DNA of 63,481 nucleotides, filler included, from Folioceros fuciformis (taxonomy: Eukaryota): the NCBI GenBank assembly GCA_049999805.1. It is 5 parts of 5 records of this genome, joined end to end, with 100 filler letters (N's around TTAATTAATTAA, not from the genome) between each part and the next. Parts side by side here need not be neighbours in the genome. Positions count along the whole stretch, not along the records: positions 1 to 19,974 come from JBNGIO010005372.1; 4 more parts are not named here. One strand, given 5' to 3'. Position numbers and translations under genes: made by a program. Shown in pieces: positions 1-63,481 of this stretch. A model generated the notes under the pieces. That model was not told the DNA's origin and made no database searches. It worked only from the letters and a program-made list of their open reading frames with translations. How positions within the stretch are numbered: position 1 is the first letter of the stretch; each line of letters starts with the position of its first letter.

Positions 1-982
1 CCACCCGCACCGGTACCCTGCTGTGCCCGCCATACCCGAGCCCCAAGCATCCATACTCATTCGAACCCCACATGTACAGGTCCCCGCTCCTGGAAACGGC
101 ACCCGTGTGATACCCACCACAGGCAACCTCCGCCATAGCCGAGCCTAAACCCAACACTGCCTTCGGACTCTGCTGGTCTCCATCCTCCCTCTGCCCAAGC
201 TGCGAGAACCTCCCCTGCCCGAAGGTGAACACCACGCCCTCCTCGTCCACGCACGCAGAATGCATCAGCCCGGCTGAGACCCGCACCGCCCTTCCCAGCC
301 CCGCGGCCTTCACCAGCCGCGGGCTCCAGGAGCTCCGCTTCTGGAACAGCCGGAAGATGGCCCGGTGGGCATGTGCATCCTGCCCGTGACCCAGCTGCCC
401 GCTCCGCCCGGATCCCCAGGCCAGCAGCTCCCCGGAGGCTGCGAGGCAGAGAGAGTGCTCCCCACCGAGCGCCACAGCCCGGATGTCCACGCCCACCAAG
501 CCATCGACCTTGGCAGGCCGCTCCAAAGCGGAAGGCGCCTTCGATCCCAGCCCCAGCTGCCCCTGCCCGTTCGCGCCCCAGACAAAAAGCTCACCGGCGT
601 CCGAGAGAGCCGCGGAGTGATGGCTACCTGCCGCCACCTGCATACAGCCCTCGGGCAGGCCTGGAACTCGGATCGGCGATGCCGAGAAGGGCACGTCCAG
701 GGAGACCCCGAGCTGCCCGCAGTCGTTCAGCCCGGTGGAGAAGACGGCGCCCTGGTCTGTGAGGATCAGGGTGTGCGCCCCCCCGCAGGCCACTGCCCGG
801 GGGCGGCAGTCCTCCAATTCCGAGCACACAGAAGGCTCCAGCCGCGAGCCTTGGTGCGACAGGCCTAACCGCCCGAAGTCGCCGTTCCCCCACAGCGCCA
901 CGACCCGATCGTGAATCGCTCGAAACGCGTCTAGAGACCTGAATCGTGGGATGGTGCGGGAGCGAAGATGGCGTGCGTGCAT
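1..982 (-). CDS. RUG3: RCC1-repeat protein, RUG3-like (mitochondrial group II intron splicing factor family); 3' end runs off the window
   Basis: Missing from the ORF track because it has no stop in the window. ATG at 982 opens an uninterrupted frame: MHARHLRSRTIPRFRSLDAFRAIHDRVVALWGNGDFGRLGL...AVACGGAHTLILTDQGAVFSTGLNDCGQLG...VALGGEHS...VSAGLMHSAC...EVACGGYHTGAVSRSGDLYMWGSNEYGCLG. The Arg-rich N-terminus resembles a mitochondrial presequence, and the motif order matches Arabidopsis RUG3 as recalled. Confidence 0.85.
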   Translation of the reverse strand, partial: MHARHLRSRTIPRFRSLDAFRAIHDRVVALWGNGDFGRLGLSHQGSRLEPSVCSELEDCRPRAVACGGAHTLILTDQGAVFSTGLNDCGQLGVSLDVPFSASPIRVPGLPEGCMQVAAGSHHSAALSDAGELFVWGANGQGQLGLGSKAPSALERPAKVDGLVGVDIRAVALGGEHSLCLAASGELLAWGSGRSGQLGHGQDAHAHRAIFRLFQKRSSWSPRLVKAAGLGRAVRVSAGLMHSACVDEEGVVFTFGQGRFSQLGQREDGDQQSPKAVLGLGSAMAEVACGGYHTGAVSRSGDLYMWGSNEYGCLGLGYGGHSRVPVRV

Positions 983-1839
983 CTCTGGAGACGAAGCCGG
1001 AGAGGGAGAGAGGAGGGAAGGGAAGAGGAGAAGCCATGTGTTGTGGACGACGGAAGGATCAAACGGGGTGGCGAGTTAACCAGTGAAAGGGTTAAAGGAA
1101 CCCCGGGCGTGGGTTAGTGGGCAGAGTTTTGTNNNNNNNNNNNNNNNNNNNNNNNNNNNNNNNNNNNNNNNNNNNNNNNNNNNNNNNNNNNNNNNNNNNN
1201 NNNNNNNNNNNNNNNNNNNNNNNNNNNNNNNNGGTGGAGGTGAAGGGAGTCGGGAGTTGGGAGCCGCGAGACGCGATTCTTTCTTGCTGCCGTGCCGCGT
1301 TTCCCTGCGCGCACTGGCTCGGGGTGGCCGGCCGGGAAACGATGGCGGCGGGCGGCGTGGGTAAAGTGTGATGGAGTAGAATTGCGCGTCTTTCCGCGGC
1401 CCGATCGACGCTTGCGGGTATGGAATTGCGGTGGTGTGGGAGATGGACGAACATGGTGGAAGGGATGGGGTTTAAGGGATGGAGTGGGAGGGAGGAAAGG
1501 AAGGCCAGGAGGGATAGTTTTGTGTGGCCGCAGCTAGGTTTGATGAAGTGTGGGGAGTGGGGTAGGTCGGTGGAGAAGGGTTTGGCGATGTGGTGTGAGT
1601 GAAGGAGGGAATTAGTTGTGGTTGAAGTTTGGGAAGGCCTGCAGGAGAGCAGTCGGGTTTGGGATTGAGTATGCAGTGACGGAGGGGCAGAGGGAGGGAA
1701 TGGCTGCTATAGGGTTTCAGTTTTTTTGGTGGGAGAGATTGGATGGATGTTTTGCCTTGCTCTAGAGTCGTCGGAAGGTGATTTGTGGTGTTGTGTGTGG
1801 GTCGCGCCTGTGGCAGTATTGCTCAGCTGAAGCTCCAGG

Positions 1840-4800
1840 ATGGGAGTCAAGTCAGGGCCACGGCAAAATGGAGATGGACCGGAGTCCTCGGCCGGGCACC
1901 ATGAGTCGGCTTCAGGGTCTGGAGCGCCAGCTGCGGGCTCTAGAGCTTTGGAGAGAAGTGGTTCACGGCGGAAAGGGATGGAGAAGAGCATTTTGGATGA
2001 TATTATGGGGGACCCTGATGATTTCAAGGACTTTGCAGGCTCCGATGCAGGGTCGGAAAGTGATGGGGGACGATGGGAAGATGCAGTTAGAGCGGCGTAA
2101 GTGAATGAGGCTCCTTTGCCACGCCGATGATGCTATTATGCGTTGCCCACTTTGGCTCCGGATGTCCTCATTCGATGTAGACTACGTGTATGATATGGTG
2201 GTGACTACAAGTCTCAGTTCTTGCTGTTATTCAGACATTTTGTATGCCGGACAGACCTCTCGTAGGTTACACCCATGTCCGCTCTAAGATTTGTAACGGT
2301 CGTGGCAATCCAGTTTTGAGAGTGGGTTGACCCTCTGTTTTGGGTGGGATAGGCTCTCTCTCTGTTCTTGATACAGAGGATGGATTACGCACTGTTATGG
2401 ATTTTTTCAAATTTGGTCCTGACGATGTTTAAAAGTGTCTCCACAGGACAAACATGGGGTAGGCCAGACTTTACTGTGACATCGTTGAGATTTGCTGATG
2501 GTTGCGGAAGGAACTTAACTTTTTTTTTTTTTTAGCTTCATCCAGATAAAAGGAAACCATGTCTTTCTTTCTCCTGGGTCTTGGTTCTTACATGACTCCA
2601 TATTGACGAATGGGCCTTAGATAGGATGTTGATTGGTTAGGTTTAAACTTGTGTGCTTCAGTCCCATTTTCCTGTTTCCTTTGGAAATGGGATTTGTGGT
2701 CTGTGTCTCACCAACGGTTCTGCCAACAGACCATGCTAGCTGTTAGGCGTGGCCATCATTCGGACATAGGGTTGCATCATGACTTCCCGTATCTACCTAA
2801 GTTGCACATTTGTCCTTCAAGAGAGTTCATGACTTCCTGCAAGTGCACCTAAATTACTCCATCTCTGATTTCTAGTTGTTTAGAAGGCTCAAAGTAGCCC
2901 AGATTGTGACATGTGAGAATCTGGACCCATGTTTTGGTTGTTACACAGGGGCAGCCCATGAAGGTTATTGTAGGGTTCGAATTGGATCACCACCGTTGAA
3001 TGCAAAGCATGATGTCAGGACTGGCTTTAAATGTTTTTTGAGCGTCCTGGCAGAAGCGGATTAAATTGATTGGTGGTGTGTTGTCTTGTGATTTAAGAGT
3101 GCTGTGGTTTTTGGTAGGCCTAGGAAATGGAAGTTGTCATGGGTTTTAGGTGTAGTTCCCTTTGAATGATGCAGTCTGTGTTTTGGCAACTTCTTTGTCC
3201 AACATTAATTCTGGACTCGGCAGTCTTAAGAATGAGGATGCTGCGATAGGAGAACGTCGTAAGGAGCAATCGGGAACTGAGGTACAGCTGTCTTCTCACC
3301 ACACCACTCTTATTCCTCTGCGTGCCTACAGGACGTTGGTCACTGCAGTCTGAGAATGTATTGTTTGGTCTGTCAGGCAACAGCATCTTAGCATTGAACG
3401 TGTGTGTGAGGACACCTCCTTCGTGCCGTACAGGAGTCTCAGACCAGTGTGTTACATGCTTCTTTTCTTGTAAATTTGCAGAACAGGACCAAGTCCTCTG
3501 CAGAGAGGGGATCGAAGAAGGTTGAAGCCTCCTCTGATCGCTTGCCTAAAGATGGATCACATGCGCCAAGCTCCTCTTCTGGAGATCATGGTTAGCACTG
3601 AAGTCATTTCACCAACTTTTGGAACTGTTCTTCATCGCTGTGATGCAGATTCTCGTCAAGATAGAGCTGATCGTGTGGTTCTGAAGGTCTTCTCAACGGG
3701 AGGCACAGTCCACGGGCCAATCATGGGAGGGGTTCGTATGGTCCATCAGCAAATGGGCCTTTGGGGCGTCGCAAAGAGTACGAGAGAAGATATTTTATCA
3801 TCAAGAGCTTGAATCATCATAATATCGCCAAGTCCATTGAAAATGGAATTTGGGCCACACAGGCTATGAACGAACCCGTCTTGAATGAAGCATTTGAGGT
3901 GTGTTGGCTATAAGTTTTCTGTGTAACCTTTGTAATAGACCTTAGTTTTGCGTTCAGTCTCGGCAAGTTGTGCATTGATGAAGGTCTTTGGTGTTGTGTA
4001 GACGGCCAACAGAGTTATTCTGGTGTTTAGTGTCAACATGAGCGGCCACTTTCAAGGCTATGCACAAATGGTGTCTCCTATAGGTCGGAGAAGGGCAAAT
4101 GTCTGGAGTGAAGCCAATGATGGTGCTAATCCTTGGGGCGGATCCTTCAGTGTTGAATGGCTGCGCCTGTATGACTTGCCATTCCTGAAGACTGTTCACC
4201 TGAAGAACCCTTTGAACTGCATGAAGCCAGTCAAAATTAGTCGAGATTGTCAGGTATGAGCACATGATTGTGACTTTGATTTTGTTCATTAGTACTGTCA
4301 TTTGCATGGGGCTGATAGATCTTGCTATGCAGGAGCTGACAGAGGAATTGGGTGATGCCCTGTGTGCTTTGATTGATGAAGGGGCTGATCGAGAGGGAAG
4401 GCCTAAGAGGTGCGCAGCTAACTCCCGTCCTGGTCACGGTGATTGAGTTCCACTCGATGTCTAGCTTGAAGCTTGTAATTAACCTTTGGATGTGATCGGA
4501 GCAGAAAACTCGATGGCCCAGAAACGAACGTCCAAGGAACGAAAAGAGCTTTTTTGGAGCCGATGGGAGGACACCCAGATATGCCTCACAGACCCAGATT
4601 GCCACCACCAACTGGTCCCGGCGTACGCTTGCCCATGATGTATGGTGGCCCACCCCTTCCTCCTGGGGTGTCTCACGATCCTTATATGCTCCCAGGATCG
4701 GTGAACAGGCCAATGAATAACCATGCAAGTAAATCACTCCTCCCGGAGCCAGTGAGGATATCAAAATTAAGGTCGCCACTTCCCACGTCTTCAGGGAAAG

Positions 4801-5725
4801 CTGAGGAACGCGAAAGGGATAGAGACCAGGATCGGGAGCAGGAAAAGTCCAGATCTCTGGAGAGGAGTGGGGACAAGGGTACATCCCGAAACGGAAATGG
4901 CAGTAAAGTTGCCGGTGATGACGACTTGCTGGACATGGTATGTAGAAACGGCAAGACCCTGGCTACGGTCCTACTGTTTGTCACCCACGTCGAACCCTGG
5001 AAGTAATAGGGGTCGCGTTTCGACATGCATGTCAATTGGACTGAGTTGTCTTAACTCCCTCCCTTAACGTCTCATGTGTCTGCTGTGTAGACCTATGAGG
5101 AATATCTTCAGCGACATGGCCATGCAAGGGACTATGGTGGTTACCAACAGGTGAGGAATGCACGGCGTCGTAATCCGACACCAGAGCAAGGCGTTTGGTT
5201 TAATGTCAACTAAATCGGGATGCTCGCTCATGGGTTTGTGCTATCCAAACGCAGACTGAAATCAGGGGAGCTTTCTAATTTCTGGTTTTGCAGGGTGGTC
5301 GGTTTCCGGGTTACCCTCCTGCTGGGGCATACGGTCGAGGATGGATGGGTGGTGGTCCTAGAATGAACTATACTGATGACCAGTAAGTACTGTGCTGGCC
5401 AGTCAGCTTCAAAAATTTCTGCACCGTTTGGCCTTTTCGCAACGCGTTCCCATCCATTCATGTGTACGACTTGTGCTGGATCAGATATGTGAACTACATT
5501 GCGAACTGGTATGGAAGGCCAGGGCCCATGATGGGTGGGGAAGGGTTCTATGGAAATCTCAGCATGGGCTTCCCAGGAATGCGCGGCGTGGATCCCTATT
5601 GGCATGGTAAACCAGATGACATGCCTCCACCAAGGCGAGTCCCACGAGCTTCAGAGGGCAAATCGTGTGGTAGTGGTGGACCTATGGAGAAAAGTGTTCG
5701 AGCTCCCCAACAGCAGCACGGATGA
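1840..5725 (+). CDS. YTH-domain m6A reader, YTHDC/ECT12-like, 10 exons, ~595 aa
   Basis: Phase-consistent GT-AG exons: 1840-2096, 3224-3281, 3482-3590, 3687-3898, 4002-4253, 4333-4409, 4505-4937, 5091-5150, 5294-5382, 5485-5725. YTH domain reads RYFIIKSLNHHNIAKSIENGIWATQAMNEPVLNEAFE/TANRVILVFSVNMSGHFQGYAQM...NVWS...NPWGGSFSVEWL...HLKNPLNCMKPVKISRDCQ/EL. The first two exons are less certain. Confidence 0.88.
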
Positions 5726-7938
5726 CGGCTCCAAGTTTCGGGATTAGTGTAATTATTTGTAGGGAACTGGGAAGCAAGGTAGCGATGCTCTTGTCTGCTC
5801 ATTGTTTCTGGCAGTGAACTTGTATATTTTAGTTCTGGTCGTCGGCAGGTTCTAGTAGGTACTAATTAGAGAGATCCTTTCCTTCCCTCCAATTTTTAGG
5901 CTTGAGACGCGAAGCTTCTTGGGATAGATTTTTGTCCGACTAGATTGCAATGGTTACCCTAGAAGGCAAGAGGATTGTGCCCACTAGAATGCTTCATCTC
6001 CCAGTCATCTCATGCAGTGCATGCTTCACTTCACTGCACATGATTCTGTAGTTTTAATTTTCTGAAGCTCTTGGGTACACGTGGATGGCTGACTCGAGTG
6101 TACATTAGATTAGACTGGACATTATTGATTTTGACTCATCATTGTTTACTTCGGAGCTTGTGGACTGGACTGGGTACAAGATGGATGCTCGTTCTTTCGG
6201 GTCGAGTTGCCAAGCTTTCAAAGCTTGGCCTGCAGATGGCCCTCATGCACGAGATTGCATTGTACATTTTGAGAGAGCACTTGCTTGTGCCTTGTCAGCG
6301 CGACGATGTACTGTATGTTCCTCAGGCTGTAATTAATCAGTGCATGTTTATCACATCTCGTACCGTATTTCCATTTTGTTCTAACAGGGCTGCTGCCTGA
6401 TGCTGATAATGTTTCTTCCTGTCCTACAAAAGGTTGTCACTTCATGGCTGTAGCAAGGTCCCTTGCTATAATAAGAAACAGCTTGACGTACGCATGGTCA
6501 CAATTCTGTGGAAATGAAGCTGCTTCCTGTTAGATCCATCGCGACCGTGTGAAGAAGACGATGTCTCCTGCAGAGCCAGTGGAGATCGTGACAAGAATCA
6601 CCCCCGTGCTGGTCTGAAGGCTGACAGGAGAGGGCCTGGCTCTCTCGGATGCACGGCGAGTCTACTGTCTTCACCAGACTGAGCTGTTAGCAGCCGTAAC
6701 TGCCGTAGGAAGCAAAGCCGTTGTTGTGGGGAAGAAAGCTGTGAGATTGATTCCGACTGTGCGAGGACGACCGTCACGTTAGAATTTGGCCTGAGGGATG
6801 GAGTTGCTGGTGACTGCCGATGGGACAAGAATTTTCACTGCACTCCACATGACTTGGAAGGCCTTCCAGGCGCCTGGCGACGGACACGCATGAGTCACAG
6901 ACAAGCGAGGCAGCCTTACGGCGACTCCTTTGAACAGCAGCAGGCCAGCAAGCCTGTGCGATGATCGACCGTCTGTAACACGCGGAGCCTCGCCCCTCGT
7001 GAACTTTCTTTGTCGTCATGGTCACAGGTTGGCCCTTTCTGCCCAAAACCGTCTGGTTGGTGGAAAGCACTTCCGTCCATACCCACTGTACTTTGGTAAC
7101 CAGCTATGGCTGCTTCAATCACCCTTACAGTTCATGCCTGGCTGGTGTCACTCCTTCCATGCTAACCACCTAGCTCAGGACTGCATGATCACGCCGAATT
7201 TATAACAACAAATTGGGAGTGAAAAGGTTGGTAACTAGGTACCTGCCAGTGAATTGCAGGCAAAAGGACACGTCCATGCCTTATGGAGCACCTGCCTGGA
7301 GGCCTTCCTCTCCAAGGAAGATCTACGCTGTGTGTGGGCATCATTCATGTCGGTAGGCTGTGGTGGGAAACATTTACCTACTCTGGACAGAGACCTCTCA
7401 CCCTTTCTCTGTCTCCTACTGTGCACCTTTCTGACCATCTAAGACGGGTCCCATCGACGTCAACCTCGTGTTTGGGATGAGGTTTAGAAGCTGGGTGGGT
7501 TACTACTGGCGGTGCCCTTCTACTCTTTCTTACATTCTCCCGCACTCTGAAGAACTGATGCATACGGTACCAGGGGATTTCTGGATCCACATCTCTCTTC
7601 CCCTCTCTCCCCCCGTGCATTCATGAGCCATGAGGCTTTTGCTGTCAAGATTCCAATCCACTCTGACTGCACATACCTAGTCCTCACCGCATAAATGCAC
7701 AGGAGCATGTATCATTCTCCACGGCTCCAAGCTCCTAGCTCCACTTCCCGCACAGTCCTTTCGTCCCCCGAGCTCTATATCACACTTCGTGAAGCGAGGT
7801 GCAGTCTCATTGCAAGCACCCGCTATTGATTGCTAGACCCGCTCAGCTTGCGTTCTGCTCCTGCAGCAGGTCCGGCTGCACTGACACTCATCCGACTCCC
7901 TCACAGCTCGACGATTACTGTGGGCAGTTGCCTAAAAA

Positions 7939-9465
7939 ATGGCACATGTTGAGATTCTGCCTCTCCTTTCCGTGCTGGTCACCTTCTTGATGCTCAGAGT
8001 GGATGCCTCATATACTCCATCGCCATCATCGTCTTCCAGTCGACCTCCAGCGTTCTTCATATTTGGAGACTCGACAGTGGACACTGGAAATCAGAACTTC
8101 CTCACCAGCGTGGTCAAATCCAACTTCCCGCCGTATGGCCGGGATCTTGTTCCTCCTGGTCCCACTGGTCGTTTTTCCAATGGCAAGCTAGCGAATGACT
8201 ACATCGGTCAGTTCTTCACTGCCCATGAGTAGCCCGCAACCTGGCTTGCAAACACATTCCAGTGAAGCATCGCATTTGTACGTTTCGCAGCGACCGTAAC
8301 AATCTGTTCCATCCTGACGTGACGGTCTTGCTTCTCTGCGCAGCTGAGTTTTTGGGTCTTCCATCGCCTCCGAACTCCTTGGATCCTCGAACGAGAGGAA
8401 CCAAGGTCCTCAAAGGAGTTAACTTCGCATCTTCCGGTTCAGGATACCTCAACATCACCGGAGTCGTGTTTGTAAGCCCAATCGCATTTGCAGATCAGAG
8501 TGTCAAATGTTTTGCAGCCTCGCGTGGGTTTGGCCGATTCGCCGACTCAGACTTCCGCTCATGTTCAGGGAGTCGTCACCCTGCAGCAACAGCTGAAGAG
8601 ATTTAATCGCTTGCAATCCGAAATCACCTCAATCATCGGTCCTGCCAAGACAGCAAAGCTAACTGGTGACGCCTTCTACCTGATCAGCACAGGCAGCAAC
8701 GACTTCATCAATAGCTACAACGTCAATCCTGTTCTACAGGCGGCCTACAATCCCGAGCAGTACCGGAATCTCCTTCTATCCGCCATTTCGGCGTTTATCA
8801 CGGTAAAGAATATTAAATCGCAGATGCCTCCCTCTCACTGCCACTCAGGGAAGAATGCTCATGGAACTGATTTTGCGTGTTTTGGTTCGGCAGGATCTGT
8901 ACCACAGCGGGGCTCGGCACATCGGAATTGACTCACTGGCACCACTAGGATGCGCTCCTCAGCAGGTTTTCTATTTTGGAGAAGGAAAATGTGCCGATAA
9001 AGTGAATGCCCCTGTTGTTGCATTCAACAAAGGACTGCGGCTGGCGCTGGAGCGATTGAGGTCTTCCCTTCCTGGTATTCACCTGCTATACAGCAACGTG
9101 TACGACGTTCTTCTCGGAGCTCTTCAAGATCCTGCTGCTTTCGGTAAGGACAAACGCTAGTCAATGCTTCAGTTTCGCATGTCCAGCTGACAAAGGAAGC
9201 TCCCCTGATAACCAACTGAACCGTCATCTTCTGCCCAGGGTTTAAGCATTCCACAGATGCTTGTTGTGGGTTGGGAAACAACGGCGGGGCAGGGCCATGC
9301 TCCACCCTCGGTGATGTCTGCAAAGATGCCGACGACTACATCTTCTGGGACTTGTTCCACCCCAGCCAGGCAATGTACAAGATAATAGCTGATGGAGTTA
9401 TCTCCGGATCAGAGGACATAATTTACCCAACAAATCTAAAGACGTTATTCCAGGAAAAATCTTGA
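7939..9465 (+). CDS. GDSL esterase/lipase (SGNH), secreted, 5 exons, ~368 aa
   Basis: Exons 7939-8206, 8344-8471, 8569-8802, 8894-9143, 9239-9465. Signal peptide followed by FIFGDSTVDTGN, PTGRFSNG, GVNFASSGSG, GSNDF and the catalytic FWDLFHPS. Confidence 0.95.
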
Positions 9466-9981
9466 AAGGGGAGCCTCTCCAATGTGCAGCTCCCAACGCA
9501 CTCGAATTTTGTGTTACCCCGCTCGACGTCACCACCTTCCGAGCAGTTCTAACTTTCCTGCATTTGCATTTGGCCAGAGTAAACGCTTGACTGTGTCACT
9601 TCCACTGTCGTCCAGCAGCCAAATCCTAGGACATGTCAATATCATGGGAGCTTCCCATTTCCATGTTGTTTTATCTTCCTTTCAACTCCTCAAACTCACT
9701 TGCCAAGACTACCGACGCGTCTAGAACACGGTTGCAACGAGAATACGTCACTTACATGGATTAAACATACTGTTAGGCTCCTCATTGAGAGAAAGTATTC
9801 TGGATCTCGACCACTTCTTGCTCTTCACATAGATTCTGTTTCATAAATAACTGTGCAAGTGAGCAATAACTTTGTGAACTGTGCAGTCTGAAGATGCTAG
9901 AAGGGAGGGGAGGTACCTTTTTGCACTGCTGCCATGCCGGCAAGTTGCTACCCCCTCAGCTGGTCATCGGGCATTGAGTTT

Positions 9982-12351
9982 CTAAGAAGCAAATAGTGTC
10001 ACCTGATTGATCTCCCGAGCAATGCCTGCCATTTCTGGCGTATCTTCCATCTTGCGAAGCAGCTCGTCAATGATGCTAATCGTTCTTGCATCTGGAACAC
10101 ATCCCACACCTTGCATCTGATGCAAAAGCCGCAGCGAACTAGCACAATCTGCCTCTTTCATGTACCCAACCAGTAGAGAATTGAAAGTGAGCACGTCTGG
10201 GCTGCATCCATCGGTTGCCATTGATTCAAATAGCTGAACTGCCTTATCCATGTCTCCACTCCTAACGAGCACGTCAATCATTGTGTTGTAGGTGATAACA
10301 TCTCTCTGGATTTTCCTCCTTCTCATTTCTCCAAAAAGAACACCAGCCTCACGCACACTGCCGAGTTTGCCCAGAACACCAATGATGATGTTGTAGCTCA
10401 CTACATTCGGCTCCACCCCTTTTGTGGCTTCCATAATCTCAAATAGACAACAAGCTTTTCCACCCTCTCCATTCTTGCTCAGACCACCAATCAGAGTGTT
10501 GAAGCTGATGATATCTGGGTTACAGCCCGATCTCTTCATTTCTTCCCACAGTTCAAAAGCTCTCTCAATATCACCCACTTTGCACAGAGCTTTTAAAAGA
10601 GAGTTATACACTACAAGATTAACCTCTGCTTGCTGTTGGTCGCCATTACAGAGCTTCATCTCTTGGAACAAGCTGTACGCTTCATTGAGACGTCCCTCCT
10701 TGCCAAGACAATCGATAAGCGTAGAGTAAGTAACAGCAGTCGGCATTGCCTGCTTCAGCTTCATTTCTTCGAAGAGATGGAGAGCCAGATCAAACTTCCT
10801 TGCTTTTGCAAGGCCACAGGTGAGTGTGTTGTATGCGACCGGGTCATGTTTCCACCCTTTGTTCTTCAAATCAACAAAAAGGAGGTGAGAATCCTGCACC
10901 TGCCCAGAATCACAGTAAGCCTTCATGATAATATTGTATGTGATGAAATCAGGAGGCAACCCAAATTCCTCCATCTCAGCGAACAGACCTAAAGCATCTT
11001 GCAATTGGCCTGCCTTTGCCAGCGCATCAATCAACGTGTTGTATGCACTTGCATTCAGTCTCACTCCTCTCTCCTTCAAAACTGCAAAAACCTTCAAAGC
11101 ACCCTTGGTGAAACCTGCTTTGGTGAGTCCAGCAAGAACTATGGTAGAGGTGTACACATCCGGAGCGCATCCTGTACTAGTCATGTGATTGAAGAGCTCA
11201 GATGCCTCGTCTGCCTTCCCCGTCTTACAAAGCCCATCCATCAGAGTATTGTACGTTGTTGCATCTGGGGATACATTCATCTCCTTCATCTCTTCCAGCA
11301 ATGCCAGCGCCTTATCCATTTCACCGGCTTTCCCAAACCCGTTACAGAGGATATTATAGGCCCTAGTATTTGGACGCACCCCCTCCTTCTTCATAGCCGT
11401 GAAAACACGGGATGCTTTGTCCATTCTCCCAACCTTGGCCAACCCTTGCATTAGCACTGAGGTGGAGTATACATCCAGTGTGTAGCCACATTTCTTAGTC
11501 TCCCTCCACAGCTTCAGAGCCTTGTCCAATTCATTCCCTCTAGCAAACCCACAAATTAGAGCACCATAAGTCAACTCGTTTGGAACAAGACCCTCTCTTA
11601 GCATCTCCCTGTAGGTATCCCAAGCTTCGTCAATTTCCCCGCTCTTCGCGAGACTTGATATGACACATGTGTAGGTGTACGCATTCCTATCACATCCATC
11701 CTGCACCAATTGCCTATACACCTGGTGCACACCTTCATGATCCTCCGCCTTTGCAAACAGATTAAGCAGACAGTTGTAGATACCCCTATTAGGTTTCCAC
11801 CTAAACTTCTCCAACCAGTTGAAAACAACCTTGCACTCCTCCAATCTGGCGTGACCACAGCTAGCAAAAATCGTCGTCCACGTGGCAGTAGTGATGGGAC
11901 ACCCCTCCATTTCCATACTATTCAACACCTTCCAGATCTCGGACAGAGGAGTCACATTAAGCAGCAGAGCATTGTAGGTGAGGGTGTTGTGGCTGAAACC
12001 TCTTTCCTTTGCAACCCAGTCGAAGAACCTCCGTGCCTGAACTCCATCCTCAATGTTCCTCAAAAACTCGCTCACAATCACAGGCTCGAGGGAGTCATGC
12101 TGCAACTCCGATAAAGCTCTCTGTACTCCTGAATCCCATCTGCCCGTTCTCAAAGCAGCAAGTACTTTAGCAGAGGTTAATCCAGAAAAGGTGACACTCG
12201 CATTGGCCTCCAACCTCCTGCTGCTCAAACTGCGACCTTGTGAGCCCCGTAAAACGAACCTTCGTGCAACAAATTGTGAAGCAGACTGCTCAGCCCTGGC
12301 CAACGACCCCAGTATCCAACTCGGCAAGCTACGTCCGAAGAATTTGTCCAT
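9982..12351 (-). CDS. P-class pentatricopeptide repeat protein, 789 aa, intronless, probably organelle-targeted
   Basis: Long run of tandem 35-aa repeats (e.g. TYNTLMDGLCKTGKADEASELFNHMTSTGCAPDVY). No E or DYW domain. Arg/Ser-rich N-terminus. Confidence 0.95.
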   Translation of the reverse strand: MDKFFGRSLPSWILGSLARAEQSASQFVARRFVLRGSQGRSLSSRRLEANASVTFSGLTSAKVLAALRTGRWDSGVQRALSELQHDSLEPVIVSEFLRNIEDGVQARRFFDWVAKERGFSHNTLTYNALLLNVTPLSEIWKVLNSMEMEGCPITTATWTTIFASCGHARLEECKVVFNWLEKFRWKPNRGIYNCLLNLFAKAEDHEGVHQVYRQLVQDGCDRNAYTYTCVISSLAKSGEIDEAWDTYREMLREGLVPNELTYGALICGFARGNELDKALKLWRETKKCGYTLDVYSTSVLMQGLAKVGRMDKASRVFTAMKKEGVRPNTRAYNILCNGFGKAGEMDKALALLEEMKEMNVSPDATTYNTLMDGLCKTGKADEASELFNHMTSTGCAPDVYTSTIVLAGLTKAGFTKGALKVFAVLKERGVRLNASAYNTLIDALAKAGQLQDALGLFAEMEEFGLPPDFITYNIIMKAYCDSGQVQDSHLLFVDLKNKGWKHDPVAYNTLTCGLAKARKFDLALHLFEEMKLKQAMPTAVTYSTLIDCLGKEGRLNEAYSLFQEMKLCNGDQQQAEVNLVVYNSLLKALCKVGDIERAFELWEEMKRSGCNPDIISFNTLIGGLSKNGEGGKACCLFEIMEATKGVEPNVVSYNIIIGVLGKLGSVREAGVLFGEMRRRKIQRDVITYNTMIDVLVRSGDMDKAVQLFESMATDGCSPDVLTFNSLLVGYMKEADCASSLRLLHQMQGVGCVPDARTISIIDELLRKMEDTPEMAGIAREINQVTLFAS

Positions 12352-13159
12352 GAGTTAGAAAAACCTGTCCATCACATGTATTGAGCTGTCTCCATCGGAC
12401 CCTCGAGTTTCTTCCACAGGACTTGGTCAATCATGTCCGTCGTGCAAGTACCCATAGCCCTTCAGCTGCCCCTGCATCGCATCGCCAACAGCGTATGGTC
12501 CGATGACTAAAGGTATGAGAGTTCCTTTCCTTCCTGCCCCACATTGCTGCAAAGCAATCTCATGTCAAAGTTAAAATTTATATTTTAACTTGAAATTCCA
12601 AGAAGTTTATATTTTAATGTATTGGTATAAAATTTGTGAATTGTGTAGATTCATAATATTTAAGCACCTGCGGATTAGCAACCCATAAGGAGGCATACTT
12701 AAACTCTAGTACTAAAAAACATTAAATACAGACTAAATATTATATAAAATATAATCAAATCAACAAAAATAATTTTATATTATCAAAAATAAACACAAAA
12801 TGATTACTCTCTACCAAATCAAGATATTCTTGTTCTAATATCTTGGATAACATAATTGAAACCTATCAAGTATTACATAGCATATGATGATGTACACCTC
12901 ATATTTTATGCAATAATTAAATCACGCTATACGATTGGAGTTCATAGTCTATATGCACTACATATTTGTTTATATGGTATCATGAGTAACAAAGGTCTCT
13001 CATGACTAACACAAATGAACCCTTTCTATTATTGTACAACATGATGATGCTTAACATATGAAACCTTTTTACTACATCTTGATCCATGTTCACAGTCAAT
13101 CTTTCCTACTTATATAGTTATACAGTCAATCATAAGTAAACAAACATAAAAAGGTAAAC

Positions 13160-14760
13160 ACTATGATGAACTCAAGTGTGGTCGAACCCCAGACAAGAGA
13201 TGATGCTTCACACACAACAAGTTAGTCTCGCTGCCCGAGATCTAAACACGGGTTATAGTTCAACCCTAGGGTTGCGAGGTGCGCTCTATGATGAACTCAA
13301 GTGTGGTTGAACCCCAAGCAAGAGATGATGCTTCACACAGAACAAGGTAGTCTCGCTGCCGAGATCTGAACCCGGGTTATAGTTCAACCCTAGGGTTACG
13401 GGGTCCAAACTCCATACTTAAACCATTATATTACAACGAGGTTGGTGTTCACCATTAATGTTGTCTATGTGTCTACTTAAGAGTTACCTAGGTTTTAACA
13501 TAAGTGAAACTTTTTTACTATTGCACAACATCATGATGCTTTACAAAAGCAAGTGAGTCACATTGCACAATATATGGTGCTTCACAAAAGCAAGTGAGTC
13601 TCTATTCCACAACACGATGATACTTCATAAAAGCAAGTGAGTCTTTATTACACCATATGATGATGCTTCACAAAAGCAAGTGAGTTTGATTGCCTAGATT
13701 CAAAAGAAGAACCATAATATGGTGATGCTTCACAAAGGCAAGTGAGTCTTGTTGCTTAGATTCAAAAGAAGAACCACAATATGGTGATGCTTCATACAAA
13801 CAAGTGAGTCTCCTAGCAAGATTCGAACCCGAGTCACAGTTAAAACCGATGGGTTGCAGGGTCCAAACTCTATACTTGACGCACCATACTACAACAAGGT
13901 TGTGGCTCACCATTGGTGTTTTCTAGATGTGTACTTATGTGTTATTTAGGTTTCAACACAAGTAAAACTTTTTAGCTATTGCTGAATACGATGATGGTTC
14001 ATAAAAGCAAGTGAGTCTTGCTGCCGGGATTCGGGTCGTCGTTGAACCCTAGGGTTGCAAGGTTAAAACTCCGTACTTGAACCACTATACTACAATAAGG
14101 TTGTTGTCTGTCATTAGTGTTTTCTAGTTGTGAACTTACATGTTATACAGGTTTTAACATAAGTAAAACCTTTTTACTATTGTACAATATAATGATGCCT
14201 CATAACAACAAGCGAGTCTTGTTGCCAGGATTCGAACCCGGGTTGTAGTTGAACCCCAGGGTTGTAGGGTCTAAACTCCATACTTGAACCACTATACTAC
14301 AACGAGGTTGTTGTTCATCATTGGTGTCTTGTAAATGTGTATTTATGTGTTATCTAGGTTTTAGCATAAGTAAAACCTTTTTACTATTGCACAATATGAT
14401 GATGCTTCATATAAACAAGTGAGCCTCGTCGTTGGGATTTGATCCTGGGTCATAGTTGAACCCGGGATTTGATCCTGGGTCATAGTTGAACCCTAAGGAA
14501 TGCTGGGTCCAAACTCCGTATTTGAACCACTATACTACAACGAGGTTGTTGTTCGTCATTAGTGTTTTCTAGATGTGTACTTCTGTGTTATTTGAGTTTC
14601 AACATAAAAAAAACTTTTTAATTATTGCACAATATGATGATGCTTCATAAAAGCAAGTGAGTCTCCCAACCCGGGTTGTAGTTGAACCCTAAGGTTGCGA
14701 GGTCCAAATTCGTACTTGAACCACTATACTACAACGAAGTTGATGTTCGTGGATGATGTT
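13160..14760 (-). repeat. Tandem array of ~207-bp units, each carrying a tRNA-like gene, with an internal 42-62 bp minisatellite derived from the unit
   Basis: tRNA-like parts start at 13809, 14016, 14217, 14424 and 14662. Spacings are 207, 201 (6-bp deletion), 207 and 238 (30-bp duplication). Further copies at 13351 and a partial one at 13226. The core TGATGCTTCAYAAAAGCAAGTGAGTC also repeats alone at 13533-13810. Confidence 0.9.
14217..14306 (-). ncRNA. tRNA-Asp-like Pol III-type element with extended central arm (well-preserved array copy)
   Basis: Minus strand reads CTCGTTG TA GTAT AGTGGTTCAA GTAT G GAGTT-TAGACCCTACAACCCTGGGGTTC-AACTA CAAC CCGGG TTCGAAT CCTGG CAACAAG A. It has an A box, B box, acceptor stem, D arm and T arm but no canonical 7-nt anticodon loop. 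Confidence 0.65.
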
Positions 14761-16529
14761 TTTTAGGCGTGTACAAGCACACATGTAAGTCTACGTAGGC
14801 AAAAAGGTTCATCGGGCACAAACTTTAGAACCTCGTCGAGATGAACATCATCATGCAAATGCCCAGGGAGTTGTCAAAACAGACGTGGCGCCAGAAAGAC
14901 AGGTCTCATAAAGGACCAGAAGATGGGGAGCCTACGCCTCCAACCACAATCAAGATTCCTGCAAGGGAGCAAGGGGAGAAGTTGAAGGAGTAGCAACAAT
15001 GGAAGAAGCACCCATGACCAGTAGCTCCCAAAGAGTCCGATTTAAGTTATTGTTTGCTTTAACCAAGTGACACCTGACCCCATCAGCCCTTTGAACAAAC
15101 TATTGTATACGGGACACATGGTATCCTTGGTTGGCCTAGAAGAATGAGGTGCCATAAGTGAACAAAATAGAATGCCGTAAAGAGACCAACAATAAACACT
15201 TTGCCAGCTCCAACCTGCTGGCATAATTTGGCTTCCAGCCCTGAATACTGAAACGCAGAAATACCGTGGAACTAAAGCTCTCCGAAAATCTTCAAGTCAA
15301 TCAGAAATTTCGAATCCCAGATGAAATCATAACATGAAGAAAATAACAAAGAGACGAAAGATCTTCCAAACCCAAGTCGAAGAATAAGTGGATCCCTTCA
15401 CTACCAATATAAGGAGTGTATCTATAGGTGGTCAAGGGATGTCCCAAGAGATCCACATAGTAGGAGGTACGGTGGAAGCTTGGGGATCCAAGAGAAGACG
15501 GATCCCAATAATGGAGGGGAGCCAGTAACTCAGCCTCTCTTTTGGAGCAGTCCTAGAGGACTCAATGATGTCATCGAGGACTCAATGATGTCATGGTTTA
15601 GAGGACTCAAGATGTCAAGTTCTGTACGATGTTGGCCATGGGTCTACTTAGGTCTCTTTATGAACTTAGAGAAGGAATGGGCTTAAGCACTTTGGAAATT
15701 GCTTAGTGAACAAAGTAACTTTTATAGTTGATGGTCATCCAGATGTAGGCCTTTGGGATGTATTTCTCTTATTCTAAGCTTAGAAGCTCAGAGCTTTGAG
15801 TAGGACTACCCTAATGGATTACAATGGCCAAAGTACACATGGAAAGTGGGTGCCAATCAGTGGGCACCCACTTTCTTTGATGATGGTCATTACTCTTGAA
15901 AAACAAAGCATTCCATCTTCGGCCTAATTACACAAGAATTATGTCAAAGACATATTACAAAAGAGAAACACATGGAAGTCTATGCGTATTTTTGTGAAAA
16001 GGGTCTACTAGTAGAGGTTAAGGGATAGTATTCCTTAACCTCTTTGCATGGTGTTATATCTACTTATATAGCATGATGAATAACACAAATGAAACTTTTG
16101 TATTTTTGTAAAGTATGATGATATTTCATATTTTATTAATTTTTACTATTGTATAGGATAATGCAATGACATGAAACAAAGCGAAGAAAGTGGTTTGTGT
16201 TATTCTATTTCCTTGTTATCGAAAGGAACTTATTTATTTTAGTAGAAAAAGATGGAAAAAAAATCCACCCCTAGAGAGAGATAAACCATGAAAGGAACAC
16301 TAGGGGCCCCAACCTTGAAGCCTAATGAACGCTTGTTATCTAGTTATGTAGCATCATTTGTAACAAAAATAAAACTTTTGTATTATAGTAAAGTATAGGG
16401 TGTAGTATCATATATATCATATAAAGTATCANNNNNNNNNNAGTATATACTATTGCATAATATGATGATACTTCACAAAACAAAGTGATTCTTGTAATAA
16501 ATTAATAAACTGAAGAAATGTGGTTGAAA

Positions 16530-16619
16530 TCTTGTTGCCGGGATTCGAACCCGGGTTGTAGTTGAACCCCGTGTAGTGGCGATTCGAACTCTGTACTTAA
16601 ACCACTATACTACAACAAG
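16530..16619 (-). ncRNA. Dispersed copy of the tRNA-Asp-like element
   Basis: Perfect CTTGTTG/CAACAAG acceptor stem and perfect CCGGG-TTCGAAT-CCCGG T arm. The central hairpin is kept with a different sequence (GAGTTCGAATCGCCACTACACGGGGTTCAACT). Confidence 0.65.
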
Positions 16620-17734
16620 ATTGGTGTTTCCTTGGTAACTAGTTGTGAAATATCATTATTATTAATGATACATTTGTGCTAAATAATATGTTGCACAAAA
16701 CAAAGCAATTCGAATCCAACAAGAAGTTGAACATCATGTAGTGGTTGTCCAAACTTTGTTTAGTACAACTAAAGTGAGATTAGTTTGTGTTTCTTATGTT
16801 TGCTACAACCACCACGAGATTAGTTTGTATTTCCTAAGTATCTATGATATCTTAGGTGTTACTGTTGTTTTAGGCTCATTAGCTTCCCACGCTAGCCCCT
16901 ATGGCCTGGTGGACTGTGGTGCATGACTCAACTCTTTCGAGGTAGCTAATGACATGGTTGACATTGGTAGATTCTCACCTCTTTCGAGGTAGTTGATGGC
17001 GTGGTGGACTTTGGTGAATGTCTCACCTTCTTCGGGGAAGATGAAATCGTAGATATTGTTGGTAGCGTTTAAGGTTAATATCTTAGCCTCTTGGTAGGTG
17101 TGCATAGCTAAAGTTGGTGGGGCCTAGTGTGAGAGGAGGGTAGCCCACCACCTACAGGTAGGAGAGGGTTCATGTGTTTATCTCTCGTATGAGGAGGGGC
17201 TACACAAAGAAATGAACCACCACATTCAACTCTCTTCTCATGACAAGTCCTCACGCTCTGCAAAGCGTAAGAATCTCGTTGCCAACTATGCGCCATCATA
17301 GCACCTGGTTGTGGCTAGAGTTGAAGTGGTTGAAGTGCTTGGCAGATGGCTCATACTCTTTCATGGGCACCCTTGCAAGTTACTTCCCTTGTGAATGGTT
17401 GTTGTGTTGCTGTGGGTGTGTGGCGATACATGTGTGACTATTGGCTTGAGAGTAGGCTCTAGGGAAAGACTCCCTGGAAGTTCTCGCTAACATGCCCAAG
17501 CACGCAACAACCGGCCCACGGAAAAACTTGTTGGTTGTTGGACGTAGGGAGACAAAAAACTAGATTGTTGGGTTGAGGAAGGTGTCGTTGGGAGCCTGAG
17601 GAAAGGGTATTAAGTGTAAGGAGGTAAAAATCGATAGGGGGAGTGTTGGGGTCATTCTAAATGAGGGTATGGTGTCCTCCCATTGTCTAAACGTGTTGTA
17701 GGATTGGTAGGTACGTGAATGGGAGTGTTGATTG

Positions 17735-17912
17735 TTGTAGGGAACAATAGACATAGCTGAAGAGGCTCGGAGGAGAGTGAGTGTTGATTATTGTAGGGAA
17801 CGATAGACCTAGCCGGAGAGGCTCAGAGGGGAGTGATTCTTGGGAAGACTACAAGGGAACGATAGACGTAGCCGGAGAGGCTCGGAGGGGAGTGATTCTT
17901 GGGAAGACTATA
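17735..17912. repeat. ~55-60 bp tandem repeat x3 inside a degenerate TE-like segment
   Basis: AGGGAACRATAGACNTAGCYGRAGAGGCTCRGAGG..GAGTGA occurs three times. Confidence 0.75.
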
Positions 17913-18009
17913 ATGACCGTGAAATTGATGTAGCCACAATACATGCACCATACCTACCTGTCCACAAAACCCCATAATCATACCATCCTAGCAAAGGCAC
18001 ATATAACTA

Positions 18010-18490
18010 AACTCACTTGCTTTAGAAGCATCATCATAGAATCCCCATCATCGTACCATCCCTCCAATGGCAATGAGACTTACCTTCTTTAATTTATGAA
18101 GCATCATCATAGAATCCCCATCATTTTATAATCCCGGCAAAGAGACTCGCTTTTGTGAAGCGTAATCATAGAATGCTCATCATCATACAATCCCGTGCAA
18201 CAGGCTCATAAAATCTGGCAACGACAATGAGACTCATGTGGTTTACAAAGCATGATCACATTGTGGTTCTTTGGAATCATGCAGACTTTTATGAAACAAC
18301 GTCATATTGTGGTTCTGTCGAATCCAAGCAAGGAGACACTTGCTTTTGTGATGCATTCAGTTTTATGCTTTTGTGATGCATTCAATATTATGCAACAGAG
18401 TCTCACTAGCTTTTGTGAAGCATCATCATATTGTGCAAGGGTAAAAAGGTTTTACTTATGCTCAAACCTAGATAACACGTAAACTTACAT
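18010..18490 (+). repeat. Inverted copies of the array-derived minisatellite and spacer
   Basis: Repeated ACTCACTTGCTTTTGTGAAGCATCATCATA-like units, plus AAAAAGGTTTTACTTATG...AACCTAGATAACAC. Both are the reverse complement of the 13.5-14.7 kb unit. Confidence 0.8.
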
Positions 18491-19700
18491 GTGTGTTGTG
18501 GATTCAAAACCCCGGGCACTGATTGCCGACGGGTTCCACCTTTAGTGGCCACACTTATCCCACTGTCGTTGAGACATTGGGTTCCGTTCCCACGAAGGAG
18601 CAATGGGGTTCCTTGCTGCTGTGGATGGAGGGTCGGACTCAATCGACTCGATGATGGATTCGAGGGCTCCCCTCCAACTCCGATCAGGTGTAGGATAGGC
18701 CTTGCTGTCCAGCAATCAGCTGCACCTCTCTTGGTGCCCACAAACTCACTCCAACCACTACAACGACCCTGACCTCTTAGGTGTGCGACTTCCCTCACTC
18801 ACTCACTCTCTCGTTCCAACATTAACACCAGCAACCAACAAGGACACCACTACCTTCTACACTTCCCTACTAACTCCTCCTACCTGGCAAGAGTCACTGG
18901 ACTAACCCCAAAGAAAAGAGAGAAGGGAACACTCTCCCCTCTCGGATATCTCCTCCCCACAACCTTACCAGACGCCATGAAACATGGCTGGCCTACAGCA
19001 CTTGTCCAAACAGGGAGCAAGAGTGGACAAGTCAAGAGAACGACACATCCTTTACAATCAAGAGCTAAGGGCAAGCCCCTTCACCCTAGTCATTACACCT
19101 TGTGATCCTACTAGACACTGTACAACCGGCAACACGCGGCTTGCGATCCTACCAGACGTTGCACAGCCGGCAACACACTGCAGGTCCTAACCCAAGCAGG
19201 GATAGACCACAAGAGCTCATGTAGAGAGTACCTCAAAGAGCTCACGAAGTGATAGACTGAATCCCAAAGTGAATGACTACCTCCTCCTACAGGCTCACCT
19301 GATCTTATAGGAGCCTCTCTCTCTCTGACTTCACCTCTCTCTAACTTGACAAATATTATTTTAATAGTGATGAAATAAGTCTAGATTTAGGGCACTATTC
19401 ATTAGGGCCTCTTAACTTTAATTATCTACCTAGGGTTATTTAGGTAGTTATTAGCTATAGTGGTTATATTAGTTATAACCACTTACGGTTACAACTACTT
19501 ATGGTTACAACCACTTATAGTTGTAACCGCCCAACTACCTAGCCTATATAAAGGCTTGTACTTTACTTCTTATATACATTCAATTACATTCTAAGATTTG
19601 CATCTAAGAGCAAGGCTAGATTTTCATCAAATAGGCCCACTAGCCTAACCGGCTGTCACCAACCACTTATTTAGACTTCTAGCACATCCTGCCACCAATG
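18490..19700. mobile_element. Probable LTR sequence
   Basis: Begins TGTGTG. Its first ~140 bp recur inverted at 31561-31697, where they end in ...CCACACA. Non-coding, with CTATATAAAG near 19545. The right boundary is uncertain. Confidence 0.45.
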
Positions 19701-19974
19701 AGCTGGCCCTACCACCACAAGGATCTACCACTTCTTAGACTATCCTGAGACTTCGGAGGATGTTTGATCTGCAAAGATCTGTGAACGCCGCCTCTTCCTT
19801 GCTAGATGGCCACCCGCTAAATCTTCCCCTTCAACTGTTCACCCAAGATGGCTGAGCCAGCCTCCAGGGGAAGAGTATTAGTAGTGGGAAAGATAGAGAG
19901 AAGGTCAAAAGCAATGGGATCAACAGTCGGAACCTGGCCTGAAAACGGTAGCTTATTCAGTGGAATCAGCTTCC

Positions 19975-20074
19975 NNNNNNNNNNNNNNNNNNNNNNNNNN
20001 NNNNNNNNNNNNNNNNNNTTAATTAATTAANNNNNNNNNNNNNNNNNNNNNNNNNNNNNNNNNNNNNNNNNNNN
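19975..20074. other. Artificial scaffold linker N44-TTAATTAATTAA-N44 (also at 40811-40910, 53848-53947, 59833-59932)
   Basis: An identical 12-mer with stop codons in all six frames sits in the middle of four 100-nt N blocks. Confidence 0.97.
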
Positions 20075-20075
20075 T

Positions 20076-22370
20076 CAAATGGCACACCATATGGCTTTAG
20101 CCGTGATGGATCCTCCAGACAGGCCAATGTCTTTCAAAGAAGCCCTGCAGTCCCCACAAAGATCAGAATGGCAAAAGGCAATTGACAGCGAGTATAAATC
20201 ACTAATTGATAACCAGACATGGAAGCTCGTCAAATTACCTGCAGGACGCAAACCCATCACCTCGAAATGGGTTTTCAAGCTTAAGCTAAACCCAGATGGA
20301 TCAGTGGCTAGGTACAAAGCACGCTTAGTAGCCAGAGGCTATACCCAAGTCTAGGGACTAGACTACAATGAGACTTTCAGCCCTGTAGTGAAACCAACTT
20401 CTATGCGGATTCTCCTGTGTTATGCAATTTAGAATCACCTTATCGTCCATCAAATGGACGTCAAAACGGCTTTTCTAAATGGGCCATTGGACGGACTTAT
20501 TTACATGGAGCAACCCAAGGGCTACATTGAAGATCCTACCTTGGTCTGCGAACTGCTGAAGTCGCTTTATGGGCTGAAGCAGTCTTCCCGTATCTGGAAC
20601 GGGAGAGCCGACAAAAAGCTTCGCTCACTTGGTTTCGTTCCACTTTCGGCAGACTGCAGCGTCTATATTCTGCAAACCACCAACGCCCTCTGCATCATTG
20701 CACTCTATGTAGATGATAACTTTATTTTTGCAAGCAACGAAAGCATACTCACCAGAGTTAAAAAGCAGCTCTCGGATGAATGGGATATGACTGATGTCGG
20801 TCCCCTTCAGTTCGCCCTTGGTATCCAGTTCTCTTTCAATCATATTGACAGTTTAGTCACCCTACACCAAGAGCACTTCATCAGGAAGATCCTCACCAAG
20901 TTCAACTTACAAGACATCAACCATGTCTCTACTCCAGTTGCAGCAAGAGAGAAGCTGTCTGTACAAGACTATCCTACATCAGATGAAGACAAGGCTGAGA
21001 TGGCCCACATACCTTATCGCGAAGTTGTGGGTAGCCTCCTGTACTTGGCATGTTGGACCAGACCAGACATTTCTCAAGCAATAGGGGTCGTATCCCGTTA
21101 CCTGTCAAACCCCGGCAGCANNNNNNNNNNNNNNNNNNNNNNNNNNNNNNNNNNNNNNNNNNNNNNNNNNNNNNNNNNNNNNNNNNNNNNNNNNNNNNNN
21201 NNNNNNNNNNNNNNNNNNNNGTACAGTCCTCTGTCATTAGCTGCCAGGGAAATATGCTGGATTTGTCAGTTTCTCTTAGAGATCGGAGTTCAGCAAAGCT
21301 CGCCTACAACCTTGCAGTGCGATAACCAATCTGCCATCGCACTATCTGCAAACCCTATCCTACACGCCCGTTCCAAACATATTGAAATCCAGTTCCATTA
21401 CATCAGACAGGCAGTGGAGCGGAAGATCATAGAGCTTGTCTATTTTCCTACAGCTGAGAATTTGGCAGATATGCTCACAAAAGGATTGTCAAAGCTACTA
21501 CATGAGCAACATCGACTGTCACTGGGGTTAGAAGAACACAAAACTTATTTCAGCTCTACCCCCGATGCCATTAATCAAGTGGCACCTTCTTAAGCTCCGC
21601 GAGCATGTGCGCGCATGGCGGTTAGGGCACCCAACAAACTTGTTGTGCCGCCACGGCGAACGCCATCAGCACTCGATCTGTACCTTTGGAGTACCTAAAA
21701 GCGATCACGGGACAGACGTCAGCGGCCACAGTTGTGGCTTGGATGAAGCTCACACTTCCCCACACAATCAGACACAGCTGATGGCGTCGCTTACCCGTAT
21801 GGATGCTCAGCTCAGTTTTCCTTTTCTGGCCATTTGGTGTTCCCTTCCATACTCGCACGGCAGCGTGAACACACCGCGCAACAGGGCATTGTGCTCTTCC
21901 TCAGGTAGCTGTGTATCTTGTTCCTGCTCGGCGTGTTGCGTGCTGTAGCAAGGCAGTATCAGCAGCAGCTCCCTAGCGGCGGAGGAATCCGGTGGGAGCC
22001 ATCTCGGGCGGAGGCGCAATCTCTTGGTAGGGCGGCGCGCGTTAGGGTAAGAATGAGGCACGGGGCGGTGCTGTTGAGACGAGTGTCATGGCTCATCCTG
22101 ACACCGCTCCACCCGGCCTTAACCGTTGATTCGCGTATTTGGCCTGAGAGGGGGTATTAAAATACTAGGGTATAACAGCCCTAATACGGAATAACGTTTG
22201 GTATTTAATTGGAGCGTTACATAGTGTAGCGTTTCGCTAAATAGCGTTTCGTGTTTTAAGTTAGGGTTGAGACGGTTACGAACAGAGCCCTTTTGTATCG
22301 CTGTTTCAATGCAAGAATACACTTCTTTGTGCTTTCATGTGTATGCGTGAGGTGGTCTGATGTTTTGGGT
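20076..22370 (+). mobile_element. Ty1/copia fragment (family A, copy 1): RT-RNase H, PPT, partial 3' LTR
   Basis: KWVFKLK..ARYKARLVARGYTQ, HQMDVKTAFLNG, LYVDD, CDNQSAIAL, RSKHIEIQFHYIR, ADMLTKGL. In-frame TAG stops. PPT GAGAGGGGG at 22146-22154. Confidence 0.92.
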
Positions 22371-22377
22371 ACATATT

Positions 22378-24040
22378 CTTTAAGCTAAACGCACAAGGAG
22401 AGATTGCTAGGTACAAGAGTCGTCTTGTAGCCCGAGGTTTTTCTCAAGTGGTTGGAGTGGACTTCCATGAAACTTTCAGCCCTGTTGTGAAAACGCAATC
22501 GATCCGCATGATGCTGGCCCTGGCTGCAGCAAGGGACTGGGACTTGGAACAAATGAATGTTTCAACGGCTTTCCTCTACGGGGATCTCGAGGAAGACATG
22601 TACATGGAACAGCCTAAAGGCTTTGTGGACCCTGAGCATCCTACTTGGGTCTGCAAGCTTAAGAAGACGTTGTACGGCCTCAAACAGAGTGCACAAGAAT
22701 GGTACAAGTGAATTGACAAATACTTGAAATCTATTGGGTTCATCCAAAACCCTGTAGATGCAAACGTCTACATCTACAACAAAGGAGGATACATGGTTAT
22801 CTTGGCTCTTTATGTCGATGACGCGATCTTGGCATCAAACAATTAGGAGCTATTAGACTGGGTAAAAGGGATGCTCCACAAGCGCTATGACATGAAGGAT
22901 ATCGGTCCTCTTACCTTTGTTTTAGGTGTGCAGCTCATTCGTGACAGGACTAATCATACTCTCATCCTGCACCAGACCAAGTACATTGGTGAGACTCTCC
23001 AAAGATTTAATCTACAGGATGCGAAGTCAGTAAGCACTCCTGGCAGCGTTGGTTTGAAACTTACCTCTACGCAGAGCCCTCAAGATGAGGTTGATCATGA
23101 GCTTATGAGCATGGTGCCCTATAGGCACGCTGTTGGGTGCCTCAACTACGTTAGTTGCTAGACACGGTCGGACATTTAGCACTCAATCAGTGCTGTTTCG
23201 CAATTCCTTGAAGATCCTAGTCAGACTCACTGGGTTGCAGTCAAGAGAATTTTGCGTTACCTTAAGAGTACTTCCACACTTGGACTCTGCTTCCGAGGCA
23301 CAAATGAGACTGTTAGCTTGCAGGGTTATTGTGATGCGGACTGGGCGACAGATTCAGATCAAAGATGCAGCATCTCTGCTTATTGCTTCCTCCTGTCTGG
23401 AGCAGCTATCAACTGGAGCTCAAAGAAACAGGTCTTAGTAGCACTCTTCTCAATGGAAGCGGAATATAAAGCACTAACAGATTCAGCAAAAGAGGCCGAG
23501 TGGGAACGTTTTTTCCTTGCTGGCTTAAACTTTCCATAGAAGATCCCTACCACCATCTATTGTGACAACATGTCCACTATTGCCCTGGTTGGGAATCCCT
23601 TCCATGCATGCACGAAGCACATAGAAATCCACCATCACTTTGTGAGGCACTCAGTGCAGTGGAAGGTGGTTAGCATTGAGCATATCCCTACAGAGCTGAA
23701 TACGGCAGACGTCCTCACAAAAAGTCTGCCTACGCTCAAGCACAATTTTCATACAGAAGCCTTGGGCTTGGTAGCCTACAACTCCTACCTGCTCAGCTCT
23801 TCTCTACAGTGTTAGCGTGGAGTGATATTTGGACTGTCTGACCGGATGAAGCTCGACTGCTCTATCTAATTAGCCGGAATTACTTGTCCTCTAGCAAGGG
23901 CAGCTTTGCAGCTGCAACCAAGTGTGCCAGCCATTTTCGCACCTTCGTGTCCCTGTTTTTAGTTGCGTTTAACGCCTATCTCCTAACCAATGTCGTGGTT
24001 AAGGGGGTGTGTTAAGATAGTCCCCGTAGGATTATGTTTA
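22378..24040 (+). mobile_element. Ty1/copia fragment (family B): RT-RNase H, PPT, LTR start
   Basis: RYKSRLVARGFSQ, QMNVSTAFLYG, LYVDD, YCDADWA, TKHIEIHHHFVR. PPT AAGGGGG at 24001 followed by TGTTAAG. Several stops. Confidence 0.92.
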
Positions 24041-25329
24041 TATAACGAGGGATCATGGTTAGTGTGGAGTGATTTCTTGCACCCAAGGACCACCAAAGGG
24101 CCACACATCCCCTTATTATTGTTGCAGTACTATGATTCGCTCCCAAGGGAGTGAACTAGTGTCAAGGTTTTCTACAATCTTCCCACACTGCCCTAATCTA
24201 ACCCTATTTATCAGCCGGCTCCTAGCCCTAGCCTCACTACAGCAAAAAAGATCAGAATCCTTAGCCCTGTCTTCAACGCCAACCACAACTCCAGCTGAAT
24301 GAGAACTCCAACATCATCTTTAGCTCCCCCTTATAGCTCCAAGTATCAGCCACCTCAGCAATTGAGAGGAGGTCCCAGCCCTAGCCTTGGCCTCCACTCT
24401 CAGCCCTAAATGCTAGCCACCTCAGCAGCTGATTGAGAACTTTAGCACCTAAGCTCCTCACCTCAGCACACCAACTCCACACTCCAGCACTTCAAATCTC
24501 TACTCAAGCACTTCAGCTTTTCAACCCTTCATCCCTTCACCCTCACGGTTCACTCCTAGATTTTGGAACACAACAGCCCCTCACTTGCAGCCCTTGAGGC
24601 AGGGATGTGCAAACCCAGGCTGCCTCCTTGGCTCACAGCCCTGCAATCTGTCGCCTAAACCCCTTAGGGATGTCAAGGTACCCCAACCACCCAACAAGCA
24701 TGCAAGAAAGGTCAGCCCTTGCAGATCTGGCCACCCAGATCTCAGCAATTTTGGGAGCCGCCACGTTCCCCTAGTGGCATGGGGAATCAAGGCCGAGGTG
24801 CATCTACACAGTGGATTAACCCTCTAACCCAGCAGCCTGAACATAAGGTCAAGGGAGCTCTCACCAAAAAAACCTCCCCCCTCAATAACAAGCCTGGCCA
24901 CTTATACTCCCTTGGCCCAAAACCCCTGTCACTGCCTAACCAGGTCAGCACACCTTAGACAGAACCCTCCACTCGTCAAAACCCTAAACCTAAGTTTGAC
25001 CTAATCCTAACCCTAACTCTTATCTATCTCTAATCTAACCGAATCTTCTAACCTTTCCTCTACAACAATCACTCACATATCCCAAAAAAAAGGGAACCCA
25101 TCATTTCCTAGGGGTCTGTTCATCATGTGGACTCCACAGTTAGCTTTAGTTTAGGGTTAGTATCGAAAGGACACTTAGGCTTGTATATAAGACATACTTT
25201 CTCATGTGTGTATTACTTCCTTTTTTGCTTGTGCTCGTATATTTTGTTTGCTATGCCTAGCAACTTGCTCTCTTCACAGAACCACCTTATAAGGCAATTG
25301 ATTTTAGACAAGTTTCTCAGGCTCATGTT

Positions 25330-28070
25330 GCAGACTTCATAGTACCTGAAGTTCGTCCGGATCCACAAACTTATGACGAGGCTGTTAATGTCCTTGATGG
25401 TTCTCATTGGCGTGCATCCATAGATGATGGATATGCTTCTCTCATCAAAAAAAACACTTGGGAACTTGTGGATTTGCCTGCAGGACGGAAACCTATTAGC
25501 TGCAAATGGCTGTTCAAAACAAAGTTGAAAGCAAATGGGACAATTGCCAGATACAAGTCTTGCCTGGTTGCTCATGGTTTCAATCAAATTCCTGGCATTG
25601 ACTATGGTGACATGTTTTCTCCAATGGTAAAGCCTCCCTTTGTTCGGATTCTCTTGGCGATGGCCACAGAGTATGATATGGAAGTTCAGCAAATGGACAT
25701 TTGTACTGCCTTTCTGCATGGAGAGCTGGAGGAGACTTTGTATATGCAACAACCACCAGGGTACATTAGTGCAGAGAATGCCAATAAAGTGTGCAAGCTG
25801 TAGAAAACGATTTATGGTCTTAAGCAGTCACCTCGAGCATGGTATAAGCGGATAATGAAGTATTTGCGCCAACTTGGCTTCCTGCAGTCTCTAGTAGACG
25901 CCAATGTCTTTTATTTTGCTGTTGATTCGCTGTTTGTCATCATTGCCCTGTATGTCGATGACTGTGTGCTTCTAAGCAACAGCCTTGATCAACTTCAGAA
26001 GGTGAAGGCTATGCTGCGTCAGGAGTTTGAGATAACTGACCAGGGTGATTTTCAGTTTTGCTTGGGTATCTAGATCATGAGCAACCGTTCTCATGGTCAG
26101 ATCATTTTGCATGAAACAAAGTATATTAAAGAGATTATGAAACGGTTTAATCTGGATGAGGCCCGACCAGTTGCCACTCCCTCTGCAGTGGGGGAGAAAC
26201 TTACCTCTTCTATGTCTCCTCACAGTGATTGTGAACTTGAGAACATGCAACTTGTTCCATATGCAGAGGCAGTTGGCTACCTGATCTTTTTGGCAAACTG
26301 GACACGACCTGATATCAGTTACTCTGTCTCGATTGTCTCCTAGTTCTTGAAGTCTCCTGGACGGCAGCACTGGGCAGCAGTTAAGAGGATTTACCGATAT
26401 CTTAGAGGCACCATTTCTTATGGTTGCAATACACCAGCAATGGGAGTAATAGGTGCGAACTTACCTCCTTTGCTGATGCTGACTGGGCCTTTGATGCCGA
26501 CACAAGGAAGAGTTTGTCTGCATACTGTTTTCTCTTGGCTTCTAGTACTATTAGTTGGAGCTACAAGAAGCAGACTTCCTTGGCACTTTTGTCCACTGAA
26601 GCTGAATATAAAGCTCTCACTGATGCCTGTAAAGAAGTTGAGTGGGGAAGATAGTTTCTGGAGTTAGTGAATCAAGCTCAAACAAATCCAACCCTGCTGC
26701 TATGTGACAATATGAGCGCAATTGCCCTTGTCTCCAACCCTAGGTTTCATGCTAGAACCAAGCATATAGAACTCTATCATCACTATATAAGGGATGCAGC
26801 TGAACGAGGCATAGTCAAGGTTGAGTATGTTAGCACACATTTAAATATTGTAGACATATTTACTAAAGGGCTCTCCAAAGCCAAACACTTTCAGCACATG
26901 GCTGCTTTAGGTCTCAGGGAGTTCAGCTATCCCTAGCCTGGCACACTGTCTATCTACTCTGCAGAATTGGTAGTGGCGTTCTCTAGGGTTCTGTGCACAC
27001 CACTTAACGAGGTCAGCACCTTGGTGGCTCATGCCACAACTTCAGTCAGGCCTCAAACTTCATGTGAAGTAGCCTTAGACATAGGACCACCCTGCACTGG
27101 TTATAGCCAGTTGTCAGCGACATGCCTATTTAGAGGATGAAGCTCAACAATAGTTCTAGACGTAAGCAGTGCATAGCTAGGTAGTTGTTTACTTATAGGG
27201 CAGAGCTTCTTGCCACACAAGGGGCACAACCTGCTCCTGTGAGCACAAACACCATAGTCTTTAGTAGCGTTATGTTTTGCCTTGTTTACCTTGATGTCGT
27301 CAAGAACGTTGTCAACAGCTATAGTAGCTCTTCTCACAGACTCATCTACTAGCCCTGCCTGGCCACCTTGGCCCTTTTTGTGTCCAGTAGTTTCTCCATC
27401 TCTGCAAGCGTTGCAAACATTGTCTCCACTTGGTCAGCTAGCAGGGGAGTAGTGGGAGGCCCTCCAAGAGCATGGGCTCTGCGATGAGGGATACTCGCCA
27501 CTTTGTCCTCCTTGTCAGTTGAGTTGGGCACAGGAGACAAGTTTGTGATGCTTGGCTTAGAAGCTCTGGAGGATTCTTGCAAATCCAGCTCTATCATTGG
27601 AACACTAGCAAGGCATCAAGGTAGGCCAGCAGGCGCTGAGGCGTTGGTCACAAGCGCAGGCGTCACAGCTGGAGTCACTCTTCTGGCTGTTGAGCGCCTA
27701 TGCTTATGTCCGTCTTCACAGCTGGAGCTGCTCACTCTCTTCTTGCTTGTGCGCCTAGGAGCCATGGTTGCTGAGGGGCTATGCGTCAAGCTTGAGCAAG
27801 TTCCCGTTTGTTGTCTTGCTACTGCAGCTCACGAATAAGAAGAGGGCACTATTTTTAAGAAGGCTGTAAACGAGGACTTGATGACTACACGTGGCTTAGT
27901 GGTGAGCTGTTAGAAGCATCGTTGGATAATGGCATCCCTTTTTAAACCTATAGTCGTATAAGCCATTTAGGTTTAGTGGGAGTGTTAGGGATGGAAACCC
28001 TAACATGACTTATACTACAATTAAGGAGTTAACTCAAAAGACACTCAAATATTTTTGTATTTAAGGACAC
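25330..28070 (+). mobile_element. Ty1/copia fragment (family C): RT-RNase H, ~1 kb 3' region with antisense ORF remnant, PPT, LTR start
   Basis: KWLFKTK, QMDICTAFLHG, LYVDD, FADADWA, RTKHIELYHHYIR; pol ends at 26936. PPT AGTGGGAG at 27975-27982 followed by TGTTAG. Confidence 0.9.
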
Positions 28071-28109
28071 TTGGTCCTTAACCAATTAATTGCTCTTTTC
28101 CTTTTGTGA

Positions 28110-28500
28110 GCATGCTTCCGCATATATTAGCAGATCTGGCCAGGGTGCGTACGCTATTCAGAAAGCAGATTGTGGACAAAAGGATGGCCACCGGGGGCGC
28201 ACCACAGCAAGTGGATTTACCAGGCCTGACTGCAGCCATGGTGCGGGCACAGGCACATACGCTGGACCACGCTGCCAAGGCGCTGACCTGGTTGAGCATG
28301 CAGGGGCAGAAGGAAGCGGAGGCATAGGTTAAGCTGGCTGAGGTAGAAGTGAGTCGATAGCAGTTGGAGGAGATTCGACAGACCCTAAGTGCAGCGAAGG
28401 AACAAGCGGAGGAAGAAAGCACGCCGAGCGTGAGAGGAGATGCAGACGCTGAAGGGACAACAGTAACTGCTCCTGGCTCAAGTCAAGGAGTGTGAATGGT
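28110..28500 (+). pseudogene. Fragment of the TE-associated coiled-coil ORF also present at 52364-53836
   Basis: VDLPGLTAAMVRAQAHTLDHAAKALTWLSMQGQKEAEA here versus VDLPGLTAAMVQAQVDLLDQGARALTWLSVQAEREAEA at 53 kb. Confidence 0.8.
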
Positions 28501-28539
28501 GTGCAAGATGTGGAGGTTGTGCAAGCGGTTGTTGCCAAA

Positions 28540-31500
28540 ACTAAATTAATAATGCAATATAAAATGTTTACAAAAATGTGTTTATATACTCATGACCTAG
28601 AGTCATGTTATTTCACTTCAACTAAACATATTTAATCTAAATTAAATATATACAACCGTAAGTATGACATAGCTTGTTATCTTAACACTCCCTCTCAAGC
28701 TTCACGCTTAGGTATCGGTTTGTCCAAAGAAGTCTCCACAAAACAAAACAAAACCAATTGTTCACCAGCGCCAATGATTCTCCATGCATGGGGTGTCCCC
28801 CACTCTGTGGTAGAAAACACATGTGCTAGCAGCATGGTTGCAGCATCTCTAAGTTTTGAATAAAAAACTCATGAACAAACAACTTGAAGATAAATAACTC
28901 ACAACTCATTGTCTGCATGTAGCTTCATCCATTGATTTATCTATTCTCCCATGTATTATGTGCCATTCACATATACTGAGTAATCACCCAGCCCTGAGCC
29001 ATCCATATGCTTATAGTGTTTTGGCTTTGAAAGTGCTTTGGTTAGAATGTTGGCCATATTATCATCTATTCCAAAAAAGCTAACCTTTGTTACCCCTCCA
29101 TCCACAGCAACCTTGATGTAGTGATGGGATATCTCTAAATGCTTGGTGCGTGCGTGGAAATAGGGGTTAGCAACCAAAGCAAGCATTGACATGTTGTCAC
29201 AAAGTATGGGGGTAGGGTCCTGTTGTGTCTGCCCTAAGTCTTGTAAAAACCTTCTCTTCCATTCAGCTTCCTTGGTGGCTTCAATGAGAGATTTATACTC
29301 TACCTCCGTTGAAGACAAAGATATAGAGGGTTGCTTCTTGCAACTCTAATTGATGGCAGCACCTGCAAGAAGAAAGCAATATGTGGAGAGGTTGCAACGG
29401 GAGTCAGCATCAGACGCCCAATCGGCATCTGTAAAACCTTGTAGAATGAGTTTAGCCTTGCCACTACGCTTATATATGAGCCCATGTGTCAAAGTGCCTT
29501 TTAAGTATTTAAAAATACGCTTGACGGCAACCCAATGAGCCCTACCCGAATGTTCTAGAAATTGCAACATTGTGCTTACAACATACTGAATATCAGGTCG
29601 AGTCCAATTTGCCACAAAAATGAGACTTCCGACTGCGTGTCTATATGGAACATCCTGCATATCCAACTGCTCCTCTCGGGTTTGCGCACATTGAAGACTA
29701 GTGAGCTTCACACCTGTAGCAGCTGGAGTAGTGGCTGGTCGTGCCTCATCCATATGAACGAGTTTTCCTTGTACTTGTTTGATCTTGATGTACTTGTTTT
29801 AATGTATGGCCATCACCCCATAAGCCCTCACCAACTGGATCCCTAAACAAAACTTCAAGTCACTAATATCCTTCATTTCAAATTTGTTAGATAAAAGCTG
29901 CTTGACATGTTCTAAAAGGGTCTTGTCATTTGTGTCTAATATTACATCATCAACATATACAGCCAAAATGACGTATGAGGAGCCTTGGGTAAGCATATGT
30001 ATATTGGAATCAGCAGTACTTTGTACAAAGTTGATTTCCAATAAGTAAACATGCATGGTAAAGTACCATACCCTACCAGATTGCTTGAGGCCATAAATAC
30101 ACTTGAGAAGTTTTAAAACTTTGTTGGGGTATTTAGAATCAACATACCTCTCAGGTTGTTGCATGTAAAGTTCCTCCTCAAGCTTGCCGTACAAATACGT
30201 TGTGCAAACATCCATTTCATGCAGATACAAATCATGTTCCGTTGCCATAGCAAGTAACATCCTAATGGATTGAGATCTAGCCACAGGGCTAAATGTCTCT
30301 TGATAATCTAGGCCTTCAACTTGTGTGAATCCCCTAGCAATGAGTCGAGATTTATAACGTGCTATCTCTCCTTTTGAGTTGAGCTTGTGCTTGAAAACCC
30401 ACTTGCATGAGATGGGTTTTCTGCCATGTGGCAAATCCACTAACTTCAAAGTATTGTTCTTGATCAAGGATTGATACTCATCCTCTACTGATATGCGCCA
30501 CTTATCACCACTAGAGCCAGATAGGGCTTGCTTCAAACTGATTGGCTCATCAGGCATGACAGCAACAAGTGATGTGGAAGTGTTGCGAAAATCTAGAGAC
30601 TCATAGGGGGGCTCCATCCACTCGGCTCTAGGTGGTCTTTGGCGGGTGGATCTAAGCAACTTGGGTTATGGTGGAACTTCTACAACCTGTGGCGGTATGA
30701 CGTCTTGCTCTAAAGCAGGTTCATGGTCATCTTGAATAAGGTCAGGAACTACATCTTCCATGAGAGGTTCAAGGTCATGTGCAAGGTCATGCTAGATATT
30801 TTGTGCATCTAAAACAGGCGGAGGGTTAGCTGGCAACTCATCATCTTGTGGATACACAGCAGGTACCTCATCAGTGTCCTGCTCATCATCATGATCAACT
30901 AATGGATGTGCTCCCTCTGCCATAGGATGTGCTCCCTCTACTAACGTTGCCAGTTCACCATGAGCATAGCTAGGTTCAATGAAAGTGACACTTCAAGCTA
31001 AGGTTAAAGAGTGAGTAACGGGATCATAAAGCTTGTATGCCTTGGCAGTCTCGCTGTATCCGACAAAAACAAGGGCCTTTGCTCTCATGTCAAGCTTCCT
31101 CCTCTTTTCGGAAGGGATATAAGCGAATGCCTTAGCTCCAAATACTCAAAGATGCTGTAAACTAAGTTTATGCTTCTAGAATACCTCATATGGTGTCCTT
31201 CCAGGTATAGCACTAGTGAGCACCCGATTAAGAATGTACGTCGCAGCAACTACAACCTCTGCCCAATACCCTTGAGGGAGACCTGCCCAAAGCAGCATAC
31301 TCCTTGTCATTCCTAACAGAGTTTGGTTCTTGCGTTCGGCAACTCCGTTCTGTTGTTGATTATAGGGTACAATCAGCTAACGCCGAATGCCATGTTGTGC
31401 AAGGTACTTGTCGAAAGCGGCGTTGACAAATTCTGTCCCATTGTCCGTGCACAGCATTCTAAGAAGATGACCAGACTGTCACTAGGCAACTAGCAACCAT

Positions 31501-31560
31501 TCCTGGAAACAAGTGAATGTATCACTCTTCAAATGCATAGGAAAGGTCCACGTATACCTA
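28540..31560 (-). mobile_element. Ty1/copia fragment (family D): integrase-RT-RNase H, PPT, partial LTR
   Basis: Integrase motifs TDNGTEF and QQQNGVAERKNQTL (~31310-31450), RT HEMDVCTTYLYG and VYVDD, RNase H FTDADWA and RTKHLEISHHYI. On the minus strand, PPT GAGAGGGAG at 28696-28688 is followed by TGTTAAGATA. Confidence 0.92.
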
Positions 31561-31946
31561 CCTCCATCCATAGCAATGAGGAACCCCATCGCTCCTTCAT
31601 GGGAACAAAACCCAATGTCTCAACGATAGTGGGATAAGTGTGGCCACTAAAGGTTGAACTTGTTGGCAACCAATGCCCGGGGATTTTCCGCCACACAAAT
31701 TCACCAGATATGGCTTACAAACCATTAGCCGAGCCTTTAGAATTAGCCACCTATAAAACCCTTCCTGAGCCCACATAAGAGGTTTTGATAGGTTTAGCAT
31801 CAATCCTCGATTTAGACTAGGGCCTATCAATAAGCACTTAGGTTGTTCCTAACAGAGCAACATTTGCATACTGTAACTCTAATTCTTCAGGCTCCTTCTA
31901 TAACACCATATCATGGCTCGAACTACTTTTACACAATCTAGTTCCA

Positions 31947-34900
31947 ATGTCCCTCCTCCTAGAAAAGAAATCAAGGACAGATAGATTAAATGAGACTAAC
32001 TATGCCACTTGGGAAATGAGGATGGCAGCCATCCTTAAAGAGCAGGAACTAATGGATATAGTTGATGGGACCCTGGCATGTCCTACCAATCCAAGCCCAG
32101 CACTAGCTGCTAGCACCCAAGCATCCTTAGATGTATCTACCTGGCATAAAAAGGATAAGAGGGCCAGAAACATCTTGCTTTCAGCCCTAGACAGAAATAT
32201 GATACCACATACACAAGGCCAAACAACAGTTGCTGCTGTTTGGTCAATTTTCAAGGAAATGTTCGTTGCCAAGGATCCTATGGCTCACCTCAATGCCACA
32301 AGGCAATTCTATACAATGAAAATAAAAGAGACGTATACCATCAAGCACCATGTGCATAGGTTTCGAATTCTTTGGGCCAGATTTGCTTCTGCAGACTCAA
32401 GAGGATCTAAAATTTTAGAACTTCAAGCTGCAGTTATCCTCCTTTCATCTCTCCTTGCAAGCTACCATACAATTGTGAGTACACAAGCTTCAGTATTAAG
32501 ACAAGCTATCAAATTAGCTGTTGGAGGCACTCTAGCCATTACGTTATCAAAGATTATTGGAGCTCTGATTAAAGAAGAATCTAGCCGTACGGGCATAGGC
32601 CGTGCCTCCTCTTCTCACCAAAGTCAACACGTCCTATACACTTCCAGAGGAAGAGGGCGAGGCAAAGGTGGTTTTTCGCCTAGAGCTTCATATAGTGGAA
32701 CTGGAACTAATTCCAATTCCAATTCTGAACACCGCAAGATCAAGAGCCCATGCAACTGGTGCCGTATTCTTGGACATTTTGAAAATGAATGCCACAAGAA
32801 GCAAGCATGAGAGGCTCAATGTCTTGCCGCAGAAACTCATGTGGTTAAATTAAATCCCAATGGCAAGTCACCTGCAATTTTAGCAGTATGCTTGTCACTT
32901 ACAAAGGCAGAGAAAACAATGTGGTATTTTGACTTAGGAGCAACTAACCACACCTATTAGTCCATAGAAATGTTTAGGTCATACTCCAAATTTGCAACCA
33001 ACCAGTTTGTGCTTTTAGGTGATGACAGTGGACTCTCCATTGAGGGACATGCGGAAGTCCAACTCAAACTCAATGGCAGACAACAAGCCATTTTGTCAGG
33101 AGTTTTACATGTTCCACAAATAAGTAAAAATTTGCTGTCAGTTCACAAACTTACTTCGAACATTCTCTGCAATTGACCTTCAGCCTAGGGTCCTGCACCC
33201 TTACACCTGCAAACCAGAATTCACTTGTGTTAGCAGTTGGTGTACCATATCATGGTCAATATAGTTTGCAAGTTATGCTTGAACCTATCCATAAAGCTAA
33301 TGTTGTTGATGCAAATTCAGGTGTCAATACTACCTTCCTTTGGCACTATCGGCTCTATCACCCTAGTCTAGCCTACTTATAGCAAATTCTTGAGCATCCA
33401 GAGCTATATAAAGATGGATTGTCTTTTGCTCTTGATGCCAACACGTTTTGTAAGAGCTGTCAATATGGTTAAATCTCACAAAAACCCTATAATGATCCTG
33501 AACCAATTAAGGCAACTTCTTTGCTGGAGGTCATCCATTCAGATATATGTGGTCCTATGTCCACTCAATCTTTTGCAGGAGCTATTTACTTCCTCTCCTT
33601 TACAGATGAATGGAGTTATTACTCCCATCTCTACTTTCTACAAAGCCGCCAGCAAACATATGCTAAGTTTGTGGAATACGTGGCCATGGTTGAAGCTCAA
33701 ATAGGATGCTTCATCAAGAGTTTTTGCGATGACAATGCTAATGAATATTTGAGCTTAGACTTCCATGAATCTGCAAGGCAAAAGGCATTATCCATCAGCT
33801 GACCATCCCATATCATCTGCCACATAATCCCTATGCAGAAAGATATAATAGGACCTTGCAAGAAAGGACGAGAGCAGCTCTTACTTTGGCTGGACTCACA
33901 CAAGGTTATTGGGCGGAAGCCGTTGACTCTATCAATTATGTATGCAACAAGCTACCTTTGAAACCATTTTATGACACCACACCTTTTGAAAGGTGGACTG
34001 GTCACAAGCCGCGTATCGACCACCTTAGGACTTTTGGTGCCATAGCTTATGCTTTCATACCAAAAGATAAACCCAAGAAGATGGACAACAAGCTACTAAG
34101 ATGTATTCATTGGATATTCAGACACTATTAAAGGATACAAGCTTTATAATCCATCTACTCGGGAGCTATCTATAGCTCTCAGCATCAGCTTCAATGAGTC
34201 TTACATCTTGCAGTCACATGAGAAATTAGCCTCTACATATGATACCTTACCAACAACTACTATCAATGGCCATTCACCAACATTGAGTAAATCCTCACTT
34301 AACAACAAAAACGATTACTTTCATACATACTATGAGCCAGAAGTGTTTGCTGATGTTGATGCACACTCAGATCCCACTGGTTATATTGAGCCTGCTGCCC
34401 CAGATGATGGAATTTTGGACCAACAGCCTCTAGATCATGCAGCACTTGAGCTTCCTCCACAACTTGAAGATCATTAGATGTTGCAATATTACCCGATGAT
34501 CTTGTTGAACATGTCCATGAAGAGGAAACTTTACCATTGCGACAATCTACAAGGACTCACAGACCTCGTTCAGCATGGTTAGAACTTCCCTATGAGCATG
34601 GTGATGTCTCTACATCCAAATCTATTGTTGCCTCTAATAGTGTTAGAGAAAGCCTGACACAAATGGCCAACCATATGGCCTTTGTTGTCATGGAACCTCC
34701 AAACACTCCTTTGTCCTACAAAGAGGCCCTTGCCTCACCACAACATACAAAATTGCAAAAGGCCATTCACCATGAGTATAAATCCTTGATTGATAATAAC
34801 ACTTGGAAGTTAGTCAAATTACCTCTAGGCCGCAAGGCCATAAATTCCAAATGGGTGTTTAAGCTAAAGCTAAATCCAGATGGTTATGTTGCCCGATATA

Positions 34901-37070
34901 AGGCATGCTTGATACACAATGCTTGCACGATATACACAAGTCTAAGGGCTGGACTACAAGGAGACATTCAGCCTTGTGGTCAAGCCTACCTCTATAAGGA
35001 TACTCGTATGCTATGCCATTCAGCACAAGTTACTTGTGCATTAGATGGACATCAAAACAGCGTTCTTGAATGGCCCCCTTGACGAAACAATCTTTATGAC
35101 TCAGCCATAAGGATATGTGCTTGATCTAGACTTGGTATGCGAGTTGCTGAAGTCCATTTATGGACTGAAACAATCAGCTTGTAAATGGAATGGCAAGGTT
35201 GATAAGAAACTTCAAGCTCTTGGATTTCAACCTCTTTTAGCAGATTGCAGCGTATATGTTATGCACACAGCCTAAGGATTATGTATTGTTGCCTTATATG
35301 TTGACGACAATTTCATATTTGCTAGCAGCAAGGGAATTTTAACACAAGTTAAATAGGACTTAGCTAAAGAATGGGATATGACTGCTGTAGGTCCCCTCAA
35401 GTTTGCTCTTGGCATCCAATTTCACTTCAACCCTGTGGATGCTTATGTGACCCTATATGAGGAGCAATTCATTAGGCAAATTCTCACTAAATTTCAGCTA
35501 CAAGGTATCAATCCTGTAGCTACCCCTGTTGCTACTAGAGAGAAATTATCCAAGCTTGTGGGGCAGTTAAGCACCCCATAGGCGGGGGAAACTACTCGGC
35601 CGCAAGGTAGATCAAGATTGTTCCCCCCTCAGCTTAGAAGCTAGCGTGCTCGCTATCTCCTTATTCAGTTGCTTATGTAACGCTTGTACCCATGTTGCAA
35701 CCTGAGCTATGGATAATTAGATTTTTTTCTTCATGAAATTTTTTTTTTTCCAAGTTTGATTGCCCTACAATTGAGGCTGAAAAAGATGAGATGTCACTTA
35801 CACCTTACCGCGAGGTGGTCGACAACTTGCTGTACCTTGCAGGATGGACATGTCCTGATATTTCACAAGCCACAAGCCTAGTCTTCTAGTACTTATCAAA
35901 CCCTGGCAAGCGACATTGGACGGCAGTCAAGCAAATAATGCGGCACCTTAAAGACACCAAACACCTATGCTTAAAATATTCACAGTGCAACCCAAAGGAT
36001 TTTACACTTAACTATTTCTCCAATGCTGATTGGGCTAGAGATATGGATGAGCGGAAATCTGTTGCCGCTTATTGCCCTCTCCTCCATGGTTTTGCAATAA
36101 CCTAGCAAAGCAAGAAACTGAGTACCATAAGCCTCTCCTCTACGGAGGCAAAATACAGTGCTTTGTCACTTGCAGCCCGTGAAATCAGTTGGATTTGGTA
36201 GTTTCTAGCAAAAATCAAAATCCCACAACTTGCACTAACATTATTATATTGCGACAACAATCTACAATTGCCCTTTCAACAAATCCAATCCTACACGCCA
36301 GATCTAAGCACATCGAGATACAGTTTCACTACATTCGACAGGTCGTGGAGCAAAAAGTCATTGCACTTATCTATGTACCAACAGCCAAAAACGTGGCTGA
36401 CCTGCTCACAAAGGGCTTGAGCAAGCAGATACATGAGCAGCACAAAGTTTTCTTTGGGACTAATTGATATGACTTATCTTCAACCTGTAGAAAGGCTTGC
36501 ACACACTTTGAACTTCATCCGTCATCCGGAAGCAGCAATTGATTTGCAACCTTGAAGATCAGCAACAACTCCTCCTCTATTACGGTGGCGCCCATACGGG
36601 CACCAGATTTGAAACTTCTCTTTTGCGCTGTAGGATCAGAGGATTTACTCCCAGACTTTGCAAGATGCAACTCTCTCTGGGCCCTTCTCCTTGCATCACT
36701 TGCATGTCACGTGCAATGGAGTTTTGGTATAAGGATCCAAGCCTTTGCAACAACGATTGTGGATGGCCGTGGTTTCACTGCCACGGCCGCTACGGAATGA
36801 GCGCAGCAGTATCGCTGTCTTAAGGATTATCTTAACCTGCCCCGCTTTGCTACTTAGTTAGGTCTGAGAGGGGGTATAGAAATAAGGCATTATTTATTAA
36901 TGCATCCCTAACTAATTACTATATTAGGCAGGGTTATTACTAAACATTATTACAAAATGATAGATTAAATTAGGGTAAATTTTCATGGAGGTTCATAATC
37001 GACACGTCGTATCAAACACTCTTGTTCACCACACACGATCTTCCTTTATTAATATGTTGTGCAATTCTCT
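31947..37070 (+). mobile_element. Near full-length decayed Ty1/copia (family A, copy 2): gag-protease-integrase-RT-RNase H, PPT, 3' LTR start
   Basis: Gag LNETNYATWEMRM, zinc knuckle CNWCRILGHFENEC, protease WYFDLGATNH, LWHYRLYH, integrase IHSDICGP, RT LYVDD, RNase H RSKHIEIQFHYIR. PPT at 36866-36874. Many stops and frameshifts. Confidence 0.93.
35559..35748 (+). mobile_element. 190-bp SINE-like insertion with T-tail and 10-bp target-site duplication inside the copia RT
   Basis: Flanked by TCCAAGCTTG (35549-35558) and TCCAAGTTTG (35749-35758). Removing it gives TREKLSK(L/F)DCPTIEAEKDEM, collinear with AREKLSVQDYPTSDEDKAEM in copy 1. Confidence 0.75.
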
Positions 37071-38037
37071 ATGAGTGCTTGCTCGACGTGTGAGCAGACT
37101 TAGAATTGTTTAAGGAAAAAGGAGATGGGATGAGACAACATATTTCGGTAAGCAAAGGAGGTCCGAGGTCCCTCTTAATTATCGCATGAGGGGTTTTATA
37201 CAAAAATTGGACTTTGTCGCGCCACCTAGTTGCATAGGTGGCATGGCCTCCCTTGGTTGCTCTTAGCCTAATTAAACAAAGATTCAATATCAAGACATAG
37301 TTAACCCTAGTATTTAATTATACTATGGTGCCTATGATGTTAGTGGTGCACACATCGTGATAGCGTAGGCCTTTGTGACTTCCAGCGCATCTGCCAATGT
37401 CCCTTAGCATCGCTAGACTTCAGGCCTTTGTGTTGAGTTATTGAGCTCTATATGAGCTAAACTCATGTGGTGTTAGTTATCCCAGTTGGGTTCATACTAG
37501 ACTAGTTCTAGTTATTAGTGAACTTAGGATAGTGTAGATTATCCCATATTGAACCTGGAAGTTGTGTAGCCCTAAATGTACTACTTAAATGGAGACCTCG
37601 GACCTCCATAGTAAGACAGTGGTGATGTGTATTGTTTTCATGGTTGTGATCACCAATACCACCCTCTCTTCTCTCCTCTCCTCTCCTACACTTGCACGTA
37701 GATTGGAGTCGATCCTATTGACACTTTGGCCAGCCCTTCTTCATGCCCAGTTCTTGCAACCAACCTTCTCCATTGACTCAATCATACCTAAGGCTTTTAC
37801 GATGAGTCTTGCCTCTACCCTTGGCTGCACCTAGTGCCTCTCTTACCCAGATCTGCATGATCCTCCCTTCATGGCCGCTGATGTCGGTTTATCAATTTTT
37901 TAATTACCCTTTATCAATAAATTCTTGTGTCGTTATGCCCTACATTTCATAATCATTTCTTCATCTAGTTGCTACTCGCCTTTTATTAGAGTTGTTTCTG
38001 TCAACAACACCTCTTAGCTCCAATGACTCAAGCGGTG

Positions 38038-39790
38038 CTATTCCTTATGAGTTGCGAGGCAGGTTGGGCAAAGCCACTCATCTTCGAGTACTTTTATCAG
38101 TGCCGGTTTCAGGCAAAACAAACGGTATCCCCTGTTGCATCGATTGCATAGCAACATGCTTTCAGCATCTTCGATGTACCCACAGATTTTGCAAGGCAAA
38201 TTAGCTGGGGGCACCCAACCCTGTGGTTGAATTCTAGTGTCCAACTTTGGCAAATGATAAGTTGCCAAATGTCTCAAGTGTTCCTTGCACCGTCGCCCAT
38301 CTTCTCCTTCTAGCTCCATCTCTCTCTGGTCGCCCACCTTGACCACTCGCAAAATTTATCTCCCGGTGTTGATGTCTAGCGTGTTTGCCAGCCTTCTTTG
38401 GAGATAAACAAAGTCACCAACTTCTAACTTCCTTACTTTCGGTTTCCATGATCCTCCCCACCTGAACGCATATCTCAGTTGATCCATGTGTTGGGCAATG
38501 GCTAGGTTCTCCATGGCCATTAGTAGCATTGGTCGCAGCTTCTCTACCCTATTGGTTAGTTCTCACAAGCATTGTTATGGATTGCATGACCAATGCAACA
38601 CCTTGGAGTATCAATCCGCCATTATGTTGGGTAACACAACATTCCTACCATACAAGATGTAGTAAGGGCTGAACTTCCCTAGTGCTGCTTGCAAACTCAC
38701 CCAATATCTAAGTGCGATGGATGGCACCAACTCATCCCAGCAGGTTGGATCTACTTCAAGGCAGTAATTTCTTAGCGCATCTTTGAATGTTTGGACCAAT
38801 TGTTTTACTAACCTGTTTGCCTCGAGGTGGTCTTGCGATGTTTGGCGATGATCAATTAGGCTTCTATTGAGTAGTCCCAAAAATTCACCTCGGACCTCAT
38901 TCCCTTGATTTATCAATACTTCTACATAGCTCCCAAACTGACTCATTACACACTATAAGAACACTATGGCCGTGAAGCGTGAAGTTCTTGTCGGCAGGAA
39001 AGCCACTTCCACCCATTTGGAGAAATGTTCAATCATCAGCACACATTGCTTGTTGCCTTGCTTGGTTGGAGGCCACTCTAGCATTAGATCAACCGACGAC
39101 CTATAGAACAACCCTTTGATGGGCAAAGGATGTAGCACTAGATCCTCATGGTTGAACCTTGCTTTTATTGCATCACACGCCACACACCTTGCTATCACTC
39201 TTTCAACATCAGCATACATACTTGCCTAGAAATATGTGTGTTTGCGCATGTGATGCATCCTCTTTACTCCAAAATGCCCCAACATTCAATGCACCTTTAG
39301 TACCAACCTTTCTCTATCTTGTATGGCAAGTACTTCCTTAGTGATGCCTTTGTCGTTGATCTAGAGTTTGCCTTCCTTCCACTCATACCTAGCCACTTGC
39401 CTTCTTAGCTTTTCTGCAGTCACAAGATTAAGCTCCTTAAGGTCCTTGCCTTGTAACAATTGTATGGCCAATTTTTGTCTCTAGATGTCTCTTTTATGCA
39501 TTCAGCCAACCCCTATGTTGGCTCAGCTCCAACTGCAAGAAGCACCAAATAAAGCTCGAAACCCTTCATCGTTATGATCTTCGCCAACACATGTCTCATC
39601 GGCATGATTGTTGCTGGGGTTGCATCTTAGGCCATCAACATTGTGGTGCATCTTATTAGGTCTATGCACTATTTCCCCATTGTATTCTAACCGCAGTATT
39701 GCCAATCTGGCCAACTTCCCGCTTACTTTCATGTTGGTCATTAGCCCGTGTAGCAGCTGATGATTGATTGGTTTAGTGTTTAGGTTTTGC
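38038..39790 (-). mobile_element. Decayed Ty3/gypsy pol 3' part: end of RNase H, integrase, C-terminal PHD finger
   Basis: GKLARLAILRLEYNGEIVHRPNKMHHNVDGL (RNase H end), CVACD, SVDLM..IEHFSKWVE, SPYYILYGR, then CKIC..LLCNRCNRGYRLFCLKP..WLCPTC before the stop at 38038. A probable LTR lies to the left (~37070-38007). Confidence 0.88.
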
Positions 39791-40150
39791 CAAGAGTGTG
39801 AGCTCTTGATCTTTGGGGACCGGGGTGGTCGATGGAGGCGGTTGTTGTGGAGACGGTGATGAAGGTTAGGAAAAGGCGAAATGAAGCGGGAGCGCGCTCG
39901 GAGACTGAGCTTGCATTTGTTCTTGGGAAATAAACAGAGGCAAGGGCGGAGGTAAAATTTGTTGACGTCCAAGGCGAGAGTTGGTGATTGCCGAAGAAGG
40001 TGGTGACGGATGGCAGCCCCTGACGTTGAGACGGGACTGGAGTCGGAGGGAAGCGCTCGACGCTCGTCTGCTATTTCTTCACATTGCCAGATCCTCGGTC
40101 CGCGGGACCCTGGGAAGAATGTGGCGGCCGTGGAATCGGACACGACTGCC

Positions 40151-40810
40151 ATGGCCGGGGAGTTGGGATTTCCTGCCTGGGCCAGATCCGTGGACCAGGG
40201 TCTGGCTGCGTATGGCGTCGATCCCGATAAGGGGTTGAGTAGTGCTGTTGTGGAGCGGCGGAGGACGCAGTACGGGTGGAACGAGTTGGAGAAGGACGGG
40301 GGGGAAGCCTATGTGGAAGCTGGTGCTGGAGCAGTTTGATGACACGCTTGTTAAGATTTTGCTTGCAGCCGCTGTGGTGTCCTCCGTGTTGGCGTACGTG
40401 GAGCCGCTGGTCATTCTCTTGATTCTTGTCATCAACGCTGTGGTCGGAGTCTGGCAGGAGAGCAACGATGAGAGAGCACTGGAGGCGTTGAAGGAGATGC
40501 AGTCCGAAAGCGCCAAGGTGTGGAGGGACGGAGCTGTTATTTCCGACTTGCCGGCTAGGGAGCTGGTTCCAGGAGATGTCGTGGAATTGAGGGTTGGAGA
40601 CAAGGTGCCAGCGGACATGAGGATTGCCATGCTGAAGACCTCCACCCTCAGGGTTGAACAGAGCTCTCTCACGGGAGAGAGTATGGCAGTTACCAAGACG
40701 TACCACCCGGTCACAAGCGAGGATTGCATGGTTCTTGCAGGGACTTACGGGCCAGACGGTGCTGAAGACGCTGGTGAGTAGCAGGCTGGCTGATTCGGCC
40801 TTCCAGTTGG
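40151..40810 (+). pseudogene. 5' fragment of a P2A-type (ECA/SERCA) Ca2+-ATPase
   Basis: [86 protein letters not shown]. There is a +1 frameshift in a G7 run (40298-40304), two apparent in-frame deletions, and loss of homology after MVLAGT. Confidence 0.85.
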
Positions 40811-43722
40811 NNNNNNNNNNNNNNNNNNNNNNNNNNNNNNNNNNNNNNNNNNNNTTAATTAATTAANNNNNNNNNNNNNNNNNNNNNNNNNNNNNNNNNN
40901 NNNNNNNNNNCCTCTTCCCATCCTTCGTTCCTTAGCGCGAATGAATTGCTGAGGACCCACTCCTCCCTGACCCACATGACGACGTAATCTTCCATGAAAC
41001 ATCAGAAAAGATCTCGAGCGTACGAGTTCCAAGCCTAGAAAAATTAAAAAAAAAACTGATGGAGCCAATGGTGTGGTGCAGGTGATGGGCATTTGATTCC
41101 GTATTCTATGCGGACCTGTTGCAAACCCGCTGACAGAGCATGCCGGTGGCAAATCACAAAGAGGGAAGGAGTATCGGCATAATTTTTCTCATTTAATCCT
41201 AGACCATCCACCGCACGCTTTGCTTGCGCGTTTCATATTCGCTGCTCAGCTGTGATCTCCTAGGAGAAGGTTAGCAGCCATGGCTTACCTCGTGGAATCC
41301 TCTCTTTAAGGAGAATGCGTAGCAGCAGGGAATGGAATATCTAAGGGAAATAATCTTGTGGGAACTACATTGTTCATGTTTTGAGAGCCCACACCTACAA
41401 TCACACTTAAACAACATCTATGAAAGGGGACAACTGCATTGAAACAACGTTTCTATAACGTGCTTATTTGAGTCCATACAACTTCATAGAGTGCATGCCG
41501 GGCCTCTCTTGTACATGACAAGTAATAAGTAGTGCACATGGAGCATTTTAGGGTGGGACGCTTCAATCTTCCGCTCCAATGTCTTTAAGCGTACTGTTCC
41601 TCGGTCCCGTTCATGTATGGGCGGCCGTTACAAACACTTTGATTGCTGGCTGGTAGTGATGTGGACGGCTCAGCTGCAAGGTAGTGAAGAGGCCGAATGA
41701 TCAAATCCAGTACTTGCCTTGAGGGCTGCGTTCCAACTGCTTGGGTATGACGTGGTGGAGGGCGTTTTCCAGGTATCTACATTTTTGTTCGATATGTCAG
41801 AACTTGGACCGCGTCACAGACTAAGATGTGCCGGCGACGATATTCTGCCAGGCCAGGGGAATAGTGGAGTGGCCAGCTGTGGGCCAGCATAAATCGACGG
41901 TGGGCAGAAGCTGGACTCGAGGTCTTAGCACTTGCTCCCCTAGACTTTGCTGAGATATGCTGTCCAGAGCAACGGCACGATATTTCAGCGGGGGCTGTCA
42001 GCATAGGAAACGCCAAGTAAATGGGAAAGCCTGGCTCTAGTACATATTGGTTGTAGTTGCCAGATTGGTGACGCCCTGCTCTCCAGGGTTGGAGGTTCAA
42101 GGACACGCAAAGACAAATTGGGAATCTGACACGGGAGTACCAGCCACCTAAAAGTAAGTTCGTAACACGGGCCCGGTTTACAGCAGCTCCTTCGCCTGCT
42201 CAGAGTCTTTATGCCTTGACTACTGACTGACCTTGCAACACGGGCTTTGTTGACAGTACAGGGCCAGCCCTCTATTTGAGAGTAAGCTGCTCTTGCTGAT
42301 TATTCATGATGCCGATTCCTTTGATGATGAACAGCTTGGGTATTTGACAGCAACTGGGAAGGAACAAGTTTGAGAATGGGAATAACGAAAGCACAGAATC
42401 TACTTGTGCTTGTCTGGCTGCTTCATTGCCTGTTGTCGGGCTCGGTTACCAGGGCATTTACAACTGAGCAAGCTCTCCGAGTTCCGACAGGTTGCGTTCA
42501 ACGTCTGTTGCAAAACCGGAACCCCGTTAATTTCTCTGTCCATGACATTGTGTGCTTACAGACATTGTGGGCTGAGCTGCAGGGAGAGGGGCAGGGGCGC
42601 CATTTCAGCGACAGGACAGATTCAACAAGCACAAGCTTCCCTCAGTTACCCGGAGTGAAAATCTCGGCCCTGTGTCGGCAGAGGACCGTGGGAAGCTCTA
42701 CATTCGAGGGTCCTCCAGCTATGCTTCATCCGCCCCTGAACAAGCACGTAGGACAGCCCGGGAGAGAGTGTGTTTTATTCTCGGCCTAAAACTCAATTGC
42801 AGTTTCCGGCACAGGATAATCATACCATTGCCTGGCTTGCTGCCACGCCCGAGATTACGCCCCCGTGCCCCACCTACTCCCCATGGCAGGCTGCCACCGG
42901 ATGATAGAATAGATACAGCGCCTCTGCCTGTGACGGAACCCTCGCCCTAATCAAATCTCGTGGACTAAGTGTGGCGTGGCCAGTACGGTTTGCCCGCAAC
43001 AACAGGCTAGGACTAATCTCGTCAGGGAACGCTCCACAATACATTCGAGTTTCATAGCAGCGTGTCCACAGTGAGATAAGGATTGCTGACTGGCATCTCG
43101 TACCAAATTGCCTAGCTGCAAATAGAATCGGTGGCATACCCGCTGGCCCCGGACCGGGTCCTTGGTATCTTCATGGAAGGCTTTAAACCCAATGCTGCGT
43201 TCAGCCTCCTCAATAATCAGACATTGAATATGAATATGCGTGCATTCATGCACCAACTCTAGCAGGCAGCCGTCATGGGGAGCAAACCCTGCAAGGGACA
43301 TGTTCTCTCTATAGTACAAGCTAGGGGCGTCATCCCTTTGCACCAAGGATCCCGGACTGTCACGGTGGAGTGTACCAGAAAGTAAAAACTTTCCTCCCAC
43401 CTAGACTCCAAATCCTCAACAACCGACCCGACCGACCTTACTCTTTCTCGACTTTACGGCCGCCCATGTGTGAGAGTTTCGCACATGGCATTCGTACGCA
43501 CAGCGTTGTTTCCCACCATGGGATGGACGGGATCCGTCATCATTCTCCCGCCTCACAGAGTATCGAGCAGGCCACACCTTCCGCCCCGCAATAATTTATG
43601 CAAGTTGGGAGAAGAAAAAGCATGTTACATGCCACTTCTGTCCACGGGAGGCTGTCAGTAGTCAGTGCTTTATCTGGATTTCACGGCTCCTAGGAGACAC
43701 TAGGATCCACCCATGGGGTACT

Positions 43723-43728
43723 TATAAA
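43723..43728 (+). promoter_or_regulatory. Candidate TATA box of dirigent-like gene 1
   Basis: TATAAA ~150 bp upstream of ATG 43874. Confidence 0.4.
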
Positions 43729-43873
43729 CCGAGGTGCCATCGTCTCGCTCACTGCCAGCGGTCCTCAGCAGCTTACACCCTTTTGCACTCGACTCGGGCC
43801 TACACCCATTTCGATCCTGGCGAGACGAGAGTCTTTCGCTACCGTCTCATCAAGCGTCTAAAGAGCAGGTGCC

Positions 43874-44473
43874 ATGTCACGCCAGGCGGCTATCCAAATG
43901 GTTCTGTTGGCGCTGTTGCTGCAGCTGGTGACGCGTCCGGTGGCGGCCTACTTCACGTACACCTTGAACGTCTACGCGCACCTGACGCTAGGGGGAAATT
44001 CGCCAACGGAGATCCTCGTGGCGCCCTACAACGTGGCGTACGGCTACGGGGCCATCATCGTGGCGGACGACGACCTCACCAGTGGGCAGGCCAGCAGCAC
44101 CAAGGCAGTGGGGCGGGTGAAAGGGCTGGGCGTCAATACGGACCGAGACACTGGCATCCTCAACTCCTCGCTCTACCTCACTTTCTTTATCGACTATCTG
44201 GGATTCAAGGGCACGGTGGTGGTCGTCGGCACCAGCGTCCGCACTGATACCGCCCGCGCATTCGCCATCGTGGGCGGCACCGGCAACTTCGTCCTCGCCC
44301 AGGGCCAAGCAACGCAGCAAACCGTCGACGTGCAGCAGAATTCCGACGGCGGTGCCACCACCACCAACCTGTGGTCTCTCACCTTCTACTACGAACTTTT
44401 CCACCCGGCCCTGGCCCAGCTCTCCTCTGACCTCGCCCTCAACGGCGAGACCCCCGTCTGGAACGTTGTCTGA
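43874..44473 (+). CDS. Dirigent-like protein 1, secreted, 199 aa, intronless
   Basis: Signal peptide; YGAIIVADDDLTSGQASSTKAVGRVKG and RAFAIVGGTGNFVLAQG correspond to the dirigent FG..DD..T/VGRAQG and IVGGTG.F..ARG motifs. Confidence 0.88.
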   Translation: MSRQAAIQMVLLALLLQLVTRPVAAYFTYTLNVYAHLTLGGNSPTEILVAPYNVAYGYGAIIVADDDLTSGQASSTKAVGRVKGLGVNTDRDTGILNSSLYLTFFIDYLGFKGTVVVVGTSVRTDTARAFAIVGGTGNFVLAQGQATQQTVDVQQNSDGGATTTNLWSLTFYYELFHPALAQLSSDLALNGETPVWNVV

Positions 44474-44919
44474 TGATGAAGAAAATGGAAGAATAGACGA
44501 GACTTCTAACGTACGAGAGGTCGTGCCTGCAAAACCCAACCGTGTTTCGCTGCTCTTCGGACACGTGCGGGACACGTACGGCACTCTCCTATCCATCGAA
44601 GTGGATGTATCTCAATGAATAAAGTTTTTTTGGTTGTTGTTGTTGTCCTCGACAGGGGCATTGTTTGTGTGTTTGAACGACTGCCATTTGCCCCGTCTCC
44701 CAAGACTCGAGAGAGAATGGACGTTTGCATAAATATTCGTTGTGCTGGCAGCCGCCTTGTGCATTATGAAGGGAATCGAAGGACAGTCTGATCGTTCGCG
44801 CACATCAACGTGGTCCTGGTGCTCTGACACTTCAATAATGCAGCACAGGGGGCTGGAACTACACAATCTTCTACCTGACAAGACGAGCTGTGGTGAAAGT
44901 TTGAAGAATCGAGCTACTG

Positions 44920-44925
44920 TATAAA
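44920..44925 (+). promoter_or_regulatory. Candidate TATA box of dirigent-like gene 2
   Basis: TATAAA ~50 bp upstream of ATG 44974. Confidence 0.45.
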
Positions 44926-44973
44926 GCCTTCAGTGCTGGGCACAACTCCTAGAGTTACTCTCTGCTTACAGCG

Positions 44974-45588
44974 ATGGCGAGATGTATAGGCCTCCTGCTC
45001 TGCGCATTAGCGTTGACGTTGGTTGCTGCCACGGCGGAGCAGCTTGGGGGAGCTTACATCATATACACCTTGCCTTTGTATGTGCATTTGAGGACGGGGG
45101 GTTCATCGCCCACGGAGGTGACGGTGGTGCTTTACAACAACACGTTTGGGTTTGGGGCGTTGCTGGCGGCGGACGACTACATCTCGGCCGGGAGCGACAT
45201 CACTTCTGCCGCTGTGGGGCGGGTGAAGGGGATTGGAGGGAACACGGATCAGAGCAACCAGGGGCAGAACTCCTCGCTCTACCTCACGTTCCTCATCAAC
45301 TACCAGGGCGTCAATGGGACGGTGATCATCATCGGCACCAGCGTGCGGAGCGAAACTGTGCGGCCCTTCGCCATCGTCGGGGGAACCGGGGATTTCGTGC
45401 TGGCCAAGGGTTCCGCCACCCAGCAGAAGGTCTCCTCCGCAGTGAACGAAGACGGCAGCAGCAACACCACTAATCTCTGGACGCTCAACTTGTACTACGA
45501 CCTTTTCTCCCCAACCGTGGCCAAGCTTGCTTCCGTCAACTTGGGCACGCTGGAGCGCGTTCCCGCGCTGCAAATGGCGGTGTCGTGA
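44974..45588 (+). CDS. Dirigent-like protein 2, tandem paralogue, 204 aa
   Basis: Signal peptide; FGALLAADDYISAGSDITSAAVGRVKG and RPFAIVGGTGDFVLAKG. Collinear with paralogue 1 (NSSLYLTF, GTSVR, TTNLW). Confidence 0.88.
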   Translation: MARCIGLLLCALALTLVAATAEQLGGAYIIYTLPLYVHLRTGGSSPTEVTVVLYNNTFGFGALLAADDYISAGSDITSAAVGRVKGIGGNTDQSNQGQNSSLYLTFLINYQGVNGTVIIIGTSVRSETVRPFAIVGGTGDFVLAKGSATQQKVSSAVNEDGSSNTTNLWTLNLYYDLFSPTVAKLASVNLGTLERVPALQMAVS

Positions 45589-46151
45589 GAGTCTGTGAGA
45601 CGGCGTTCTGAAAGGGGTTGCGCATTTCTGAATGGAGGCGGAGTCATGATACGAGAACGTGGTTAGTAGGCCTCCTAATCGCCTTCAGGAGGATGAAGGA
45701 GGAATTCTAAAGTCCATCAAGCCTACTTAGGAGCTAGAGCGTTCCTGTTGTACAGGGAGGGTTTACTACTCCCTCCGTAGCTTGAGACTCGGGAGGAGTT
45801 GCCTACTAGCAGCCTTGTGAACTGTAATGTAAACACACGTTTGAATTAAGAGTCTAGATCCGTTCACCGGCACGGAGTTGCACTGGTAGACACGAAAGTG
45901 GGCAAAGTTCATGACAACTGTGGGATTAAGCATCTTGCACTTTGATCGGCACTCCCGGAAGGCATGCCTGACATTGCTCATCCCAGTGCCTAGACCAAGA
46001 ACAAGAATTACTTGGGCTTTTTTCCTACATGCCTAGACCAAGGCAGGCTAATAAGGGGACGATGAAGTTCCATGCACATCAAGCTGCTCCAGTGCAGACT
46101 GCGCGAGGCCAACACAAGGGGAAGATTATGGCGAAGTTTACATGTATTGTA

Positions 46152-48271
46152 CTAATGTTCTTCGTCTGGAGTAAATTGTGCTTCATTCGTGGCCAGATGT
46201 GCGTAGAGATGGTGAGGCAAGCGAGGCGTCCCCATGGCCACGAGATGGTGCTTGAGGGGGCATGTCATTCCATACACCTCTGTCAAGTCCACTTTGGCTC
46301 CAGGTGGACAGGCCCAGTCGAAGCATTGGATGAGCCTCGCTACTCCCAGTAGCACAACGAGGGTGCCGAGCGTGGCACCGGGACACCCTCGTCTTCCTCC
46401 TCCGAACACTGCAATTCTGAACTCGGGGTCTTTCAAATCGGGGCTGCCTTCCGCTGCAAAGCGCTCAGGATCGAATTGCTCTGGATTGTCCCACACATCA
46501 GGGTTGCGGCCCAGTCCAAAAANNNNNNNNNNTTGCTCTGGATTGTCCCACACATCAGGGTTGCGGCCCAGTCCAAAAAGATTAACGAGCACTGTAGTCC
46601 CTTTCGGAATATGATACCCCGCTACCTGTGAAACCATGCGCAATGGAGAAATCGATTTGCCGATTTCAGGAGATCAAGCAAGTCCAGGTTGTTAGCAGCT
46701 ACCTGAGTGGCGACCATAGACAAGCGCGGCACCACGAAGGGGCCGGAGGGATGCAGTCGCTGAGCCTCCTTCACCACGCATCGCAAGTACTGCAAGTTCA
46801 TCACATCCGATTCGTCGACCAGCCTGTGCGTGCCTACCTTGTCGTCGATCTCGCTCTGCACTTTCTTCAGAATGTTAGGGTTGAGCAGGAGCTCGGCCAT
46901 GACGTACTCGCTTGACACGGACGACGTGTCGGTGCCAGCAGCAATCATGTCCTGGCAAGCACACGTCCCAGAGTCCACTCTTGAATACTGTACAGGCATT
47001 AGCAGCTTGGACAACTTTCGCCGTATGTTGCAATTGATGGTACAAAGCAGTGGTGAGGCAAGCAAAGCTTTACATGAAGAATGCCCTTGACGGCTGTGTT
47101 GGACAGGGGTGCTCGTTCTTCTTCTTGCCTTCCGTTGGTGGAAGCTAAGAGCAAGTCCACGAAATCCTTAGGCTGGCTTCCAGGATGCTGTTTCTGGAAC
47201 TGCCTTCGCTCCTCGATGATGCCGTCGTACATGTAGTCAACTTGTCTCCGAATGGCTCGCATCTGCTTCTCGTAGCCCTGTCGAACTTGTGCAAAACGAT
47301 CAGCCTTGGCACGATACACACATGATTTGTACTTTCGTACAGAAGGGAGTCCGATTCGGGACAATTCCCTTGAAATCCACAGGACTAAAGCTTACTTGCA
47401 AGTCGAACCTCCGCAGGTACGGCAGATAATCGGATATGTTCGTTGCTCCCATGAGCTGGAAGGATTTGTGAAGCATCTTCAGAATGTCCGATTCTTGGCA
47501 GCGTGTCTCAGTTATCGGATTGCTCTGGCAGTAGCTCTTGCTGAAGAGCATCCGGGTGATGATGTTCATAGCGAAGCTTCCAAGCGTGATCTGCAGGTCT
47601 GTCACCTCGCCAGCTAGGTAGTTCTCCCAAATTCTTTGCACCATGATGTCCGCCTCCTCTCTCCTCGACGTTGCGAATAACTCCAGACGCCTGACACTCA
47701 GATGGGAAAATCTGTGATATTACACGGTGCTGGCGACAACGAATCACATGATTTCATCCACAGAGATGTTGAACATACATGGGTCACTTCGCACAAACCT
47801 TGGGGTCAAGAGCTCCGAAACGCAGATCCGCCGGGCATTTCTCCAAGCAGGTCCGTAAGGCGCCATGGCGATGTCATTGAACTCGTAGGCGAAGTATTCG
47901 GCAGCCACAGTGGGAGCTCTGGACGCGAAGACATGATCCTGCGTCTTGAGGATCTCCTTGGCGATGTGAGGGGAGCAGGTGGCTAAGGTAGGCCTGACGC
48001 CGAGCCGGAGGTACACAATTGGTCCGTATTTGCGATTGAGCTTGGCAAGTGCTCGGTGCGGATCGGATCCCAGCTGGAACAGATTGCCTATTATCGGGAG
48101 GCCTGGTGGACCTGGAGGGAGAGGGAGATTCGGGCTGCTGGTCTCTCTCCGGCGCCGGACCTTGGAACAGATCTGAAACCACAGCTTACCGATGTTGCGC
48201 TGACGGAGCAGCATACACAGATGGCAGGCCACCAACAGCAATCCCAAGGCAACCATGAACATTCTTGCCAT
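46152..48271 (-). CDS. Cytochrome P450, CYP71 clan, CYP703-related, 5 exons
   Basis: Exons 48271-47799, 47690-47396, 47277-47074, 46951-46703, 46625-46152. Membrane anchor, [14 protein letters not shown]-helix [14 protein letters not shown] (ExxR), PERF and heme motif [21 protein letters not shown] and PRL..HLY resemble CYP703 as recalled. The 47-bp duplication around the N gap at 46523-46532 is an assembly artefact. Confidence 0.92.
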
Positions 48272-49079
48272 CCTTACAATTTGTTCGGGGTGAACACTGA
48301 GCTTCTTTGAACAGAAGCCTACTTGATGTTGAAGCCAGGACAATGCTGAAACCTGCAGGAACTTCAATACCCGAGCAATATGGACGCATGCCTGGGGGAA
48401 GGAATAAGTACAATCGTAAGAGAGGAGTAAATATGCACAGGCTGGAGCCGGACACTGCCTCAGGCTCCCGGTGCAATAGAATCCTATCAGAAGCTTTTTT
48501 TAACACAGTAGGTGCCGAGGCAGCCTCACTGTACATCATGGCCCTGGCTCCAGCCTGGGTGATGCCTGAGCGTCATCTTGGCAATTATCTTCAGTTTGGA
48601 CAGTGACTCCTACCAGATCCACAGACAAAAGTGCGACCAACCAGCAGGCACGCATCCACCCGTGCAAGTTATCAAAATTCATCAAGCTTCAAACGTGCGG
48701 ACTTGCATTGCGCACACCTCTGTGTTTGCTTTTTCAGGCTATTCCACGAAGGGTGCTAAGGAAAATCCGGTTGTAGAGCTTCAAGTCCAGGGGCTTCACC
48801 TTACTCCAGATGTTCAGACTCCCGTGAGTACAACTCTCGACAGCACACGTGCCCCAGCTCTCAAGTTCTTAGCTGCTCAGGTAACACTCAGTTTTCAGCT
48901 ACCAACTTCTTGGCCACAAAAGTATGCATGTCTTTCACATACACACAAATGATCTTGTTGTAGCCTTGTATACCAGATACCAAATCTACCTTCCATGAGC
49001 AACGTACATAATAAATAAGAACTTGCAAGTCATTGACTTGCAAAGGTAATGAATCAAACTTAATCTTGACAGCTGCATA

Positions 49080-49620
49080 CATTCCAGCTAATCCTTATGG
49101 AGCTCCTCGTGGAGCTCATGTAGACCTTGTTATATATTCCAGGGTAATCTTATGGAGCTCCTCATGGAGCTCATGTAGACCTTGCTATATATTCCAGGCT
49201 AATTGATTAGTGTTAATGGAAGACTCATTGTTTTCTTCGTGGGAAAATCATATTAGTACAGCCTTAGGCTACTCGATTAGTAACAATGGAAGACTCGTTG
49301 TTTTTTTTTGTGGAAATCACATCAATACAGCCTCAAGCTAATCGATTAGTGACAGTGGAAGACTCATTGTTTTTTTCGTGGGAAAATCATATTAGTACAG
49401 CCTTAGGCTACTCGATTAGTGACAATTAAAGACTCATTGGTTTTTTTGTGGAAAAATCACATCAATACAGCCTCAAGCTAATCGATTAGTGACAATGGAA
49501 GACTCATTGTTTTTTTCGTGGGAAAATCATATTAGTACAGCCTCAAGCTAATCGATTAGTGACAATGGAAGACTCATTGTTTTTTTGGGGGGGAAATCAT
49601 ATTAGTATAGCCTCAGGTTA
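49080..49620. repeat. Tandem repeats upstream of the P450: ~55 bp x2, then ~70 bp x6
   Basis: Unit GCTAATCGATTAGTGACAATGGAAGACTCATTGTTTTTTCGTGGGAAAATCATATTAGTACAGCCTCAA, with two alternating variants. Confidence 0.92.
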
Positions 49621-49949
49621 ATACGGAAGAACAAATAGGAGACGAAGACATCAAGGACATGTCATCGCCAATGAAAGTCTAAGACTAAGAGCTACCAACT
49701 AAGAGCCACAAATGTCTATCACCAGTTGATACGAGAAAAAGCAAAGCTGCATACCTACGTGAATGGGGACATATTAACCCTCTCCATTGTGCCACCCTCT
49801 CCACGGGCAAACATGATTCCAATGGGTTTGATTTCCATTCACCAAGAAACTAGCCAACCTCCAATCTTTCCTCTTGAATTTTTGAGAGGATGCTGCTCTC
49901 AACCCTTCCGCTGTGAAAAGAACTTGTTCCCATACTTGCAATAGCAAGG

Positions 49950-50900
49950 TCCTAGAGGTCATAGGAGGGTTGCCCCCATGTACCGCTAATGCCTAATTGC
50001 ACCACAGGCCGAATAGGCACAAGCTCCAGACCATTGCTCACCGTTGAAACTGCAAAAGTGGGTTACCTAATGCGGCCTCATTGCCAAAAAGAGAAATTTG
50101 CTCTATGATGATGATATTTAGTGCTCTGAACAGCCCTTGTAGCCAAATCTCTACTCCTGCCAAATAGCTCGTGCATATTCACACTGAAACAAGATGTGAT
50201 TGCTTTTGTGGGCAACACCCATTGTACAAAGACAGCATAATTCTTCCCTCGCTACTACCAGCAACCCATCCCATCTATTGGCATTAGGTAAGCAAGCTTG
50301 GAAGAAGCACCACACCATGATCCTGACATGGGGGATTCTTACGGAACCCCAGAGCAAGCTTGAGAGCCGTCAATTGTCGATGCCTAGACATCTTCAACCT
50401 TGGCGCCATCAATTTGCCCTCCCTCTTCCTCTAGGAGTGAACAAGCCACTGGTAAGCTTGGAAAGTATACAAGTTAGAAAAAGACATGGTAATGGAGTCG
50501 CCTCTCTTCTCCCAAAGTAGGCCACCTAAAAAGGTCAAGCCGGAGCGTGAGGGCCCAATTCTTTGCAAGACGAAACCAGTAGAGGGTCGAAGCCGTAGCC
50601 AAGGAATAGTGCTTTGTTGCAACCTCCTGAGGTGTGTGCCACTAGCATGCTCTCAAAGTTTGTACGAGGACAGTGATAGGGGGAAGCTCCCAAAGGTTAA
50701 CTTCCTCGTCTTCTCGTCCACTCTGTTCAAGTGTCCCCAAGGGTGAAACTGTTCTTAAAGACTTCGCGAACCAACACTTGCTGCTACGCAAGACGTGTAC
50801 TGCTCTATTTAGCTCCGTCAAGCTTAATCCAACTTTAGACTCAATCTCCTCCTATGCAGCCCGCCACGTATATGCTCCCCAAGCCCCTTCAGTGTCGTCT
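49950..50900 (-). mobile_element. Degenerate L1 LINE ORF2 3' remnant (zf-RVT)
   Basis: LWGSVRIPHVRIMVWCFFQACLPN...CCLC...NHILFQCEYARAIW fits the plant L1 zf-RVT pattern. Boundaries approximate. Confidence 0.7.
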
Positions 50901-51929
50901 TCTTGAATCAAAAGCAAACTCCTTCCTTCACGCCTTGACAAACTCCTTCCTTCATGCCTTGATGAACTCCTTCCTTCACTCCTCACAAAGTCCTTCCTTC
51001 ATGCCTCAGTCACAGAACCGCCTCACTCACCTCAGAAAAAAGCGCACGCTCACATGAACAGCAGCAATCTGTTGGACGCCTTCCCCCCCGCGTGATCTCA
51101 CACCTTAGATACACCCCTTGCGGTCTCAATTCAGCTTCTTCACAGCCTCTCCAGTCTCATCGCAACCAGTCACACATACACACCACGTCTCATTGCACCC
51201 CACACACATTACCCACCTCGCCTCCGGGGTTTCCCAAGCTTTGTTCTCTCTTACCCCACTCACCAGTTCGCTATGTACATTCTGCTAGTCTTAATAGTCG
51301 TCGAATCACTTCCACTCCGCTTCACTTCCTGCTCCACTCCTTCTGGCTTCCTTTTCGCATTCGCTCTTATCCACTACTCGGCCACTCGCTCCTCCTCCCT
51401 CTCACACGCGCGCACTTCCGCGCTCTCCTTTCTCCGGTTCTTCAGTCTTCTTTCTCAGCGATGCCCCTCCTGGGCTCCTATTAACGTTGAGAAATGGTGA
51501 GGTACCGGAGCTAAGAGAAGAGGAGTCCCTTCCACTCCGCACTCACGGATTCGGCTCTGACACCCGCACCACCCCACGTGACCACCTCGAGGATAGCTGG
51601 GGAGCTTCTTTCCCACTCAGCGAGGCTCCTCCTCCCGATTCGTCCCCGGACTTGATCACGGAGCACCCACCACTTCCACCCGCACCCCAGGTTGTTACGT
51701 GCGCTCGCTTGCCTGGACCTCCTGTCCAGCAACAGCCATCGCTAGGTCCCTGCAAGGTCGACTGTTCGGCTGGTTCTTGCTGATTTCTTAGGCCTTCAAA
51801 CAGGCCTCTTGTACACGGTGATGGCGGTTTTTTTCCGCCATAAAGTCTGTCAGGCAGGGGAGCTGCGCTCTTAAATTTTGAGCGACTTAGGTCTTAATAA
51901 AGCACGCTAAAAAATCCTATTCTAGCCTG

Positions 51930-53847
51930 CATTTACTATTGCCCTTTCCCACGCCGCTGGCAGCTTCCTCCTGGCCTTCGCGTGTCACCTCTTGCTGCCC
52001 CTCCTCTTGCTCTTCTGCCCCTCTGTTGGTCCGGCAAATCCTCCCAGAGGATCTCCGCATCACTGCTGTTGCTGCTGGACCTGGCTGGCGGCGCAGGTGG
52101 GTCCCGCCGCTGTGGTCCACCACTCCTCCTCCTTCTCTGGTTGCTGAGGACAGCCACAGGCCCCCGTCCTACCCAGCGCTAGGCCTCCTCTTCTGTCAGT
52201 TCCTCTAGAACTGCCTCCGCATAGCAGTGGGGCAGTCGTGTCACCCACCAGCTGTAGTGGTAGAGTCCCAGGCGCGTCCTCAACTGTAGGACGTAGCCCT
52301 GCGTCCCTCCCCGTCCTCCCTTGGGCTTCCTCGGGTTGCCTGCTCCCCCTCCTGCTGGGGTACCTAAAGGTTCTCTGCCTGCCCAGCTGTTGCCTCCTCC
52401 GGCTCTATCCTCCTGGTACGGGTCACCCTCCTGGAGCGCCTAGGGGCAGGCGCCCCTACTGCTTCCTCCTTCGTTTCCAGGGCTGGTTCTTCAGCTGTCA
52501 TGGGCCTTGCTAGGCCACCGGTAGCCCCGTCAGCTACCCGACTACTGGTAGTCCCCTCGACTACCATTCCCCTGGTTCGGCTACCGGTAGCCCCTTCTGC
52601 TACCGGGGTTGCTGACTGACTCGGACGTCCAGCATTTCTCTTCCCCTTCACGCTCTCTCTGGCCTCATCCCGCTCCCGCTTGTATCTGTCAGCCAACTTC
52701 TGAGCCTGCTCCACGGCAGCTATCTCCATCTCCTGTGCCCTAGCCATTTCCTGTTGCATCTCCAGGTTAGTCTCGTGAGCCTCCCTCACCTGAGCTAGCA
52801 GGGTCCCCTGTTGCTCTTTCAGCGCCTGCACTTCAGCCCTCGCCTCGCGCGCCTCTTCCTCGGCTTGAGCCTTCTCCCTGTCCAGGACCCACGGCTTCTC
52901 CTCCAGCAGTTGTCGCGCCGCCTCCAACTCCGCCAATTGCCTCCTTGCTTCAGCCTCTCGCTCATGAGCCTTCTCTTCCTTTCCCCAAGCTTCGGCCTCT
53001 CGCTCCGCTTGTACACTTAACCAGGTCAGGGCCCTAGCACCCTGATCCAGGAGGTCTACTTGGGCCTGCACCATCGCAGCAGTCAGCCCGGGTAGGTCCA
53101 CCTCCTACACCCCTCCGGTGCCCATTCCTCTCGCCGTGATTTGTCTGCCTAGGAATTCTCGCAACTTGTCTAGGTCCCCCACCTGCAACCTGTCTCTCTG
53201 AGGCCTGCACCTGAAAATGTCCTTCCACCTTGAGGAACCCTCATGTGCTGAAACGTGCCCTAACTTATTCTCCTGTCTGGAGGAAACTATGTCGGCTACC
53301 ATCACCTGATCCAGTGGCTCCTCGGGTCTTGTCCCACCCTGACCTTGCTCCTCCAACCTTCGGTCCTTGATTCCCTGGACAGCTGGTTCTCGTTCGGCCT
53401 CCTGTTGACCTGTCTGCTCCTGGGCTATCCCCTCTTCCTTCTGATGAGCCCCCATGCTCACACTTTGTCCTCTGGTCCTTTTCCTCCTGGCAGGAGTCTT
53501 CTTTTGTGGCGCCATCCTCTTCCTAGGCTTGACTGGGGTTTCCTCTTGCGAGCTATTCCCACTGTCAGCTTCCCAACTGCTGGAGGCAGCCCTTGTTGGC
53601 TCAGCGGGCTTCCACTTCACATCACGAACTAGCTTCCACAGGTGCAGCGAGGCCAGCCTTTCTAGCTCAGTGACCAGGTTAGCGTAACTGTAAACATGGA
53701 TTAGAAACGGGGAAATCATAGAAGGTTCAGGGGTGGGTCGGATCAGGTTCTGCCTCTCCTCATCCATCCGGGTGTATAAAATCCTCCCCCAGTCGATCCT
53801 GGTGCCCTTCACTACTTCATGCACAAACAGGAGCATCTGATCGGACA
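51930..53847 (-). pseudogene. Long TE-associated ORF (N-terminal helical domain, basic/acidic linker, coiled coil) broken by single stops
   Basis: ORFs 53105-53836 and 52364-53101 are in the same frame and separated by one TAG. A homologous fragment lies at 28.1-28.5 kb. The 5' end is cut by a scaffold linker. Confidence 0.65.
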
Positions 53848-54003
53848 NNNNNNNNNNNNNNNNNNNNNNNNNNNNNNNNNNNNNNNNNNNNTTAATTAAT
53901 TAANNNNNNNNNNNNNNNNNNNNNNNNNNNNNNNNNNNNNNNNNNNNGCCAAGGAGAGGAGGAGAGGTGTTTACCTGCAGAGGCGAGTGAAGCTCGCATC
54001 ACG

Positions 54004-56210
54004 TTGATCGTGGAGGGTCGACGCCTGAGTGTTGGGAAGACGGGAGCATCCCCCTTCGGACTATGCAAGGAGTGCCGCTGTGAAGCCGTGGACATGTGCT
54101 CGCGGGATTTTCACCGACGTCACAACCCCTGGATAAGACCTCGACCTGGACAGAACGCTTCCGGAAGACAAGGGCAACAGCCGTTGCTCAGTGAATCTCC
54201 GGCCTTCCATCTGCATCGAGATCCGACTGTAAGAATTGTGCAGGAGAGACCCCACCAGTGCGCATTTTCAAAGTTTCATCACAAGAGAGCCTCCTATCCC
54301 ACTTTCCAGCACACAAGGAGACAGCGCCCTGCTGTCAATGTACCTCTGTCCTGTGCATCACCTGTACTTGGCGAAGTTCGAGACCTCCCTGACACCTTGG
54401 TGACGTTCATTTCATTTGCCTTTAAGCGTTTCCAGCAATTAGGAGATATGTTGGATAACTTGCAGCAACATCTGCACAAAGTCAACGTCCACCTGTGTAG
54501 TCTGGACCTGCGTCTACTTGTGACACTGCAGAATGAGCATGTAAGAAAAACTAACAATGCTAAACTCTGTGTACCTGAAGTAGGCAGCACGAGCAAAGAA
54601 ATGAGAAACGCCGAACCGAAAGGTGTGCCGGCGGCTCTCCATTCACTTCCATGAATGCAAACTAGTGAACATGATGCTGTCTCGGAGCTTATTGACCAGT
54701 CACTAGAAGGAGATTTTCTAGACGGGATAGCATCGCTGTTTAACATGGCCGACGACAGCAATGACTTTGTCGCTGATCGGCAAAACAACAATAGAGATGG
54801 TGATCAATGAGATAGCACTGATAGTGTTATAGCTCGATTCATCAAAAACATGCAGCCTGTGCGGTTTGACTTCAAAGAAAAAGACAGGCTCACAAATGGT
54901 GCCAATTATGATGTGTGGAAGTTGCGAATGAAGGGGATCCTGCTGGAGCTCTCCCTGTGGGGTCACGTTTCTGGTGACCTGCCTCGTCCAGCTGACAAAC
55001 CTGCACAAGCAGAAGGACAACGTTTAGACGACCAAGTTCTTTGGGACTTCCTGGACTTCCGTGCATAGAGTGCAATCAGACTCGGACTCATTGAGGAGAT
55101 GGTAACTGCCACCTTGACTGCCACCACATCAAAAGAAATGTGGGAGCATCTTAGTATGGTTTACCATGGGAAGGACATGATGTCCAAGATGTCCGCAAGT
55201 GCGAAGTACTATAGCCTAAAAATGCGAGAAGGCGAACCTTTGGACCAATTTGTTGGAAAGTTCAGAGTAGCGCGCCTTAAACTGGAACAGTCTGGGAACC
55301 TTGTGAAAGAATCTGAAGCGTGTGTGAGGCTATTATCTGCACTTCCACCAAGCTACACGAATTTTGTCACTAGTCAAAACGCAGTTCTGAGACTAGCACA
55401 ACAATTGGCTGTTGTGACGAAAATGAAGGAGGAGGACATACCTTCTCTGAATGTGAACGAACTTGTAGGTGTTCTAATGATGGAGGATGTGAGCAGGCAG
55501 ACCCTTGCTACTGCAAAAACACCCAGTGGGTAGGCGTTGTTCACTGCAAGGCCAAAAGGGCCACGAAAGGGACCTGGTAAACCCTACAAAACCAGAGGAC
55601 CTGGATTGAGCTCTGCAAGAGAGGCATCATCCAGCCAGAAGAGGCAAGGCAAGGCAACTACAACTGGTGTGGGCTGCATAATCATTGGGAGAGAGACTGC
55701 AGAAAGAAAAAGAATGGCAAACCTAGGCGGGTTCCAGCTCCTAAGGTGAATACTTTGGCCAAGATGGAGGAGGCGACGCCGTCTGTGCTGATGGTTTAAG
55801 TTTCCCCTCTCTCTGAGTCTCCCTCCCCCTCTAAAAGGTCAAGGCCTGCGCCATCACAGGTTAGGAGTTCACCTAGAATCCTGACAGTCTGCCTATCTGC
55901 AACAGAGTCACACACACCAAGTTGGTTCATAGATTCAGGGGCAACCGCACACATCTGCCATGATAGGTCTGCATTTTCTCAATACGTCCTCCACTCTGAG
56001 TCACAAAATGTCTTGCTAGGGGACGCTAGTGAGCTGCAAATTAGAGGTGTGGGTACTGTTACCTTAAGGTTGGAAAATGGCAGTAACTTGGTCTTGCACA
56101 ACGTGTTGCATGTCCCTACAATCACAAAAAACTTGGTGTCAGTGTGTCAGCTGGTTCGCAGTAGAGAGTTAGAAGTAACATTCAAAAAGTTCATGTGCGT
56201 GATCAAAGAG
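54004..56210 (+). mobile_element. Ty1/copia 5' fragment: gag (with long in-frame N-terminal extension) and protease
   Basis: LTNGANYDVWKLRMKGIL, LLSALPPSY, degenerate knuckle YNWCGLHNHWERDC, protease WFIDSGATAHIC, LHNVLHVPTITKNLVSV. Truncated at ~56210. Confidence 0.88.
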
Positions 56211-56549
56211 GAGCATGGTGGAGGAGAGGAGAAGAGGAGGCAGAGAGGAGAGGACAAAAAGAGGTCACATTGAGAGTCGTTGGCAAGGGAGCTCAAGGGG
56301 GTATTTATACCCTCTAGAAGAGCTCCCTAGGAAGCTTCACAAGAAGCTCACAGGAAGCTGCGCAAGAAGCTTCCTACAGATAATGCTAAAGCTAATCTAA
56401 ACTAATGATACTTAACTAGACACTAATCTTAGACTAAACACATTAGTCTAAGCACATTNNNNNNNNNNAGTCTAAGCACATTAACTAGACACTAATCTTA
56501 GACTAAACACATTAGCCTAAGCACATTGGGCTTTAATAACCCTACAGTG

Positions 56550-59500
56550 CCTGGGCCGAGGGCCTGAGAGCAGGCGGTCACGCAGGGAGTGCCTAAGGTT
56601 GTGGGAGCATCAGATTCGGGAAAAGCTAGCCAGCCAGATGGTCAGGCAGGGGGAGCGTCGACTCAGGGTAAGTAGGCTGGAGGATAGCCGGATTAGGAAT
56701 GGGCCGGCTGTTCGGCTAGCCACACTAATCGGCTGACTTGACCTGGGCTGAGGATGGGCCTTTCCGGCAAGATGCAGTCGAAGTCAAGGCGGCGCGAGGT
56801 TGGTCAGCTATGCATGCAGAGCCAGCTAGCTGGGCCGGCGGGAGCAAATTGGGCATGGATTTGGGCTGGGGGAATTGGCCGAGGTAGAGCAGGAAGGCCG
56901 CTTGGCTTGCAGGAACGGGCCAAGATGGATTCACGGTGAAATCAAGGCACTGCCCGACTGGTCTCGACAAGAGGCAGGCGGACACTTTCAGACTGGAGGA
57001 TCTGGCCAGGGCCGAATTCAAAGTCCAAGCAACAAGCTAGGGCTGTGGCCGGCCAACCCTACAGCCCAGCAATTGGGCGTGTGGTGACTCAGTAAGGGCG
57101 GATAGCGGCACATCAGCCAGGCTGGGTGACAATGGCCTGGCTGCTGGCAAACCCGCAGGTCAGGCCCGATGGCGGCTTGGCTGCCCAGCTTTGGAGCTGA
57201 GCCGTGGATGGCTGATCCAGCCTGGTGCGGCCAAACTGGGCAGGATGGCTGTTGGTGGAATTTGGAGGCCTGTTCCTGGGCGGTGGGGATAGGCCTGGCG
57301 GCTGGCTGGCTTGGAACTGGTCGGAAGGTGAGTGCTGGAGGCAGGTCGGGACATGAGGTCGGGGCGGATCAACCAGGGGCGGTGCTGGATTCGCCTGGGT
57401 TGGATGGCCGACCCTGGAGTTAGCCGGAGGGCTGGCTAAGCAGGGTCTTGGAGGGACGTTGCCCGGCCAGATCCTTCCGGCCGGGTTCGGCCTGGCTGTG
57501 TGTTACTGCTCGACCAGCCGAGCTGGCTGGCTGCTAGCAGGCTAGCCAGGCCATAGGTAGCAAAAGGGTTGCGATCAGGCTGCCTAGCCAGACCTAGGGG
57601 GAAGGCAAGCCGGGCAGGAGGCTGGCCAGTTGGCTGGGCGAAGGGTGGCTGGTGGATCCAGCCAGCCAGGAGGTCGCATCGGAGGCGGCCTGGGAGCTGG
57701 GGTTGACCTAAGTGAGGTCGGAGCCAGAGGTAGGCTGGACTAGTCGGGGCTGCAGGCTGCGGGTGGACTGGAGGTGGCAGAACCGACCAGGCAGCCTGGG
57801 CGGATGTTGGAGGGCAGGCGCTGGCTTGCAGGCTGGCTGCGCTTGTCCAGCCGGCGCGGGAAGGCAGCTGGCAGGTGATCTACAGATAGATCCAACTAGG
57901 CAGTAGCCGCATGGCGCATGCTGGATGGGCAAGGGGGTGATGTGTCCAAGGAGTGTCCAAGCCGGCCGGCTGAGATCCAAGTTGGCTTGGGCTGATTCTC
58001 GGGCTTATCCATGCGAGCTGGCTTGCAGGAATTGGCCCGGGTGACCTCGAGTCGGAGAGCAGGAGCTGAGCGAGTCGTCAGCGGCCAGCCAGTCGATTGG
58101 GCTGGCTGGCTGCAAGTAGCCAGACGACCAGGGGCTGGACCAAACTAGGACAGCGAAGCCAGTTTGGTCGGGCTGGCTGGTTGGTCATGGCGGGATGCTA
58201 GGCTGGGCAGCCAGACTGGCGGGCTGCCTGCAAGCCGGGGAGCAGTCAGGCCAGGAAGGCGACCTAGCTGATGGGTGACGACCAAGTCCAGGCGGCCGGG
58301 CAGGGGCATGATCGGACGGGACTAGTGAGGTGCTTGGCGGGTCTGGCTAGATATCTGGTATGCGAGAGCAAGCTGGCCGGGCCGATGGTGGTGAATCGAG
58401 CCCAAAAACCAAGACAGGCGTGGATCTGGTGGGAGGCTTGGCGGATCGGACGGGATCAGCCAGGAAGCGGCCTGCCTACAGCTGAAGATGGCCAGGCAGG
58501 CAACCAAGCCATTTTGGTAGTGCATGCAGTGGCCGGGCTAGTCGAAGTTGGAGGCCAGATAAGTGGGCCGAATGCAGGCCGAGGCTGGATCCGGAAGCCA
58601 GCCGCCGACCTGGCTGCAAGAGCTAAGCCGCCAGGCCGGCTAGCCTGGCTTCTAGGCAGCTGGATTCAGTAGGCAACCAGCCTGGCCGACTGGTTGCCTG
58701 GCTAAATCTACCAGGCGGTTGGCAGTAGCCGTTGGGGTGGCTGGCCAGTGGACTCGGGTGATTTGACTGGATCAGCTGGTGGCTAATCGATTGGTGGGTC
58801 GGATCCGGCCATACATCTAATCGATGGGCTGGCCGAATTGGGACTGGAATGGATCAGGCCTGCGGCAGGCTGGCTGGTTGATCCTGGAGCGGGCAGCCAC
58901 CTAGGTGGTAGGCGACTCGGCATCTAGGAAGCAGGCGACCCGCGGACTGACTGCCTTGCCAGACCCGGGAGTCGATGGCCAGCCTGGAGCGCAGCAGGAT
59001 CAACCGGCCTGCAGCCAGCTTGGCTAGCTGATCTGGAAGGCGGGCTGGTCGGCTAGCCGGGCTAGTCGGGGTGGACCTAGGTGTGCTGGTTGGGCTGGAG
59101 GCAGGCGGATGGCATTGGACTGGCAGCAGCCAGGCAAGCTGATCGTGGCTGTCTAGTCCCAATCAGATGGAGGCTAGACAGCTCGGGGAGGTCATTGACT
59201 GCGGGGAGGTGGCTGAAGGGCCGGAGCAACAGGCCAGCCCAGCCCAGCAGTAGGCAGCCTGGTAGCGGCAAGCGGGCTGGCTGGGGGTGGCCGATGCTGT
59301 GTCAGGCAGGCAACCTGGCTGGCGATCCAGCAAGCTGGCCAGCAGTTTGCAGCGGCTGGCGAGCGGGCCAGCTGCTAGGGGCAGGCAGGCGCCCCAGCAG
59401 CGCGGAGGCCCGGCTGCTGCAGTTCAGGTAGGCATATCCTAGCACTAGCCGGCCAAGCAGGCGGAACCAGGAAGCCAAGACGGCAGCAGGCTGGCTGGCA

Positions 59501-59832
59501 AGTAGTCGGCACCGGATCGCCGTGATGGGCTGGTGGGATACTGGCAAGGGGCCGGATTCGATGGAGGCAGGTAGGGTAGTCGAGGCCGGGCAGAGCAAGC
59601 CGGCTTGTGAGCGGCCTAGTTAGTCGGCGGGCTGGCGAAATCAAGGCTGGAGACGCCAAGCTACAGGAGGCAGGTGGCCGGGTTGATTGGCTACCGGGGT
59701 GGCTTTACAGGCGGATCATGCCTACCAAGCAATCGGCAAGCGGGCCAGCAGCGCAGGCAGACCCGAGGCGGCATCAAATCCAGGCTGGGTAGGCTGGCGG
59801 GGGGCTGAAGATTGGCGGCCTAGCGGCTTGCC
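56550..59832. repeat. G-rich, low-complexity degenerate repeat tract (GGCTGG/CCAGCC/GCTAGC motifs)
   Basis: Dense recurrence of GGCTGGC, GCCAGCC and CTAGC over 3.3 kb, with strong G skew and no credible ORF. Confidence 0.6.
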
Positions 59833-60793
59833 NNNNNNNNNNNNNNNNNNNNNNNNNNNNNNNNNNNNNNNNNNNNTTAATTAATTAANNNNNNNNNNNN
59901 NNNNNNNNNNNNNNNNNNNNNNNNNNNNNNNNTCCCCAGCCGATCCCTACCGATCCCTAGGTACAACCGTTCGGTACGATCCAATCCCATCACCCCACGA
60001 ACCGCCCCTCCGACCCCTGATCCTCCCTGCCTCTTTTGGTGGAATCGAATGGAAGAAGAGGAGAATAGTGCGTACTGTAATTTTATTAAATTCCACTTTC
60101 CCGTCCCTACAGATGTACATACAGTACAGTACGAGACTATAGTTGACAGCAGTCAGAGAAACAACATCAACTGAAAAGACCAGGATGGAAAAGGAGTCCG
60201 CGCCAAAATGAGGACGAGGAAGCCACCGAGGCGCCCGGGTCGTTCCACTCCGCAACCTTCTAATCCGCTGGTCAAAGTGGCGACAGATCTGAGAACGCGC
60301 GTTCTCAGCTCTCTTGACTCACGCTTCACATGGATTTACGACTCGCAGATTCACGACAGAAATTCGTTTGAATCCGCGGATATATTCTCACCTTCGTCGT
60401 TGTTTCTTCCTCAGTTCATACCCGGCAGCGTGCGTGATGGCGGGAGGTAGATACAACCTGTAGGTAGGTGGGGAGTAGGTCTTTCTGTATGGAGGATGGA
60501 TGGATAGCTGGCTGGCTGGATCTAGAGGGAGCTGATAGGTTTGGCTGTTACGTTATGTTGACGGGGGAGGGTTTGGGATAGACTTCCTAGGCCACCAAAC
60601 CGTCGGGGATTAGGGCTCTTGAGTTTCCGTGTGAGCGGGTAACGGCCCGGTTTCTGGTGGTGATGGGTAAAGGNNNNNNNNNNNNNNNNNNNNNNNNNNN
60701 NNNNNNNNNNNNNNNNNNNNNNNNNNNNNNNNNNNNNNNNNNNNNNNNNNNNNNNNNNNNNNNNNNNNNNNNNGCGAGAGATAACGGAGGTGG

Positions 60794-63190
60794 ATGACGA
60801 TGGATGACAACAGCTCTGTGTACGTGGGAGGCTTGTCCTTCGACAGCACCGAAGACATGTTACGCAATGTGTTCGAGGCCTACGGCGACATTATGGCTGT
60901 CAAGGTGGGAGGGCGCGCATTTGAGAGCGCCAGCCGCAGGCTGACTTCAAGGACTCTTGCCTCATCAGCTTGATCCATGATTTCCTTTTTTATTTTTATA
61001 GATTATTTATGACAAGGAGTCGGGGCATTCGAGAGGCTTTGGCTTTGTTACCTTCACCAATCCTAGGGCAGCGGGAGAAGCCATTCATGCCATGGACGGC
61101 GGGGTGAGTAGAGCTTGTTACCACCACCACCACCACCACCACCGTGTGCATGATGAACAAGTTGGAAATTCAAGTTTCGTAGTGGTTTCAACTTGCTTCT
61201 TTCTTTCCCTGCAATGTTGATGCTGCTATTGAAGTTTGCAGTGGATTTCCTTCTTGCTTCTAGTTGATTGCTGGAAGAACTATTCGAGTGAACGAGGTGA
61301 AAAAGATCACTTCTCGAACCATGGCATCAAAACGTGAAGGTGCTCTTAATAGGGATTCTGGATTCCAAAGGGAAAGGGATAGGGATAGGGAAAACTCGGA
61401 GAAAGATCGAGACAGGGGGAGGTACTTGCTGCCAAGCAACAGTCCTTCTAAATATGAAGCTTTGTCAGGTTATTGAACTACCATAGTTTCTTGATTACTT
61501 TAGTGCATAGTCTTGTGCAGCAATGGTTATCGAGGTACTATGAGAGGTTTATCTCCCACAACTCAAAAACATCACAGCATGCGCCTTACTCGTGGTCGGA
61601 AAGCACATAGATCTCCCAAGCGAGGTACAGTACAATGCATGCACCACAGGTATAGGCAAACTTTTCTTAACCTTCAAATTTCTTTGTGGGAATGTCTGAC
61701 TTGACATATCAATGTCCACAGGTCGCAGTGCATCAAATTATTCATCTCCATCCAAGAAACGATCTCGTAGTCCCTATTCTGCATCACCGCCTGGCAGTCA
61801 AGATCGGTATGCCCTCTTTCTTATTTTTTTTTACATTTAACCATAAGAAACTATCATGTGTTGCACTAAAGACCATATTCTCTTTCTTCCACTTACAAAA
61901 GAAATCAAACAGATAGGAAGGTTATCCTCAAAGCACACAATGAACCTAATTTGAGAACCTTGTAGACAAGGCCATCATGTTGCAAGGAAACTTAATTCAT
62001 GTCGTTTCATGCAGGAAAGATTATCATATTATGAAACTTGTTTAACAAATTTTCTATCTTTTTCATGAGAAAGTGAATGAACTACAACGTCCATTGAAAT
62101 TTTCTTCTTGACCTCTACGCCACATGACAAACAAAGGGTTCTACAACATAGCGTATAGTGTCAGTGAAACAAGAGTTTATGTTAAGGTCTATGTTCTTTT
62201 GTGATGATTATCAGTTTGCAAAAGGTGGAAAATGTTACATCTGCTCCAGTAAGCCCATTTCTCAAAAGGAATTCAAAACAACGAGAAATGGCATTGGAAA
62301 AGGTATGTTTCAACTTAGATTCAACTTAATGCATGAACAAGCTAAGATGTGCTTTAAAACTCTATCATTTGAGAAAAAGTTCCTTGGTGCTCATCATAAG
62401 TCTCCATAGCACAGATTAAAGAAGACTTGGATAACGTAATACAATCTCGTCAAGAATTGGAAAGGAAGGTAAGATACACAACACTTCAAATCTTTCACAT
62501 GCAATAATAAAGTATAGAGGAGTCTTATTAACCCGTACAATTGCTACCACTTCAGGTAGCAAAACTTGAGTGTTCTTGTGAGACTAAAGATCAGAACATA
62601 CAACAATTACAGACTAAATCAAAGGTTCAAGATATGAACTTTCAATGTAAGGTTTATGTTTAAAAAACATTCCTCAAGACTTACTCATGAAAAATCTTCT
62701 TCTACAAACATCTAGAAACTTGAAGGAAGAGTTGTGCAAATACAAAGTGCCATTTCTCATAGGAAGATTCAAATGAGAAAGGTTGGCTTGATCTTCCAAT
62801 CTTGCTTTTTAAAAATTATTCTAATTAATCTCTTTAAAAACCTTTCGTTCTTTACTTGACATGACACTTGAATGCATTTTGTGATGCGTAGCTTAAAAGT
62901 GGTATCAAGAAGATGCGAGACTTTGGTGATCTATTGAAATCATGTGAAAAAGAATTCAAGGCAATTTTCTGACTTTCTTTGATATAAGTATTTTTTTAAT
63001 TAAATAATAATTTAAAAAGATATACATAATTATTCTTAGTCATTCTTTTATCTTTTGACTATGATAGGTCTTGACAACCATATTTGGCACGGAGCTAGAG
63101 GGTGAAGAAGCCGGAGAGGTTGTTCAACATGAGAAACAAGAGTTGATTGAGGTTAAAGAAGAACAACAAGATAAAGAAAAAGTATCTTGA
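60794..63190 (+). CDS. RRM + Arg/Ser-rich + coiled-coil RNA-binding protein, ~11 exons
   Basis: Exons 60794-60904, 61002-61103, 61264-61421, 61521-61624, 61722-61806, 62215-62302, 62415-62468, 62556-62624, 62716-62781, 62892-62960, 63068-63190. MTMDDNSSVYVGGL (RNP2), RGFGFVTF (RNP1), GRTIRVNEV. The N-terminus resembles Arabidopsis At5g19960 as recalled. The last intron needs a GC donor. Confidence 0.82.
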
Positions 63191-63481
63191 AACCATAACT
63201 CCATTCTCACAAGCTAGAGGTGTAGAACTGGCTTAGGAGATTTTTATTATTTGTTTTTATATATGTTGCAAAAGGTTTACTAATATGTTTTGTAATGTTA
63301 AATAAAATTATAAAAAAAAGTAGTAATAAAAATACCATCTAGTTTACAGATAGTGCATAATTCTATGTCCATCTTGAGTATGTAGGGATTAGCACATTAT
63401 GTCATATCACGAATTACAGGAGGTTTTAAGGGTGACAGTTGAAGGAAAGACTTGGTGTTTGATGTTGTACGGTACATGTGG

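Follow-up and report, generated by a model that had tools for sequence, protein, structure and literature searches.

Evidence for a small, decaying tandem array of rearranged tRNA-Asp(GUC) pseudogenes in Folioceros fuciformis

We analyzed a stretch of 63,481 nucleotides of Folioceros fuciformis DNA (GenBank assembly GCA_049999805.1), hereafter the window, which joins five parts of five records end to end; its first 19,974 positions come from JBNGIO010005372.1. On the minus strand at 13226-14738, this DNA contains a series of seven tRNA-like units, one of them partial, which probably constitute a small, locus-bound and decaying tandem array of rearranged tRNA-Asp(GUC) pseudogenes that arose from one nuclear gene. 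A preliminary description had counted six near-complete copies and one partial copy. We recovered all seven on the minus strand at the low coordinates it gave, although "near-complete" is generous: of the six, only C, E, and F are free of indels. Two further sets of family sequences had been overlooked, an eighth and best preserved copy (H) and a group of inverted remnants. The features are as follows.

14662-14738, minus strand: unit A, 77 nt; lacks the T loop, the T stem's 3′ strand, and most of the acceptor's 3′ strand
14424-14544, minus strand: unit B, 121 nt; box B mutated
14217-14306, minus strand: unit C, 90 nt; box A and box B exact, one acceptor mismatch
14016-14099, minus strand: unit D, 84 nt; 6-nt T-arm deletion, TTTT downstream
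13809-13898, minus strand: unit E, 90 nt; mutations in the D loop, T stem, and 3′ acceptor strand
13351-13440, minus strand: unit F, 90 nt; box A and box B both mutated
about 13226-13286, minus strand: unit G, partial, from the hairpin to the 3′ end
14100-14216, minus strand: representative 117-bp spacer, with a T-run trailer, an A/T-rich middle, and AACAACAAC
13518-13811, minus strand: 62-bp and 43-bp sub-repeats, found by TRF
13651-13811, minus strand: 62-bp sub-repeat unit, made of the 3′ T-stem/acceptor end plus trailer
13518-13685, minus strand: 43-bp sub-repeat unit, chiefly trailer (CTCACTTGCTTTTGTGAAGCATCATCAT...)
13007-13074, minus strand: spacer fragments that close the array at its downstream end
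16530-16619, minus strand: copy H; 41.8 bits with the Rfam tRNA model, acceptor stem fully paired, box A and box B exact
about 18000-18490, plus strand: inverted family remnants, comprising several 3′-acceptor-plus-trailer sub-repeats and one spacer

The core starts of units A to F are spaced 194, 238, 207, 201, and 458 bp apart, and TRF reported a period of 207 (3.4 copies, 76% matches, 13775-14463), in agreement with the period of about 207 bp first proposed. Partial unit G lies 125 bp from F, and the two have a trailer in common. A 20-nt word from the D arm matched seven times with at most three mismatches, compared to 0.00 matches expected from 100 shuffles. Similarity among the array units is 72-83%, and most of them are broken. 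Several had been said to carry deletions or duplications; we found deletions in A and D, and TRF revealed an exact 30-bp tandem internal duplication in B that runs from the 3′ arm of the hairpin into the T arm. Two of the eight copies, H (41.8 bits) and C (30.8 bits), pass the gathering score of 29 for the Rfam tRNA family (RF00005), while unit F, at 27.6 bits, falls below it and no score was returned for the other five.

Sequence comparisons support the descent of the array from cytosolic tRNA-Asp(GTC). Using a D-arm pattern, we fetched 123 metagenome loci, in which ARAGORN called 116 tRNAs. Among these 116, the seven distinct sequences that best matched the 5′ and 3′ parts of the unit were all tRNA-Asp(GTC) of the GTCGTTG...CAACGGCG type, in line with the match to plant cytosolic tRNA-Asp(GTC) that the preliminary description gave for the D and T arms. 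In alignments with the tRNA-Asp(GTC) genes of two of these loci (L009 and L041), the acceptor, D, and T arms were identical except for a 2-nt insertion in the D loop and changes in the T loop and at the acceptor end. The flanks are also alike: AACAACAAC is found directly upstream of the tRNA-Asp genes in L041 and L064 (96.4% identity over 28 nt), and the matched metagenome genes have A/T-rich upstream flanks with CAA and T-run trailers. A family-specific D-arm pattern had no match in the metagenome contigs and none in the viral contigs. Its one match in a prokaryote genome contig was not a tRNA, and we discarded it as a chance match.

Compared to tRNA-Asp genes, the whole family has the first acceptor pair flipped from G1-C72 to C1-G72, and U2-G71 changed to U2-A71. 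The C1-G72 flip is kept in six of the seven copies that have both sides. As C1-G72/U2-A71 amounts to one compensatory double change, it hints that pairing mattered at an earlier stage.

The units lack an anticodon arm of the usual kind. Neither Rfam nor ARAGORN detected a 5-bp anticodon stem with a 7-nt GUC loop in them. The Rfam alignment places 23-25 nt at the site of the 7-nt anticodon loop. ARAGORN gave no consistent anticodon: its calls included taga and tg and, when introns were allowed, identities that differed per copy (Asn, Ala, Cys, or undetermined). The earlier view that the units are non-decoding therefore held. The units do not fit an ordinary intron-containing tRNA, which would have a canonical anticodon loop, an intron after position 37, and one identity throughout, as the ARAGORN intron models vary from copy to copy; passages of PMC11700998 report no intron-containing tRNA-Asp in the plant genomes studied there.

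In place of the anticodon arm, the preliminary description had seen a 33-nt hairpin of about 12 bp. Pairing was found in 76.6% of cells, but the outermost G-A pair forms in none of the eight copies, so the stem is about 11 bp long with one bulge. Minimum-energy folds recovered the inner hairpin in two of the six folded copies (C and D). Because local alignment of the hairpin to the tRNA-Asp anticodon arm did not outscore shuffles (consensus, p 0.89; H, p 0.15), we dropped descent from the original anticodon arm in favor of an origin from the T arm. In five of the eight copies, the hairpin aligns locally to the variable-loop/T-arm segment with a shuffle p < 0.05, although these p values are modest and the eight copies are not independent; examples are CAACCC-TA-GGGTTC against CAACCCGGGTTC and, in H, GTTCGAATC with 9/9 matches. 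Partial duplicates of this segment thus seem to make up the hairpin; they would pair with each other because the segment is nearly palindromic (CCGGG TTCGAA. CCCGG). On this reading of the sequences, the anticodon arm was indeed replaced, and its replacement is better described as paired partial duplicates of the variable-loop/T-arm segment.

The exact 30-bp duplication in unit B is a recent slippage of the kind proposed for the hairpin.

Core and spacer are repeated together in the array. In the representative spacer at 14100-14216, AACAACAAC forms the upstream-flank end and directly adjoins the next core, and CAACAA-type words are present upstream of the units as claimed. Upstream of copy H lies sequence homologous to the spacer, and 16448-16488 is homologous to the trailer; as H shares flanking spacer on both sides, it fits a copy made at the DNA level and not a retrocopy. 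Both observations bear out the amplification at the DNA level that had been proposed.

We also weighed a retroelement origin. The core might have begun as the head of a SINE derived from a tRNA, or the unit might be the LTR of a Helenus-type miniature LTR element that was later tandemly arrayed like Cassandra. Like SINE2 elements, the family combines a tRNA-derived sequence and a non-tRNA middle with internal A and B boxes, both of them exact in C and H. A tRNA-derived head with these boxes is a SINE2 hallmark. Helenus elements have tRNA-like LTRs, and one such family is known to form tandem arrays (PMC10886601). As in Helenus and Cassandra (PMC10886601, PMC7215508), the repeat unit here has a polymerase III promoter derived from a small RNA and can form tandem arrays. 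Unlike a SINE, however, the unit keeps a closed acceptor stem, ends in neither a tail nor a simple repeat, and is joined to its neighbors by a common spacer that was copied with it; SINE body, tail, and target-site duplications were not found, as the preliminary description had held when setting the family apart from typical SINEs. Unlike Helenus and Cassandra, it revealed no LTR, PBS, or PPT structure and no LTR-internal-LTR layout, and its 207 bp leave no room for both an LTR and an internal part. The initiator-tRNA primer-binding-site word, the only PBS type tried, was absent from 12900-19000; with up to two mismatches it matched five times in the whole window, always beyond 34 kb, when 5.5 matches were expected by chance.

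Contig depth also tends to speak against a dispersed element. Over unit A, summed contig depth was 20.9-78.5 in X1 and 14.7-44.2 in X2, compared to 9.52 (X1) and 7.51 (X2) in adjacent bins at single-copy level. Unit A thus reaches two to eight times the single-copy depth in the contigs of one sample, where depth does not equal copy number, and not the hundreds expected of a retroelement; we see no sign of a dispersed family. Loose ends of contigs contain at least one T-arm variant that is absent from the window, so a few more copies lie elsewhere. On balance, we consider a retroelement origin very unlikely. A neighboring repeat at 14961-15220 reaches a contig depth of 1295.6. X1 and X2 are two DNA runs of one sample that both contain this stretch and may be the source of the window; a further run, X3, resembles a converted-DNA library, and X4, tentatively taken for RNA, gave no coverage of 14545-15300, a result that bears neither way on expression.

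The inverted remnants raise a different alternative. Inverted pairs join 13010-14665 with the plus-strand remnants at 18138-18490; the best arm pair, 93 nt long, is that of 14335-14427 and 18398-18490, which are 87% complementary. The array and the remnants (at 18000-18490) might therefore be sub-terminal repeats within a roughly 5.5-kb element (about 13007-18490), either a low-copy DNA transposon or another composite element, that captured a tRNA-Asp gene, and such capture would explain why the family is inverted at both ends. However, the only inverted repeats found in 12000-19900 consist of family material, the two arrays are very different in content and size, and copy depth is low in the contigs of the one sample. 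Nor did any of the nine open frames scanned between the two arrays and around them, within 15042-19380, contain a transposase or other Pfam domain. Of the readings we weighed, we give this one the least credence.

If the units encoded a functional RNA, their cores should be better conserved than the flanks and their stems should covary. The preliminary description, which proposed a family of functional tRNA mimics, had named in advance a core no better conserved than its spacer and a lack of covariation as evidence against this idea, and this is what we found. Among five units, pairwise identity was 0.793 in the core and 0.810 in the spacer, and the 3′ third of the core was lowest, at 0.70 with 194 gap cells. 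In all eight copies (28 pairs), 85.8% of cells were paired compared to 86.2% in shuffles. The covariation predicted for a structured noncoding RNA did not exceed that of shuffled controls (score 0.131 versus 0.129), a comparison of low power with only eight related copies. The proposal of a functional mimic family thus found no support on either count. Judged by consensus patterns for the two boxes, five of the eight copies have an exact box A, but only C and H have both boxes exact. Substitutions among units comprise 77 transitions and 33 transversions. Consensus CpG sites account for 44 cells: CpG is kept in 25, and TG or CA stands in 12. Several units had been credited with TTTT about 12 nt downstream; a T4 run near the 3′ end is present in two of the seven array units, A (12 nt downstream of the core) and D.

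Some features would nonetheless fit a working polymerase III family, in which these units or a master elsewhere are transcribed from the A and B boxes inside them. Cleavage of the transcript by RNase P and RNase Z would then leave a tRNA-like RNA, about 90 nt long, that does not decode and has an extended arm, and the array in the window would be a partly dead gene cluster of that family. Copies C and H have exact A and B boxes and exceed the Rfam gathering score, the consensus has CAA words upstream and a T run in its trailer, and the C1-G72 flip persists in nearly all copies that have both sides. In addition, the outer stem is common to copy H and the array, even though the inner hairpin of H, which contains GTTCGAATC, differs from that of the array. 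The fold energy of H is well below that of its shuffles (z -3.1). Against such a family stand the lack of extra conservation in the core and of covariation beyond shuffles, the absence of an exact box A or box B from six of eight copies, the scarcity of T4 runs, folds that mostly favor other pairings, and contig depths that give no sign of a larger family. We regard it as unlikely.

A narrower proposal seems to us quite unlikely: that the unit encodes, or did until recently, a non-decoding RNA that derives from tRNA-Asp and is transcribed by polymerase III, with the T-arm duplicates as its extended arm and C and H as the surviving copies. If it were true, C and H might give rise to an RNase P/RNase Z substrate, to tRNA-like fragments, or to TFIIIC-bound sites beside a PPR gene, and the first acceptor pair, flipped yet still paired, would attest to earlier selection on the fold.

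A decaying pseudogene array, the reading we prefer, would have formed in four steps. First, we infer with moderate support that the ancestral gene lost its anticodon arm and that partial duplicates of its own variable-loop/T-arm segment took its place; these probably arose by slippage or unequal exchange, and their pairing would have created the 33-nt "hairpin". Second, the rearranged gene was demonstrably copied as a DNA unit of roughly 207 bp that included its putative polymerase III flanks (AACAACAAC and the trailer T run); copy H reached a site 1.8 kb away, and some material was copied in the opposite orientation about 4 kb away. Third, the copies evidently drifted with no visible constraint on the RNA, as seen in the deletions and the 30-bp duplication, in a secondary 62-bp/43-bp amplification of the 3′ end and trailer, and in transitions that outnumber transversions, with TG/CA where CpG once stood. 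Fourth, most units would no longer be able to act as polymerase III genes, while C and H, with intact boxes, could bind TFIIIC or yield a short non-decoding transcript. Nothing in these comparisons suggests selection on any RNA from C or H.

The array resembles known plant tRNA clusters in its organization. Such clusters include the tandem nuclear clusters of Arabidopsis tRNA-Pro, tRNA-Ser-Tyr-Tyr, and tRNA-Cys genes and of maize tRNA-Ile genes (PMC11700998, PMC13437025, PMC10701932, PMC12308677). As in these clusters, amplification here was head to tail at the DNA level, with units of a few hundred bp and flanks that contain CAA upstream and a T run downstream. Five units (A to E) lie within 1 kb, at 13809-14738, with their flanks, and the pertinent part of PMC11700998 defines a cluster as at least three tRNA genes within 1 kb. 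However, the known clusters contain decoding genes with very uniform flanks, whereas no unit here is decoding, and the units have diverged and mostly broken down. A literature search for plant repeats derived from tRNA-Asp led to papers on tRNA gene clusters, SINEs, and Helenus, among which we did not find this unit described, and its sequence words had no match in full-text papers.

Crucifer satellites were reportedly proposed in 1986 to descend from a tRNA gene. As in satellites derived from SINEs or tRNA genes (PMC10702118), a tRNA-related segment is here part of a tandem monomer and secondary sub-repeats have formed, but with about seven units and a low copy number, the array is not a long satellite. 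It illustrates clearly, on a small scale, that copying a plant tRNA gene along with its promoter and terminator flanks can produce a tandem repeat, and that internal duplications resembling a designed hairpin can start from a T arm that is nearly palindromic. Should C or H be shown to be transcribed, they would make the remodeling of a tRNA gene into a new small RNA readily accessible to study.

The family also bears on tRNA annotation. According to passages of PMC13437025, tRNA pseudogenes and "tDNA-like" sequences are left out of curated plant tRNA sets. Like such sequences, the copies described here score near or above the tRNA threshold, have no valid anticodon arm, and would be flagged as pseudo or undetermined; unlike them, they share a specific rearrangement, the substitution of T-arm-like duplicates for the anticodon arm, that was itself amplified. 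Caution is warranted in annotation, as two non-decoding copies, C and H, exceed the Rfam threshold for tRNA.

Direct reading of positions 13000-15000 located the tRNA-Asp-like units of the preliminary description on the minus strand. TRF returned a period of 207 bp (3.4 copies, 76% matches, 13775-14463), an exact 30-bp duplication at 14434-14493 in unit B, and sub-repeats of 62 bp and 43 bp at 13518-13811. A 20-nt D-arm word had seven matches at no more than three mismatches, with 0.00 expected; six are units A-F, and the seventh, copy H, is absent from that description. A BLAST search of the window with one unit found further family members, and direct reading and an inverted-repeat search confirmed the inverted material. 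The tandem array is real and had been well described. Its most likely reading is a decaying array of pseudogenes from a rearranged tRNA-Asp gene.

13007-13074: terminal spacer fragments (BLAST)
~13226-13286, minus strand: partial unit G (BLAST)
13351-13440, minus strand: unit F
13809-13898, minus strand: unit E
14016-14099, minus strand: unit D
14217-14306, minus strand: unit C
14424-14544, minus strand: unit B
14662-14738, minus strand: unit A
16530-16619, minus strand: copy H (D-arm word match)
18094-18482, plus strand: inverted family material (BLAST)

Six copies are present, as described, but "near-complete" is too generous: in the alignment, only C, E and F (three of the six) are free of indels. 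In A, the T loop, 3′ T stem and most of the 3′ acceptor strand are missing; B carries the 30-bp duplication, and D is 6 nt short in the T arm. Units F and G (13226-13450, minus strand), 125 bp apart, have a common trailer (..GTGTGAAGCATCATCTCTTG..GGGGTTC.ACCACACTTGAGTTCATCATAG) unlike that of A-E; here the 3′ part of the core was duplicated locally together with that trailer, as a separate event.

The Rfam tRNA model scored H at 41.8, C at 30.8 and F at 27.6 bits (gathering score 29). For reference tRNAs, we used a loose D-arm pattern to scan metagenome contigs; this gave at least 123 loci with at least 116 ARAGORN tRNAs, and scored these against the 5′ 28 nt and 3′ 29 nt of the unit. Each of the best seven distinct sequences among the matches listed was a tRNA-Asp(GTC) of the GTCGTTG...CAACGGCG type; the pattern preselects the D arm, and the independent evidence is confined to the acceptor and T-arm agreement. 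Upstream of these genes the sequence is A/T-rich, with CAA words directly before the gene, and T runs follow the gene; these are described features of plant tRNA genes (PMC11700998). The AACAACAAC that precedes the units here also lies upstream of two of these tRNA-Asp genes (L041 and L064; 96.4% over 28 nt). Because of the acceptor and T-arm agreement, the similar flanks and this common upstream sequence, derivation of the unit from a tRNA-Asp gene, flanks included, is well supported, in keeping with the D- and T-arm match to tRNA-Asp(GTC) given in the preliminary description.

In the Rfam alignment, C, F and H have 23-25 nt in place of the 7-nt anticodon loop. With introns disallowed, ARAGORN found C alone and gave it a 4-nt "anticodon"; once introns were allowed, it called C Asn, B Ala and H Cys and settled on no identity for F or E. 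The enlarged loop and the disagreement between copies uphold the proposal that the units do not decode. An ordinary intron-containing tRNA, against which that proposal was to be checked, was rejected, as the intron models give a different identity for each copy; PMC11700998 reports no tRNA-Asp with an intron in the plant genomes studied there.

We also rejected the tRNA-Asp anticodon arm as the source of the 33-nt hairpin that stands in its place, since their similarity is no better than chance. It is the 3′ part of the unit itself that the hairpin resembles. The stretch CAACCC-(TA or TG)-GGGTT(C), present in C, D, F and G, corresponds to the variable loop and the beginning of the T arm (CAACCCGGGTTC), and the 5′ arm of the H hairpin contains the T loop GTTCGAATC (9/9). 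The resemblance reached p <0.05 against shuffles in five of eight copies, which count as one event, not five, because the copies share ancestry. Thus, the hairpin was likely built from the unit's own variable-loop/T-arm segment. Because the T arm is nearly palindromic, adjacent partial copies of it could pair with each other, which would build the long stem and explain the minimum-energy folds of F and E, in which the hairpin 5′ arm pairs with the T arm instead. The 30-bp duplication in B is probably a recent instance of the same process.

To assess conservation, we aligned five units from end to end, joining E across its sub-repeats by coordinates. Pairwise identity was 0.885 in the 5′ acceptor and D arm, 0.783 in the hairpin and 0.702 (194 gap cells) in the variable loop, T arm and 3′ acceptor; the spacer thirds gave 0.840, 0.803 and 0.784. 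Overall, the core (0.793) is no better kept than the spacer (0.810). When the cloverleaf with its long arm was counted on eight copies (28 pairs, 197 cells), paired cells (85.8% versus 86.2%), pairs with double changes (3 versus 2.3) and the covariation score (0.131 versus 0.129) were at the level of shuffles. The structure outdid slid versions of itself (85.8% paired versus at most 50%), as expected, since it was read from these same sequences. The acceptor-stem double change, C-G to U-A at the third pair, is explained by methyl-cytosine decay because it lies on CpG on both strands, so the caution over CpG sites was warranted. Among 44 consensus CpG cells, 25 are intact, 12 are TG or CA and seven are other; changed cells make up 0.250 of CpG columns versus 0.149 of other columns, and transitions outnumber transversions 77 to 33. 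Minimum-energy folds were better than shuffles for H and for B with its duplication (both z -3.1), marginal for F (-1.8) and no better for C, D and E (-0.2, 0.3 and 0.8). Exact box A and box B (consensus patterns) are kept by two of eight copies, C and H. The evidence says that the RNA is not under constraint, and the functional tRNA-mimic family originally proposed is not supported. We give some weight to a working polymerase III gene family, as C and H look intact, and the first acceptor pair is flipped relative to tRNA-Asp yet still paired.

Amplification at the DNA level, also proposed earlier, is supported: core and spacer are repeated together as one unit, and H is preceded by spacer homology and followed by trailer homology, with an insertion between. 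Since family homology flanks it, H is a DNA-level copy, not a retrocopy. We mapped contigs from three DNA runs (X1-X3), all from one sample, on 14545-15300. Contig depth, which is not copy number and comes from a sample that may be the window's own source, was 9.52 (X1) and 7.51 (X2) in the three bins adjoining the array (14753-14830) and 20.9-78.5 (X1) and 14.7-44.2 (X2), or 2-8 times as much, over unit A. This excess is roughly that expected from the 8-10 copies in the window itself, and nothing in contig depth points to a large dispersed family. Loose contig ends include one T-arm variant absent from the window, which means that there are a few additional copies or another haplotype. An origin as a SINE or as Helenus, a miniature LTR element with tRNA-like LTRs, is disfavoured by this low depth, the closed acceptor stem, the flanks common to copies, and the finding of neither a tail nor, in 12900-19000, a primer-binding-site word for initiator tRNA.

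Just upstream of the array, 14961-15220 is a high-copy repeat, with depth up to 1295.6 (X1) and 554.5 (X2) versus 9.52 and 7.51 in single-copy bins; the open frame scanned in it (15042-15296) and two adjoining frames (15301-15686) matched no Pfam family. The 85 change places of X3 on 14545-15300 comprise 54 C>T and 15 G>A among others, a pattern unlike that of X1 and X2. X3 therefore resembles a library converted by bisulfite or enzymes, from which the methylation of the array could be read.

The window is plant nuclear DNA with 14 runs of N (assembly gaps), and also holds an RCC1-repeat ORF, a dirigent ORF and the following features.

9982-12351, minus strand: intronless P-type pentatricopeptide-repeat ORF, 789 aa (PPR_2, E 1.4e-169, 15 stretches)
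16684-16774, minus strand: long inverted repeat directly upstream of H (mir-239, an animal microRNA model, 25.8 bits; gathering score 49)
16901-17028, plus strand: short tandem repeat, period 47 bp, 2.7 copies
17723-17910, plus strand: short tandem repeat, period 56-59 bp, 3 copies
20454-21593 (plus), 29799-30659 (minus) and 31947-32810 (plus): Copia-type reverse transcriptase and gag fragments

The pentatricopeptide-repeat ORF is on the strand of the array and begins some 650 bp downstream from its last remnant. The mir-239 match is most likely chance; one arm of that inverted repeat resembles the family's trailer motif. The two short tandem repeats lie between H and the inverted remnants and have no relation to the tRNA-like unit. 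The inverted remnants suggest a composite DNA element with inverted sub-terminal arrays, against which stands that we found no other terminal repeat and, in the nine open frames scanned, no coding domain.

Searches of papers, by sequence words in the full text and by topic, found no description of the unit. Tandem tRNA gene clusters are well described in plants (Pro, Ser-Tyr-Tyr and Cys in Arabidopsis, Ile in maize; PMC11700998, PMC13437025), and curated tRNA sets leave out tDNA-like sequences (PMC13437025). The array is spaced as such clusters are, but their members must be real tRNA genes and its units are not. On a 5683-bp metagenome contig, the loci L074, L075 and L076 repeat the same three D-arm matches at identical offsets, their starts separated by 1984-1985 bp, and ARAGORN calls tRNA-Asp(GTC) among them, some with point changes. 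The contig is thus a tandem module with several tRNA-Asp genes, so such genes do cluster elsewhere.
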